Origin: an uncultured SAR86 cluster bacterium
GTDB lineage: Bacteria; Pseudomonadota; Gammaproteobacteria; Magnimaribacterales; D2472
Length of the DNA: 64,000 nucleotides
NCBI GenBank assembly: GCA_902602185.1
Contig: CACKPV010000002.1
Location: 210,506 to 274,505 of the forward strand
Reading direction: 5' to 3'
This document shows positions 1 to 64,000 of the stretch, piece by piece. The notes beneath the pieces were generated by a model, which saw nothing but the letters and a program-made list of their open reading frames with translations, was not told the origin of the DNA and ran no database searches. The translations under genes and the position numbers were made by a program. Position 1 is the stretch's first letter, and the number at the start of each line of letters is the position of its first letter.

Positions 1-503
1 ACAGAATTTATTTCCTTATTAAACCAACCAAACATTTGGGTGCCAGTGTTCCCACATGGTATGGGATAAATATTAAAAGGTTCATAAAGTTCACGCCAAA
101 TTTCTAATCCCCCTCCTCGATGCAACCATGCATTCATTTCTTTTGCTGTTAATCCAAAGGGCACTCCAGCAAAAAATTGTGCTGCTGGGATTTTACCCTT
201 CCAGTAGTATGCTCCACTGTGACCCATCTCCACTGATCCCGAGGAAACTGCATCGAAGACTCCCATTGCTGGAACTAACTCACCTGCACCATAAACAGTG
301 ATCTGTAATCTGCCATTACTCATTTCATTTACTAAATCAGCAAGGCGTTCTGGAGCCATCCCAAGTCCAGGATAGTTTTTGGGCCAGGTTGTTACTAAAC
401 TCCATTTGAAGGTTTGCTGATCAAAAACTTCTACATCAGAATCAAAATCACTGCTGCAACCTGAAAAAAATATAAAAATTAGAAGGTATTGATAAATTTT
501 CAT
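1..503 (-). CDS. TRAP transporter substrate-binding protein (DctP/COG4663-like), N-terminal part; continues past window start
   Basis: Own minus-strand translation from ATG 503: MKIYQYLLIFIFFSGCSS (lipobox) ..WPKNYPGLGMAPERLADLV..VFDAVSSGSVEMGHSGAYYWKGKIPAAQFF..NTGTQMFGWFNKEINS. Read without seeing a stop to position 1; not in the supplied ORF track. ATG overlaps the uvrD stop (ATGA). Confidence 0.7.
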   Translation of the reverse strand, partial: MKIYQYLLIFIFFSGCSSDFDSDVEVFDQQTFKWSLVTTWPKNYPGLGMAPERLADLVNEMSNGRLQITVYGAGELVPAMGVFDAVSSGSVEMGHSGAYYWKGKIPAAQFFAGVPFGLTAKEMNAWLHRGGGLEIWRELYEPFNIYPIPCGNTGTQMFGWFNKEINS

Positions 504-2674
504 GAAACTTTCTTTAATTTAGCATAAGACAGCATTAACCATTTGGTGCCAACTGCCTCAAAGTTAATTTGTATGCTAGCAGATTCTCCTACACCTTCAT
601 AATTCAGAACAATTCCATCTCCAAATGAGGGGTGAGAGACTTTATCTCCCAAAGAAAAGCCTATATCTGAGGCTGTATCATTGAATGAACTGCTTCTTTT
701 TCGAGCATAGGGTGCTGTTGTCTGCGCACGAGGGCGAATTTCATCAATCAACTCTGCTGGAATCTCTTTCAAAAATCTTGATGGCGGATTAAAAATATCT
801 GTGCCGTGCAGTCGCCTTGACTCCGCATAAGTTAAGTAAAGTTTTTGCATGGCTCGAGTAATGCCCACATAGCATAGTCTTCGTTCTTCCTCGAGTTGGG
901 CAGGACTTTCCATAGATCTCCCATGAGGAAATAAACTTTCTTCCATGCCTGTCAAAAAGACTAATTTAAATTCCAGTCCCTTTGCAGAATGCAAGGTCAT
1001 AAGTTGAACTGCATCTTCATGAGCATCTGCTTGTCGATCTCCGGCATCTAGAGAAATATTATCTAAAAACTGTTCTACAATTTCTTGTTTATTATGATCA
1101 GCATCAAAAGATAATTCAAAATCTTTAGCAGCCGAAACTAACTCATCTAAATTTTCTGTTCTCGTCTTTCCTTTTTCGCCAGGTTCCTTTTTATGAAAAT
1201 CATACAACCCAGAATCTGTATTAATGTTTTCGACAATTTCTGAGAGGTTCAAGCTATCTAGTGATTGTGCAGTTTCTAAAATAAAATCTAGATATGCCTT
1301 GATCCCGGTTGCACCTTTACCTTTAACTTGACCTTCATCAATTAACGTAGCTGCAGCTTTGAGATATGACAAATTATCCTCAGTGGATTTTGTTCTAATT
1401 TTTTCAAGGGTTTTTGCACCAACACCACGAGTTGGATTAGAAATTGAGCGCTCGAAAGCAGGGTTATCAGAATTGTTAAAGATCACCCGTAAATAGCTAA
1501 CTGCATTCTTAATTTCCAAGCGATCATAAAAACGTAACCCACCATAAATTCGATACGGAATACTTGCTCGCAAAAAAGCTTCTTCTAGTGCTCGTGATTG
1601 CGCGTTTGAGCGATACAAAATAGCAATATCCTCATAACAGCCACCACCATCCATCCAGTCTTTGGATGACGATGCAATAAATCGAGCTTCCTCTTGTTCG
1701 TTAAAAGCAGCATATAAAGTTAAGTTGTCTCCCTCCAAGGATTCTGTCCATAAATTCTTTCCAAGACGATCACTATTATTTTGAATAACAGTATTTGCAG
1801 CAGAGAGTATTTTATTTGTCGAGCGATAGTTTTGCTCCAGTTTAATAATATGAACATCCTTAAAATCTTTGGAAAAGGCTTTAACATTTTCAACCTTAGC
1901 TCCACGCCAACCATAAATAGATTGATCGTCATCACCAACGGCTGTGACTTTAGCTTTGGGTGCAGTGACGGCCAGCAACCACTTATACTGTATGGTATTA
2001 GTATCTTGGAATTCATCGATTAAAATAGAATCAAAACGTTTAAAAAAATAATCGCGAATTGATGAATTCCTAACAATAATCTCATACGACAATAAGATTA
2101 ATTCAGCAAAATCAACTAAATTGTCATGGGCACATGCTTGCTCATATTTGATATATAAATCTTTTACTGTTTGCGTATAAAAATTCCCTTTATCTTTGAC
2201 ATCCTTTGAGCGTTTACCGTCATCTTTCCAATTATTTATCATCCACTGTGATTGCCGCGGAGGAAATTTTGCATCATTTAAGTTCATTTCTTTAGAAAGT
2301 CTTTTAACGATACGCAACTGATCATCACTATCTAAGATTGTAAAGCTGGGTGCTAAATTAGCTTCTTTATGAAACTTTCTTAGAATGCGATGTGACAAAC
2401 TATGAAAGGTGCCACACCAAATCTCTGGGGATGGGTGTTCGAGTAGTTCTTCAATCCTAGAGCGCATCTCATTTGCAGCTTTATTAGTAAAAGTAACTGC
2501 CATTATTGAACTTGGAGAAAATTGCTGGGCCTCTATCTGCCAAGCAACTTTATGCACTAATACCCGAGTTTTCCCAGACCCAGCACCAGCTAGGACCATA
2601 ATATTTTGCTGCTCTGAAGTGACAGCTTCGCGCTGTTGATCGTTTAGGTTTTCTAAAATATGAGTTACATCCAT
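500..2674 (-). CDS. uvrD: DNA helicase II (UvrD)
   Basis: 724 aa. Walker A GAGSGKTRVL, DEFQDTN, UvrD-like C-terminal tail HPSFGDGIVLNYEG..KWLMLSYAKL. Confidence 0.9.
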   Translation of the reverse strand: MDVTHILENLNDQQREAVTSEQQNIMVLAGAGSGKTRVLVHKVAWQIEAQQFSPSSIMAVTFTNKAANEMRSRIEELLEHPSPEIWCGTFHSLSHRILRKFHKEANLAPSFTILDSDDQLRIVKRLSKEMNLNDAKFPPRQSQWMINNWKDDGKRSKDVKDKGNFYTQTVKDLYIKYEQACAHDNLVDFAELILLSYEIIVRNSSIRDYFFKRFDSILIDEFQDTNTIQYKWLLAVTAPKAKVTAVGDDDQSIYGWRGAKVENVKAFSKDFKDVHIIKLEQNYRSTNKILSAANTVIQNNSDRLGKNLWTESLEGDNLTLYAAFNEQEEARFIASSSKDWMDGGGCYEDIAILYRSNAQSRALEEAFLRASIPYRIYGGLRFYDRLEIKNAVSYLRVIFNNSDNPAFERSISNPTRGVGAKTLEKIRTKSTEDNLSYLKAAATLIDEGQVKGKGATGIKAYLDFILETAQSLDSLNLSEIVENINTDSGLYDFHKKEPGEKGKTRTENLDELVSAAKDFELSFDADHNKQEIVEQFLDNISLDAGDRQADAHEDAVQLMTLHSAKGLEFKLVFLTGMEESLFPHGRSMESPAQLEEERRLCYVGITRAMQKLYLTYAESRRLHGTDIFNPPSRFLKEIPAELIDEIRPRAQTTAPYARKRSSSFNDTASDIGFSLGDKVSHPSFGDGIVLNYEGVGESASIQINFEAVGTKWLMLSYAKLKKVS

Positions 2675-2744
2675 ACGAATGTTCAGTATATATTGAAAGT
2701 AAATATATGGGTGTTAATATTGATTGAAACGGAGAAAAATTATT

Positions 2745-3161
2745 ATGAGCAAAGAAACCAAAGATTTTTTTAAGACCTATACAGATTTTGTTACCAAAGT
2801 GACAAGTGATCCTAGTTTAGATATAGAGGCCCTAGTTAATCGAATTAGTGAAATAGATTCCAGCTCAAGCATCAAGTCTCCACGTCTACTCACTGCAGCT
2901 TTAGGATTGGGTAGTGAAACCGGTGAGTTCGTTGAAATTGTAAAAAAGATGTACTTACAAGGTAAACCTCCTTCAGAGGACAATATTTTTCATATGAAAA
3001 GAGAGTTAGGAGACATTATGTGGTACTGGGTGACTGCCTGTGCAGCCCTGGATCTTGATCCCTATGAGGTGGTAATGGAGAACCAGAAAAAACTAGAGGC
3101 AAGATATGGAGAACAATTTGAAGTGGGTCGAAGTGAAGTGCGGAAAGAAGGCGATCTTTAA
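2745..3161 (+). CDS. MazG-like nucleotide pyrophosphohydrolase
   Basis: EXXE-type motifs (SETGEFVEIVKK, ELGDIMWYW). ATG at 2745 has GGAG about 10 nt upstream; the track ORF begins at TTG 2724. Confidence 0.65.
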   Translation: MSKETKDFFKTYTDFVTKVTSDPSLDIEALVNRISEIDSSSSIKSPRLLTAALGLGSETGEFVEIVKKMYLQGKPPSEDNIFHMKRELGDIMWYWVTACAALDLDPYEVVMENQKKLEARYGEQFEVGRSEVRKEGDL

Positions 3162-3163
3162 AT

Positions 3164-4507
3164 CTAAGATTGTTCGATTGCTTGTGTTACCAAATCAAAA
3201 AATCTCGATGCATTAAATGAGGTGTTGATTGGAGCTCCGGAAGCTTGAGGTAAGGTTAAAATCCAATTGGAGCCATTTATATTATTAGGTTCAATGCGCA
3301 TCTTTCTTTCATTAGAAAGGTTTAAAATTGGAGCATAAAGACTGTTTCTGACAACAACAATATCTCTGTTGAAATCTATCATGATATATTGACCATCGAA
3401 GCCAATGGTCGAATGAATAAAAACATTATTGGGGCAATTCCCATTTTGATCGAGAGGTTTGGCACAAATTTTCCAGAACTGCAAACCGTAATAATCAAGG
3501 TTCCTTATTTGGTTGACATATGAACTGTAACTCACATTACCATCTTCCCAAACACCTCCTAGAAGAAGCATATACCCAAATTTTGCAAAATCTCTTGCGG
3601 TAGTATCAAGACAGCAGTATGCAAGTACATTACCATTGGATTGACCAAATTCTACAAAATCTTTCCACCAGGCAGCATTGATGTAAATTTTTGAAAAAAG
3701 TTTTTGCTCGGCGTAAGTTTGTATATCTTGACCAGTTGCTCTATAAATAATCTCTCCTAACACCATGGTGTCACAGTTTGAATACAGAAAATCTCCTCGG
3801 TTATAAATGTCTGTATCTGAAAACCATGGTTGCAATACTCCTGATTCAGCCAGACTCCGATTAATGCATCCATCTAACTGATTGTCAGCAAATACAATGT
3901 CACCCCCGGAAACCGAGTCTGTCCGATTTTTACATTCATGCAAGTTTTGAAGAGTAAAATCAAAACACATTGGTACTAATCCCGACCTCATATCAAGTAG
4001 ATTTTTAATAGTAATATCTGCTCTTTCATCGTTTGCCCACTCTGTGATATACATTGCTGCCGAATCATCAATGGATGAAATAAAGCCGTCCAATTCAGCA
4101 ATGCCAATTAAGAAACTCGTAAATGACTTGGCGCTTGACCAGGAAGAAGTGGGATCTCTTGAATCTCTTTCAGCAAATAAATTCTGAAGTGTGTTGTTAT
4201 CTAGGGTGGATGTATTCACAATGGCATTGACCTCGCCCGGTAAAATTCCTCTATATCTTTCATAAATTAATTTTCCGTCTTTGATAACAACAGCTGACTG
4301 AGTAAAAGTTCCCTCTGCAAACGCATAATCAAATGCAGCATCTAATTTCGTTTCACTCATGTTAACCGATGCTGGAGATGCCGTATCCCAAGCTATTGGG
4401 TGTTCTGGACTGTTTGGAGACTGAATCACCATCATAGTTGCATCTGACCCTCCACTGCATGAAACAAGAAATATCAAAATGAAAGAAGTGAGAATACGAT
4501 CCGTCAT
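3164..4507 (-). CDS. Serine hydrolase, beta-lactamase/class C family, lipoprotein
   Basis: 447 aa. Lipobox LVSCSG, S-x-x-K motif (SSAKSF). Confidence 0.65.
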   Translation of the reverse strand: MTDRILTSFILIFLVSCSGGSDATMMVIQSPNSPEHPIAWDTASPASVNMSETKLDAAFDYAFAEGTFTQSAVVIKDGKLIYERYRGILPGEVNAIVNTSTLDNNTLQNLFAERDSRDPTSSWSSAKSFTSFLIGIAELDGFISSIDDSAAMYITEWANDERADITIKNLLDMRSGLVPMCFDFTLQNLHECKNRTDSVSGGDIVFADNQLDGCINRSLAESGVLQPWFSDTDIYNRGDFLYSNCDTMVLGEIIYRATGQDIQTYAEQKLFSKIYINAAWWKDFVEFGQSNGNVLAYCCLDTTARDFAKFGYMLLLGGVWEDGNVSYSSYVNQIRNLDYYGLQFWKICAKPLDQNGNCPNNVFIHSTIGFDGQYIMIDFNRDIVVVRNSLYAPILNLSNERKMRIEPNNINGSNWILTLPQASGAPINTSFNASRFFDLVTQAIEQS

Positions 4508-4508
4508 A

Positions 4509-5375
4509 TTAGCTTCGATCCAAGCGCCTTAATAAACATGAAGTATCAAGACTGCCTGCTCCCATTTCTTGGAGCTCATTGTAATAAGTCTTTATCGTTT
4601 CTGTTAAAGAGATGTCTGCACCTATTCTTTTTGAAAACTCTGAAATAATCTCAAGGTCTTTAACCATCAAATCCACGGCAAAACCAAAATCGTACTCATT
4701 ATTAACCATAGACTCCCATCTATTTTCCATTTGCCATGACTGAGCTGCTCCCTTGGAAATCACCTCCAAAACTTCTTTTGGTGGGACTCCAGATTTTTTT
4801 GCAAAATTCACAGCCTCTGCTAAAGCCTGGATTAATCCTGCAATACAAATCTGATTGATCATCTTAGTAAGTTGACCGTTTCCAGAGACTCCCATGTATT
4901 TATGAAAGTTTGAGTAACAATCCAAGATAGGTGTAATTTTCTTATAGCTATTCTTCTCACCCCCAACCATAATAGAAAGTGTTGCCTGCTGAGCACCTGC
5001 CTCTCCTCCAGAAACGGGGGCATCCAAATAAAAACATTTATGGTCTTGCAGCTGCTCTTTCATATTCAGAGTAAGATCTTTTGAGGTTGTCGAGTGATCC
5101 ACAATAATGGAGCCAGGTTTCACATTTTCGAGAATCCCACCGTTGCCACAAATAATCTCATGCACATCATAGTCACGACTCAAGCATAAGAAAATTATCT
5201 CAGACCTCTGGGAGAGATCGGCAACACTTTGACAAACTGTACCTTTATATTGGTGCATCCACTTTTGAGATTTTGTTTTCGTTCGGTTGAAAACAAAGGT
5301 AGTAAATGATTTAGAAATATGTCCAGCCATGGGATACCCCATAGTGCCCAATCCGATAAAACCTACTTTACTCAT
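4509..5375 (-). CDS. NAD(P)-dependent oxidoreductase, 3-hydroxyisobutyrate dehydrogenase family
   Basis: N-terminal Rossmann motif GFIGLGTMGYPMAGH; 288 aa. Confidence 0.8.
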   Translation of the reverse strand: MSKVGFIGLGTMGYPMAGHISKSFTTFVFNRTKTKSQKWMHQYKGTVCQSVADLSQRSEIIFLCLSRDYDVHEIICGNGGILENVKPGSIIVDHSTTSKDLTLNMKEQLQDHKCFYLDAPVSGGEAGAQQATLSIMVGGEKNSYKKITPILDCYSNFHKYMGVSGNGQLTKMINQICIAGLIQALAEAVNFAKKSGVPPKEVLEVISKGAAQSWQMENRWESMVNNEYDFGFAVDLMVKDLEIISEFSKRIGADISLTETIKTYYNELQEMGAGSLDTSCLLRRLDRS

Positions 5376-6022
5376 TTAATTTTTTGTTGCAGACCGTTTT
5401 CTTTTAATAACTTCACAACGTCATCAAAACGATCTTGTCCGAAAAAAAATTTCTCCTCGAAAACTGTAAGTGGCACTCCGTGATGGCCTGCGTTTAATTG
5501 ATCAACCTGATTTTGTTCAATTTGTTTGATAATTTCAGTTTCCTGCTCTTTGGTGCTAGCTCTCAATGAGTGGAGATCCAAAGCAACATTTTCAGCTGCT
5601 TTAGAAAGATGATCATCATGATTCCAATTTTTTGTGCCTCCAAAAATAAGACTAGATACCTCATAAGCAAACTCTATACCCACACCCTTGATATGAGCCA
5701 TTTGTCCAAGATGACAAATATCAAAAATATAGGGCTGCTGTTTTGAAATTGTACCTGTCATCAAGTTCTGTTTAATAGGATCAGGTTTTAATTTGGTTGT
5801 GAAAGGCATGCCTAACTTTTTTGCATTCCTTCTTACATCAGCTGATAATGCGATAAAGTAAGGTAGTCCTTTATTCTTAAAAAATTCTGGCATTCGAATT
5901 GCTAAGGGGTACACGATCTTAAAATTGATTTTTATATCGTATTCACTCTTTAATTTGAGAATCCTTGGAAGAATCAAATAAGAGTAAGGGCTTCTGAAAG
6001 AAAAATATAGATCAATCTTCAT
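5372..6022 (-). CDS. DsbA-like thioredoxin-fold protein (2-hydroxychromene-2-carboxylate isomerase family)
   Basis: 216 aa. Family-typical N-terminus YFSFRSPYSYL; 4-nt overlap with the downstream gene. Confidence 0.6.
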   Translation of the reverse strand: MKIDLYFSFRSPYSYLILPRILKLKSEYDIKINFKIVYPLAIRMPEFFKNKGLPYFIALSADVRRNAKKLGMPFTTKLKPDPIKQNLMTGTISKQQPYIFDICHLGQMAHIKGVGIEFAYEVSSLIFGGTKNWNHDDHLSKAAENVALDLHSLRASTKEQETEIIKQIEQNQVDQLNAGHHGVPLTVFEEKFFFGQDRFDDVVKLLKENGLQQKIK

Positions 6023-6027
6023 AATCT

Positions 6028-7002
6028 TTACAATTTTGCTTTAGATATAAACTTAGAAGTTGCATCACGAAACTCTTCCGATAACCTTGTCACAAGAGCA
6101 TCTACTGTGGGTGCATCTTCTATAAGCCCTATTCCTTGACCTGAGCCCCAAATGTCTTTCCAAGCTTTGGCATCCGTATTACCACCAGAACCAAAATTCA
6201 TGGTCGATTTATCTGCTGTTGGTAAGTTATTTGGGTCGAGACCAGCTTGCTCAATAGAAGGCTTGAGGTAATTACCTAAAACTCCAGTAAATAAGCTAGA
6301 ATAAACAATATCATCAGCAGCACTTTCAATGAGCATTTGTTTATAATTTTGATCGGCATTAGCTTCTTGTGTAGCGATAAACCTTGTCCCTAAGTAAGCA
6401 AAGTCTGCTCCAAGAGCAAGTGCACTAGCTACAGAATAGCCGTCTCCAATAGAACCAGACAAAATAATGGTTCCATCAAACCATTCTTGAACTTCTCGCA
6501 GCAATGCAAATGGAGACAGAGCACCAGCATGACCACCAGCACCAGCACATACTAAAATTAAACCATCGACTCCCATACTTGCTGCTTTTTTAGCATGTCT
6601 TACATTAATAACATCATGAAAAACCAAACCACCATAGCTATGAGCTGCATCGACTACTTCAGCAGGGGGTCGAAGAGAAGTAATAATGATTGGAACCTCA
6701 TGTTTGACACAGATTTCCATATCTCCCTGGAGTCGATCATTGGAGCCATGACATATTTGATTTACAGCAAATGGGGCTACTTTCTTATCAGGATTTGCTG
6801 CTTGATATTCAGCCAATTCACTTTTGATTTGAATAATCCACTCCTCGAGAACCTCTTGAGGTCTGGCATTTAGTGCTGGAAACGAGCCAATAATTCCTGC
6901 TTTACATTGAGCAATCACAAGCTCAGGTACTGAAATTAAAAAAAGTGGTGCTCCAATAACTGGTAGAGCAATGTTTTTACTTATGTGTTCTGGAATTGGC
7001 AT
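6028..7002 (-). CDS. Nitronate monooxygenase (NMO/2-nitropropane dioxygenase family)
   Basis: 324 aa. PVIGAPL.., GVDGLILVCAGAGGHAG, FAYLGTRFIAT motifs. Confidence 0.8.
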   Translation of the reverse strand: MPIPEHISKNIALPVIGAPLFLISVPELVIAQCKAGIIGSFPALNARPQEVLEEWIIQIKSELAEYQAANPDKKVAPFAVNQICHGSNDRLQGDMEICVKHEVPIIITSLRPPAEVVDAAHSYGGLVFHDVINVRHAKKAASMGVDGLILVCAGAGGHAGALSPFALLREVQEWFDGTIILSGSIGDGYSVASALALGADFAYLGTRFIATQEANADQNYKQMLIESAADDIVYSSLFTGVLGNYLKPSIEQAGLDPNNLPTADKSTMNFGSGGNTDAKAWKDIWGSGQGIGLIEDAPTVDALVTRLSEEFRDATSKFISKAKL

Positions 7003-7056
7003 AAAATTCTCCTACAATTGATCCAAACAGTTTAATATAACAATTACTGATTTATT

Positions 7057-7677
7057 ATGAAAAATTTAAAATTTTTAACCTTGCTTGCATTGATATCTTG
7101 CTCAACTGATCCCGAAGATCAATTTTGCAAAAATTATAATTCGAATGAAGAAGAGTTTGCTCCTATCCAAATAGTAGAAAACTTTGCTTTTTCAGTAAAT
7201 TTTCCTGAAAGCATTACGGTTTACACCAGTAGAGTTGAATTTGATGGAGTTGAGGGTGCAGAAGCACAACACGAAGGCATTGACTATATCAATAATGATC
7301 GTGATGCAACTGATGTACCAATTTATACTATTGGATCAGGCACTGTAGTGTATGCACGGACTGGCTGTGTCTCAAGTAGTCAGTTTGCTAGCAATACCTT
7401 GCAAAGGGAGTGCGGTGCTGGATGGGGAAACCACCTAGTAATCCAACACTCAAGAAGTGTATTTTCACGCTATGCTCACTTACGTACCGATGGAGTTTTA
7501 AAAGCTGTTGGTGAGCAAGTAGAAAAAAATGAGATTATTGGCATCATGGGAAATTCAGGCAGAAGTGATATGAGACACTTACATTTGGAAATAGGAAAAT
7601 CTGTCACACCGTTTCGTTCATGTGCTTCGTCTCAATCTTTTGAAAGTGTAACCGATCCGAGAAGATTTGGTTTGTAG
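7057..7677 (+). CDS. M23 family metallopeptidase, lipoprotein
   Basis: Lipobox LISCST; HEGIDY and GNSGRS..HLHLEI (HxxxD / HxH) motifs. Confidence 0.75.
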   Translation: MKNLKFLTLLALISCSTDPEDQFCKNYNSNEEEFAPIQIVENFAFSVNFPESITVYTSRVEFDGVEGAEAQHEGIDYINNDRDATDVPIYTIGSGTVVYARTGCVSSSQFASNTLQRECGAGWGNHLVIQHSRSVFSRYAHLRTDGVLKAVGEQVEKNEIIGIMGNSGRSDMRHLHLEIGKSVTPFRSCASSQSFESVTDPRRFGL

Positions 7678-7678
7678 C

Positions 7679-8971
7679 TCAGTGATCCTCTGCATAATCT
7701 AACGCAAGATAGATCATAGCTTTTAAACCCTCGTCTAAAGCATTATCGTCGACAGTAAAAAATGGAGAGTGATTATCTGCTTGCTTTTCAACTCCTGGCT
7801 TATTCACTCCCAATCGAAAGTAGATGCCGGGTACTTGCTGAGAAAAGTATGAGAAATCCTCTGCTCCCGTTCTCGGGTTTTTCGCAATCAAAAAATTATT
7901 TCCAGAAGCCGCTTTTAATGAACGAGAATACTCATCCACCAAAGCTTCATTATTGAAAGTGACCGGATAGAATCCACCAACATCAAATTCAACTTCAACG
8001 TTAGCTCCGGTTCCTTCAGCTATACCCCTTCCAATTTGTCGGATTTCGTCATAGATTTCTGCTCGCAGTAAAGGATCAAAAGTTCTAATAGTCCCCATAA
8101 TCTCTGACTTATCTGGAATTATATTGTTGCGAGTTCCAGCCTTTACCGTGCCAACTGAAATAACAGCAGGGTTATTAATGATGTTAATTCTCCTGCTTAC
8201 CACCGTATTGAGTGCCTCAATTAGCTGTGCCGTTGCCATTATCGGATCAATACTCAACCATGGTCTTGAACCATGTGCTTGTTGGCCTTCAATCGTTATG
8301 CGATAGGCAGAAGCTGCGGCCATTGCTGGGCCTCTGGATACCTGGATTTGACCATGTTCAAAGTTACCCACATGTAAACCGAAAATAACATCTGGCTGAT
8401 ACCGATCAAATATTCCTTCCTCTAACATCATTTTAGCCCCACCATTTTCACCTTCCGGTGGTCCTTCCTCAGCAGGTTGAAAAATTAACATAACTTTGCC
8501 TTTCATATGTTTTTTGTTTCTTGCAAGGAATTCAGCAACTCCCATCAGAATAGCTACATGTGCATCATGACCACAAGCATGCATCACTCCAACATCTTGT
8601 CCTAAGTACTTAGCTCGCTGTTTGGATGCATAAGGCAATCCCGTTTGTTCAGTTACTGGAAGTGCATCCATATCTGCTCGAAGAGCAACTGTTGGTCCAG
8701 GTTGAGCACCTTCTATAATGCCCACTACTCCTGTATATGCAATGTTGGTTTCAATGGGGATATCCAGGGAACGCAAATGTTCAGCTACCTTTTTTGCTGT
8801 TTTATATTCTCGATTACTGAGTTCTGGATATTGGTGAATATTATGTCTCCAAGCAATTACCTTGGGCATTAATGCATCTAGATCTTTTTCGAGAGTGACT
8901 TTTAAATCTTTACCGATAAGAAATGGTGAGCTAAAAAAAATAATAAGTGCTAAAAATCTTGGTGTCATCAT
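7679..8971 (-). CDS. M20 family amidohydrolase (hippurate hydrolase / N-acyl-amino acid amidohydrolase-like), secreted
   Basis: 430 aa. Signal peptide; HACGHDAH and PAEEG motifs. Confidence 0.85.
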   Translation of the reverse strand: MMTPRFLALIIFFSSPFLIGKDLKVTLEKDLDALMPKVIAWRHNIHQYPELSNREYKTAKKVAEHLRSLDIPIETNIAYTGVVGIIEGAQPGPTVALRADMDALPVTEQTGLPYASKQRAKYLGQDVGVMHACGHDAHVAILMGVAEFLARNKKHMKGKVMLIFQPAEEGPPEGENGGAKMMLEEGIFDRYQPDVIFGLHVGNFEHGQIQVSRGPAMAAASAYRITIEGQQAHGSRPWLSIDPIMATAQLIEALNTVVSRRINIINNPAVISVGTVKAGTRNNIIPDKSEIMGTIRTFDPLLRAEIYDEIRQIGRGIAEGTGANVEVEFDVGGFYPVTFNNEALVDEYSRSLKAASGNNFLIAKNPRTGAEDFSYFSQQVPGIYFRLGVNKPGVEKQADNHSPFFTVDDNALDEGLKAMIYLALDYAEDH

Positions 8972-8998
8972 ACGTTTTTCAGTTTACAAAAAAGGGAG

Positions 8999-9715
8999 CT
9001 AAAAGTCATTTTCTTCCTGATTTCCTTGTATATAATCTGCTGTCCAGCTTAGCGCCCATAAATGCCCTAATCGTCTTCCTCGATAAGTACGTGGAAGATC
9101 AATGACTTGCATTCCAGCAAAGATTGGAATCACTTGCGGATCATATGGATAACTATTAAAAGCATTATCAAGGTCTTTTTGGGTGCGCCACTGTGTGAAA
9201 GACACTTGTGCACTTACTTTGGTTGGAACAGAATATTCACAATATTTAAAAAATTCTTCTGCATTTAAGGGTGCTGCTATGGCATGGATAGAAATATTTT
9301 GTAGATTCCATGAATCAACAAGTTGTGAGACTAATACTCCTCCCAAACTATGCCCAACTAGAACAATGGGCTTTCTGGTTTTTGACAACAATGCTTTTAA
9401 TTCTGAGCTTAAAATTTCTGCTCCTTCACTGGGACATTTGGTGGTATCCCAACGAAAAAAATAGGTTTGCACATCTTGATTATCGAGAGTTTGTAAGGGA
9501 TAAATCCACTCAAAGCCTCTACTATCACCTCCGTGGACTCCAACAAGTATGGTCTTTCCTGAACTTCCTTCCTCCAAATTATGAAGGCCAACATCAAGTT
9601 CCATCAGACTTGCTCCAGATTCTAAATAATTTTCATCTGGGTCAAGTTCATACAAATCAAGAGATAGCAACTCGAAGGAAAGCATGAGGAAAACAGCATG
9701 GAACAAATTTTTCAT
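8999..9715 (-). CDS. Alpha/beta hydrolase (lipase-like), secreted
   Basis: Signal peptide; nucleophile elbow GHSLGG. Confidence 0.55.
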   Translation of the reverse strand: MKNLFHAVFLMLSFELLSLDLYELDPDENYLESGASLMELDVGLHNLEEGSSGKTILVGVHGGDSRGFEWIYPLQTLDNQDVQTYFFRWDTTKCPSEGAEILSSELKALLSKTRKPIVLVGHSLGGVLVSQLVDSWNLQNISIHAIAAPLNAEEFFKYCEYSVPTKVSAQVSFTQWRTQKDLDNAFNSYPYDPQVIPIFAGMQVIDLPRTYRGRRLGHLWALSWTADYIQGNQEENDF

Positions 9716-9768
9716 GTATCAGTGTGGTTAGTTATGATATTGTAATATTTTAATTTAAGAGGTAAAAA

Positions 9769-10347
9769 ATGTTTAAAAATTTTTATTTTGTATTCTTGCT
9801 TGCTCCCATATTTGTGTCAGCAGAAAATTCTGCTGAATGGGAAATAAAAGCTTACACATCTGCTGCTCCAGCATTTATTGGTGACCATGCCACTGTTATA
9901 AGTGCTTCAGGTGAAACCTTAAGGGAGGGGAGTAATGGATGGACTTGTCGACCCTTAGTGCCAATGCCAGAAGGTGGTTATGCAGATGCACATGCCTCAG
10001 CTGCCGCATGTTCTGATGCCAATGCTGTAGCATGGGTTGAAGCCTATATTGCCAATAAAACTCCTGTTCTTGAAAGTGATGGTTGGATTTGGATGAAGCA
10101 TGGTGACTTGGGCGTTGATAACTTCAAGCCTTATACAGATGGTGAAAAGGATGCTGGACATAAGCACTATATAGAATCAGGTGCACATATGATGTTGATG
10201 CCTAAAGACCCCTCGTCCTTAGACGGTCAAACTACGGACTATACTTCAGGTGCTCCCTATGTCATGTTTAAAGGAACAAAATTTGTTCATTTAATGATTC
10301 CTTTAGACGGCTACTATGATTATCAACCAGATGCAGCCCCACAATAA
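9769..10347 (+). CDS. Hypothetical secreted protein
   Basis: 192-aa ORF with signal peptide (FVSAENS). AGAGG about 8 nt upstream of the ATG. Confidence 0.5.
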   Translation: MFKNFYFVFLLAPIFVSAENSAEWEIKAYTSAAPAFIGDHATVISASGETLREGSNGWTCRPLVPMPEGGYADAHASAAACSDANAVAWVEAYIANKTPVLESDGWIWMKHGDLGVDNFKPYTDGEKDAGHKHYIESGAHMMLMPKDPSSLDGQTTDYTSGAPYVMFKGTKFVHLMIPLDGYYDYQPDAAPQ

Positions 10348-10365
10348 AAGAAAAGGAGAATATAA

Positions 10366-10803
10366 ATGAAAAAAAATATAGTCTTTGCCTTTTCTTTGTT
10401 ATTACTATCATCGGCATTATATGCAGGGCATCACGAAAAAAATCCCATCATATTTTATCTAGATCTAGATATTGCTGAAGGAAAAGCTGAGGGAGTTGAA
10501 GAATTCATCGATTACTTAGTTACAACAGTGGAAAAGACTGAGCCCAAAACTATGTATTACAAGTATTGGATTTCTGCTGATCAGAAAAAAGTGTCTTTAA
10601 TGGAAGTTTATCATTCAAATGAAGATGCAATTTTTCATATGAATGCCTTTGCAAATGCAACTCATAGAGATAAATTTTTAGAGACTTTCGTAGTTACAAA
10701 TTTTCAGGTTATGGGAAATACTAATGATGCTTTGAAAGCTGCTATGGCCGCTTACACTTCAGATCATAGAACTTTAGTAAAGGGCTTCCAGAGAAAAAAA
10801 TAA
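10366..10803 (+). CDS. Secreted ABM-like (antibiotic biosynthesis monooxygenase fold) protein, tentative
   Basis: Signal peptide. Pattern YYKYWIS..VSLMEVYHSNEDAIFHMN resembles ABM domains. GGAGAA upstream of the ATG. Confidence 0.4.
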   Translation: MKKNIVFAFSLLLLSSALYAGHHEKNPIIFYLDLDIAEGKAEGVEEFIDYLVTTVEKTEPKTMYYKYWISADQKKVSLMEVYHSNEDAIFHMNAFANATHRDKFLETFVVTNFQVMGNTNDALKAAMAAYTSDHRTLVKGFQRKK

Positions 10804-10822
10804 TTTTCGTGATGGTACTCTG

Positions 10823-11542
10823 ATGAAGAGAAGATTCAGGATCGAGACTGGACGGTACGGCGGTGAAATTGTCTGTGGCACCGTATCAAAAGAATTCGTT
10901 CAATACTGGAAAGATAAAGAAGAAAGCCAATTATCCGAACATCTTTATAACTTGACTTGGGGAGATTCTGAGTATGTCGATTCAGATTCTCCCCCAACTC
11001 CTCATGAAGAATGGTCTGAAATTAATGATATCTGTCAAACTTATGGTGCATATAGTGATGGTGGCTTTTACATTACTGAAATAAGCAATGAAGATCATTG
11101 GGATGACATTGGTGAAGAAATCTTTGCGGATGGGCATCTTCTTTATCAAAGAGTTGGGGTTCCTTTTATGTTTGCTGAAATTGAGGATGCGGCATATCTT
11201 GAATGGGGAGAAGATGACTTGCATCCCATTTTGATATTTCATCCAGTTGAAAAAGGCCGTCTTAATGCATGGATATTTGAAACAGATGGAGAGGATTTCA
11301 ATCCCTTAAAGCTAGTTTTTAGCACTGCTGATACCCCGTTAGCTACTGTCATAGAAAATGTTTGGTATGATCAAAAACTCCTAGAAGCAACTGGTGATTG
11401 TGATACTGTCGGTGGTAAAGGTAATTATGTTCAAGTAGGTTGGATTCATAAGCCTCTCGTTGAAGACTGGGAGGATCCTGCAAGTTTAGATCTTAGTGCC
11501 GAATGGCAAGAGTTAAATGCATATTTAGAGAGTCTGAATTAA
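10823..11542 (+). CDS. Hypothetical acidic cytoplasmic protein
   Basis: 239-aa ORF, strongly Asp/Glu/Trp-rich; no family recognised. Confidence 0.45.
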   Translation: MKRRFRIETGRYGGEIVCGTVSKEFVQYWKDKEESQLSEHLYNLTWGDSEYVDSDSPPTPHEEWSEINDICQTYGAYSDGGFYITEISNEDHWDDIGEEIFADGHLLYQRVGVPFMFAEIEDAAYLEWGEDDLHPILIFHPVEKGRLNAWIFETDGEDFNPLKLVFSTADTPLATVIENVWYDQKLLEATGDCDTVGGKGNYVQVGWIHKPLVEDWEDPASLDLSAEWQELNAYLESLN

Positions 11543-12096
11543 TTCCAGGTTTCAACATATTCTTCGACTTGCATTGTAGGTATAGTCTTTTGCTTGCCAG
11601 TTGGTGTTCCTACATATAAATATCCTAAAATAGCTTGGTGTTTCTCTAAACCAAAATGAGATTCTATATCTCCATGAAAGGCTAATTTGCCAGTTCTCCA
11701 ATATCCTGCAAAACCCATGGCATGTAATGCCAATAATATATTTTGGGCAGCAGTCGCAGTTGAAAGCTTCTGCTCTATTGGTGGGACTTTTGGATGTTCC
11801 TGAATGTTACATACAAGAACAATGATCATTGGAGCTCGAAACGGGGCTTCACGATATTTTGCTAGTTTCTCATCTGTAAGATCAGGGACATTTTCTTTAG
11901 CATATTTTTCAAAAATTTTAGAAAGCTTTTCTAAGCCTTTACCTGAAACCTCGATAAAGCTTGATGGTCGTAACCAAGCATGATCGGGTGAGCGAAGAGC
12001 AGCCTGATAAACTATCTGCATCTGTTCAGATGACGGCATAGGCATAGTTAATTTACTAGAAGCATTTCTGGTAAGTAAATTTTTAATAGCATCCAT
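11539..12096 (-). CDS. NAD(P)H nitroreductase family protein (YdjA-like)
   Basis: 185 aa. RNASSKL.., AAQNILLALHAMGF, typical nitroreductase-fold signature. Confidence 0.75.
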   Translation of the reverse strand: MDAIKNLLTRNASSKLTMPMPSSEQMQIVYQAALRSPDHAWLRPSSFIEVSGKGLEKLSKIFEKYAKENVPDLTDEKLAKYREAPFRAPMIIVLVCNIQEHPKVPPIEQKLSTATAAQNILLALHAMGFAGYWRTGKLAFHGDIESHFGLEKHQAILGYLYVGTPTGKQKTIPTMQVEEYVETWN

Positions 12097-12129
12097 TTTT
12101 ATAAGATTTATTTGTATTGCTTAATATTA

Positions 12130-12573
12130 CTATAAGGATCTTATGATTGCTGTTAAGTTTTCAAAGAAACCTGGATTACCCTGATAATGCTTGAGTTCTG
12201 CTTCAGGTCGATTCCAATTGCTTGCGGCACTGACAAAGAAATTTGATTGCGGTTTAACCCAAGATGAATCATCTAAAATTCCTGCCTTGATAAAGAATAG
12301 ATTTTTAAATTCTTTAGTAAAACTTAGAACTCCTGATCCGCAATTATCACAAAAACCTCGATTGACTCGGAGACCAAGTTTTCCTTTTATTTCATAAAAT
12401 TTTAGTTGCCCAGAAAGTGTCAAATGTTTTTTTGGTAGATAAAGGATTGTAGCTTTTCCAGCTCCCGTAGAGCGCTGACAGTCTTTGCAGTGACAATGGT
12501 GCGTAGACAATACTTTATTACTATCAAAAGCAACAGTGACTTGATTGCACAAACATTTACCTGTGACCTGCAT
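12130..12573 (-). CDS. GFA/CENP-V family zinc protein (glutathione-dependent formaldehyde-activating-like)
   Basis: Cys clusters CLCNQV, CHCKDCQRSTGAG, CDNCGS. Confidence 0.75.
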   Translation of the reverse strand: MQVTGKCLCNQVTVAFDSNKVLSTHHCHCKDCQRSTGAGKATILYLPKKHLTLSGQLKFYEIKGKLGLRVNRGFCDNCGSGVLSFTKEFKNLFFIKAGILDDSSWVKPQSNFFVSAASNWNRPEAELKHYQGNPGFFENLTAIIRSL

Positions 12574-12585
12574 ACAAATATTTTA

Positions 12586-13719
12586 TCAGAGGATCGATTG
12601 AAAAAGTTCCTTCACTAACAAAGGAGGTATGCCCTCCCCTGCAATTCTCCTTAAAAAAACTGGAGATGTATTGAGATCAATCTTATTTTCAAAATTTATA
12701 GAGAAAATTGTAAATAATTCCTTGATAGAAAAACTTCTTGCATCTGAATATAATCGACTGCTTTCATCTCCTGCCCTCAAAGTTTTTCCAGGATGTACAC
12801 AGGCTAGAGAAGACATGACTCCATTATTTTGAGTGAGTGTTCTCGAGGGTTTGTCCCATCGCATTCGTCGAAAGTGATTAGAGTGTCCAGACATTGGGTG
12901 TCCGTCATGACGTTTTGGGAAAAAAATTTCATTATCAAAAGCTGTTTTACCAGTGGGTGTTTTCTGCATAGCAATGACATCCTTTTTGGGATGCACAGGC
13001 GGTACATGCCATGAAGAGAATTTTTTTCCTCTTGCAGCTTTTCTTTTAAAGTTTGGGAACATAGCTAATGTTTCTGCCATACCTTCTCGTAATTGGGGAT
13101 CAAGCGATGGAAAATGGCCAATGGCTTCTTTCAAGGTAACAATATGGTTCTTTTTTGGAGGGAAATGCCAAAACTTTTTTTCATCCCTTCTTGTGAGCAA
13201 CATTATATTTCTTGGGCGCATTTGTGGAATCCCATAATCCATGGCCTTTATAAGATTTTCAGGATTAAAATAATAATAACGACTAAGTTGCTGCAATATA
13301 TAATCTGGAATAAGTATTTTTTTATTTTTTACTTTAATTCTAGTGGTTAGTTGTCGGGGAACATTTTCTAATAAAACAAATCTTGGAAGAATAGATTTAA
13401 TAACTTTTATAGCGTAATAAATAAGAAAATTTCTAGGGTCATCTTCTGATACTCTCCCAACTAAACTCATACCTTGACAGGGAGGTGTTGCCATAATTAC
13501 GTCTAGTTGATTTTCTTTGGCAATACGAATAAATTTTTTTTGGATATGTGTATCAGTGATGCTGCCAGATAACACTTCTGCATTAGGATGAATACTCTGA
13601 AAAAAATTACAACGGTCTTCACGAATTTCGTTGGCAACAATAGTTTTACAGCCTAGTTCATTCAGTCGACTTTCACCAACTCCACCTCCGCAAAACAAAG
13701 AACCTATTTTAAGACTCAT
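12586..13719 (-). CDS. DNA (cytosine-5)-methyltransferase, copy 1
   Basis: Motif I FCGGGVGE, IV TPPCQGMS, VI ENV, VIII QMRPR, X-like GEGIPP. 377 aa. Confidence 0.9.
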   Translation of the reverse strand: MSLKIGSLFCGGGVGESRLNELGCKTIVANEIREDRCNFFQSIHPNAEVLSGSITDTHIQKKFIRIAKENQLDVIMATPPCQGMSLVGRVSEDDPRNFLIYYAIKVIKSILPRFVLLENVPRQLTTRIKVKNKKILIPDYILQQLSRYYYFNPENLIKAMDYGIPQMRPRNIMLLTRRDEKKFWHFPPKKNHIVTLKEAIGHFPSLDPQLREGMAETLAMFPNFKRKAARGKKFSSWHVPPVHPKKDVIAMQKTPTGKTAFDNEIFFPKRHDGHPMSGHSNHFRRMRWDKPSRTLTQNNGVMSSLACVHPGKTLRAGDESSRLYSDARSFSIKELFTIFSINFENKIDLNTSPVFLRRIAGEGIPPLLVKELFQSIL

Positions 13720-14828
13720 ATGGGCATAGCTTTAAAACATAATTTTACAAACTCTGGGGGCACCCCTTCACCAATAACGGACCTTAGAAAAGGAGTATTT
13801 TCAGCTGATGATAATTTCCAGGACGGTTTGATTGTCATAACTAACATCAATTCATACATTGAGAGCACTCTTGCATCTGAATAGATAATGCCGTCTTTCG
13901 TTTGAACTTTTCTTCCTGGGTGGACATTAATATGTGAGGAAATGGTTCGGTTATGGGTTGTAACTGTTGGGCAGGGCTTATCCCAAGACATGCGTGCATA
14001 AGTTGTATTAAATGCACTAATAATTTTTCCATCAATCCTTCTTGGTTTAAATTTATTTATATTCTCAAATGCACTTTTTCCAGATGGTGTTTGCTGCATA
14101 CATATTATTTGCCTTATTGGATGTGACACCGGAGTATGAAATTCTGAAACCTTGAGTGCACTCTCTAATTTCTTATGAAATCGTGGAAAAACTTTTTCGG
14201 TTTGCACATTTGCATCAGAAACTATTGGATCTAGTGTTGGCAAATCATTTATGACATCTTTTAAAGTTAAGATTTTATTTTTGGGGTTAGGGAAATCCCA
14301 TGCTTGCGAAATATCTTTTCTAGTGAGTAAAAAAATTGATCTTTTACGCATTTGTGGAATGCCATAATCATCCATTTTGATATTCTTATTTTCAATAAAA
14401 TAATCTTTGCTAAGTTGTTTGCAAATAAATTCTGAAATAGTTACCTCTTTACCTCTGTAATTGATTAAGGTCTTATTCTGGTTTGGTACATTTTCATGAA
14501 AAATAAACTTTGGTTTCTTAGTTTTTATAAAATCAATTGAGTATTTCACTAAATGATTTCTTGGATCCATTTTTTCCATTCGACCTAAATTGCTCATGCC
14601 CTGACATGGTGGAGTGGAAATAACAAAATCGCAATCAAACTCTTTAAGCTTATTAAGAATTGTTTTTTTAGAAATATCTCCAACAATTACATTTGTATGG
14701 GGATGAAGTTTTTTATATAGATTGCACCTTTTGGGATCAATGTCATTTGCAGCTATGACTCTAAAGTTGGAGGGAAGAGATAACTCGCCGATCCCGATAT
14801 TGGCAAATAATGAAACTCCTTTGAGCAT
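13716..14828 (-). CDS. DNA (cytosine-5)-methyltransferase, copy 2 (paralogue of copy 1)
   Basis: Motif I variant FANIGIGE, IV TPPCQGMS, VI ENV, VIII QMRKR, X-like GEGVPP. Its stop overlaps the start of copy 1 (ATGA). Confidence 0.85.
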   Translation of the reverse strand: MLKGVSLFANIGIGELSLPSNFRVIAANDIDPKRCNLYKKLHPHTNVIVGDISKKTILNKLKEFDCDFVISTPPCQGMSNLGRMEKMDPRNHLVKYSIDFIKTKKPKFIFHENVPNQNKTLINYRGKEVTISEFICKQLSKDYFIENKNIKMDDYGIPQMRKRSIFLLTRKDISQAWDFPNPKNKILTLKDVINDLPTLDPIVSDANVQTEKVFPRFHKKLESALKVSEFHTPVSHPIRQIICMQQTPSGKSAFENINKFKPRRIDGKIISAFNTTYARMSWDKPCPTVTTHNRTISSHINVHPGRKVQTKDGIIYSDARVLSMYELMLVMTIKPSWKLSSAENTPFLRSVIGEGVPPEFVKLCFKAMPI

Positions 14829-14843
14829 CTTTAAAAGAAGATT

Positions 14844-15209
14844 TTAGTCCACAACGTGAAAAAGCTTATTATAAATTCTCCAGTCATTGTCGACTTTCAA
14901 GAAGGAGAGAGTGTCAACAAATTTGATTCCTAAATATGTTTCTTCCAGCATGACTGCTGCTGTAGCCCCGTTAATTTTACATGAGGTAATTCTCCAAACT
15001 TTTTCGACATTGTTTTCTGCCGGAGAGGGTTGTTGAGAGGCCACAAAATCTGCAAATTGGTCCACGCTCATATCCATAAAGTCTCCATGCAAATATCCGG
15101 TGATTCTTGCATTAGCATGAAAAGCCTCATGAACTTTTTCTGCGCTCGACTCATGCAAGCTATCATAATAAAGCTCAACTCCAGCTTCTATCATTTCTTT
15201 GTCTATCAT
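14844..15209 (-). CDS. NTF2-fold protein (SnoaL / putative lumazine-binding-like)
   Basis: 121 aa. Pattern ..NARITGY..FVDTLSFLKVDNDWRIYNKLFH typical of NTF2-like domains. Confidence 0.5.
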   Translation of the reverse strand: MIDKEMIEAGVELYYDSLHESSAEKVHEAFHANARITGYLHGDFMDMSVDQFADFVASQQPSPAENNVEKVWRITSCKINGATAAVMLEETYLGIKFVDTLSFLKVDNDWRIYNKLFHVVD

Positions 15210-15268
15210 AATATCTCCTAAACTTTTATTATAGTCCTCTTATAGCTATAAGGCGAGTAGAAATTAAA

Positions 15269-15442
15269 TTACCCAACGAGATCTATTATTCGTCCCTGCG
15301 CATCTTTAGCTCGTGCTTTGGATACTCCATGGGTCTTGCATAATTGACTGAGTCTGGATGAAATATAGTTTGAGTTTGATTCAGTTGTTGAACCAGCAGG
15401 ATTCCAGACGGTTCCCGTCCAAACCTCGAAAAAAATCTGCAT
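15269..15442 (-). CDS. Small hypothetical protein (57 aa), paralogue of 19565..19735
   Basis: Own translation: MQIFFEVWTGTVWNPAGSTTESNSNYISSRLSQLCKTHGVSKARAKDAQGRIIDLVG. Below the track size cutoff. Shares the C-terminal D-x-x-G-R-[IL]-I-D-L motif with the second copy. Confidence 0.35.
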   Translation of the reverse strand: MQIFFEVWTGTVWNPAGSTTESNSNYISSRLSQLCKTHGVSKARAKDAQGRIIDLVG

Positions 15443-15452
15443 TTATTTTAGT

Positions 15453-15485
15453 TAAAAAGTGCCAACTATTTTAAAAGATGGCACT
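15453..15485 (-). terminator. Possible intrinsic terminator after 15495..15869
   Basis: Minus strand AGTGCCA-(14 nt)-TGGCACT followed by TTTT. The loop is large. Confidence 0.35.
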
Positions 15486-15494
15486 CTTCAAATT

Positions 15495-15869
15495 TTAGTC
15501 ACTGTATAGCTGATCATCAATGAGTTTTTTGATGCCATTAGGATCTACAAATCCTCTTGCAACCATGTCTGCTCTGTCACCACTAACATAAACTAAAACG
15601 TTACCGGTATTCATCATTCTTTGAAAGATTGATTGATCAACACGAACTTGTGAGATTCTATCTAATTTAATATCAGTCTGATCTTTAGATATTAGTCCAA
15701 AATTGTAAGTTACTCTATTATTAGAAACCACCAAAGACTCAGATTTTGCTTTCAAGTAATAATAAATCAAAGCTAGTCCTGCAGTACACATAACAACTAA
15801 TGAAACAGTAATAGGTGCTGCTCTAAAGATTGCAGGTTTAAAGACTTTCTCTTCCATAAATTTCTCCAT
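15495..15869 (-). CDS. Membrane-anchored bacterial PH-domain (bPH_2/YdbS-like) protein
   Basis: N-terminal TM segment, then ..RVTYNFGLISKDQTDIKLDRISQVRVDQSIFQRMMNTGNVLVY pattern. Confidence 0.55.
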   Translation of the reverse strand: MEKFMEEKVFKPAIFRAAPITVSLVVMCTAGLALIYYYLKAKSESLVVSNNRVTYNFGLISKDQTDIKLDRISQVRVDQSIFQRMMNTGNVLVYVSGDRADMVARGFVDPNGIKKLIDDQLYSD

Positions 15870-16038
15870 TTATATATATGAAGTAGTATTCTGACAAATT
15901 AGTTGATTTAATTCCACTAATCATCTTTTTTTTTTGATTATTTTAATACCCTGATTATTAAGGTATTTTTTAAACTTTTTATAGATGATTTCTCTGGAAT
16001 CTCTAGGCTCAATCTTAAACATAATAAACTTTTTCATC

Positions 16039-16230
16039 TTAAGCCTCCCAACGAATTCGTATTAGGGGAGATGCTCCCGCATAGTGACGTCTTTGTCTGG
16101 CTTTAACAAATCCTCTTTCAAAATAATAAATCTCTGCACCTGAGGGTCCATAAACACTTGTATGCAGAGTAAATTTACCTACTTCATCCCATAAAATATA
16201 AGAATATTCATCGATTTTAATTTTTTTCAT
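16039..16230 (-). CDS. Hypothetical protein (63 aa)
   Basis: ORF with AAGGAGAAAAA upstream of the ATG; no family recognised. Confidence 0.4.
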   Translation of the reverse strand: MKKIKIDEYSYILWDEVGKFTLHTSVYGPSGAEIYYFERGFVKARQRRHYAGASPLIRIRWEA

Positions 16231-16326
16231 TTTTTCTCCTTAAATTGTTGATTAACCGTATCGTTTTTCCACCTTGCCGGAGTAGGCAGGTTGGAGAGGA
16301 ATTAAATCCTGCTCAAGATACAAAAA

Positions 16327-17271
16327 TTATTCTACCTTAAAAGATGTCCTAAAGAAAAAGAAAAAAGAAAGAGTGGCACATGCTGAGAGAATATGCCAGA
16401 TAGCATGCGGTTGAAAAATTGAGTCAGGGTTACACCACGCTTTGCCAGGATAGCCTTGGAGCCAAATTGCAAACGCCGTGATATAAAAAAATACTCCAAG
16501 CCAAAACCAAGGAAAATATGACTTTTGTATTGAAGATCTTTGATTAATAAATAGAGCTGGTAACCAAAATAAAATTACCCACCAATACTCACTGAAGTTT
16601 CCTAAAACCTCATGCGGGAAATAACCAAATAAAGCCATTACGGCAAACCCAATCAACCCAGAAAATATGCGCAGAACATGAGAATAAAATGATTGAAGGA
16701 CCTCTGTGATTACCCAAAGGGCAATAGAAAGAAACCAGAAGTTGAAATTTATTCCAAGACCGGTTCCCAGAAACCAGCTTAAAATGGCATAAATGCCAAC
16801 AATCAAGCAGTAAATCTTTACAAAAGAAGGTTCACTCCAGTCTCTAATAGTAAAAAGATTGACCAGCCAAGGTATAGAAATAAACATAATCATGCTTAAC
16901 CAGTCTGCCCATTGGCCCCATTCGGTATGAGTGCCATGCATAAGTAATGATCCTGGACCAAGGAATACTGCAGCTGATGCATACAAAATTGCGGTTGGAG
17001 TAGGCCCATGAAAACGACTATGAAGTTTGAGTGTTTCACCAGAAATAATCCAAAACATAAACAGTCCAGTAAGGATAAAACCAAGATTACTGAGAGCATT
17101 TGCTCGTTCTCGAAAATATGAATCACTAATTCGTTCACACCATCTGGAGACCTCCCCAATAACGTAACCCTCCTCCACCGATAAAAAATTTATGGTATTT
17201 GCTAGAGTGATGTAGGTAAGAAAAAACAGTCCAACTATAAGAACCGGAATAAAAAATAAAGTTCGGTTCAT
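16327..17271 (-). CDS. Multi-pass membrane protein, ceramidase-like His-rich motifs (tentative)
   Basis: 314 aa, at least 7 hydrophobic segments. HGTHTEWGQWADW and HAIWHILSA motifs. Confidence 0.45.
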   Translation of the reverse strand: MNRTLFFIPVLIVGLFFLTYITLANTINFLSVEEGYVIGEVSRWCERISDSYFRERANALSNLGFILTGLFMFWIISGETLKLHSRFHGPTPTAILYASAAVFLGPGSLLMHGTHTEWGQWADWLSMIMFISIPWLVNLFTIRDWSEPSFVKIYCLIVGIYAILSWFLGTGLGINFNFWFLSIALWVITEVLQSFYSHVLRIFSGLIGFAVMALFGYFPHEVLGNFSEYWWVILFWLPALFINQRSSIQKSYFPWFWLGVFFYITAFAIWLQGYPGKAWCNPDSIFQPHAIWHILSACATLSFFFFFRTSFKVE

Positions 17272-17277
17272 AATTGC

Positions 17278-17604
17278 CTAAACCGGGGTCTTAAATACAT
17301 TGATGATTGTTACGCCAACTACCACTAAAACGAGTCCAATAACAGTCTGCCAATTTAAAATTTGCTTATAAAAAAAGAAGCTCAAAATAGCCACAGCAAA
17401 TACTCCTACGCCGGACCAGGAAGCATACACAATGGATAAAGGCAATTTCTGCGACACGATGGCCAGACAATAAAAAGAAATAGTGTAAGCAAATAACAAA
17501 ATTATACTAGGCAATACCCTGGTAAAATTCTGTGAAGCTGGCAGCAGCATTGTCCCAATAACCTCAAAAATAATAGCAGCGCCAAGAAGAACATAAACAT
17601 TCAT
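17278..17604 (-). CDS. SMR family small multidrug efflux protein (EmrE/Qac-like)
   Basis: 108 aa. Glu in TM1 (IIFEVIGT) and VYASWSGVG motif. Confidence 0.85.
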   Translation of the reverse strand: MNVYVLLGAAIIFEVIGTMLLPASQNFTRVLPSIILLFAYTISFYCLAIVSQKLPLSIVYASWSGVGVFAVAILSFFFYKQILNWQTVIGLVLVVVGVTIINVFKTPV

Positions 17605-17613
17605 AACTGGGTC

Positions 17614-17892
17614 CTAAAATCTACTTGGTATATTGTCAGTATCTTCTTCTGTGAGATCAACAATTCGGTGCGTTAATAAAAAGTATAAAGTTATTATTGG
17701 GGTAATAAGTATGAAAAAATCAAAGAAAAAGAAGAAAGGGTCACCTCTATAATATTCACCACTAAAAAAATAAGTGAAATAATCTAAAACTCCCTCCATT
17801 GTCCAAACATTTTCCTCTGAAGAATAGCCACCTGCATAAAGGATAAGATATGACAATAAAAGTAAGTTGAAGATGATTGCCAATCTCCGCAT
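17614..17892 (-). CDS. Hypothetical small membrane protein
   Basis: 92 aa, two hydrophobic segments. Abuts the upstream ORF with no gap. Confidence 0.45.
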   Translation of the reverse strand: MRRLAIIFNLLLLSYLILYAGGYSSEENVWTMEGVLDYFTYFFSGEYYRGDPFFFFFDFFILITPIITLYFLLTHRIVDLTEEDTDNIPSRF

Positions 17893-18111
17893 TTAGACCA
17901 AGTTTAAAAAATTAAGAGCAAAGTACAGGCCACCACCTATACCCCACTGAGCAATGGTAAATACAACGATCAAAAAGAGATAAAAAGGGAGTCTGCTAAT
18001 CTTATTTAATTCCCACATGTCTCTATAATGTGAATTTGCTGCAAGCACTAACATAGAAATGCCTACAGTTAAAATCATGCCTACATAAATAATAGAGTCT
18101 TGTATTTCCAT
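17893..18111 (-). CDS. Hypothetical small membrane protein
   Basis: 72 aa, two hydrophobic segments. First gene of a tightly packed 4-gene minus-strand cluster. Confidence 0.45.
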   Translation of the reverse strand: MEIQDSIIYVGMILTVGISMLVLAANSHYRDMWELNKISRLPFYLFLIVVFTIAQWGIGGGLYFALNFLNLV

Positions 18112-18154
18112 ATTGATTACTTGTGTTTTTCTCTACTATACCAATATAATTTTT

Positions 18155-18616
18155 ATGATGACAAAAAAATTTCAATTTAATGTGTGCCTTTTTGTAATGA
18201 GTTTGTGTATTGCTACACCTACCCAAGCAAATAAATATGATAAAGAAGATCCTTCGGAATTATATGAAAAAGCTACAGAGCAACTTGAGAAGGAAGACTA
18301 TAAAAAAGCGGTAAAAACATTAAAAAAATATACAAAATCTGAATCAAAAGATGCTGACGGTTGGACTTTGTTGGCCTTTGCAAATCGTAAACTTGGTAAT
18401 TATAACGAAGCTGAAAAGCACTATAAACGAGCATTACGCCTTGATGCTGACAACAAGGTTGCCTTGGAATATCAAGGTGAAATGTTCATTGAATTAGGTA
18501 GGCTTGATGAAGCCAATGCAAATTTGGCAAAACTTAAGTCCCTATGCCCTGAGTCATGTGAAGAGCTAGAAATGTTAGAAAACTATATTACTGGTTCCGC
18601 AACTAAAAGTTGGTAA
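18155..18616 (+). CDS. Secreted TPR-repeat protein
   Basis: The track ORF starts at TTG 18113. ATG-ATG at 18155 gives signal peptide MMTKKFQFNVCLFVMSLCIATPTQA. TPR-like repeats (AEKHYKRALRLDADN). Confidence 0.6.
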   Translation: MMTKKFQFNVCLFVMSLCIATPTQANKYDKEDPSELYEKATEQLEKEDYKKAVKTLKKYTKSESKDADGWTLLAFANRKLGNYNEAEKHYKRALRLDADNKVALEYQGEMFIELGRLDEANANLAKLKSLCPESCEELEMLENYITGSATKSW

Positions 18617-19018
18617 TTAGCCCTCGTGGCAATCACAGTCTAGCTGCTTACAAGTTTGATGATTTTTATAATGCGCAAAAATTAACAAAGACGATCCTGA
18701 TAAGGTTAATAATCTTTCAAAAATCACACCCAATGTTTCTTCACCAAGCAAAAATGTTACTAGTAACACTAAGAGCCCTAGGCAACCAATTGCAAAAAAA
18801 GCAGAGGTTTGGTGATTTTTATATCCCATCAATAAAGCTAATAAACTAATTGGTACAGCTAAAAACAAGATAAGACCATGCACAAATTCGTTATCGATAG
18901 TAAAAGCAAATATGCCTGAGGTTAAAATTAAAAATGACGGTGTTAAAAAACAATGCAACACACAGATAGTAGATAGTGACATGGCTAACTTGTCAGTTGT
19001 CAGTTGCGTTTTAATCAT
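18617..19018 (-). CDS. MerC-like membrane protein
   Basis: 133 aa, 4 TM segments. LHCFLTP motif and C-terminal CKQLDCDCHEG Cys cluster. Confidence 0.6.
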   Translation of the reverse strand: MIKTQLTTDKLAMSLSTICVLHCFLTPSFLILTSGIFAFTIDNEFVHGLILFLAVPISLLALLMGYKNHQTSAFFAIGCLGLLVLLVTFLLGEETLGVIFERLLTLSGSSLLIFAHYKNHQTCKQLDCDCHEG

Positions 19019-19019
19019 T

Positions 19020-19559
19020 TCAAACCCTGTAATGAATGTTTTTACTTAAATTATTCATGATAATGTAATAGAAAGGGAGCAATAACACAATAAAAACCAT
19101 TAGCTTTGGTCCTAATAATTCAAACAATGTAAATGCAATAGCACCAGCAATAAATAATAAGACTGCTTCATAATAGCTATATAAATACTTCTCTTGCAAA
19201 GCAGCTCGAACAATTAAAAAATTTGTAGGTAGGTATAAAAGTACTCCGGTAATAGTGCCAGGACTAAAATCTTGATAACACAGACTAAAAAAGGCATGAA
19301 AAATTGCGTTAACTACTTGGGTAGTCATCATAAAGAATAATACCAAGTGTGCACTTGCCCGATTTTGTCGAACCGCATGAAAAAAGATTAAAACAAGTTA
19401 CATTATCATCAATCGAATAAGCATTTCTTCTGTTGAAAACTGATTGTTATCAAGAAAATACTTTAATCGCCACTCCCGAAAATTAAAGATGATATGCTCT
19501 TCAAAATGATGTATGGCATACACTAAGGGACTGAGAATAATCAGAGAAGAAAATTTCAA
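19020..19559 (-). pseudogene. HXXEE-domain membrane protein interrupted by an in-frame TAA (19398-19400)
   Basis: Own translation from TTG 19559: LKFSSLIILSPLVYAIHHFEEHIIFNFREWRLKYFLDNNQFSTEEMLIRLMIM-stop-LVLIFFHAVRQNRASAH, then the track ORF 19020..19346 in the same frame. Confidence 0.55.
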
Positions 19560-19564
19560 GATAA

Positions 19565-19735
19565 TTAAGGCTCCAGTAAATCTATGAGACGTCCATTCTC
19601 GTCAACGATCCGATGCCTAATTTGTTTTTGTTTTACCATCTGCCGCATAACTCTGAAGGCATCAGTTTCATTTGTTTTGGTTTGGTAATGCTGCCACTTC
19701 CCCCACTTGTCTTGCCATTGAATCTTGTATTTCAT
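19565..19735 (-). CDS. Small hypothetical protein (56 aa), paralogue of 15269..15442
   Basis: Own translation: MKYKIQWQDKWGKWQHYQTKTNETDAFRVMRQMVKQKQIRHRIVDENGRLIDLLEP. ATG overlaps the DoxX stop (ATGA). Confidence 0.4.
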   Translation of the reverse strand: MKYKIQWQDKWGKWQHYQTKTNETDAFRVMRQMVKQKQIRHRIVDENGRLIDLLEP

Positions 19736-20127
19736 TTTAAATAGCTTTCAACTGAATTATCAATATGCACGGCTGCAAGGAGCAAAAAAGCCGCAACTAC
19801 TCCTAAATTCTTAATAAAGTTTTGAGTTTCATGTGCTGTATCAACATCAGGATAAACGTTCCAAAAATCATGCAAATTGAAATTGATAATAAGAACCATA
19901 AGGGCAAAATAAAGGGCACAGAAGAGCACTTGCTTATTTATCAAAATGCAAATGCTACCGATAACTTGAGAAATACCAGCTATTGCCAAGAAAAATGGTA
20001 TCAAAATCATATTATGTGCTGCCATGAGCTCCATATGTGTATCCCAATAGATAAACTTGCCCATACCAGCCATCAAAAAATAAACCCCTAGAAAAATTCT
20101 ACTAGTGTTAATAAATATCTTGCTCAT
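19732..20127 (-). CDS. DoxX family membrane protein
   Basis: 131 aa. RIFLGVYFLMAGMGKF and later TM pattern typical of DoxX. Confidence 0.7.
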   Translation of the reverse strand: MSKIFINTSRIFLGVYFLMAGMGKFIYWDTHMELMAAHNMILIPFFLAIAGISQVIGSICILINKQVLFCALYFALMVLIINFNLHDFWNVYPDVDTAHETQNFIKNLGVVAAFLLLAAVHIDNSVESYLK

Positions 20128-20201
20128 ACTGTATTTTACACCTCAAAAGAAGTGTTAATCAGAATTAAAAATAAATAGAAAAGACTAAAGGTTTTTAGTT
20201 T

Positions 20202-20249
20202 TTACTTTGAGCAGCAAGAACACTGGCAACAATCACAACAATCACACAT
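20202..20249 (-). CDS. Candidate 15-codon Cys-rich mini-ORF (MCDCCDCCQCSCCSK)
   Basis: Own translation. No SD, but a near-consensus promoter ends 7 nt upstream of the ATG. Confidence 0.2.
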   Translation of the reverse strand: MCDCCDCCQCSCCSK

Positions 20250-20256
20250 GGTGAGT

Positions 20257-20284
20257 ATTATATTGATAAAAAAAATTTTTTCAA
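20257..20284 (-). promoter_or_regulatory. Sigma70-like promoter TTGAAA-16 nt-TATAAT
   Basis: Minus strand TTGAAA (20284-20279) and TATAAT (20262-20257). 7 nt to the ATG at 20249. Confidence 0.45.
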
Positions 20285-20292
20285 AAATAGAT

Positions 20293-22029
20293 TTATGCCT
20301 TATTTCTTTGCCTTCTCATCAAAAATACTGCAACCGCTGCAAAAATAATTATGCCTACTATTAAGACCCCACGCCAAATGATTGGTAAATAATTTCTTTT
20401 TATTGTGTTGGCCGTCATTTCTTCAGCCCAGTTATAATCTGCTGGAAGATCAATAACACCGTTCTGTTCAACATATACTTCATAATCCTCAATTAACTCT
20501 TGAAGTTTTTCTGGCATTGCTTCGGCTAGGTTTAATGTTTCACCAGGATCTTTAGATAGGTCAAATAGTTCCCACGTATTGGTGCCGTTTGGTGGTCTAT
20601 TTCTAACTATCTTGAAATCTCCTTTAAACAAAGCAGAGTTACCGGTAACTTCCAAGCCGACTGGTTCTGAATCAGCATACGTTTTTGCTGTTGAGCCAGC
20701 TAAAGCACTCTTTAAAGATTTTCCAATGATCCTTTCGTCTACTGCATCAAAAATGATGTCACTAATAGTTGCTGCAATATCAGTCACAAATGCAAAATTA
20801 TGATTTTTCCCAATGCTTACTCCGGGGCCACTTATAATCAATGGTACTCGCAAACCTCCTTCTGACATATGGAATTTAAATAAATGACTTGGGCTGGCCG
20901 TCGCTTGGGCAAATTCTGTACCTATAAAAACATAACTGTCATGATCCCCTAAAGTCTCATAATCCCGATCATAGATAGTGGTTTCAAACCAGTCTCTCCA
21001 CGCCTGATGATCATAAGGGTCGTTCCCCTCAGGTCCGTTGTCTGCTGTGACAATAAAGATGGTGTTGTCGTATAAACCCTCCTTTTTTAAATACGACATA
21101 AATCGACCGATGTGATAGTCCATTGCATCCAACATGCCTGCGAATACTGCCATGCTTTTAACTAGCATTTTTTTCTCTTCTTCGCCTACTTCTGCCCAAC
21201 TGTCAAACTGTGATAACGAATCAACAATATCTTTATCGGGTGGAAAAATACCCTTGGCAACTGCTTGCTGTTTTCGTTGTTCCCGTAAAATATCCCAGCC
21301 AGCTGTGTATGTAGTCAAATACTTATTGATAAACTCAGGGGGAGCTTGCAACGGAATGTGTTGAGCTTGAAATGACAAATAAGAAAAAAATGGGGTGTCT
21401 TGATCAGAATCTTCTTCCATGAATGCAATCATCTGATCGACAAAATATTCACTTGAATAAAAACCTTCCGGTAACTCTGTTTCTTCACCATTTTTAAACC
21501 ATGGTGACTCAAGATAGTAAGCTAAATATGAATGATGACTGAAATTATTACCACCAGTGGCATCTAAAATAAAGGTTTTATCGAATCCTCGATTGTAAGG
21601 CAGTGCTGCGGTCTCTTGTCCACCAAAACCAAGGTGCCATTTACCAGTCATATAAGTCCGATAACCAGCCGGCTTGAGCATCTCAGCTAACGTTAAAGCA
21701 TCTTCTCTTAAATAACCTTCATAGCCAGGAGTATCTCGGTATTTCCATGGAAGTACCTCAGGAATCATCGGAATCCCAGTATTATGATTATCCATACCAG
21801 TCAACAGCATAGCCCTCGAAGGGGCACACTCCGGAGTGGTGTGATAGTTAGAAAAAATCATCCCTTCTGCTGCTAAAGCATCCATATTGGGGGTGTTAAT
21901 TTCTCCCCCAAAAGCTTGCAAATCTGTCAGCCCAAGGTCATCGATAAGAATTAAAACTATATTTGGTTTGTTGCTAGACTGAACAACCAAAGAGGCTACA
22001 CAAAAGATAATGATACATATCGACCGCAT
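20293..22029 (-). CDS. Arylsulfatase (Cys-type sulfatase) with signal peptide and C-terminal TM anchor
   Basis: 578 aa. Formylglycine site CAPSRAMLLTG; PNIVLILIDDLG. C-terminal hydrophobic stretch VLIVGIIIFAAVAVFL followed by MRRQRNKA. Confidence 0.9.
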   Translation of the reverse strand: MRSICIIIFCVASLVVQSSNKPNIVLILIDDLGLTDLQAFGGEINTPNMDALAAEGMIFSNYHTTPECAPSRAMLLTGMDNHNTGIPMIPEVLPWKYRDTPGYEGYLREDALTLAEMLKPAGYRTYMTGKWHLGFGGQETAALPYNRGFDKTFILDATGGNNFSHHSYLAYYLESPWFKNGEETELPEGFYSSEYFVDQMIAFMEEDSDQDTPFFSYLSFQAQHIPLQAPPEFINKYLTTYTAGWDILREQRKQQAVAKGIFPPDKDIVDSLSQFDSWAEVGEEEKKMLVKSMAVFAGMLDAMDYHIGRFMSYLKKEGLYDNTIFIVTADNGPEGNDPYDHQAWRDWFETTIYDRDYETLGDHDSYVFIGTEFAQATASPSHLFKFHMSEGGLRVPLIISGPGVSIGKNHNFAFVTDIAATISDIIFDAVDERIIGKSLKSALAGSTAKTYADSEPVGLEVTGNSALFKGDFKIVRNRPPNGTNTWELFDLSKDPGETLNLAEAMPEKLQELIEDYEVYVEQNGVIDLPADYNWAEEMTANTIKRNYLPIIWRGVLIVGIIIFAAVAVFLMRRQRNKA

Positions 22030-22034
22030 AATCT

Positions 22035-22373
22035 TTATCCTTCCATTGACTTCTCTTCTGCTTCAAAAAACCATTCCTCTACTTCTGTTGGCACTCTCTC
22101 CCATTCTCCTTCTTTGTTTAAAAATTCCATTTTGTCAAAATCTCTAGTCGTTTCTACTAGCTCTGATTCCGCATTAAAGTTTATAACAGCTTCGTCGTCC
22201 CAGTCCCAACAATCTGCTGCTATTTGGGCTGGTATTTTCCAATCTTCTCCCTCGCCTCCTTGATAGTAGGTTTCTATTTGTTCAGATATATTTTCTTCTT
22301 CATTTTCATAAAAACTTTCCGCATCATGCGTAAAACGAAGTTGCACTTTTCCATTCGGTCCCATTAAATCCAT
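22035..22373 (-). CDS. Hypothetical highly acidic protein
   Basis: 112 aa, Glu/Asp/Trp-rich. Its stop is 5 nt from the sulfatase start. Confidence 0.45.
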   Translation of the reverse strand: MDLMGPNGKVQLRFTHDAESFYENEEENISEQIETYYQGGEGEDWKIPAQIAADCWDWDDEAVINFNAESELVETTRDFDKMEFLNKEGEWERVPTEVEEWFFEAEEKSMEG

Positions 22374-22403
22374 GTCATTTTCTCCTGTGCTTACTAAATT
22401 GCC

Positions 22404-23090
22404 TCATCGCCTTAATAGTATAACTGCCCAACGACCAAGGTTTAAGATGTCGGCTAGTGCAGCTGACACATAGGTGAGAGCTGCTGCCCTCAGAATACGG
22501 CTAACGGCTTTTTCGTTTGCAGGCGATACATAATTTCCTTCTCTCAATAAAGGCAGCGCTTTAGAAAAACTTGCATCAAATTCAATTGGTAAAGTCACAG
22601 CATGAACCATCATGCGAGCAATAAAACCGGACAGCCCTAAAACCAGCAAGAAAGAAAATGGCATTGGGTGCCGAGTAATAATACCGATCACCGGTGACAA
22701 AGAAAGGATAACAGCACTCCAACGGGCCACTTTGTCAACCACCGGAGCCATTTTTGTTCTGGTAGCTAGGCGTTTATCGCCTTGCTGATCCTGAATTGCA
22801 TGTCCAACCTCATGCGCAGCAATAGCAATTGCGGTTAACGATCTAGATTCATAATGCTCTTGCGACAGCCTAACTTTTTTTTCGATTGGATCGTAATGAT
22901 CTCCTAGCTCAGTTACTTCGACCTCTACATCTTTTAAAGAAAATCGCTCAATCAAATGCTTGGCAAGTTCTCCACCAGTGCCAGGGATTTCAGATTGCTC
23001 TGTTGAATATCTCCTCATCACCATCTTCACCCACAAAGATGGCCCAAATATTATTGCTATTACTATGAGCGCACCTGCTGCAAAAATCAT
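22404..23090 (-). CDS. Membrane zinc metallopeptidase (Zn_peptidase_2/YpfJ-like family)
   Basis: 228 aa. HEVGHAIQ zincin motif with flanking TM segments. Confidence 0.75.
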   Translation of the reverse strand: MIFAAGALIVIAIIFGPSLWVKMVMRRYSTEQSEIPGTGGELAKHLIERFSLKDVEVEVTELGDHYDPIEKKVRLSQEHYESRSLTAIAIAAHEVGHAIQDQQGDKRLATRTKMAPVVDKVARWSAVILSLSPVIGIITRHPMPFSFLLVLGLSGFIARMMVHAVTLPIEFDASFSKALPLLREGNYVSPANEKAVSRILRAAALTYVSAALADILNLGRWAVILLRR

Positions 23091-23201
23091 AAATTCTTTT
23101 CCTTACTTTTTCTATAAAGGTAAACGCGAATAAATCAACCTTTGCTCTTTCGAATTCTGCAGAATTAACTTTCTGAAATTGTCTTATAATAAAATCTAAT
23201 C

Positions 23202-23603
23202 ATGGAATCAAAATTGGCATACTTTGTTTTAGCCCTTATTTATTGTTTAATTTTTTGGTTGTTAGGTTTTATCCCTTTAGAGTGGACAAATGAGGTTTGT
23301 AGTTATGGCACAACCAGTCAGAAAGATATCCGTTTGTTACAGGAAGCCGGTGTACCTAAGACTTGTTTTGAACAAATGGATGGTTTTGTCTTTCCAAATT
23401 TATTAAAAATAATTTTTATTTTTTATATCACTTGGATTGTTATTGGTCTAACTGATGATACAAAACCCTTAGGAGATAGAATTATCTCAATTTTTCTATA
23501 TATGCCATTAAATATTGCTTTGTGTTTTTTGGTCTACACCAGTTTTTCTATTCTTTTGCAAGGTATGGGATTTTCTGGCTGGACTTCTTATGGATGGAAT
23601 TGA
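23202..23603 (+). CDS. Hypothetical membrane protein
   Basis: 133 aa, about 4 hydrophobic segments. Confidence 0.45.
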   Translation: MESKLAYFVLALIYCLIFWLLGFIPLEWTNEVCSYGTTSQKDIRLLQEAGVPKTCFEQMDGFVFPNLLKIIFIFYITWIVIGLTDDTKPLGDRIISIFLYMPLNIALCFLVYTSFSILLQGMGFSGWTSYGWN

Positions 23604-23627
23604 TAAAAAAATAATTTTTTCATATTT

Positions 23628-23645
23628 TCATTCGACGGTGACTGA
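23628..23645 (-). repeat. Pseudo-glmS terminus copy R4 (TCA GTC ACC GTC GAA TGA = SVTVE-stop)
   Basis: Read directly. Differs from the real glmS end only at third-codon positions and in the stop codon. Confidence 0.7.
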
Positions 23646-23688
23646 GTTGAACAAAACAGTGATTTAGTTTTTTGTCACTCATTTTTTA

Positions 23689-24093
23689 TCACAGTCCCAT
23701 TTTGTATGTCTTAAATCCTTTATGGCAAATACCAGATACGCCTGAAACCTCTCCAGGTATTTTATAAAAAGTCTTCATACTTGATCTATTAATTGAAAGA
23801 GTTCCAAATCCTGCCATGCTAAATCTTATTGAATCAGGTTTCACTTTGTATCCTGCGCTCTGAATCCTAACTTTTTGCCCATATTTTTTTGAGCGAATCC
23901 AAGTAAAATATGTTTTTGAGTTCAAATCATATTCACTTTTGCCATCAACCCTCATATACCAAGACTCTCTTTCTTTCGGAGGTACAAGAAAAATATAAAA
24001 AATACTGCTGCCCAATTCGCAAGTTAATTTATATTCAAAGTCTGCCTTTAAATTAAATGATAGTAGAGTAAGAGAAATTAAAAAAAATTTCAT
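23689..24093 (-). CDS. Hypothetical secreted protein
   Basis: 134 aa with signal peptide MKFFLISLTLLSFNLKA. Starts 20 nt after pseudo-terminus R3. Confidence 0.5.
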   Translation of the reverse strand: MKFFLISLTLLSFNLKADFEYKLTCELGSSIFYIFLVPPKERESWYMRVDGKSEYDLNSKTYFTWIRSKKYGQKVRIQSAGYKVKPDSIRFSMAGFGTLSINRSSMKTFYKIPGEVSGVSGICHKGFKTYKMGL

Positions 24094-24113
24094 TTTAAAA
24101 TCACTGTTTCCTT

Positions 24114-24131
24114 CTACTCTACCGTAACGGA
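24114..24131 (-). repeat. Pseudo-glmS terminus copy R3 (TCC GTT ACG GTA GAG TAG = SVTVE-stop)
   Basis: Read directly. Embedded in inverted repeat CTACTC-N10-GAGTAG (24114-24135). Confidence 0.75.
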
Positions 24132-24216
24132 GTAGTACGAAATGACTTTCTTATCTCTACTATTTCTGCGGATTTTGAAAGTGTTGAGGTCTGGTTGCAC
24201 ATATTGACAATAGTCT

Positions 24217-24549
24217 TTATAAAGAGTCTTCTCTGCTATTTAGTTTTGCGACACCTTCTCTTATTTCAATAACTGTTGCGATCATACCAAATGTTAATTC
24301 AAGAATGACCCACCAAGCAAAGCCAACAAATAGAGCAAAAAGAACGTATACGTTATCAATATACCTGTCGGTCAAAATATACACTATAGCGAAAACTGTA
24401 ATTATCCCAAGAGTGAAAATGTTTAAGATATATAAAATCTGAATCAGTGATTTAAATCTATCTGCTATGGATTTTATTCCTGGCTTATGTGTGTCTGTGT
24501 CACTTTCTTTTATAAGATCTTCTTCAAATAAGTTTTCAAGATCGCTCAT
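24217..24549 (-). CDS. Hypothetical membrane protein
   Basis: 110 aa, two TM segments. Confidence 0.45.
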   Translation of the reverse strand: MSDLENLFEEDLIKESDTDTHKPGIKSIADRFKSLIQILYILNIFTLGIITVFAIVYILTDRYIDNVYVLFALFVGFAWWVILELTFGMIATVIEIREGVAKLNSREDSL

Positions 24550-24551
24550 AT

Positions 24552-24728
24552 TTATTTAAGTTTTGATGAAAGCAGAAAAATAAAAACTCCAAGTAATATA
24601 TAAGGGATATTAAATATTGAATATAACTCTTGCGTCATGACAAAATCTATAACACCTAAATTATTTAGGATCCAATATATTGCTTGGATGATAAGTATAA
24701 TTCCTGTAATTTGGCCTAACTTTTTCAT
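24552..24728 (-). CDS. Small hypothetical membrane protein (58 aa)
   Basis: Own translation: MKKLGQITGIILIIQAIYWILNNLGVIDFVMTQELYSIFNIPYILLGVFIFLLSSKLK. Its stop is 2 nt from the next ATG. Confidence 0.35.
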   Translation of the reverse strand: MKKLGQITGIILIIQAIYWILNNLGVIDFVMTQELYSIFNIPYILLGVFIFLLSSKLK

Positions 24729-24902
24729 AATATTATTCTGCCATAAGTACTTAAAAATGTCCTATTAATACACACAGAAGATCGCAACAGGTCATATCAA
24801 ACCCTTATGACTACTGCTAACACGAAAAAATAGATGAAAATTTTAGGGTGATTTTTACCAGGGTTAAGTTTTAGTGATTTTTGAAACCCCCGCAGAATGC
24901 GA

Positions 24903-24932
24903 GGTCAAAACCAAAAGTAGTTCGAAACTACT
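24903..24932 (-). terminator. Intrinsic terminator overlapping the stop of pseudo-terminus R2
   Basis: Minus strand AGTAGTT-TCG-AACTACT (perfect 7-bp stem) followed by TTTTGGTTTTG. Confidence 0.55.
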
Positions 24933-24945
24933 CCACCGTCACTGA
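24928..24945 (-). repeat. Pseudo-glmS terminus copy R2 (TCA GTG ACG GTG GAG TAG = SVTVE-stop)
   Basis: Read directly. Inverted repeat CTACTC-N10-GAGTAG (24928-24949). Confidence 0.8.
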
Positions 24946-25019
24946 GTAGATTAAACTGCTTACTTGTTGGTTTATGGAATCTAATTAAAAATTCTATGTG
25001 CCTTTCTTTCATTAAACTT

Positions 25020-25406
25020 CTATGTTGTTTTGCTGAACTTCTTGTGAGTCAATGTAAACAAACATGCTCCAATTATAGTCCATAGAATATCATTCCAATC
25101 GAAGACACCTCTTCCAGGTGTAAAAATTGTAATGAACTCATTGGCAATTAATCCCAATATGGAGATTCCTACTGACCAATAGAGTCGATTTTTAAATAAA
25201 GATGAATTAGTTTTGGATACTTCTGGAATCACCACATATAACAGAGCAGGCAATCCAATTCCTGGCAAGAAATTTGGAGCAACCCCAAGAAGATAAATTA
25301 TTATTTCATTAGCACCATTATAATTTGGTCTTATATAATCCTGGACTATAGAAAAAAGCAAAAAAGAAATAGCAAAAATAATGTAATAAACGAACTTTCT
25401 ATTCAT
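25020..25406 (-). CDS. VanZ-like membrane protein (tentative)
   Basis: 128 aa, 4 TM segments. FDWNDILWTIIGA resembles the VanZ C-terminal motif. Confidence 0.45.
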   Translation of the reverse strand: MNRKFVYYIIFAISFLLFSIVQDYIRPNYNGANEIIIYLLGVAPNFLPGIGLPALLYVVIPEVSKTNSSLFKNRLYWSVGISILGLIANEFITIFTPGRGVFDWNDILWTIIGACLFTLTHKKFSKTT

Positions 25407-25465
25407 TTTTATGTTTTATCACTAATATTTAATATCCACAATCTTGTAAAAGTGGACAGTTCTAT

Positions 25466-25483
25466 CTACTCCACCGTAACTGA
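25466..25483 (-). repeat. Pseudo-glmS terminus copy R1 (TCA GTT ACG GTG GAG TAG = SVTVE-stop)
   Basis: Read directly. 16 of 18 nt identical to the real end. A TAA codon lies immediately 5' of the Ser codon. Confidence 0.8.
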
Positions 25484-25491
25484 TTATATTT
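25480..25491. repeat. 12-bp direct repeat CTGATTATATTT, left copy
   Basis: Exact match to 25947-25958. Overlaps the Ser codon of R1. Confidence 0.7.
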
Positions 25492-25588
25492 GAAATCATT
25501 TTTATAGTTAATCATTTTTTATTTCTTTAAAAGAGTTTAGAAAAAATATATGTATATATTTGTTGTAGCATATGTTTAAATAATATAC

Positions 25589-25912
25589 ATGAAAAATGTA
25601 TTTATAATTTTAGTTAGTTTTGTAGCTTTGTCAGCTTGCGTATCAAACGATACAGTCCAAACTGTTGATATTAGAGACTTTGATTTAAATTGTGATCAAT
25701 TGAAATATGAGTTGACACAACTAGGAGTTAAGTTTGAAGAGGCTGAGGATGACTCTGGGCTAACTGGCAAAAATGTTGCTTTAGGTATTTTCTTTTGGCC
25801 TGGAATAATTGTTAATGAAAGACAAGCCGGTAGAAATGAGGATTCAATAAATAAGAGAATTGAACATCTAAATAAACTCTATGTTGATAAGTGTGTCGGT
25901 CAAAACAATTAA
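25589..25912 (+). CDS. Hypothetical lipoprotein
   Basis: 107 aa. Lipobox VALSAC. Confidence 0.5.
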   Translation: MKNVFIILVSFVALSACVSNDTVQTVDIRDFDLNCDQLKYELTQLGVKFEEAEDDSGLTGKNVALGIFFWPGIIVNERQAGRNEDSINKRIEHLNKLYVDKCVGQNN

Positions 25913-25932
25913 CTGATACATAATTTAGAAAT

Positions 25933-25950
25933 TTATTTTAAAGTAGCTGA
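25933..25950 (-). repeat. Decayed pseudo-glmS terminus copy (TCA GCT ACT TTA AAA TAA = SATLK-stop)
   Basis: Same length, register and orientation. Followed by the same TTATATTT flank as R1. Confidence 0.4.
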
Positions 25951-25958
25951 TTATATTT
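25947..25958. repeat. 12-bp direct repeat CTGATTATATTT, right copy
   Basis: Exact match to 25480-25491. Confidence 0.7.
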
Positions 25959-26090
25959 AAAGAGGTTTGACATAACTTCTTATAAATTTCTTTATGGTTC
26001 TAGTTGACGTTCTCAATATTCCTTATCAACTCTTATAAGTTCTCATAAAACAAAAAATCGTTAATTGTTTTAAGGGTAAGTTTTTATGGT

Positions 26091-26118
26091 TAAAAATTAA
26101 GAGGATTCATCAGAACCC
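26091..26118 (-). terminator. Possible glmS terminator
   Basis: Minus strand GGGTTC-TGAT-GAATCC (6 bp, one G-U pair) followed by TCTTAATTTTT. Lies 36 nt after the glmS stop. Confidence 0.4.
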
Positions 26119-26153
26119 CACAGAGTCAGTAGTTTATGAAAGTGATTTCAAAT

Positions 26154-27980
26154 CTACTCCACTGTGACTGACTTAGCAAGGTTACGTGGTTGGTCAAGAT
26201 CAGTGCCTCGCAAGCAAGCTACTTCATAGGCAAGAATTTGTAACGGGATGGTATAAATAATCGGAGCATTAAAGTCTCCGCACTCAGGCATGTTAATAAA
26301 TTTTCCTTTTTTAATTTCGATGGTGGAACGATTATTACCGAAGACATAAAGTGTGCCCCCACGGGCTTTAACTTCCTCGAGATTGGAAAGCAGTTTCTCA
26401 ACCAAGCTATCCTCTGGGGCAACTGCTACAACGGGGATATCTTCATCAACCAGAGCTAATGGACCGTGTTTTAACTCCCCTGCAGGGTAAGCCTCGGCAT
26501 GAATATAAGAAATCTCTTTGAGCTTCAATGCGCCTTCCTGCGCAATGGGAAAGTACATGCCTCGACCTAAAAACAGAGAATTTTCTTTTTCTGAAATATT
26601 TTTTGTAATGTAATTTATATCTTCCAGTAGCTCGAAAGCCTCTTGGATGAGCGCAGGAGTATTACGTAAATCTTGGACGGCTTGTTGGCGTAGTTCAGTA
26701 TTTTTGTTTTGACTCTTAGCAATAGCAACAGCAAGCATAAGCAAGGCAGCAAGTTGGGTAGTAAAAGCTTTGGTTGATGCCACTCCAATTTCTGGTCCGG
26801 CATTCGTAAAAATTTTCCAATCCGACTCTCTGGCCATTGTGCTGGTGGGAACATTGCAAATAGTTACCGTACCCAAATATTCTTTTTGTTTTGCATATTC
26901 AAGAGCGGCTAAAGTATCAGCAGTTTCTCCAGATTGTGAAATACAGACAAATAAGGTGTTATTTTCTACCAACGGATTACGATAACGATACTCACTAGCA
27001 AAATCGACATAGCAAGGTGTCTCACAAATTCTTTCGAACCAAGATCTTGCTACTTTAGCAGCATGTAAACTGGTCCCGCATGCTACGAATTGAATGCGTT
27101 TAATGTCAGCAAAGGCTTTGCTAGAGTCGATGCCAAAAATATTGTCAGCAACATCCATTTCTAGAAGACGTCCGTCAATAGTATTAGCTACAGCTTCGGG
27201 CTGCTCATAAATTTCTTTTTCCATATAATGCTTATAATTTCCCTTGCTTGTAGCAGTCGCAGTAGCATCAATTACAGTTTCTTTCCGATCTACAGAATGG
27301 CCGTTGGCATCAAAGATATTAATATCATGCTTTGTAATATGGGCAAACTCATCGTCCTCTAATAAAAAAAATTGCTCAGTAATATTGATAATTGAAAGGG
27401 GGTCTGAAGCAACAAAATTTTCTTCAATACCTTGCCCTACTAAAAGTGGGCTCTTATGCCTAGCAGCAAAAATACTACCTTTGACTGAAGCATCAATCAT
27501 TGCAATTGCATAAGCCCCTCGCAAATCCTGAGTTGCATTCATTAAAGCTTTAAGGGAATCTTGAGTAGTTTGTTTGTGAAAGTGAATAAGGTGAGCAATT
27601 AACTCGGAATCAGTTTCTGATTTCATTGTGTAACCAGCATCGGTAAGTTGCTTTTTTAGTTCGCTGTGATTTTCAATGATGCCATTGTGAACGATAAATA
27701 TCTCTTCATGAGAATCATGCGGGTGAGCATTTTGTTTGCTGGGTTGTCCATGGGTGGCCCATCGGGTATGAGCAATGCCTGACTTTGCTTTGGGTTTATG
27801 CTCAATCATCAGAGATTCTAGCTCAGCAACTTTACCCAGTGCTCGCAGTCGGACTATCTGATCTTTTTGGTGAAGAGCTACTCCGGCAGAGTCATAGCCA
27901 CGATATTCCATTAAATGCAGTCCTTTTATGAGAATTTTGCCAACACTTCGTGATGAAGTTGCCCCAATAATGCCACACAT
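26154..27980 (-). CDS. glmS: Glutamine--fructose-6-phosphate aminotransferase
   Basis: 608 aa. MCGIIG N-terminal nucleophile, SIS domains, canonical C-terminus LAKSVTVE. Confidence 0.97.
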   Translation of the reverse strand: MCGIIGATSSRSVGKILIKGLHLMEYRGYDSAGVALHQKDQIVRLRALGKVAELESLMIEHKPKAKSGIAHTRWATHGQPSKQNAHPHDSHEEIFIVHNGIIENHSELKKQLTDAGYTMKSETDSELIAHLIHFHKQTTQDSLKALMNATQDLRGAYAIAMIDASVKGSIFAARHKSPLLVGQGIEENFVASDPLSIINITEQFFLLEDDEFAHITKHDINIFDANGHSVDRKETVIDATATATSKGNYKHYMEKEIYEQPEAVANTIDGRLLEMDVADNIFGIDSSKAFADIKRIQFVACGTSLHAAKVARSWFERICETPCYVDFASEYRYRNPLVENNTLFVCISQSGETADTLAALEYAKQKEYLGTVTICNVPTSTMARESDWKIFTNAGPEIGVASTKAFTTQLAALLMLAVAIAKSQNKNTELRQQAVQDLRNTPALIQEAFELLEDINYITKNISEKENSLFLGRGMYFPIAQEGALKLKEISYIHAEAYPAGELKHGPLALVDEDIPVVAVAPEDSLVEKLLSNLEEVKARGGTLYVFGNNRSTIEIKKGKFINMPECGDFNAPIIYTIPLQILAYEVACLRGTDLDQPRNLAKSVTVE

Positions 27981-27982
27981 AA

Positions 27983-29329
27983 TTATTTCTTCTTAGACCA
28001 ATTTTCTTTGGTAGTTTGCTTACTTCGTCCAACACCCAAAGCATCGTCTGGAATATCTTTAGTTATTGTTGACCCAGCTCCGACATAAGCATTTTTACCA
28101 ATATTTATTGGTGCTACTAGTGAAGAGTTGGTGCCAATAAAAGCACCCTCTTTGATTTTAGTGGGATGTTTTTCCTTACCATCATAGTTGCAAGTGATGG
28201 TGCCGGCACCTATGTTGACATTGTTTTCAATGATTGCATCCCCCAAATAGGACAAATGACTTGCTTTGGAACCCTCTGCGATAGAAGTTTTTTTAGTTTC
28301 AACAAAGTTTCCTATTTTGACAGCATTCTCAAGCACCGTGCCCTCTCGCAGCCTTGCATATGGCCCCACAGAACAATTGGCACCAATGTTTGCGTTGCAA
28401 ATATGCGAAAAGGGTTGAATTGAAGTATTATCACCTATTACTGTATCTTCAATGTAAGTATTGGGGCCAATTACAACGTTGTTGCCCAGCTCAACTTTGC
28501 CCACCAAAATTGCGTTAACATCAATCAAACAGTCTTTGCCTGCAGTCACATCTCCTCTGACATCAACTCTGTTTTGATCAACAAGTGTAATGCCCATGTC
28601 TAATAAATCTTTTGCTTTCATTTGTCTTAAAGTCTTCTCCAATACCTCTAATTCGGCTCGAGTGTTGGCTCCTAAAGTTTCCTCAGCAGGCACTTGAAGT
28701 CTCTCAATTTTAAACCCTTTTTCACTTAAAATCTTTATAAGATCAGTCAGGTAATACTCTCCGGCATTATTTTTATTACGAATAAGCGATAGGTAGTTAT
28801 GCAAAAGTTCCCCGGCTACGACCATAACTCCTGTAAATACCTCTTGTTCTTGCAACTGCGAAGGGTCGGCATCTTTTTCTTCGACAATGCCCACTGCATG
28901 TCCGTTTTCATCTTTCAGAACCCTGCCATATCCAGAGGGATCATCTAAACAGGTTGTTAGAATGGTTGGTTGTTGTTGTGCAAATAATTTTTCCATAGTT
29001 TCTGTGCGAATCAGTGGAACATCTCCGTATAAGATTAGTATTTTGTCCGTTTGCCCAATTCTCGGAAGTGCAGACTTCACAGCATCGGCAGTACCAATTT
29101 GCTCTAGTTGCTCAACACAAGCAGCTTCAATCGAAGCAGTTTGAAGCTCTTGTTTAACACTTTCCATGTCAAAACCCACAACGAGAGTTAGCTGATCGGC
29201 AATAAGATTAGCTTTTTGAAGTATGTGGGCAAGCATGGTTTTGCCACCAAGGAACTGTAAAACTTTTGCTTTCTCTGAAAGCATTCTGGTGCCTTTTCCG
29301 CCGGCTAGAATTATGGAATGTTTGTTCAA
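27983..29329 (-). CDS. glmU: Bifunctional GlcNAc-1-P uridyltransferase / GlcN-1-P acetyltransferase
   Basis: 448 aa. LAGGKGTRM motif and C-terminal hexapeptide repeats. Position between atpC and glmS. Confidence 0.95.
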   Translation of the reverse strand: MNKHSIILAGGKGTRMLSEKAKVLQFLGGKTMLAHILQKANLIADQLTLVVGFDMESVKQELQTASIEAACVEQLEQIGTADAVKSALPRIGQTDKILILYGDVPLIRTETMEKLFAQQQPTILTTCLDDPSGYGRVLKDENGHAVGIVEEKDADPSQLQEQEVFTGVMVVAGELLHNYLSLIRNKNNAGEYYLTDLIKILSEKGFKIERLQVPAEETLGANTRAELEVLEKTLRQMKAKDLLDMGITLVDQNRVDVRGDVTAGKDCLIDVNAILVGKVELGNNVVIGPNTYIEDTVIGDNTSIQPFSHICNANIGANCSVGPYARLREGTVLENAVKIGNFVETKKTSIAEGSKASHLSYLGDAIIENNVNIGAGTITCNYDGKEKHPTKIKEGAFIGTNSSLVAPINIGKNAYVGAGSTITKDIPDDALGVGRSKQTTKENWSKKK

Positions 29330-29353
29330 GTTTGTATTTAAGTTAAATTAATA

Positions 29354-32020
<2,667 letters not shown>

Positions 32021-32028
32021 AAATCAAC

Positions 32029-33573
32029 TTAATAAGTTTGGGTTTTCTTAAAATCTTCTACAAAATCGGTAAATTGCTTCTCGATATCATCATCCCAATC
32101 CCCGGTTTCGTTAATTTGTTTTTTAAGCTCAGCCTTCTCAGAGTCAAAATAGGCAAGCAAGGCTCCTTCAAAATCGATAACTTTGTCTATTTCAACGTCT
32201 TTCATATAGCCCCTACTTGCTGCAAATAAGCTCATAGCTTGATCGGCCACACTCATGGGCGAGTATTGTTTTTGTTTTAGCAGTTCTGTGATTCTCTTAC
32301 CATGTTCAAGTTGTTCTTTGGTTGCTTCATCGAGATCTGATGCGAACTGTGAAAAAGCTGCAAGTTCACGGTACTGAGCTAAATCGGTTCTTATCCCACC
32401 ACTAAGTTTTTTGATAATTTTAGTTTGAGCTGATCCCCCGACTCTTGATACTGAAAGCCCTGGGTCAATAGCAGGCCTGATGCCTGAATTAAATAAGTCT
32501 GTTTCCAAAAATATTTGTCCATCTGTGATTGAGATAACGTTTGTTGGCACGAATGCTGATACATCTCCTGCCTGTGTTTCAATAATGGGAAGTGCTGTCA
32601 ATGATCCAGTTTGACCTTTAACTTTGCCATCTGTAACTTTTTCTACATATTCAGCATTTACCCGAGCAGCTCTCTCTAGCAACCTTGAGTGAAGATAAAA
32701 AACATCGCCTGGAAAAGCTTCTCTTCCAGGGGGTCTTCTCAATAACAGAGAAATTTCTCTATATGCAACTGCTTGCTTAGATAGGTCATCATAAACGATT
32801 AGGGCATCTTCCCCAGTGTCTCTAAAATATTCACCCATAGCACAACCAGAATATGCAGACAAATATTGCATCGCAGCTGGATCTGCTGCAGCTGCAGAAA
32901 CCACAATAGTGTGCTCCATAGCTCCATACTCTTCCAACTTGGCAACTACATTGGCTATAGTTGATTGTTTTTGTCCTATTGCCACATAAATACATTTTAT
33001 GCCTGTACCTTTTTGATTGATGATGGCATCAATAGCAACGGCTGTTTTTCCAGTTTGTCGATCTCCTATAATTAATTCTCTCTGACCCCGACCAATGGGC
33101 ACCATTGCATCGATGGACTTGAGGCCGATCTGTACGGGTTGATCCACAGACTGCCTAGCAATAACTCCAGGGGCAACTACCTCAATAGGTGCAGTAAGTT
33201 TAGTTTTGATTTCGCCTTTACCATCGATTGGATTTCCCAAAGCGTCTACTACTCTTCCAAGCATACCCTCACCAACAGGAACCTCTAAAATACGTCCAGT
33301 ACAACTGACTTTTTGCCCCTCGCTTAAGCCTAAGTAATCCCCCAACACCACAGCCCCAACAGAATCTTGCTCTAAATTTAATGCTAAACCAAAAACACCG
33401 TTTTCAAACTCTATAAGCTCTCCGTACATTACATCACCCATACCATGTATTCTGATAATTCCATCAGATACATTGACAATAGTGCCCTCATTTTTTGTTG
33501 TTGCTTTTAGATCAAGTCCCGCAATTTTATCCTTGAGGACGCTTGAAATTTCTGATGGGTTCAATTGACTCAT
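32029..33573 (-). CDS. atpA: F1 ATP synthase alpha subunit
   Basis: 514 aa. Walker A GDRQTGKT. Confidence 0.97.
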
Positions 33574-33582
33574 TTCTTCACC

Positions 33583-34116
33583 TTAAATGTTTAATTGGTT
33601 TACTAATTTTTTTAATCTTCCTTTGATGGAGAGATCTAATACCTCATCTCCTGATTGAATAACAAAGCCTCCTATTAAAGAATCTACTTCGTCAAAAACT
33701 ATGTTGGTACTGTCTCCCTCTTTTCTCAATAGTTTGTCTTTAATCACTTGTTTTGCAGCCTCAGAAACACCCATTGGAACAGTTACTGAGACATTCTTTT
33801 GCTTTTTATGCTCTTCATAAAGCGCCAAATATGCTGAATACAGTTCTGGCAACATTGCTACTCGGTTGTTTTCTGTCAACACATTTAATAAATTAGCAGT
33901 TAGTTTGCCCAACTCTGCTTTAAAGAGATCTTTTAATATTGCTCCAACCTTTTGTCTTTCCGTTGGGTCCTCAATCATGCTTATAATTTGATCTGTTTGG
34001 GAGGCTTGGGAGAGCAATGCAACTTCATTTGCAACAGCGTCCTCTTGTTGTGTTTCAAGGGCGGCTTTGAAAAGGGCTTTTGCATACGGTCGGGCTTGAG
34101 GTGTAAGGTCTGCCAA
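33583..34116 (-). CDS. atpH: F1 ATP synthase delta subunit
   Basis: TTG start at 34116 (M-ADLTPQARPYAKALF) with AAGGAG 7 nt upstream, just after the atpF stop. The track ORF extension to 34182 overlaps atpF. Confidence 0.85.
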   Translation of the reverse strand: MADLTPQARPYAKALFKAALETQQEDAVANEVALLSQASQTDQIISMIEDPTERQKVGAILKDLFKAELGKLTANLLNVLTENNRVAMLPELYSAYLALYEEHKKQKNVSVTVPMGVSEAAKQVIKDKLLRKEGDSTNIVFDEVDSLIGGFVIQSGDEVLDLSIKGRLKKLVNQLNI

Positions 34117-34117
34117 C

Positions 34118-34588
34118 TTAAATCTCCTTTGCAGCCTTTTTAATAAGCTCTTCATGTTTGCCAGGATCAATCTCGGCATCAATGATTTTTTGAGCAGTGT
34201 CTACAACAATTTCAGAAAGATCAGATCGCAGCTGTTCTTTTGTTTTGTTAATTTCATTCTCCAGATTTTTTGACCCGCTGGTAATTATTTTTTCGGCCTC
34301 ATCTTCAGCTTTTGATTTGGCATCGCCAACAATTTGAGTGGCTCTAGCATTGGCCTTCTCGATAATCTCGGCAGCTTGTTTTTTTGCACCCTCTAACTCT
34401 TTTGCTGAAGCAAGTTTGGCCTCTTCCAGAGAGTCATCAGCTTTTTTTGCAGCCTCCAACCCATCTGCAATCCTTTTTTCTCGCTCATTCATCATAGAAA
34501 GAATGGGTGGCCACACATACCGGTAGCAAATAAAAACAAACACAACAAATATGAAAGTTTGTGCTAAAAGCGTGGCATTAATGTTCAT
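34118..34588 (-). CDS. atpF: F0 ATP synthase subunit b
   Basis: 156 aa. One N-terminal TM segment, then a charged helix. Confidence 0.9.
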   Translation of the reverse strand: MNINATLLAQTFIFVVFVFICYRYVWPPILSMMNEREKRIADGLEAAKKADDSLEEAKLASAKELEGAKKQAAEIIEKANARATQIVGDAKSKAEDEAEKIITSGSKNLENEINKTKEQLRSDLSEIVVDTAQKIIDAEIDPGKHEELIKKAAKEI

Positions 34589-34591
34589 TAT

Positions 34592-35721
<1,130 letters not shown>

Positions 35722-35777
35722 TTATTCAGAAATTAAGGCGATTATAAAAAGATAATCTTGATGAAACAAGCAATATT

Positions 35778-36614
35778 CTAAAGTTTAAGCAGTTTTTCAA
35801 TTATAGCCTCAAGCTCGTCTTTATTAAAATATTGGACCACTATCCTACCAGTGTTTTTGGTTTTGGCTTCGATAGTGGTTTTATGACCAAACTTATCGCT
35901 TATCTCGTCTTCAATATTGAGCGTGTCTCTTGATTTAATTTTGCCAGAGGCTGCAGTTTTTTTTGGTTTTAAAAGCGCCTCTAATTGCCTTATGGTCAAA
36001 CCCTCTTTAGCAACCCGGTTGCCCAAACCTTCAGCCTGTGAAGGGGGCAAGCCGGTCAATATCTTAGCGTGTCCTTTTTCAATTTTTCCCTGTTGAAGCA
36101 GTTTAAGGACAGCTTCGGTTAATGAAAGCAATCGTAAAGAGTTTGCAACTGTGCTTCTTGCCTTGCCCGTTGCCTCCGAAACCTCTTCTTGAGTCAACCC
36201 AAACTCTCTTTTTAGGCGGTCATACCCTTTTGCTTCTTCGACGGGGTTTAAATCTTCTCTCTGAAGGTTCTCGATTAGTGCCATTTCAAGAACCTCTTGC
36301 TCTTGGGGTTGTCGCATAATAGCTGGTACAGCCTCAAGCCCTGCAGCCTGAGCAGCTCTAAACCGTCTTTCTCCTGCAATAATTTCATACTTTTCTAACC
36401 CCATTTCTCTAACAATTATAGGGTTTAAAACGCCGTGTTTTTTTATGGATTCGGCAAGCTCATCTATTTTCACTTGATCAAATTCTTCTCTGGGCTGAAA
36501 ACGATTAGGAGATATTTTTTTTAAATCAATTTCTAATGACCCCTTAGGTTTTTTTGCGCTGCCTAAAAGCACATCGAGGCCACGATCTAAAGATTTGTTT
36601 TCATCCATTATCAA
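35778..36614 (-). CDS. parB: Chromosome partitioning protein ParB
   Basis: 278 aa. RGLDVLLG and GERRFRAA motifs. Confidence 0.9.
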   Translation of the reverse strand: MIMDENKSLDRGLDVLLGSAKKPKGSLEIDLKKISPNRFQPREEFDQVKIDELAESIKKHGVLNPIIVREMGLEKYEIIAGERRFRAAQAAGLEAVPAIMRQPQEQEVLEMALIENLQREDLNPVEEAKGYDRLKREFGLTQEEVSEATGKARSTVANSLRLLSLTEAVLKLLQQGKIEKGHAKILTGLPPSQAEGLGNRVAKEGLTIRQLEALLKPKKTAASGKIKSRDTLNIEDEISDKFGHKTTIEAKTKNTGRIVVQYFNKDELEAIIEKLLKL

Positions 36615-37363
36615 TTCTCCTTATCAATTCTCCTGCCAAAGCTAAATACGCCAAGGCACCAAATGACTTAGGGCTGTGTAACAGTGCAGACCTCCCAAAA
36701 CTTGGTGCCTCGGCAAGCTTAACATTTCGCGGTATTAAGGTGTTAAGTAAAAGTTGAGAAAAATGTTTTTCGAGCTCGTTCGAAACCTCTCTAGCTAAAT
36801 TGTTGCGCATATCAACCATGGTTCTGAGTATGCCAACGACCCTGTTCTTAGAGTTGGTAGTTTCTGAAAGCGAGCTGATAGTTTTTACAAGGTCTGAAAG
36901 GCCCTCTAGGGAGTAATATTCACACTGAAGGGGGATAATGGTTCCTGTAGAGGCCAAAAGAGCTTCCAAGGTAAGCTGATTGAGGGTTGGGGGGGGTGTC
37001 AATAATAATAAAGTCGTATTGGTCTTTAATTAGCTTGATCTGGTTAGTCAAAAAACCTTGCTTTCCTTGATCTCTAATCCCGACTTCCAAAGCAATTAAG
37101 TCTTGCCCACCAGGAACCATGGAAAAACCCTCTTTACCCCTTTCTACCAAGTTGTTTATGGGGACATCTTCAAACAGGCTGGTGTATAGGGTTGGGTGTT
37201 GGTTTTTGACAACCCCGCAAGCAGAGGTGGCGTTGCCTTGTGAATCAAGATCAATTAACAAAACCTTTCTTTTGGTTCTGGCAAGGGCTGCGCTTAGGTT
37301 TACAGCTGTTGTTGTCTTTCCAACCCCTCCTTTTTGATTTGCCACGGAAATAGTTCTATTCAT
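36601..37363 (-). pseudogene. parA: ParA/Soj partition ATPase, reading frame broken in a C8 (plus-strand G8) homopolymer at 36989-36996
   Basis: Track ORFs 36920..37363 (KGGVGKTTT..YDFIIIDTPP) and 36601..37002 (TPPPTLNQLTLEALLAS..) are the two halves. Seven instead of eight C would read IIDTPPTLNQLTLEAL. Confidence 0.85.
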
Positions 37364-37913
37364 TTATGATTTTTATAATAAACCTCTCTTTGGTTGAGTC
37401 CATTTTAATTATCTCATGGTTTTTGTTGAGGATGTTTGCCTCTACCAGCTCTTTTTGAAAAACCTCCTCTCGCCCCTTTAGAAAATAAACCGAGAAAGGT
37501 TTGTGCACCATACTGTCCAACAAATGGAGCGTGTCTTTTATCGTTTTGAATGCTTTTGTGGTTATGGCTTGTACTTTAATTTTTTTGTTTTTGGGCAGCT
37601 GCGAAAACACCTCAACGTTTGAGAGTTGTGTTGCTCTTATCATTCTTTTAAGGTGGTATGCTTTTTTTTTATTGCTTTCGCCCAAAAGGATTTTGGCTGC
37701 AGGGATTTTGGTGGCAAGTGTAATGCCAACCAAGCCAGAGCCAGCACCAAGGTCTAAAATACTTTGTTTGTCTTGAAGGATGAGGGCAAGTTGGGCTCCC
37801 TCTTTAACAGATTCTTCGACTTGTTGATTTAAAGACCCCCTAGCTATAAGGTTGTGTTTTTTGTTGAAAAGCTTTATTTCCTCTATTGCTTTTTTTATAG
37901 GTTCTTCTGTCAA
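37356..37913 (-). CDS. rsmG: 16S rRNA (guanine527-N7)-methyltransferase
   Basis: 185 aa. SAM motif ILDLGAGSGLVGITLA. Conserved position next to parA. Confidence 0.75.
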   Translation of the reverse strand: MTEEPIKKAIEEIKLFNKKHNLIARGSLNQQVEESVKEGAQLALILQDKQSILDLGAGSGLVGITLATKIPAAKILLGESNKKKAYHLKRMIRATQLSNVEVFSQLPKNKKIKVQAITTKAFKTIKDTLHLLDSMVHKPFSVYFLKGREEVFQKELVEANILNKNHEIIKMDSTKERFIIKIINE

Positions 37914-37915
37914 TT

Positions 37916-39226
37916 TTAGGTATGTGTTGTTGTTTTGTTTTTTAGTTTTCGGAAGGCCTCTTTGTCTTCTCTTGCGTCTCTTCTAAACGCAGAGAATAAC
38001 CCCATTTTTAGGTTTGGTGTCTTGTTGTTCCCCATTCTTTTTATTTGTTGATAAAACCAAGCTTGGGCACCAAAAGCATTTAGGGCTTGTATTAACCTAA
38101 AGGGGCTAGATGGAGAAAGGGGGCCGGGGCCAAGCGAAAGAGTTTTTTCATATGATGGTAAATGGTCGATCTTTCCCTCAAGCAGGTCTTTGATGGCAAA
38201 AGGGTTTGCACACAAAGGTCTTCCGACCCCAATTATTTCACAAGCCCTGCTTTTGATAGCTCTTTCCATGCCCTCTTTTGTCCTAAACCCTCCGGTAACC
38301 ATCAAGGGGACTGTTGTGTGTTTTTTGATGTCTTCGGCATATTTAAGAAAGTAGGCCTCCCTTGCTATAGTGCTGTTTTTTCTTATCTCACTTCTTTTGG
38401 GCTGAACGCTGACTTTGTCCAAGCCTAAAAGCTTGGGTTGTTCATAAGTGCCGCCGGAAACTTCTATGTTGTCAACTCCTGCCGACTCTATAATCTTAGC
38501 TGCTACAACAGCCTCTTCTGGTGTAAGTCCTCCTTTCTGAAAATCTGCAGAGTTCATTTTTACTGAAATCGGAAAGTCTGAGCCTAGCTCTTGTCTTATA
38601 CTCTTAATTATTTCTACATGTATTCTGGTCCTGTTTTCAATTGATCCTCCCCACTCATCATTTCTAAGGTTTATGTCGGGCGATAAAAACTCCGAAAGAA
38701 GATAGCCGTGTGCGGAGTGGATCTGCACCCCCGTAAACCCGGATTCGCGGGCTACTTTGGCAACAAAAGTAAATTTCTTAATAATCTCTTTGATTTCTGT
38801 TGGTGTTAATGCTTTTGGTTTCCCAAATTTTTTGCCAGGTATTTTTAAGGGAACGGATGAGGGGGCTTTTGGAGAAGTATTAATCTCTCCAGGTGTTTGT
38901 CTGCCTGCATGGGATACTTGCATCCACAAGTGTGTGTTGTTCCTGGTGCCTTCTTCTGCCCATTTTTTTAAAAAGGGTAGTTGTTCCTTGTAAGTGTTTT
39001 CTTCGATACAGACATTAGCTGGTCCCTCTAGGTGGTTTCTGTCAATTTGCACATTACCGGTTAACAAAACACCTATCTCTCCCTCTGACCAAGTTCTGTA
39101 TAGCTTTAAGTGTTTTTGGTTGGCAAAATTATCGGCTCTAGCAATCCTTTCTGTCATAGCTGCTTTACAAATTCTGTTTTTAATTGATTTGCCACAAGGG
39201 AGAAGAACTTTATCTTTAAGATTCAT
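37916..39226 (-). CDS. NADH:flavin oxidoreductase, Old Yellow Enzyme family
   Basis: 436 aa. HSAHGYLLSEFLSP, VTGGF, GVGRP motifs. Confidence 0.85.
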   Translation of the reverse strand: MNLKDKVLLPCGKSIKNRICKAAMTERIARADNFANQKHLKLYRTWSEGEIGVLLTGNVQIDRNHLEGPANVCIEENTYKEQLPFLKKWAEEGTRNNTHLWMQVSHAGRQTPGEINTSPKAPSSVPLKIPGKKFGKPKALTPTEIKEIIKKFTFVAKVARESGFTGVQIHSAHGYLLSEFLSPDINLRNDEWGGSIENRTRIHVEIIKSIRQELGSDFPISVKMNSADFQKGGLTPEEAVVAAKIIESAGVDNIEVSGGTYEQPKLLGLDKVSVQPKRSEIRKNSTIAREAYFLKYAEDIKKHTTVPLMVTGGFRTKEGMERAIKSRACEIIGVGRPLCANPFAIKDLLEGKIDHLPSYEKTLSLGPGPLSPSSPFRLIQALNAFGAQAWFYQQIKRMGNNKTPNLKMGLFSAFRRDAREDKEAFRKLKNKTTTHT

Positions 39227-41054
39227 TTTTTATTTTTGCTTTTCTATAGTTGGTTTTTTCGTATTTCAATATTTCCAATGAAATTGTTGATATTGTTGCG
39301 GGGGTTATGCCCTCAAGGCGGGCAGCATCTCCTAATGTTTCAGGTTTAGCTTGGTTAAGTTTTTCTGTTGCCTCGTTAGAAAGCCCTATAATTTTTTCAT
39401 ATTTCAAGCTGTTTGGAATCGGTTTTTTGTGGTTTTTTTTGTCTTTTTCTATTTGTGCTTGTTGCCGCTTAATATACCCTTCATATTTTTTTTGATTTGC
39501 AAACCTTTCGAAGTTGGTTTGGTCTGTGCTGCCAAGTTGTGTCAACAGATCTTGTTTATTAATTTGCGGGTTTTTTAGAGCTTCTTGAAGTTGTTTTGTT
39601 TGGTTGCCTATTTTTACTTTGCGTTTATGGTTTTCTTGGACAAATATTTCATATGCTAGCTCTTTTGATTTAAAACTCTCTAAATGTTTGTTATCGACAA
39701 ACCCTTTTTCATATAGAATCTTGGTCAGCCTTTGCTCGGCATTGTCTTGAGAAAGCATAAGTCGGTGCTCTGCTCTTGATGTAAACATTCTATAAGGTTC
39801 GGTTACACCATGGTTTGTAAGGTCGTCAACTAAAACTCCTATATAGGAGTTGCTTCTTTCAAAAAACACCTTCTCCTCATTTAGAATCTTTTGTGCTGCA
39901 TTGATCCCAGCAACCATACCTTGCGCCGCTGCCTCCTCATAGCCTGTGGTTCCATTTATTTGCCCTGCCAGAAAAAGGTTGTTGATGTTTTTAAGTTCTA
40001 GGGTTTTCCTAAGCGCTCTAGGGTCAACAAAATCATATTCAACAGCATAGCCATAGTTGGTGATCTCACAGTTCTCCAGACCTTTTATTGTTCTTATGAA
40101 CTCATCTTGTACTTTGGTTGGCAAGCTTGATGAAATACCGTTTGGATAAGCAAGGTCTACTGTTAGCCCCTCTGGCTCTATGAATATTTGATGGCTGTCT
40201 TTGTTAGGAAATTTTGCCACTTTGTCCTCTATAGAAGGGCAATATCTAGGTCCAATGCCTTTAATTTTCCCTGAGAACATAGCAGATTTTTGAATGTTTT
40301 TGGCGATGATTTTGTGTGTCTTGGTGTTGGTTCTTGTTATAAAACAACTTATTTGGGGAAGGTGTTTTGCTTTTTCTCTCAAGGACATTTGTGGGGTGGG
40401 GGTTTCTCCTGGTTGCTCTTCCATTGTTGAAAGGTCAATTGTTGACGTTTTAATTCGAGCCGGTGTCCCTGTTTTCAACCTCCCCATAGGTAGTTTGAAG
40501 CTCGATAGTCGTTTTGCTAATTTTTTTGATGCTTCTTCTGTGTGTCTACCCCCCTCAACTTGTTTGTCTCCATAAAACATAATCCCATTTAAAAAAGTCC
40601 CAGTTGTGAGAATTACGGTTTTTGCAGAATAGCTCCTCTTTATACCTTCAACCCCAAACACCGTTTGGTTTTCGATTAAAAGATCTACTACTTCATCTTC
40701 AAAGATTTCAATACTTGTCCTTTGAAGTATTTTCTGGATTGATTCAGCAAACTTTTGTCTATCACATTGAGTTCTTAGCGATTGGACGGAGGCACCTTTT
40801 CTTGAGTTTAATGTTCTGTACTGAATACCTGAAAGGTCAGTTGCTTCGGCAATTATACCCCCGCAGGCATCAATCTCTCTAACTAGATGAGTTTTTCCTA
40901 AACCACCTATTGCTGGGTTGCAAGACATCTGACCTACTTTAGATTTGTCAAGTGTTATCATTGCTGCCCTCAACCCTTTCCTGTGCAAAGCGTGCGCAGC
41001 CTCATACCCGGCATGCCCACCACCTACGACAACAGCATCAAACTCAAAAATCAT
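39216..41054 (-). CDS. mnmG: tRNA uridine-5-carboxymethylaminomethyl modification enzyme MnmG (GidA)
   Basis: Start set at ATG 41054 (MIFEFDAVVVGGGHAGYEAA, FAD motif). The upstream 87 codons of the track ORF cross the intergenic region and overlap mnmE. Confidence 0.93.
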   Translation of the reverse strand: MIFEFDAVVVGGGHAGYEAAHALHRKGLRAAMITLDKSKVGQMSCNPAIGGLGKTHLVREIDACGGIIAEATDLSGIQYRTLNSRKGASVQSLRTQCDRQKFAESIQKILQRTSIEIFEDEVVDLLIENQTVFGVEGIKRSYSAKTVILTTGTFLNGIMFYGDKQVEGGRHTEEASKKLAKRLSSFKLPMGRLKTGTPARIKTSTIDLSTMEEQPGETPTPQMSLREKAKHLPQISCFITRTNTKTHKIIAKNIQKSAMFSGKIKGIGPRYCPSIEDKVAKFPNKDSHQIFIEPEGLTVDLAYPNGISSSLPTKVQDEFIRTIKGLENCEITNYGYAVEYDFVDPRALRKTLELKNINNLFLAGQINGTTGYEEAAAQGMVAGINAAQKILNEEKVFFERSNSYIGVLVDDLTNHGVTEPYRMFTSRAEHRLMLSQDNAEQRLTKILYEKGFVDNKHLESFKSKELAYEIFVQENHKRKVKIGNQTKQLQEALKNPQINKQDLLTQLGSTDQTNFERFANQKKYEGYIKRQQAQIEKDKKNHKKPIPNSLKYEKIIGLSNEATEKLNQAKPETLGDAARLEGITPATISTISLEILKYEKTNYRKAKIKNES

Positions 41055-41057
41055 TTG

Positions 41058-41103
41058 TTTATATAATAATATAAATATATATATATTTATTGTTATTGTT
41101 ATT
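41058..41103. promoter_or_regulatory. AT-only tract, candidate DNA-unwinding element
   Basis: 34 consecutive A/T bases (41058-41091), including (AT) repeats, then GTTATTGTTATT. Confidence 0.3.
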
Positions 41104-41117
41104 AGGCTTGTTTTTTC

Positions 41118-41126
41118 TGTGGGTAA
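41118..41126 (-). promoter_or_regulatory. DnaA-box-like TGTGGGTAA (TTACCCACA, 1 mismatch)
   Basis: Part of the 14-nt repeat TTTTCTGTGGRTAA; the second copy lies exactly 100 bp away. Confidence 0.4.
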
Positions 41127-41217
41127 CCCCCTAAAGACCAAAGCCACCAAAAACTTTATGGCAAAATAAACTTGCGTATAAGCAATGTAAACAACCCGCA
41201 AAAAAATCTTAATTTTC

Positions 41218-41226
41218 TGTGGATAA
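41218..41226 (-). promoter_or_regulatory. Consensus DnaA box (TTATCCACA on minus strand)
   Basis: Plus strand reads TGTGGATAA, in the mnmE-mnmG intergenic region. Confidence 0.55.
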
Positions 41227-41271
41227 AAAGAGATGGAAAAATTTATAAACAAACTCTCTACAGGATGATAA

Positions 41272-42606
41272 CTACTTACCAATACAAAATGTGGAGAAAA
41301 TGTCACCCAGGACATCGTCGGGCAACTTCTTCCCTACAACCTCATCCAAGCTTGATCTACACAAACGAAGGTCTTCAGCAACAATATCTACAACCTCAGA
41401 AAATTCATCATTTTCCAGTTTGCCAATAGCATTTTTTAAATGTTCAACACAACTCTCGAACAAAAAAGAACATCTTTTTCTAACCAGGAAAGATTGGTTT
41501 TTATCTAAGGGTTGATCTGAAGCTAAATCTGCAAGAGCATTTCTTAGTTTGGAGAAATTTTCACCAGTAAGAGCTGAAACGTAGTGTCCAGGGAAGCTTT
41601 TGGGTTTTTCCAAGTCCGACTTGTTTAAAACAACATGTATATTTTCAACTCCACAAGAAACAACAGTTTCCCGCAAGTTATCCAACTCCCCCAACGTTTT
41701 ATGGTCAACAACAATCACAACCCCATCAGCTTCCTTAAGCTCCTTTTTAGCAAAAGAAATTCCACTGGACTCGATGTCATCTTTAGTAATTCGTAAACCT
41801 GCAGTATCAATCAAATCAAACGAAAAACCCCCTGACAAAAAACCAGAAGTGATGAAATCTCTCGTTGTTCCGGGAACACCACTTACAATAGATCTTTCAA
41901 AACCCAACAACCTGTTAAATATTGAAGATTTCCCAACATTTGGTGGCCCCACTATAACAACTTTCTTCCTCGAAAAAACTTCTTCACGAAAAGCAAAACC
42001 CCCAAAGAAAGCAACAAGATCATCTAATAATAAACTAAGCTCGGGCAACACAGCCGACAAATGAGATTCAAAATCTTCATCTTCATCAGAAAAATCAATT
42101 GCCCCCTCAACCAAAACCCTTAGGCTGTCAATTCGTTCTGACAGAGAGTTAATTTGTGACTCAAAACGCCCTGAAAACACACCAGATATAGCCGCAGCTT
42201 CGTTGCTTGATCCAGACCTTATTAAATCGTTTATGGATTCAGCCTCAACCAGGCTAATTTTATTATTTTTAAAAGCCCGCAAGGAAAACTCACCTGGACC
42301 AGCCTCTGTGAAACCACAACCTTCGAAGACAGAAACAATTTTGGACATGATTGGTAGACTTCCATGAGCATAAACCTCGAAAGAATCTTCACCGGTAAAG
42401 CTCGAAGGCGACTCAAAAAAAACAAGACCAACAGTATCAACGAAAGACCCCTGCCAAACAAGACTCCGTTTGTAGAAGACCCTAGCCTTATCGACATCAG
42501 AGTCTAAAATTTCATGAAGAGAGGTTAGGCAACCTTGACCGGTTACCCTAAATACACAAATAGGGGATTGGCCAACAGGTGTTGCAAGCGCAAAAATAGT
42601 GCCCAT
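41272..42606 (-). CDS. mnmE: tRNA modification GTPase MnmE (TrmE)
   Basis: 444 aa. G1 GPPNVGKSS, DTAGLR, C-terminal CIGK. Confidence 0.93.
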   Translation of the reverse strand: MGTIFALATPVGQSPICVFRVTGQGCLTSLHEILDSDVDKARVFYKRSLVWQGSFVDTVGLVFFESPSSFTGEDSFEVYAHGSLPIMSKIVSVFEGCGFTEAGPGEFSLRAFKNNKISLVEAESINDLIRSGSSNEAAAISGVFSGRFESQINSLSERIDSLRVLVEGAIDFSDEDEDFESHLSAVLPELSLLLDDLVAFFGGFAFREEVFSRKKVVIVGPPNVGKSSIFNRLLGFERSIVSGVPGTTRDFITSGFLSGGFSFDLIDTAGLRITKDDIESSGISFAKKELKEADGVVIVVDHKTLGELDNLRETVVSCGVENIHVVLNKSDLEKPKSFPGHYVSALTGENFSKLRNALADLASDQPLDKNQSFLVRKRCSFLFESCVEHLKNAIGKLENDEFSEVVDIVAEDLRLCRSSLDEVVGKKLPDDVLGDIFSTFCIGK

Positions 42607-42609
42607 AAG

Positions 42610-44124
42610 CTAGTTTTTTAAACCACCAACCTCTCTATATAAAAGAGTTTGTTGTATTAATTGAATTCCAGAGTTTGCAACACTGTAAAGAACTAAACCA
42701 GAAGGGAAAAAAATAAAAATTATCGATATGCCCACAGGCATGAACTTCATTACCATCATTTGTGTTGGGTCTGCATTAGGGGGAGTTGGATTTAGTTTTG
42801 TCGTTAAAAACATGAGTAAGGCCATGACCAAAGGCAGAACAAAGAAGGGGTCAGGGGCTGATAGATCTGTTAACCAAAAAGCAAAAGGAGCATGTCTTAA
42901 TTCTAAACTCTCCCTGAGGACAAAAAACAAAGCTATAAAAAAAGGAAATGATGCCAGAAGCGGAAAACAACCACCTAAAGGGTTAACCCCTTCTCGCTTA
43001 TAAAGCGCCATCATTTCGGAGGAAAGCTTCTGCCTATCATTTTTATATCTGTCTTGGATGGACTTAAGCTCGGGGGTTATTGCCCGCATTTTTCCCATCG
43101 ACCTAAAACCCATTCCGGTAAGAGGCCAAAACAAAATTTTGATAAGAGCCGTCAGTATTATGATGGAGACCCCCCAGTTTCCAACAAAGCTATTGATAAA
43201 GTTTAAAAGTGAAGAAAGCGGCTGAGCCAAAAACCAAAACCAACCCATATCTATAGCAAGCTCCAGGTCAGGTGCGCGTTTAAGCAGGTCCTCCCTGGTT
43301 TTTGGGCCAACAAAAACCCTATGAGTAAAACTTTCATACTCAAGGTAACCACTTAAAGGGTCAACAGAATAACCAAAACTATACAAACCGTTTTGGTTAG
43401 CTGGCTCTCTTGCAAAATAAGCGTAATAATAATCTTTGCTTCCAATGAGGGCGGCCATAAAATATTTTTGTATTAGCGCAACCCACCCCCCCTGCTCTTT
43501 AAACTCTTGAGAGTCAATCGACCTAAACCTATAGCTGTCGTAAGGGTCATCTTCAGTGTTAAAAGCAACACCTAAAAAAGAACTATTTGAAATAAACCCA
43601 TCATCTCCATCTAGAGCTCTTTCATCTGTTCGGTACATTGCAGCATAAGGCCTGCCAGGCGAGGAATTTTGGTTAACGACATCATCTTTTATGAGCAACT
43701 CATAATCATTAACAATAGAGATTTTCTTTTTGACAAACCCTGAGCTAAGCACAATAAAATCATCACCCTTATTTTCTACTTTGTATTCTTCATTTGTCAG
43801 CCCCGTAAACCCAGTTTTAAGATAAAACTCAAAACCAACAGAAACATCTTTTCCAAAAACTCTCACACCGGTATCAGCACCTTTTGTTAAGGGGTATTTT
43901 TTTAAAGAGGAGGAAACAACATTTCCAGAAGCTGGGTCAACATAAATTTCCAGAGAGTCATTTTGAATAAGCACCGAATTACGAATCAATTCAGAATCTT
44001 TATAGTTAGCACTCACTTTACTTAAAGACTCTTCTTTGCTTTGTTTTTGCTCAGAGGTGTAGGAAAAGAAAAGCAAGTATGCAAATAAAGCAACAAAAAC
44101 CAAATATAAATATCTTGTAGTCAT
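42610..44124 (-). CDS. yidC: Membrane protein insertase YidC
   Basis: 504 aa. N-terminal TM segment, large periplasmic domain, C-terminal 60-kDa insertase core. Confidence 0.92.
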   Translation of the reverse strand: MTTRYLYLVFVALFAYLLFFSYTSEQKQSKEESLSKVSANYKDSELIRNSVLIQNDSLEIYVDPASGNVVSSSLKKYPLTKGADTGVRVFGKDVSVGFEFYLKTGFTGLTNEEYKVENKGDDFIVLSSGFVKKKISIVNDYELLIKDDVVNQNSSPGRPYAAMYRTDERALDGDDGFISNSSFLGVAFNTEDDPYDSYRFRSIDSQEFKEQGGWVALIQKYFMAALIGSKDYYYAYFAREPANQNGLYSFGYSVDPLSGYLEYESFTHRVFVGPKTREDLLKRAPDLELAIDMGWFWFLAQPLSSLLNFINSFVGNWGVSIIILTALIKILFWPLTGMGFRSMGKMRAITPELKSIQDRYKNDRQKLSSEMMALYKREGVNPLGGCFPLLASFPFFIALFFVLRESLELRHAPFAFWLTDLSAPDPFFVLPLVMALLMFLTTKLNPTPPNADPTQMMVMKFMPVGISIIFIFFPSGLVLYSVANSGIQLIQQTLLYREVGGLKN

Positions 44125-44129
44125 ATTGT

Positions 44130-44399
44130 TTAGCTCAACCTTTCTTTTAATAGTAAAATTTCATTATAAACCTCTTTGTGTTTATAAGATAAAAAAGCAC
44201 TTTTTGGGTAAAAATTTATACCAAAACTTTTTTCGATTCCAGCTTTGGAACACCCCTCTTTAATAACTCTTTTGATGCGGTTCCTGTCAACTGCTCGCTT
44301 AAAAATTTTTTTTGAGACCGAAATTTTTATAATTGAACTGTTTGTTAACTTACAACTAAATAATTTTGAATTATAAATGTGTTTGATGTGAGCCACCAA
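44130..44399 (-). CDS. rnpA: RNase P protein component (short, 89 aa, TTG start)
   Basis: RNR motif KRAVDRNRIKRVIKE. No ATG codon in the ORF. TTG directly follows the rpmH TAA in the same frame. Confidence 0.8.
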   Translation of the reverse strand: MVAHIKHIYNSKLFSCKLTNSSIIKISVSKKIFKRAVDRNRIKRVIKEGCSKAGIEKSFGINFYPKSAFLSYKHKEVYNEILLLKERLS

Positions 44400-44534
44400 T
44401 TAAGCTGAGAGTACTTTTCTTCCCTTTCTTCTTCTTCTGGAAATAACTTCCCTTCCAGCTTTTGTGGCCATCCTTGCCCGAAAACCATGCGTTCTTTTTC
44501 TTTTTAAATTGCTGGGTTGATAAGTTCTTTTCAT
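44400..44534 (-). CDS. rpmH: 50S ribosomal protein L34
   Basis: Own translation: [44 protein letters not shown] (44 aa, below the track cutoff). Confidence 0.95.
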
Positions 44535-44559
44535 GATATTTAGTAAAACGAGAAATGAA

Positions 44560-44568
44560 TTATACATA
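44560..44568 (+). promoter_or_regulatory. DnaA-box-like TTATACATA (1 mismatch to TTATNCACA)
   Basis: rpmH-dnaA intergenic region. Confidence 0.3.
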
Positions 44569-44615
44569 AAAAAGGACTTTATTGAAGAAATAAAACCAAA
44601 AACCTTACTAACAAG

Positions 44616-44624
44616 TTATCCACA
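44616..44624 (+). promoter_or_regulatory. Consensus DnaA box TTATCCACA
   Basis: 70 nt upstream of the dnaA ATG. Confidence 0.6.
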
Positions 44625-44693
44625 AGAAATACTATCACTTATTATGTAGATATCTTGTTGAATTTTGATAGACTGTTTGAATTCGAGTATTAA

Positions 44694-45992
44694 ATGATAA
44701 GCAACTGGGAACAAGTAACAAAAGAACTTTCAAAAAGAATTAATAAAGAAGAGTTTGACACATGGATCAAACCTTTGAGGGGAGATTTGAAAAACAACAA
44801 GCTTGAGCTCAGAGCCCCCAACAACTTCATTTTCAACTATGTAAGGAAAAATTTTGCTGAAGAAATAGAAAAAATCCTTGAAAAAAGCAACATAAGTTTG
44901 AATATTATCAACACCAATAACGAGACATTTGTTGACAAATACGTCATTAAGAAAAAAGCGCACTCCTCTCCTGATACTGGACTTGTTAAAAACTTTATAT
45001 TTGAGAATTTTGTTGAGGGAAAATCAAACCATATTGCACTAGCTGCATCACAACAAGTTGCTCAAAACCCTTCCGGAGACTATAACCCATTATTTATTTA
45101 TGGTGGTGTTGGTCTTGGCAAGACCCATTTAATGCATGCAGTTGGCAATGCAATTTTAAAAAAAGACCATAACAAAAAAGTGGTTTATGTCCATTCAGAA
45201 AAGTTTGTTGCGGACATGGTCAAGGCCATACAGTTAAATGCTATAAATGAATTTAAGAGCTTTTACAGAACTGCAGACGCACTTTTAATTGATGATATTC
45301 AGTTTTTTGCTGGCAAGGAGCAATCACAAGAAGAGTTTTTCCACACCTTTAATGCGCTTTTGGACAGAAACAATCAAATGGTTTTAACTTGTGACAAATA
45401 CCCCAAAGAAATTGATGGTTTAGAGGAAAGACTGAAATCAAGACTTGGTTGGGGGTTGCCTGTGGTGATTGATCCCCCAGAATTAGAAACCAGAGCTGCT
45501 GTGCTTTTAAAAAAGGCATCATTAATGGGCTTGGTTTTGCCTAATGACTGTGCAATTTATATAGCACAGAGAATTCGCTCCAATATAAGGGAGTTAGAGG
45601 GTGCATTAAAAAGGGTTGCTGCAAACTCAAGGTTTACCAACCAAGAAATAGATTTAGCTCTTGTGAAGGATGCGCTTAAAGATTTGTTTGTTATTTCGGC
45701 AAAGATGGTAAGCGTTGAAAACATTCAAAAAACAGTTGCCGAGTATTACAACATAAAACTTTCGGACCTTCTTTCAAAAAGAAGAAGCAGATCTATCACC
45801 AGACCAAGACAACTTGCTATGGCCCTTACCAAAGAGTTGACCAATCACAGTTTGCCGGAAATAGGTGAAAGCTTTAATGGAAGAGATCATACTACCGTTA
45901 TTCATGCATGTAATAAAATTAAAGAATTAAGAGCAGAAAACTCTTCTTTAGAAGAAGATTATAGGAATTTAACAAGAACGCTAACCAATTAA
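44694..45992 (+). CDS. dnaA: Chromosomal replication initiator DnaA
   Basis: 432 aa. Walker [11 protein letters not shown] and C-terminal HTH ..[10 protein letters not shown]. Confidence 0.97.
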
Positions 45993-47164
45993 TGAATTTT
46001 TTAATAAGCAAAGACGAAATGCTTGCGGCCCTTAACAAGTGTATAGGACTTGCAACAAAAGGGGATAGCCCACTTACAGAAAATGTAAAAATTGATGTTG
46101 GAGATGAAGATATTACTTTTACAACATCAGACAGACAGTCCCAAATAATTGCATCATGTCCTTCATCCAAAATAAAAACAAAAGGAGTAACCTGTGTTAA
46201 TGCTAAAAAAGTTAATGAACTTTTTAGACTTTTACCAGATAAAGAAGACATTAATGTTTTTTTAGATGGCAACAAGTTAAAAATTAAAACAACCGGAGGA
46301 AGTTGGGAGCTTTCTAATTTCCCTAGTGAAGATTTTCCAGTTTTTAATGTAAACAATGAGGACACCACACAAGTCTCAATAACCTCGCAAAGTCTGACTG
46401 ATTTGATTTCAAGGACTTTAATATCAATGCCAAGAACGGGCGGCCTTAATACGAAGCTTGTGGACGGGATTTTGTTTGAGTTTTCAAACAATGAGATGTC
46501 TGCCACAACTTACGATGGACATAGAATATCGTCTTCAAAAGAAAAAGCATCTGCGCAAGATGATCAGACTGCCTCTTGTATCGTCCCAAGAAGGGCAGTA
46601 ACCGAAATAAGCAAGATTATTTCAGGGTCTCAAGAGGACATTAAATTTTCAATTGGCAAAAACAACTTAATCTTAAAAACAAAATCTGTTGAACTTAAGT
46701 CAAGCCTTATTCTCAAACCTTTTGTGCCATATCAAACAGCAATCAACCCCTCTGAGTTTTCTCTTTTAAAAGTAAACACTAAAGAATTTTCAGATGCTCT
46801 AAACAGAGCTTCGTTGCTTGCCAACTCTGAGATGAGGGAAGTCATGCTTACTTGCTCTCAAAATAAAATTTACATAGAAAGTTTAAACAGAATGTCAGCT
46901 GAGAAAAGTAGTGAATCAATAGATGCGACCTATGATGGGGAGGAAATACAAGTCATTTTTAATGTGAGATATTTGTTAGATGCGTTATCTGTCATGGGTT
47001 CAGAAATAACTGAAATAATGGTTTTTTTCGAGCTAAATAAAAAAAGTGATTCAGTTAAATATAGGTGGATTTTAAAACATGAGGGCAAAGATCACACAAA
47101 ATTTTTCATAGCCGCAATAGTTCCAGTTGTAACACCTGCAATAGAGTCATCTGAAAGCAGCTAA
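45992..47164 (+). CDS. dnaN: DNA polymerase III beta sliding clamp
   Basis: 390 aa. Position after dnaA; three-domain clamp pattern. Confidence 0.9.
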   Translation: MNFLISKDEMLAALNKCIGLATKGDSPLTENVKIDVGDEDITFTTSDRQSQIIASCPSSKIKTKGVTCVNAKKVNELFRLLPDKEDINVFLDGNKLKIKTTGGSWELSNFPSEDFPVFNVNNEDTTQVSITSQSLTDLISRTLISMPRTGGLNTKLVDGILFEFSNNEMSATTYDGHRISSSKEKASAQDDQTASCIVPRRAVTEISKIISGSQEDIKFSIGKNNLILKTKSVELKSSLILKPFVPYQTAINPSEFSLLKVNTKEFSDALNRASLLANSEMREVMLTCSQNKIYIESLNRMSAEKSSESIDATYDGEEIQVIFNVRYLLDALSVMGSEITEIMVFFELNKKSDSVKYRWILKHEGKDHTKFFIAAIVPVVTPAIESSESS

Positions 47165-47173
47165 CTACTAGAC

Positions 47174-50862
<3,689 letters not shown>

Positions 50863-50870
50863 ATGTCTAA

Positions 50871-52223
50871 TTATGATTTATTTATCTGCTTTATCAGTGT
50901 TTCAATATCAATTCTTTCCTGTTTCATTGTATCTCTATCTCTTTTAGTAAAGCTGTTGTTTTCTAGACTATCAAAATCTATTGTTAAACAAACTGGTGTA
51001 CCTATCTCATCATGTTTTCTGTAACTTTTGCCAATATTACCTGTATTTTCCAGAACTACTCTTCCAATATTTAATCCCTGTATTTTTTTCTTAATTTCTT
51101 TTGCATAACTAACTATTTTTTCATCATTTTTTTTCAAAGGTATTACTGCAACTTTTACAGGGGATAGATGGGGTTTTAATTTGAGCAATGTTCTTGTTTT
51201 TCCGTTCTCTAGTACTTCTTCGTTGTATGCTTCATTAAGTATAGCTAGCATACCCCTCTCAACACCTGCAGAGGGCTCTATCACGTAAGGTATATATGTT
51301 TCGTTTGTCTCATTATCAGTAAAAACAAGTTTTTCATTTGATTCATTGTTTTTGATTACTTTTGCATCAATCTGGTAATCTTCTTGATTTTTAGAGTGAG
51401 ACCCTAAATCAAAATCAGTTCTGTTTGCGATACCCTCCAATTCCTCAACACCATGTGGAAATTCATACATTAAGTCATAGGTTCCTTTTGAATAATGGGA
51501 CAGCTCGTCTTCCGGTACATTAAGAATTTTTATCTTATCTTTGGCAACCCCTTGTTTGCCCCACCACTCTATTCTTTTTTCCAGCCAATATTTGTGCCAT
51601 TCTTCATCATCACCTTTTTTAACAAAGAATTCCAATTCCATTTGTTCAAATTCTCTTACTCTAAAGATGAAATTTCTTGGAGTTATTTCATTTCTAAATG
51701 CTTTACCAATTTGTGCAATACCAAATGGTATTTTCTTAGGATTTGAATTCAAGACATTTTTGAAATTTGTAAAAATTTGTTGTGCGGTTTCAGGTCTTAG
51801 ATATGCATAGTTGTTCTCATCTTCAATAGGGCCAACATTTGTTTTAAACATTAAATTAAACTCACGAGGTTCAGTAAGATTGGATGAACCGCAAAGTGAG
51901 CACTTACTATTTTTAATATGATCAGCTCTCATTCTATTTTTGCAATCTTTACAATCTACAAGTGGGTCAGAAAATGTATCTTCATGACCTGAATGTTTTA
52001 GTACTAATTTATTTGTAAGAATTGAAGCATCGATTCCTTCTACATCATCTCTCTGGTAGACCATTTCACTCCACCAAGCATTTTTCAAATTATTTTTTAA
52101 CTCTACTCCGTAGGGACCAAAGTCATATATTCCTTGGAGGCCACCATAAATTTCATTAGTTCGGTAAATGAAACCTCTTCTTTTACAAAGTGAGACTAGT
52201 TGCTCCATAGATTGTGCTGACAT
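50871..52223 (-). CDS. glyQS: Glycine--tRNA ligase, single-chain alpha2 type
   Basis: 450 aa. RGFIYRTNEIYGGLQGIYDFGPYG N-terminus typical of dimeric class II GlyRS. Confidence 0.9.
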   Translation of the reverse strand: MSAQSMEQLVSLCKRRGFIYRTNEIYGGLQGIYDFGPYGVELKNNLKNAWWSEMVYQRDDVEGIDASILTNKLVLKHSGHEDTFSDPLVDCKDCKNRMRADHIKNSKCSLCGSSNLTEPREFNLMFKTNVGPIEDENNYAYLRPETAQQIFTNFKNVLNSNPKKIPFGIAQIGKAFRNEITPRNFIFRVREFEQMELEFFVKKGDDEEWHKYWLEKRIEWWGKQGVAKDKIKILNVPEDELSHYSKGTYDLMYEFPHGVEELEGIANRTDFDLGSHSKNQEDYQIDAKVIKNNESNEKLVFTDNETNETYIPYVIEPSAGVERGMLAILNEAYNEEVLENGKTRTLLKLKPHLSPVKVAVIPLKKNDEKIVSYAKEIKKKIQGLNIGRVVLENTGNIGKSYRKHDEIGTPVCLTIDFDSLENNSFTKRDRDTMKQERIDIETLIKQINKS

Positions 52224-52272
52224 GATTCCTAGAAAAATTTCTATTATTATAGATTATTCTTGAAATAATATT

Positions 52273-53133
52273 ATGAGATTTTTGTTTCTTTGCCTTTCTC
52301 CTTTTCCCTTAAAAGTTGGATATGTAATTTCTGATTTAATTTCATCAATCTATTTGCTCTTTAATCTAAACTTATTAAAGATTACGTTTATTAATATTAG
52401 TCTTGCTTTTCCAGATCTTGAAAAATCTGAAGTTCAAAAAATAGCCAAAATGAGTTTAAAGGAAAGTTTTAGATCTTATTATGAAACTTTTTATTGTTTC
52501 TCAAGGCCCAACAGACTGTTATCTGAAAATATCCTTAAAATTGAAAATAATTTTCTTTTAAACAGCTACCAAAAGAGCAATGGATTCATAATTTTATCCC
52601 TTCATAATAGAAGCATTGATTTTTTATTTAATTTTCTAGCCCATAAATTCAGTGTTTTAGGAATTTTTAAACCTGCCAAATCTAAATTTGTTAATAATTT
52701 CATTAAACGAAGAAGAGAAAATGATTTAGCCAAAGTCTTTGAAACCAATTACAAAGGAGTCCGAGAGTTATTTAAGCATCTTAGTCAAGGTTCTGTTGTT
52801 GCAATGGCCGCAGATCAGGTGCCTGCGGATGGAAAAGGTGAATATGCTCAATTTTTTAGTCATGAAGCTTACACAACAACTTTAGTGCCATCTTTAGCTT
52901 CAAAAACTGGAAAAGATGTTTTGTGTGCCAGCCTTAATTCAAATCATTTTAACGACCTTTCGATTACATTTTCAGAAACTTCTTTAAATTTTAATAAAAT
53001 AGGTAAAAGCAATTTTGCACAGAGTCTTAATCATGAAATTGAAAAAATGATTAGTAAAAAATTGATTGATTACAATTGGGAATATAAAAGATACAAAAAA
53101 CAAAGAGGAATACAAAGAGACCCCTATAAATAA
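52273..53133 (+). CDS. Lipid A biosynthesis (Kdo2-lipid IVA) acyltransferase, LpxL/HtrB family
   Basis: 286 aa. Family-typical NISLAFPD.., HNRSIDF, AADQ motifs. Confidence 0.65.
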   Translation: MRFLFLCLSPFPLKVGYVISDLISSIYLLFNLNLLKITFINISLAFPDLEKSEVQKIAKMSLKESFRSYYETFYCFSRPNRLLSENILKIENNFLLNSYQKSNGFIILSLHNRSIDFLFNFLAHKFSVLGIFKPAKSKFVNNFIKRRRENDLAKVFETNYKGVRELFKHLSQGSVVAMAADQVPADGKGEYAQFFSHEAYTTTLVPSLASKTGKDVLCASLNSNHFNDLSITFSETSLNFNKIGKSNFAQSLNHEIEKMISKKLIDYNWEYKRYKKQRGIQRDPYK

Positions 53134-54567
53134 TTATCTCTGCCAAAAAGCTGGAGTTAAGACAACAAGCAAAGTAAAGATTTCAAGCCTTCCTAAAATC
53201 ATTGCAAAAGACAATATACTCTTTGCAGCTACTCCTAGTGAACTGTAGTTTGTTGCAACTTCACCTAATCCTGGGCCTAAGTTATTAAGACAAGCTCCAA
53301 CAGCAGAGAATGCAGTCAGAAAATCTAGGCCTGTCATCAGCATTGCGATTAGAAGCACCATAAAAGATATTACATAGATAGAAAAAAATGCCCAAAGTGC
53401 CTCTGTAACATTTTGTTGCAGAGGGTTTCTGCCTATTTTTATTGAGTTAGTAGAGTTTGGATGAATAAGCTTAAATATTTGCATATATCCATGCTTTATA
53501 ATTATTAACACCCTCCATGACTTTATACCTCCACCAACTGATCCTGAACATGCCCCCATAAAGGCACCTAACAGAAGTAGGAAACTTACCATAGTTGGCC
53601 ATGACGAATACTCTTCAGTAAGGAATCCTGTAGTGGTTACAATTGATACAGACTGAAATATTCCATACCTTAAAGGATTAGCAATATCAGTCAAAGTAAA
53701 TAAAGAAATACAAACAACAGCTGTTATTACGAATAAAATTGATAAAAAGAATCTTAGTTCTGGATCATAAAAGTACTTTAAAAATTGTTTTCTATAAATA
53801 AGTCCGTAATGAAGAGAAAAATTTATAGCCGATAAAATCATAAAAACCATACAAACAATTTCAATATTAATGTTGTTAAAAAAACCGATGCTTGCATCAT
53901 GCGTTGAAAAACCTCCAATAGAAACTGTACTTAGAGCATGAGCAAAGGAGTCAAAAAAACTCATGCCAGCAAGTTTATATGAGGAAAGACATAATATAGT
54001 GAGACCAAGGTAAATTAACCATAATGCCCTTGCAGTATTCGTGATACGAGGTGTTAATTTTTGATTACTCATAGCACCTGGTGTTTGAGTTTTAAACAAT
54101 TGTCCTCCACCAATACCCAACAATGGCATTACTGCAATTGCAAGAACAATTAGACCCATACCACCCATCCATTGAAGAAGTTGGCGATATATTAGAACTG
54201 ATTTATCAAGCTCATCTAGACCAGAAAACACCGTTGCACCTGTAGTTGTAATACCAGACATTGATTCAAATAACGAATCAACAAAACTAAACCCTAAAAA
54301 ATAAAAAGGCAACGCACCAAAAAGAGATAAAACCAACCAAAAAAGAACAGTTATGATAAACCCATCACTTAAACTTAGGTCTGAGCCATCTTTCCTAGTG
54401 AAAACCCATGAACAACAACCCACAAGAAATATACCAATCATTAAAGAAATAAAAATATTTATAGAAGATTCTTCATAGACAAATCCAACAAAAATTGGAA
54501 TCAGAAAGGAAAAACTAAATAACATTAGCAAAACCCCAAAAAAATTAAGAATTTTTAATGGATTCAA
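53134..54567 (-). CDS. trkH: Trk system potassium uptake protein TrkH
   Basis: 477 aa polytopic protein with repeated ..TTGF / GGS pore motifs. Adjacent to trkA. Confidence 0.9.
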   Translation of the reverse strand: MNPLKILNFFGVLLMLFSFSFLIPIFVGFVYEESSINIFISLMIGIFLVGCCSWVFTRKDGSDLSLSDGFIITVLFWLVLSLFGALPFYFLGFSFVDSLFESMSGITTTGATVFSGLDELDKSVLIYRQLLQWMGGMGLIVLAIAVMPLLGIGGGQLFKTQTPGAMSNQKLTPRITNTARALWLIYLGLTILCLSSYKLAGMSFFDSFAHALSTVSIGGFSTHDASIGFFNNINIEIVCMVFMILSAINFSLHYGLIYRKQFLKYFYDPELRFFLSILFVITAVVCISLFTLTDIANPLRYGIFQSVSIVTTTGFLTEEYSSWPTMVSFLLLLGAFMGACSGSVGGGIKSWRVLIIIKHGYMQIFKLIHPNSTNSIKIGRNPLQQNVTEALWAFFSIYVISFMVLLIAMLMTGLDFLTAFSAVGACLNNLGPGLGEVATNYSSLGVAAKSILSFAMILGRLEIFTLLVVLTPAFWQR

Positions 54568-55923
54568 TTAAACCTCTTTGAAATATTTTTCAACTTCAGA
54601 AACAGCAGATTTATTTGTAAGAAAAACAATTAAGTGATCTTCAATTTGAAGTTTGAGATCATCACTTGGCATCAATACTTCTTCAGATCTTACGACGGCG
54701 CCTAGTGTAGCTTCATCTGGAAGTGGTAAAGAATTGATTGGAAATCCAATGAATTCTGCTGTAGAGGAATTTGGATGAATGACTCCTTCTATCGCTTCAG
54801 CACCTGTATGCATTTTTAGGATTACTTCTTGAGCAAAGTCTCCCTCTCTAAGGTCTTGCATTACTAGTGAAATTGTTAATCTGTAGGGCGCTATTACATT
54901 ATCGATAAATCTTTTGGGAATAATATCCATGTAAGAGATATTATTTACTAGGATCATTGTTTTCTTTGCTCCAAGTTTCTTTGCTAGGAAAGCAGACATT
55001 ATATTTGCCTCATCATCATTTGTTAGACTGCAAAAAACATCTGTTTGTGAAATATTTTCACTTATTAACAGGCTTTCATCAGAGCCACTACCATGAAGTA
55101 CAATTGCCTTATTCAGTTCTTCTGAAAGAAATTTGCATCTGCCTTTGTCTCTTTCAACGACCTTAACATTAAATTTGTTTTCTAGTTGTTTGGCAAGATT
55201 AAACCCAATTTTACCCCCGCCTATAATAAAGACTCTAGAGAAACGTTCAGACTTCTCTTGAACTTCATTAACTACTTCATCTATATTTTCTGCAGCAGTT
55301 ATAAAATAAATTTCATCATTTTCTTTAATAATCGTAGAGCCTTTTGCTTTGATAGGCTTACCCTTTCTATAAATTATTGGGACAAAGGTATCGATATTCG
55401 GCATATCTTGTCTTATAACTTTAAGTTCATGTCCAACTAAATTACCGTTTTTTTGTGCTTTTACTGAAACAAGCTTAACTTTGCCATCAGCGAAATCTTC
55501 AATTTGATTTGTACCTGGATGTGTTATCAACTGAAAAAGATGTTCTGTAATATCATTTTCTGGGCTTATAGGGATATCAACAAAGTCATCGATAAGTTTT
55601 TTTTCTGTTATGTAAGACGAATCACTTAATCTACAGATAGTTTTTTTTGCATTAAAAGAGGATTTTGCAATTTTTGATGCTATTAAATTTACTTCATCAT
55701 TATTTGTTAATGAGAGAAGAACAGTATCTTTATCGCAACCTGCTTTCCTCAACGTAAGAGGGTGACTTGCATGTCCTAAAACAGTCCTTAGATCAACTGA
55801 ATCATCAAGATCAGCTAGTTTATCAGAATCTTCATCAACAACTGTAACTTCGTATCCATCAGATGATAAATTGGTAGCAAGGCTGCCGCCAACTTGCCCA
55901 GCACCCAAAATCAATATTTTCAT
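54568..55923 (-). CDS. trkA: Trk system NAD-binding subunit TrkA
   Basis: 451 aa. Two Rossmann motifs (ILGAGQVGGSLA, IIGGGKIGFNLA). Confidence 0.92.
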   Translation of the reverse strand: MKILILGAGQVGGSLATNLSSDGYEVTVVDEDSDKLADLDDSVDLRTVLGHASHPLTLRKAGCDKDTVLLSLTNNDEVNLIASKIAKSSFNAKKTICRLSDSSYITEKKLIDDFVDIPISPENDITEHLFQLITHPGTNQIEDFADGKVKLVSVKAQKNGNLVGHELKVIRQDMPNIDTFVPIIYRKGKPIKAKGSTIIKENDEIYFITAAENIDEVVNEVQEKSERFSRVFIIGGGKIGFNLAKQLENKFNVKVVERDKGRCKFLSEELNKAIVLHGSGSDESLLISENISQTDVFCSLTNDDEANIMSAFLAKKLGAKKTMILVNNISYMDIIPKRFIDNVIAPYRLTISLVMQDLREGDFAQEVILKMHTGAEAIEGVIHPNSSTAEFIGFPINSLPLPDEATLGAVVRSEEVLMPSDDLKLQIEDHLIVFLTNKSAVSEVEKYFKEV

Positions 55924-55977
55924 AGTAGCTAAAATATACCTGTTTTAGGCAAAATAAAAGTATATTTTCATAAATAT

Positions 55978-56952
55978 TTATAAACTCGTTTTTTCTATCT
56001 TCTTGTTAAAAAAATCTTTGTACCCATTTTTTATAGAAGCATCGGCAATAATATTTTTACCTGGAAACTGTAAGTGAGTGATTACTATCTTAGAATTGTT
56101 TGTAACTACTGACATTCCTAATTTTTCATCCCACAAAATTGTTCCAGGTTTCTCATTGCCACTGTGTTCGTGTGCATAACATCCATGTATCTTTATTTGA
56201 ACATTTTTAAAGTTGAAAAAAAGTCCTGGCCATTCAATATAAGCTCGCAGTTTTGATTCTATTTCCTCAGACGTTTCTCTAAAATCTATCAATCCATCAG
56301 ACTTTATAATCTTCTTACAGTAGCTTGCTTGAGCAGTATCTTGTTTTTTTGGTTGAAGATTACCAAGGTTAATTTCGTTAATTGTTGGGACAACAGTTTT
56401 TAATGTTAAGTCTATCAATCTGTTTTCAAGAGTTATTTTATTTTCATTTTTTTCAAACTCTAATTCATGACTGGAATAAATTGGACCTTCATCCATGCCT
56501 TCGGTCATTGACATATAAGAAATTCCTGTAATTTTATCATTAGATAAAATAGCACTTTGAATAGGTGTAGCTCCCCTATAACTTGGCAACAAAGAGAAGT
56601 GAATATTTATGGAGTCTTTTGCTGGTAAATTCAGAATATGTTTTGGAATAATTTTCCCAAAGGCAGCCACAATTAAAAAATCAAATTTTAGATTATTAAG
56701 TTTGAGAAGATTATTTTGCTGAAAGTTTTCTATTTTTATACATTCAATGTTGTTCTTGACCGCAAATTCAGCAACTGGAGCAAGAGAAGGGATTTTTGTT
56801 CTGCCCCTAATCTTATCAGGTTGTGTAAGCACAGCTTTGATTTCAAAGTTTTCATTAAGTTTTTCAAGAATCTTTTTGGATAATACAGGAGTGCCTGCAT
56901 AAACAATACTAACCTTATTTTGTTCTAACTTTTGTGATGACTCTATATCCAT
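55978..56952 (-). CDS. fmt: Methionyl-tRNA formyltransferase
   Basis: 324 aa. SLLPSYRGATPIQ motif; downstream of def. Confidence 0.9.
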   Translation of the reverse strand: MDIESSQKLEQNKVSIVYAGTPVLSKKILEKLNENFEIKAVLTQPDKIRGRTKIPSLAPVAEFAVKNNIECIKIENFQQNNLLKLNNLKFDFLIVAAFGKIIPKHILNLPAKDSINIHFSLLPSYRGATPIQSAILSNDKITGISYMSMTEGMDEGPIYSSHELEFEKNENKITLENRLIDLTLKTVVPTINEINLGNLQPKKQDTAQASYCKKIIKSDGLIDFRETSEEIESKLRAYIEWPGLFFNFKNVQIKIHGCYAHEHSGNEKPGTILWDEKLGMSVVTNNSKIVITHLQFPGKNIIADASIKNGYKDFFNKKIEKTSL

Positions 56953-57027
56953 TTAATAAAATTTGCTGAAAATCCTACAATTTCGTCTAAAATCTTTTAA
57001 AATACGTTAAAATTGTCGAAATTACTT

Positions 57028-57537
57028 TTAAAATTCTTTTTTCCTTTCAATTTCTAGTTTTTTCTTAATTCTAGACCTTTTCAACGGACTTAAATAATCC
57101 ACAAATAATTTACCATTTAGATGATCAACTTCGTGTTGATAACACACCGTTAGCAGACCTTCAGGCTCCTCAGTTATAAATTTTCCATTAATATCTTGGT
57201 AATTTACAATAATCTTCTCAGGTCTTGATATTTCTTCATGAAATCCAGGTATTGAAAGACACCCCTCAGTGCAACTATATAAACTTTTGTCATCTTTTAC
57301 AGTAAATTGAGGATTGATAAAAACTTTTGGACTATTTCTCTCTTCACTTAAGTCCATTACAACTACTTGTTTGTGAATATCAACCTGAGTAGCTGCTAAA
57401 CCAATGCCATCAGCAGAATACATCGTTTCAAACATATTATTTACTAAATTTTCTAGACATTTGTCGAATTTTGTTACTTTTTCAGCCTTTATTCTGAGTC
57501 TTGGATCTGGATATATTAATATGTTTAGTTTAGGCAT
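57028..57537 (-). CDS. def: Peptide deformylase
   Basis: [14 protein letters not shown] and HEVDHL motifs. Confidence 0.95.
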
Positions 57538-57555
57538 TTGTTTATTTTAACTTTT

Positions 57556-57585
57556 TTGCACTTATTTAAAAGTTTTTATTATAAT
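57556..57585 (+). promoter_or_regulatory. Sigma70-like promoter TTGCAC-18 nt-TATAAT abutting the purE ATG
   Basis: The -10 element ends 5 nt before ATG 57591. No SD in between. Confidence 0.4.
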
Positions 57586-57590
57586 GTGTT

Positions 57591-58076
57591 ATGTCTGTAG
57601 CAATTGTTATGGGGTCTGACTCTGACTTAGATATTGTTTCCAAAGCTTTTGGTGTTTTAGATGATTTTGGTGTTTCTTATACAAAAAATGTATTCTCAGC
57701 TCATCGTACTCCGGATAAAGTTCTTGAATTAATTAAGTCATCAGAAGAAAACGGTGTTGAAGTATTTATTGCAGCAGCTGGCATGGCTGCTCATCTAGCT
57801 GGTGTAGTTGCCGCCCACACTACTAAACCTGTTATTGGAATACCCATTCCATCAGGATCGCTTAGTGGTTTTGACTCACTTCTATCAACAGTTCAAATGC
57901 CCCCAGGAATTCCTGTAGCGACAGTTGCAGTAGGATCTTCTGGTGCTAAAAATGCGGCAATTTTAGCTGTCCAAATTTTGGCAACAAATGATGATGCTCT
58001 TGCATCAAAACTTCATGAGTTTAAATCTAAAATGCGTGAAGAAGTTATATCAAAAGATAAAAAACTTAACAATTAA
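57591..58076 (+). CDS. purE: N5-carboxyaminoimidazole ribonucleotide mutase
   Basis: 161 aa. VAIVMGSDSDL and AGMAAHLAG motifs. Confidence 0.92.
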   Translation: MSVAIVMGSDSDLDIVSKAFGVLDDFGVSYTKNVFSAHRTPDKVLELIKSSEENGVEVFIAAAGMAAHLAGVVAAHTTKPVIGIPIPSGSLSGFDSLLSTVQMPPGIPVATVAVGSSGAKNAAILAVQILATNDDALASKLHEFKSKMREEVISKDKKLNN

Positions 58077-58082
58077 ATTTTA

Positions 58083-58625
58083 ATGCGTTCTTTAAACGCA
58101 GAGCAATCTGCAAAATGGATGGAGAAAGGTAATATTTTATTACATCCTACTGAAGGAGTTTGGGGACTGGGATGTGATCCTTTTAACTTAAAATCAATAG
58201 AAAGAGTTTTTGAATTAAAAGGTAGAGAAAGAGAAAAGAAATTTATTTTATTATTTAGAGACTTAGATAGTGTCAATTTGTATTCAGATATGATTTTAAA
58301 AAAAAGCATTATTTCTTCATTTTGGCCAGGCCATAATTCAATAATCATTCCTGCGAATAAATTAATACCAGAATATTTAACATATAAATCATGCTTTGTA
58401 GCAAGAGTGAGTGATCACTTACCTATCATAAGACTACACGAATATCTTAATGGTCCATTTATATCTACATCAGCTAATATTAGTGGTCAAGATGCTCCAG
58501 AAAGTCTTGGTAGCATTATTAAATTGTTTTCATATAAAGATGTTGCTCTTTATAATGCACCTCTTGGTAATAAAGTTTCACCCAGCAGAATTTATAATTT
58601 GATTGAGAAAAAATATGTTCGTTGA
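58083..58625 (+). CDS. tsaC: Threonylcarbamoyl-AMP synthase (YrdC/TsaC family)
   Basis: 180 aa. LHPTEGVWGLGCDP and KGREREK motifs. Confidence 0.85.
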   Translation: MRSLNAEQSAKWMEKGNILLHPTEGVWGLGCDPFNLKSIERVFELKGREREKKFILLFRDLDSVNLYSDMILKKSIISSFWPGHNSIIIPANKLIPEYLTYKSCFVARVSDHLPIIRLHEYLNGPFISTSANISGQDAPESLGSIIKLFSYKDVALYNAPLGNKVSPSRIYNLIEKKYVR

Positions 58626-59523
58626 TATTGATAAATTAGAAGAAAAGTTTGCATTGTTGCAGTCAGATATTTTTAATAATTTCCTCTCTTTAGAAAAAGA
58701 CCTTTCTGTAGGTGATGAAGATATCTGGAACTCTGATATTGCAAAGGGTCATGTAAAAATTATTTCTGAAGGAGCAACTTTTGAAAAAGCAATTGCATCT
58801 TTTTCAATGATTAAAAGTTCAAACTTACCAAATAGTTCTAATATCCTTAAAAGATTTCCTAAGTCAAATGGATATATTGCTATGGGAGTGTCAGTGATAG
58901 CACATCCACTAAGTCCACTTATTCCAACATCTCACTTAAATGTAAGAATCTTCTTAATATTTGATAATGACAGTCTTATAGATTGGTGGATTGGTGGTGG
59001 TTGTGATTTAACGCCTTTTTTTGAGAGCAAAGAAGACTTTAGGTTTTGGCATAAAAGCTTAAAGTCCTATTTAGACTCCTACGATAAAAGTCTTTATAAA
59101 TTATTTGCAAAACAGTGTGATGAATATTTTTATCTGCCCCATAGGAATGAAAAGAGAGGTATTGGAGGCATTTTTTTTGATGATCATAAAATGGATAACA
59201 TTGACAATAGTTTGTCTTTCTTAAAAGATTTAGTAAAAACTTACAACAAAAACATTTATCAAATAGTTAACCATAAAATTAAAGATGAATATAATGAAAA
59301 CCATAGAGAATTTCAAAAAATCAGAAGGGGGCGTTATGTTGAATTTAACCTTCTGCACGATAGGGGTACTAAATTTGGTTTAGAATCAGGAGGAAGAACT
59401 AAGTCAATCTTATCTTCACTGCCTCCTGCAGTATCTTATCCATTTGATACACCTGAACATTTACTAGAGTTTGAAAAAAAATTAAATAAAGTTCTCGAAA
59501 CTTGTTGGATTATTAATCAATGA
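58615..59523 (+). CDS. hemF: Oxygen-dependent coproporphyrinogen-III oxidase
   Basis: GGGCDLTP, YLPHRNEKRGIGGIFFD, GTKFGL motifs. ATG at 58615 preferred over the TTG at 58603 used in the track. Confidence 0.9.
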   Translation: MFVDIDKLEEKFALLQSDIFNNFLSLEKDLSVGDEDIWNSDIAKGHVKIISEGATFEKAIASFSMIKSSNLPNSSNILKRFPKSNGYIAMGVSVIAHPLSPLIPTSHLNVRIFLIFDNDSLIDWWIGGGCDLTPFFESKEDFRFWHKSLKSYLDSYDKSLYKLFAKQCDEYFYLPHRNEKRGIGGIFFDDHKMDNIDNSLSFLKDLVKTYNKNIYQIVNHKIKDEYNENHREFQKIRRGRYVEFNLLHDRGTKFGLESGGRTKSILSSLPPAVSYPFDTPEHLLEFEKKLNKVLETCWIINQ

Positions 59524-60353
59524 AAGTTCTGCATAAGTTAGGTGTACTTGGTAACCCAACCGAGCATTCATTATCACCTTTTATTCATAATAGATTTGCA
59601 AGAGAAGCAAAGATTAACTTTGACTACCGGCCTTACACTGTTTCTGAGAGTGACCTAGAGTTATTTTTTAAAGATTTTTGTAAAGATGATAAATTTTTAG
59701 GTTTAAATGTAACTTTGCCCTATAAAAAAGAAGTGTTCCACTTGTGTCAAAAAACCACAGATAAATCAAAATTAATTTCAGCAGTGAATACATTATTTAA
59801 GCAGGAGAGATTTGTTGTTGGGGAATCTACCGATGGATTTGGGCTTATTTCAGATTTTAAATTAAAAAATATTTTTTTAAGAGATAAAAAAATACTGATT
59901 TTTGGGGCAGGAGGTGCTGTTCAAAGCATTCTGCCTGATTTGATTAATTCTAATCCTTCAAAGATTATTATCAATAACAGAACACAAGAAAATGCACAAA
60001 AGGTTGTCAAAAAATTTAATAATTTATTTGATATCCAAGTTTTCGATACAGAAAATTTTGAAAATTCATTTGACTTAGTGATTCATGGTGCTTCAGTATC
60101 GCATTTTGATGCGCAGAATGATTATTTTCAAATAAATGCAAAATATTTCAGTGAAGAAACTATTTTCTATGATTTGAATTACTCCCTGAATGATACTGAC
60201 TTTTGTAGATGGGCAAGGTTATTCTCTGAAAATGTCTACGACGGCATGGGCATGCTTGTTTGTCAGGCAGCTGAATCTTTCAAAATATGGTTTGATCTAT
60301 ACCCAAACATAACCAATGTAATAAATGACCTTGAAGGCATGCGAAATGTCTGA
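59520..60353 (+). CDS. aroE: Shikimate dehydrogenase
   Basis: GNPTEHSLSPFIHN, NVTLPYK and GAGGA motifs. Confidence 0.9.
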   Translation: MKVLHKLGVLGNPTEHSLSPFIHNRFAREAKINFDYRPYTVSESDLELFFKDFCKDDKFLGLNVTLPYKKEVFHLCQKTTDKSKLISAVNTLFKQERFVVGESTDGFGLISDFKLKNIFLRDKKILIFGAGGAVQSILPDLINSNPSKIIINNRTQENAQKVVKKFNNLFDIQVFDTENFENSFDLVIHGASVSHFDAQNDYFQINAKYFSEETIFYDLNYSLNDTDFCRWARLFSENVYDGMGMLVCQAAESFKIWFDLYPNITNVINDLEGMRNV

Positions 60354-60480
60354 TTTTAGAAGATTTGTAGCAGGAGCTATTTGCCCAGAATGTAAAGCTA
60401 GGGATACCATAGCACTCAGCAAAGATGATCAGAGAATTTTCTGTATTAAATGTTCTTTTGAGGAGTTTAAGCAAACTTAA
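60346..60480 (+). CDS. YheV-like zinc-ribbon small protein (44 aa)
   Basis: Own translation: MSDFRRFVAGAICPECKARDTIALSKDDQRIFCIKCSFEEFKQT, with two CxxC pairs. Overlaps the aroE stop. Confidence 0.5.
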   Translation: MSDFRRFVAGAICPECKARDTIALSKDDQRIFCIKCSFEEFKQT

Positions 60481-60574
60481 AAACGGGTATAATTCTTTTA
60501 ATTTTTTAAAAAATTTAGTGCAATATAAATATTTTCTATAATATAATATAAGTCTCATTTATTAGGGTTATCGA

Positions 60575-61735
60575 ATGACATTAAAGGGAGTGACCATCCT
60601 CAAAAAATTAAAGGCTGTTTTATTATGGTCTTGCATTGCTGTATCTGCACCAATTAACTTGTTTGCGCAATGGGATAATTTAAATATGAGACCAGGTGTT
60701 ACTGATGTTAGTAACGAGGTCTTTGAACTACACATGCTCATTTTTTACATATGTTGCGCTATCGGGCTCGTAGTATTTTCCGTAATGTTTTACTCCATGT
60801 TTCGTTACACCAAAAAGAAAAATCCAGAACCAGCAAAATTTCATGAGCACACTGGACTTGAGATTATGTGGACAGTGGTGCCATTTTTAATACTCGTTGG
60901 TATGGCAATTCCAGCCTCTCAAACCCTCAAAGAGATATACAACGATGAAGAAGGTGAGATCAATATTCAAGTTGTTGGGTACCAATGGAAATGGGAGTAT
61001 AGATACCTTGAGGATGATATTAAGTTTTTTTCAAATTTAAGTACGGATATGGATGAAATTTATAATCTTGTTCCAAAGGGTGAGAATTATCTGCTGGAGG
61101 TTGATGAACCTCTAGTAATCCCAACCAATACAAGAGTTCGTTTTTTAATAACTGCAAATGATGTTATCCATTCTTGGTGGGTTCCAGATTTTGCCATAAA
61201 ACAAGATGCCATTCCTGGCTTTATTAACACAGCATGGACTGAAGTAAGCAAACCTGGTATTTACAGGGGTAACTGTACCGAACTTTGTGGTAAAAACCAT
61301 GGCTTCATGCCAGTAGTAGTTAAAGCAGTAGAAATGGATGAGTACACAGACTGGGTCATGGAAAGGAAAGAGGCTGCTATTCGCCTTGCTGAACTTACAG
61401 AAAAAGAGTGGTCTTTAGCTGAATTAACTGAAAGAGGCAAGGGTGTTTATCAAACTAATTGTGTTGCTTGCCATCAAGTGAATGGGCAAGGGCTGCCTCC
61501 TGTTTTCCCTGCATTGGCAGGCAGCAATATTGTAATGAATGATAAGGCTAAGAATATTGAAATTTTAATGGAAGGTGTTCAGGGTGCAGCAATGCAATCT
61601 TTTGCAAATCAATTGTCTGAGATTGATATGGCTGCAGTTATAACTTATACACGTCAATCTTGGGGTAATGCTGAGAACGGAGATGGTTCTTATGTTGTCC
61701 CTAAAGATATTGTTGAATATAAACCAAAAATATAA
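60575..61735 (+). CDS. coxB: Cytochrome c oxidase subunit II with C-terminal cytochrome c domain
   Basis: HSWWVPDF, CuA site [12 protein letters not shown], haem site CVACH. Confidence 0.93.
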
Positions 61736-61743
61736 GGAAAAAA

Positions 61744-63324
61744 ATGAGTACGGTAATTGAAAATCATCATGACCATCATCACGGCCCGGCAAGCGGTCTA
61801 ATGCGTTGGGTAACAACAACAAATCATAAAGATATTGGAACTTTATATTTATGGTTTAGTTTTGCTATGTTTCTTATTGGTGGGGCAATGGCAATGGTCA
61901 TTCGTGCTGAACTTTTCCAACCCGGCATGCAGATTGTCCAACCAGAGTTTTATAATCAAATGCTTACATTGCATGGTTTGATTATGGTTTTCGGTGCTGT
62001 TATGCCCGCATTTGTTGGACTTGCAAATTGGTTAGTGCCGATGATGATAGGTGCCCCTGATATGGCACTTCCAAGATTAAATAATTTAAGTTTTTGGCTA
62101 TTACCTTTTGCTTTCGGGATTTTGCTCTCGTCATTGTTTATGGAAGGAGGAGCCCCAAACTTTGGATGGACTTTTTACGCTCCGTTGTCCACAACATACG
62201 CTCCACCAAGTGTCACCTTCTTCATTTTTTCAGTCCACATTATGGGAGCATCATCAATAATGGGATCTATTAATGTCATTGTAACCATTATGAATATGAG
62301 GGCACCGGGAATGGATTTAATGAAAATGCCTTTATTTGTGTGGTCCTGGTTGATTACGGCTTACCTACTTATAGCAGTGATGCCCGTTTTAGCTGGAGCA
62401 GTGACAATGATGCTAATGGATATTCATTTTGGTACAAGTTTTTTTAATGCTGCTGGTGGAGGTGACCCAGTCCTTTTTCAGCACATATTTTGGTTTTTTG
62501 GTCATCCAGAAGTTTATATAATGATCTTGCCTGCTTTCGGCATAACTTCTCACATTATTGAAACATTTGCTAGAAAAAGATTGTTTGGTTATTCATCGAT
62601 GGTATGGGCCATGCTGTCAATTGCAATCTTATCTTTTGTTGTCTGGGCACACCACATGTTCACAGTTGGCATGCCTCTTGCAGCAGAACTATTTTTTATG
62701 TGGGCAACAATGTTGATTGCAGTTCCGACCGGTGTAAAGGTATTTAACTGGGTTGCTACCATGTTCAGAGGCTCAATTACTTATGAGACTCCAATGCTGT
62801 TTGCCATAGCATTTGTTGTTCTTTTTACTATTGGTGGTTTTTCAGGACTTATGCTTGCTATTACTCCTGCTGACTTTCAATATCACGATACTTATTTTGT
62901 AGTAGCTCATTTTCATTATGTGCTCGTACCAGGATCAGTGTTTTCAATAATGGCTGCAGTTTATTATTGGATACCGAAATGGACCGGTAATATGTATGAC
63001 GAAAGATTATCAAGATTACATTTTTGGCTATCCTTTGTTGGAGTTAATGTAACTTTTTTCCCTCAACACTGGATTGGTTTAGCAGGCATGCCAAGAAGAT
63101 ATCCTGATTATGCGCTGCAATTTGCCGATTGGAACATGGTATCTACGGCAGGAGCTTTCTTATTTGGAGCTTCCCAGATTTTGTTTCTTTTCATTGTATT
63201 GAAGACCGTTGTTGGTGGAAAAAAAGCAACTTCTCAAGTATGGGAGGGTGCAAAAGGTTTAGAGTGGTCAGTCGCTTCACCAGCTCCTTATCATACTTTC
63301 TCAACTCCACCAAAGGTTGATTGA
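61744..63324 (+). CDS. coxA: Cytochrome c oxidase subunit I
   Basis: 526 aa. [10 protein letters not shown] and HHMF motifs. Confidence 0.97.
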
Positions 63325-63881
63325 TGAATAAATCTGCAAAAAAAACTCTTCAATTGCTTTCGATCGGAGTTTTCTGCATGTTTTTCTTTTCATTTGCTTT
63401 AGTGCCTCTATATGATGTTTTTTGTGAAATTACTGGTCTAAACGGCAAAATCTCACAATCTAAGGAAAATACATCATATGAAACAGAAACCGGTAGAGAT
63501 TTAACAGTACAATTTGTTTCTCACAACAACGAACAAATGCCATGGAAATTCAACCCATCAGAAAAAGTGATGGAGGTAACAACTGGTAAATATCATAATG
63601 CTACTTTCTATGTAAAAAATACAACAGATAAACCAATGACAGCACAAGCTGTGCCAAGTGTTGCTCCAAGTAATGCGGCTGAGTACTTAAAAAAACTGGA
63701 ATGCTTTTGTTTTGAGCAGCAATTTTTAAGTCCTGGGGAAGAAGCTCTATTGCCAGTTCGTTTTATTTTCGATGATTCCCTACCTAGTACGATCAATAAT
63801 GTGGCTTTATCTTACACAATTTTCGATATCACAGACCGTGTTGACCCAGAAATGAATCATCTTTCTATGGGCACAAGATAA
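63321..63881 (+). CDS. ctaG: Cytochrome c oxidase assembly protein CtaG/Cox11
   Basis: 186 aa. CFCF copper motif. Confidence 0.9.
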
Positions 63882-64000
63882 TGAGTGAATCTTCAATGCA
63901 ATCAGAGACATCATCACAGCATAATTCGGTCCCTACTAATTATTATGTACCCGATTCAAGTAAATTTCCTATCTTTGCTGCATTTTCTTTGTTTTTAGTA
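63881..64000 (+). CDS. coxC: Cytochrome c oxidase subunit III, N-terminal fragment (runs off the window)
   Basis: Own translation: [45 protein letters not shown] overlap with ctaG. Call rests mainly on operon position. Confidence 0.6.
   Translation, partial: MSESSMQSETSSQHNSVPTNYYVPDSSKFPIFAAFSLFLV

What the first reader, a model, noticed from the sequence alone, without database searches (positions are those of the whole stretch)
23628..26171. Array of pseudo-copies of the glmS C-terminal codons (S-V-T-V-E-stop) that differ only at synonymous positions
The real glmS ends (minus strand) TCA GTC ACA GTG GAG TAG at 26171-26154. Four more same-orientation copies lie downstream. 25483-25466 reads TCA GTT ACG GTG GAG TAG. 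24945-24928 reads TCA GTG ACG GTG GAG TAG. 24131-24114 reads TCC GTT ACG GTA GAG TAG. 23645-23628 reads TCA GTC ACC GTC GAA TGA. Every difference is at a third-codon position or inside the stop codon, so all five read SVTVE-stop. 5' of the Ser codon the copies are unrelated to GlmS; in R1 a TAA sits directly before it. A random 18-mer encoding SVTVE-stop is expected far less than once in 64 kb. Four extra copies clustered in 2.5 kb directly behind glmS, all co-oriented, is therefore non-random. Drift confined to wobble positions suggests one of two things. Each copy may once have been a translated glmS terminus, here or in a donor genome. Alternatively the copies may be maintained by a factor that reads the non-wobble bases, as TnsD does at attTn7. 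The copies cut the region into 0.5-0.8 kb units, each carrying one or two small membrane, secreted or lipoprotein ORFs. That resembles stepwise cassette accretion at the glmS 3' end. No integrase, transposase or tns gene lies within 26 kb downstream.
Basis: partly seen in the sequence, partly recalled or inferred. Interest (0 to 1): 0.85.

Follow-up and report, generated by a model that had tools for sequence, protein, structure and literature searches.

The report
Mini gene-cassette array behind glmS
The repeated "SVTVE-stop" strings are the joints between four tiny mobile gene cassettes stacked at the end of the essential glmS gene of a SAR86 marine bacterium, and related genomes indicate that a serine recombinase cutting in the middle of that string inserts and removes them, much as an integron does but with a different enzyme.

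Summary
Five co-oriented TCN-GTN-ACN-GTN-GAR-stop strings lie at the stated coordinates, where shuffles give none.

They are the attachment-site cores of a head-to-tail array of four small units (688, 538, 814 and 486 bp) at the 3' end of glmS in a SAR86 bacterium. Each unit has imperfect terminal inverted repeats next to its cores. An excised circle would therefore carry an attP-like palindrome of about 54 bp centred on the invariant AC of the Thr codon.

Contigs encoding the identical GlmS protein carry different sets of units, swapped exactly core to core. Unit B is 95-96% identical in a lineage whose glmS DNA is only about 70% identical. In 160 related loci, every core in the arrays read from glmS lies on the glmS strand. 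The only opposite-strand cores sit in an inverted segment of two recombinase-bearing contigs.

Linkage across 354 junctions places strand exchange between core positions 6 and 9. That is the 2-bp crossover a serine recombinase makes.

Rare units of about 8 kb in the same position, with the same kind of arms, encode a large serine recombinase plus a small resolvase (L189, L191, L200). L100 shows their circular junction. The window has no recombinase, so its units are non-autonomous.

The closest analogue is SCC/ECC at rlmH. Cassettes this small, targeting glmS, are new. Recombinase activity is inferred, not shown.

The parts
26154..27980 (-). glmS (608 aa). Its last 18 nt serve as the chromosomal attachment site (attB core).
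   Evidence: ORF. Pfam GATase_6/7 + SIS on the identical protein, and atp-glmU-glmS synteny.
26154..26171 (-). Core R0, TCAGTCACAGTGGAGTAG: the real glmS end. It is an attL-like junction, with the glmS coding arm on the left and the P' arm of unit A' on the right.
   Evidence: In relatives with identical glmS DNA, positions 9-18 of this core change with the first unit.
25484..26153 (-). Unit A' (688 bp from core start to core start). It has a ~190-bp shared leader (25960-26153) and a 107-aa ORF on the opposite strand (25589-25912, +). Arms: 26135-26159 and 25482-25506.
   Evidence: Inverted repeat I2, 25 nt, 84%. Gapped arm score 17 against a null of 6.6 +/- 1.3. The leader is shared with unit A of L009-L012 and L189. 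No Pfam hit for the ORF.
25466..25483 (-). Core R1, TCAGTTACGGTGGAGTAG (junction A'/B).
24946..25465 (-). Unit B (538 bp), carrying a 128-aa membrane ORF (25020-25406, -). Arms: 25450-25471 and 24944-24965.
   Evidence: Inverted repeat I16, 22 nt, 77%. Arm score 12 against a null of 5.3 +/- 1.1, though the highest of 500 shuffles reached 15. 99% identical in L009, and 95-96% identical in L002 and L157 although L002's glmS DNA is only ~70% identical. Weak VanZ-like hit below threshold.
24928..24945 (-). Core R2, TCAGTGACGGTGGAGTAG (junction B/C).
   Evidence: In L009 the same core joins B directly to D.
24132..24927 (-). Unit C (814 bp). It has a ~200-bp shared leader (24729-24927), a 58-aa ORF (24552-24728, -) and a 110-aa ORF (24217-24549, -). 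It is absent from L009 exactly core to core.
   Evidence: The arms pair only with gaps: score 11 against a null of 5.8 +/- 1.3, equalled by the highest shuffle.
24114..24131 (-). Core R3, TCCGTTACGGTAGAGTAG (junction C/D).
23646..24113 (-). Unit D (486 bp), carrying a 134-aa secreted/lipoprotein-like ORF (23689-24093, -). Arms 24098-24119 and 23644-23665 are of the common AACAGTGATTT / AAATCACTGTT type.
   Evidence: Inverted repeat I5, 22 nt, 86%. Arm score 16 against a null of 6.3 +/- 1.4. 100% identical in L009.
23628..23645 (-). Core R4, TCAGTCACCGTCGAATGA: the terminal attR-like junction. The P arm of unit D plus its left half-core is joined to what is probably the ancestral glmS terminus (GTC GAA TGA) and the native downstream flank.
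   Evidence: Several GAATGA cores sit at the distal end of arrays next to non-array DNA, for example L009, L115 and L147.
22404..23603 (.). Conserved chromosomal flank beyond the array: a 133-aa ORF (23202-23603, +) and Zn_peptidase_2 (22404-23090, -). The same flank lies behind the different arrays of L009, L046, L060 and L189.

Best explanation
Window 23628-26171 is a head-to-tail array of four non-autonomous integrative cassettes sitting in the attachment site formed by the last 18 nt of glmS.

Each cassette carries half of an attP-like site at each end: a P' arm just after the core on its glmS-proximal side and a complementary P arm just before the next core. Recombination between the two flanking cores would release a circle whose joint is P arm - TCNGTN - AC - NGTNGAR-stop - P' arm. 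That is an imperfect palindrome of about 54 bp with the consensus AAATCACTGTTYAAAN-YTAC-TC...GA-GTAR-NTTTRAACAGTGATTT.

A serine recombinase supplied in trans cuts at the central AC dinucleotide, which is the first two bases of the Thr codon, and exchanges the halves. The recombinase is encoded by rare units of about 8 kb of the same family, which carry a ~570-aa large serine recombinase (LSR) next to their P arm plus a ~200-aa resolvase-type enzyme.

When a unit enters next to glmS, its right half-core (NGT NGA R + stop) replaces the end of glmS. Only units that keep ...T-V-E-stop are tolerated, which explains the wobble-only variation there. AC is not palindromic, so all units go in one orientation.

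Shown: the array anatomy, block-wise polymorphism, horizontal spread, the crossover position, co-location of the recombinases with cognate arms, and a circular-type junction. Inferred: that the LSR (or its small partner) is the enzyme, that it acts in trans on the small units, and how units travel between cells.
For: Anatomy of the window:
- Five cores where shuffles give none.
- Each unit has cognate terminal inverted repeats.

Across 160 loci and 224 distinct units (149-9584 bp, median 640 bp):
- A unit's own arms match at 12.8 of 20 positions, against 9.2 for arms of different units (Mann-Whitney p = 6e-35).
- The two half-sites share a symmetric consensus.
- Every core in the arrays read from glmS is on the glmS strand. 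The only opposite-strand cores are in the inverted segments of L194/L195.

Modularity:
- Contigs encoding the identical GlmS protein carry A'-B-C-D (window), E-A-B-D (L009), A-F-G... (L010) or A-B... (L011/L012), with boundaries exactly at the cores.
- The P0020 and P0029 GlmS groups behave the same way.

Horizontal spread: unit B is 95-96% identical in L002, while the glmS DNA of the two genomes is about 70% identical.

Crossover, from 354 junctions:
- Pairs with the same left flank but a different right flank share position 3 (0.89) and position 6 (0.50), but sit at baseline for positions 9-18.
- Pairs with the same right flank but a different left flank share positions 9, 12, 15 and 18 (0.81-0.89) and sit at baseline for positions 3 and 6.
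- In L200 the host glmS spells Ser as AGC, but the distal core starts with TCA, so its left half came from the element.

Recombinase:
- The L100 581-aa ORF has Resolvase and Recombinase domains and the motif YTRVSTAEQ.
- L189, a 694-kb chromosomal contig, reads glmS-core-[7.7 kb, small Resolvase, LSR ending ~50 bp before the P arm]-core-4 small units-core-...-Zn_peptidase_2.
- L191 and L200 have the same layout.
- L100 joins the LSR end to the resolvase end through one core with perfect 19-nt cognate arms. This is the circular or tandem junction.
Against: - No recombinase is encoded in the 64-kb window, and I could not examine the rest of this genome. Activity in this strain is therefore unproven, and the array may be a fossil.
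- LSR-bearing units are rare in the sample: none in about 33 glmS-anchored loci, and only a few among 120 pattern-selected loci.
- Canonical LSRs recombine only attP with attB. Here the internal junctions are P+P' and the glmS junction is B+P'. Insertion or deletion at internal junctions (unit C) needs a permissive enzyme or the small recombinase, and this was not tested.
- Position 6 is only half linked to the left flank, and a few junctions do not fit a single clean crossover (A-B against A-F).
- The 120 metagenome loci were selected with one arm motif, which biases the arm consensus. A consensus without those junctions is similar but weaker.
- No excised mini-circle of a small unit was observed.
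Confidence: 0.8

Rival explanations
1. The small resolvase/invertase-type serine recombinase (~200 aa) co-encoded with the LSR is the enzyme that shuffles the cassettes, recombining like sites (P-core-P') with each other. The LSR would then serve only to dock the large element at glmS.
For: A small Resolvase + HTH_7 gene accompanies the LSR in every complete autonomous element seen: L100, L189, L191, L196/L198/L199 and L200. Small serine recombinases act on two identical sites with a 2-bp crossover, which fits P+P' internal junctions better than canonical LSR rules do. The inverted segment with opposite-strand cores in L194/L195 is what an invertase would produce.
Against: The 54-bp site size and the position of the LSR gene, abutting the P arm, are typical of LSR integrases. 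Small recombinases usually need accessory sites or enhancers and favour deletion or inversion over integration. No data here separate the two enzymes.
Confidence: 0.12
2. This is an integron-like or Xer-like system: a tyrosine recombinase (IntI, XerCD or a phage-type integrase) recombines the cores, and the serine recombinases are just cargo.
For: The resemblance is superficial: arrays of small, mostly co-oriented cassettes of unknown function, palindromic recombination sites, and no recombinase beside most arrays.
Against: - No tyrosine recombinase appears in any Pfam-annotated context.
- The palindrome is split between the two ends of each unit, so the crossover is at its centre, not at one edge as in attC.
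- Exchange is confined to the interval between positions 6 and 9. Positions 6 and 9 themselves differ freely between partners, which is incompatible with the identical 6-8-bp overlap that tyrosine recombinases need (established knowledge of that family; data).
- The array lies about 18 kb from dnaA, not at the terminus where dif lies.
Confidence: 0.03
3. These are Tn7-like or TnsD-guided insertions at attTn7, or remnants of them.
Against: - No tnsABCD-like genes appear in the window or in any fetched locus.
- Tn7 inserts downstream of glmS with a 5-bp duplication and does not duplicate the coding end (established knowledge).
- Here the duplicated string is the last 18 nt of the gene, the crossover is inside it, and the unit ends bear no relation to TnsB-type end repeats.
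Confidence: 0.01
4. The array is an inert fossil, or a product of homologous recombination between short repeats or of assembly error, with no dedicated machinery.
For: The window has no recombinase. The cargo parts of units A' and C were not found elsewhere in the sample.
Against: - The same design appears in about 160 independent contigs, including single-cell genomes and contigs of 694 and 763 kb.
- Unit-specific complementary arms and a fixed crossover point are not expected from homologous recombination.
- Near-identical units occur in divergent lineages.
- Strains with the identical GlmS protein differ by whole units, so turnover is recent.
Confidence: 0.04

Closest known systems
Staphylococcal cassette chromosome (SCC/SCCmec) and enterococcal cassette chromosome (ECC) at rlmH/orfX, moved by the CcrAB/CcrC large serine recombinases
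   Same: A large serine recombinase targets the last codons of a conserved housekeeping gene. The element restores the gene's end. [quoted passage not shown] Several att copies or composite elements lie behind the gene, cargo is highly variable, and remnants without recombinase occur (PMC6222049; recombinase-less pseudo-SCC and tandem SCC are from my own knowledge).
   Different: - The target gene is glmS, not rlmH.
- The host is a streamlined marine gammaproteobacterium, not a Firmicute.
- The LSR is only about 24% identical to phage LSR integrases and to staphylococcal 'recombinase family' proteins on plasmids, and its relation to CcrA/CcrB proper was not tested.
- It is paired with a small resolvase rather than a second LSR.
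- Units are 20-100 times smaller (median 640 bp, down to ~150-250 bp, against 21-78 kb for ECC), mostly one or two genes, in arrays of up to 7 cores. The behaviour is closer to integron cassettes than to islands.
Integrons (IntI tyrosine recombinase, attI, attC cassettes; CALIN arrays without integrase)
   Same: Arrays of very small, mostly co-oriented, mostly single-gene cassettes of unknown function. Each has an imperfect palindromic recombination site whose sequence varies but whose two arms stay complementary. Cassettes are shared between lineages, and many arrays lack a recombinase.
   Different: The associated enzyme class is serine, not tyrosine. The site is cut at the centre of the palindrome, so each cassette carries half a site at each end. 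The docking site is inside an essential gene's coding end rather than an attI next to intI. Many cassettes bring their own promoter-like leader.
Tn7 / attTn7 (TnsD recognition of the glmS 3' end)
   Same: It exploits the very conserved C-terminal coding sequence of glmS as a safe, universally present landing site.
   Different: The mechanism is unrelated: a transposase with a 5-bp target duplication that inserts downstream of the stop codon. No tns genes are present, and the coding end is not duplicated by Tn7.
Tycheposons of Prochlorococcus and other marine bacteria
   Same: These are integrative elements that build hypervariable islands by repeated site-specific insertion at one locus in streamlined ocean bacteria, leaving partial copies of the target as repeats. 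A minority encode large serine recombinases (bioRxiv 10.1101/2020.12.28.424599).
   Different: Tycheposons use tRNA genes, mostly tyrosine recombinases, and kilobase-scale elements with replication modules. That preprint does not mention glmS, and this search of it gave nothing on sub-kilobase recombinase-less cassettes.

Membership tests
Large serine recombinase (LSR) integrative element | Recombinase with an N-terminal resolvase catalytic domain carrying the Ser nucleophile, followed by the 'Recombinase' domain, a zinc ribbon and a coiled coil | tested here: met
   L100 581-aa ORF: PF00239 (3.9e-8) and PF07508 (1.4e-15), with the motif YTRVSTAEQ. Several homologues also carry PF13408. Cys pairs and a long heptad-like stretch are visible in the sequence. 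No PDB sequence match at E <= 1e-3. None of this is encoded in the window itself.
Large serine recombinase (LSR) integrative element | attP of about 50 bp with imperfect dyad symmetry around a central non-palindromic dinucleotide where the strands are exchanged | tested here: met
   The symmetric half-site consensus spans about 54 bp. L100's circular-type junction has 19-nt perfect arms. Linkage places exchange between positions 6 and 9, at the invariant AC. This is comparative inference, not a cleavage assay.
Large serine recombinase (LSR) integrative element | Recombinase gene lies inside the element next to one att site, and the element is flanked by attL/attR hybrids | tested here: met
   In L189, L191 and L200 the LSR stops 40-50 bp before the P arm and the distal core, with cognate arms at both ends of the 7.7-11.5-kb element. 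This is not met by the window's four units, which have arms but no recombinase.
Large serine recombinase (LSR) integrative element | Strict attP x attB directionality, with excision needing a directionality factor | tested here: inconclusive
   The arrays imply recombination at B+P' and P+P' junctions, which departs from the canonical rule. It can only be settled by biochemistry.
SCC-type cassette chromosome | Integration into the 3' end of rlmH (orfX) by Ccr recombinases | tested here: not met
   The target here is glmS. The LSR is only about 24% identical to staphylococcal plasmid-borne 'recombinase family' proteins. So this works like SCC but is not a member of that family.
Integron / CALIN | IntI tyrosine recombinase, and attC sites that are self-contained hairpins between cassettes with R''/R' boxes and the crossover at the R' edge | tested here: not met
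   No tyrosine recombinase appears in any annotated context. The complementary arms sit at opposite ends of each unit, and the crossover is at the centre.
Tn7-like transposon at attTn7 | tnsABC(D) genes, TnsB-binding end repeats, a 5-bp target duplication, and insertion downstream of the glmS stop codon | tested here: not met
   No such genes are in the window or in the related loci. The duplicated sequence is the 18-nt coding end, with the crossover inside it.

The most novel reading that the evidence does not exclude
SAR86, and by the look of L197 and L200 other marine bacteria too, run a serine-recombinase counterpart of the integron. The end of glmS would act as a universal docking site where an ocean-wide pool of sub-kilobase, often self-promoted gene cassettes is captured, stacked, reshuffled and exchanged between lineages. 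The pool would be serviced in trans by rare 8-kb 'driver' elements that encode an LSR and a small resolvase. This array would be the long-unresolved hypervariable region of SAR86 genomes.
Probability: 0.5. Interest if true: 0.88.

Novelty: new variant of a known kind. Interest (0 to 1): 0.78.

Why it matters
SAR86 is among the most abundant bacteria of the surface ocean. The 2012 genome study reported at least one hypervariable region that blocked assembly (PMC3358033). I found no mention of this locus in the 2024 isolate paper or in the other searches.

This finding gives that variability a concrete, testable mechanism and a simple sequence handle: the 18-nt core plus its arms. With that handle, the cassette pool can be mined from metagenomes.

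It would also be a second, mechanistically independent route to integron-style cassette arrays. It shows how an essential gene's terminus can be used as a landing site without damage, because the incoming site re-encodes the last codons.

The recombinase and its roughly 54-bp site, with a target conserved across bacteria, could also be useful as an integration tool.

The cargo includes restriction-modification systems and many small envelope proteins. That suggests a role in phage defence and cell-surface variation in a streamlined genome with few other mobile elements.

Tried and rejected
- **Structured RNA in the shared ~200-bp leader.** No Rfam match. The RNAalifold consensus is weak (-9.3 kcal/mol) with an unfavourable covariation term. 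Dropped.
- **Phage attP.** The IMG/VR scan for the palindromic core gave 32 hits. All are coding motifs of a high-GC phage protein or the reverse strand of a giant Thr-rich repeat ORF, so none is relevant.
- **L068's 71-aa 'Recombinase (weak)' ORF.** It is only a helix-turn-helix fragment with no catalytic domain.
- **An early inference that the first 12 nt of each core travel with the left unit.** This came from 3 junctions and was overturned by the 354-junction analysis.
- **Integron R''/R' boxes.** I looked for them by eye in the arms and found only chance resemblances to RYYYAAC.
- **Promoter/terminator scan of the array.** Counts were no higher than in shuffles, so I make no claim about expression signals beyond what the leader alignment shows.
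- **PDB sequence search with the LSR.** No hit at E <= 1e-3.
- **Literature.** Seven searches and five papers read found no description of glmS-linked serine-recombinase cassette arrays. The library is incomplete, so prior description elsewhere cannot be excluded.

Full report
**1.

The minus strand of the window carries TCN GTN ACN GTN GAR + stop at 26154-26171, 25466-25483, 24928-24945, 24114-24131 and 23628-23645. The degenerate pattern matches five times in the window and never in 100 dinucleotide-preserving shuffles. It has no match on the other strand or elsewhere in the 64 kb. The first copy is the true end of a 608-aa GlmS. All differences between copies are synonymous or keep a stop codon.

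**2.

The sequence just after core n is the reverse complement of the sequence just before core n+1.
- For three of the four units the repeat finder reports this directly: 25 nt at 84%, 22 nt at 77% and 22 nt at 86% (I2, I16, I5). The fourth unit pairs only with gaps.
- Arm scores are 17, 12, 11 and 16, against shuffled means near 6 +/- 1.3. For B and C the highest of 500 shuffles reached the observed score.
- The pairing runs into the cores: GAGTAR on one side pairs with YTAC+TC on the other.
- The stop codon's last base co-varies with the base four positions before the next core (TAG with CTAC, TAA with TTAC).

If a unit were excised by recombination between its two cores, the circle would carry a palindrome of about 54 bp around a 10-nt centre, NGTNACNGTN.

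**3. Organism and relatives**

The closest GlmS genes in reference genomes (77% identity) are from SAR86 single-cell genomes. The window also holds dnaA, dnaN, recF, gyrB and the parAB-atp-glmU-glmS block.
- All four SAR86 relatives have one to three extra co-oriented cores behind glmS.
- A Clostridia MAG (L008) with 10 kb of downstream sequence has none.

**4. Units are discrete, interchangeable blocks**

Looking up the exact GlmS protein gave five other contigs. The arrangements are:
- Window: A'(688)-B(538)-C(814)-D(486).
- L009, a single-cell genome: E(646)-A(1031)-B(538)-D(486), followed by the same chromosomal flank (133-aa ORF, Zn_peptidase_2, 112-aa ORF, sulfatase).
- L010: A-F(246)-G...
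- L011 and L012: A-B....

Unit C is absent from L009 exactly from core to core. Two other GlmS variants behave the same way: identical glmS DNA is followed by different first units.

Unit B is 95-96% identical in L002, whose glmS DNA is about 70% identical to the window's. That means recent horizontal transfer of a 0.5-kb unit between divergent lineages.

**5. Larger sample**

Adding the glmS-anchored and recombinase-anchored loci gives 160 loci, 254 units (224 distinct by their ends) and 354 distinct junctions.
- Unit sizes run from 149 to 9584 bp, with a median of 640 bp. Arrays reach seven cores.
- In every locus read from glmS or from the scan, all cores lie on one strand. The only opposite-strand cores are in the inverted segments of L194/L195.
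- Where a contig extends upstream, the array nearly always starts at the real glmS end. In the exceptions (L147, L186) it starts 0.3-0.5 kb further on.
- A unit's own arms match better than arms of different units (12.8 against 9.2 of 20 positions, p = 6e-35). Even non-cognate arms exceed random, because both half-sites share the consensus AAATCACTGTTYAAAN-YTAC-TC.
- The scan motif biases this consensus. Leaving out the junctions that match the motif gives a weaker version of the same consensus.

**6. Where the strands are exchanged**

I asked which neighbour each variable core position travels with.

| Junction pairs compared | pos 3 | pos 6 | pos 9 | pos 12 | pos 15 | pos 18 |
|---|---|---|---|---|---|---|
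| Same left flank, different right flank | 0.89 | 0.50 | 0.34 | 0.47 | 0.52 | 0.50 |
| Same right flank, different left flank | 0.36 | 0.29 | 0.83 | 0.81 | 0.84 | 0.89 |
| Both flanks different (baseline) | 0.37 | 0.26 | 0.34 | 0.42 | 0.56 | 0.49 |

Values are the fraction of junction pairs that share the same base. Exchange therefore falls between positions 6 and 9, at the invariant AC, which is the centre of the palindrome.

L200 gives an independent check. The host glmS there spells Ser as AGC, yet the distal core begins with TCA, so its left half came from the element.

A point crossover at a central, non-palindromic dinucleotide is the hallmark of serine recombinases (established knowledge). 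It also explains the single orientation of all units.

**7. The recombinase**

- *L100.* This 2971-bp metagenome contig has a 581-aa ORF with Resolvase and Recombinase domains and the motif YTRVSTAEQ. It ends about 55 bp before a core flanked by perfect 19-nt cognate arms, followed by a 203-aa Resolvase + HTH_7 protein.
- *The family.* The 581-aa protein belongs to a marine family of about 570 aa, with 161 hits.
- *L189.* On a 694-kb Gammaproteobacteria contig the order is atp-glmU-glmS-core-[7.7-kb unit with cognate arms, about ten unannotated ORFs, a 198-aa resolvase, and a 568-aa LSR ending ~50 bp before the P arm]-core, then four small units, a final core and Zn_peptidase_2.
- *L191 and L200.* L191 repeats the layout with an 8.1-kb element. 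L200 repeats it on a 763-kb contig at 44% GC, with an LSR about 50% identical.
- *L100 as a circular form.* L100 is a circular permutation of an L191-type element. Its LSR end and its resolvase end are joined through one core. This is the junction expected of an excised circle or a tandem copy.
- *Distance from known enzymes.* The LSR is only about 24% identical to phage LSR integrases and to staphylococcal 'recombinase family' proteins on plasmids.
- *The window.* It encodes none of these, and LSR units are rare in the sample. The window's four units are therefore best read as non-autonomous passengers.

**8. Why only wobble positions vary**

With exchange at AC, a unit entering next to glmS donates positions 9-18, which become the translated ...(T)VE-stop of an essential gene. 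In internal copies the non-wobble positions of this half almost never deviate (0-3 of 297).

Positions 1-6 stay with the unit's P arm and are never translated. Their non-wobble positions deviate a little more often (about 10 of 297 each), yet most variation is still at positions 3 and 6. Coding selection cannot explain that. My inference is that the recombinase, which must recognise glmS ends across hosts with different codon usage, reads the non-wobble bases.

The terminal core of the window (GTC GAA TGA plus an AT-rich flank) is probably the ancestral glmS end displaced by the first insertion. Several GAATGA cores in other arrays also sit at the distal edge.

**9. Open problems**

- Canonical LSRs join only attP to attB. 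Here the internal junctions are P+P' and the glmS junction is B+P', yet unit C is gained or lost internally. Either the LSR is permissive, as reported for CcrAB (my own knowledge), or the small resolvase handles like-site reactions.
- I found no transfer genes, so the route between cells is unknown.
- How cargo comes to lie between a P' arm and a P arm is unknown.
- Many units share a ~200-bp leader with a GC hairpin, promoter-like hexamers, AAGGAG and a conserved mini-ORF (M-A-E-stop) just before the cargo start. It has no supported RNA fold.

**10. Comparison and novelty**

Functionally this is closest to SCC/ECC elements. In both, an LSR docks variable elements into the last codons of a conserved gene (rlmH), att sites are about 50 bp with inverted repeats, and several att copies lie behind the gene (PMC6222049). 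It is not a member of that family: the target gene, the recombinase lineage and the partner enzyme all differ.

In scale and behaviour it resembles integron cassette arrays, but it fails every defining feature of integrons. It is not Tn7-like.

I found no description of it in searches of the open literature. The 2012 SAR86 genome paper reported an unresolved hypervariable region, and most SAR86 glmS contigs in metagenomes stop just past glmS.

I rate it a new variant of a known kind. The anatomy and population behaviour are shown. The enzymology is inferred.

Noticed in passing
window 25960-26153 and 24729-24927 (minus strand); also L001 5191-5395, L003 12392-12596, L009 11828-12030 and many others: A conserved non-coding 'leader' of about 200 bp starts at the core in a subclass of otherwise unrelated units. 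It has a GC hairpin (CCTCGCATTCTGCGGGG), an AAAAATCAC motif, promoter-like hexamers, AAGGAG and a conserved mini-ORF ATG GCA GAA TAA a few nt before the cargo ATG. There is no Rfam hit and no supported fold.
   Followed up: partly
L100 13-76; L191 about 6568-6633: Upstream of the LSR gene, a P-arm motif (AAATCACTGTT) and a P'-arm motif (AACAGTGATTT, overlapping the start codon) bracket the promoter and ribosome-binding site. They are about 44 nt apart with no core between them. This pseudo-att site could be an autoregulatory operator or a fossil junction.
   Followed up: no
L194 about 775-2547 and L195 about 127-2665: A second LSR gene (568 aa) and cores lie on the opposite strand inside an LSR element. 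This inverted segment is the only place where cores were seen on the other strand.
   Followed up: no
L197 2641-4023 (Alphaproteobacteria MAG GCA_030746975.1): An LSR homologue (46% identity) is followed by TCAACCACTGTGGAGTAG. About 1.4 kb further on there is a decoy glmS 3' fragment reading ...DQPRNLVITVTVE-stop with the same downstream flank. No glmS gene is present in the 12 kb held.
   Followed up: partly
L179 11034-11740 and L185 3645-4352: A 231-aa (L179) or 213-aa (L185) C-terminal remnant of the LSR, with a P arm and a GAATGA core. In L179 it lies 9.6 kb from a 613-aa glmS, separated by housekeeping-looking genes. L185 shows no glmS.
   Followed up: no
L147 1911-2453; L186 3501-3856: In one lineage glmS ends AGY GTN ACC GTC GAA TGA with a native-looking flank, and the array begins 0.3-0.5 kb further on at a remnant resembling the glmS coding arm (aaccttgctacg...). 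Similar glmS-like right arms recur inside arrays (L002, L004, L046, L081).
   Followed up: partly
window 12586-14828 (minus strand): Two adjacent ORFs (377 and 370 aa) have N-terminal FxGxG-type motifs and look like cytosine-5 DNA methyltransferases. I did not check them against Pfam. DNA methylase / restriction-modification genes are also common cargo in glmS arrays of relatives (L059, L081, L125, L168).
   Followed up: no
window 44694-50163: dnaA, dnaN, recF and gyrB lie here, so the glmS array sits only about 18 kb from the likely replication origin.
   Followed up: no
L003 12371-12388; L004 14420-14437; L085: Degenerate cores whose first codon has mutated (TTC GTC ACG GTC GAG TAA, reading F-V-T-V-E-stop). 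Decay falls in the never-translated left half, and strict pattern searches miss such cores.
   Followed up: partly
one search hit table (P0001-P0120): Most metagenomic contigs carrying SAR86 glmS are only 2-5 kb long and end just past glmS, so the array systematically breaks short-read assemblies.
   Followed up: partly
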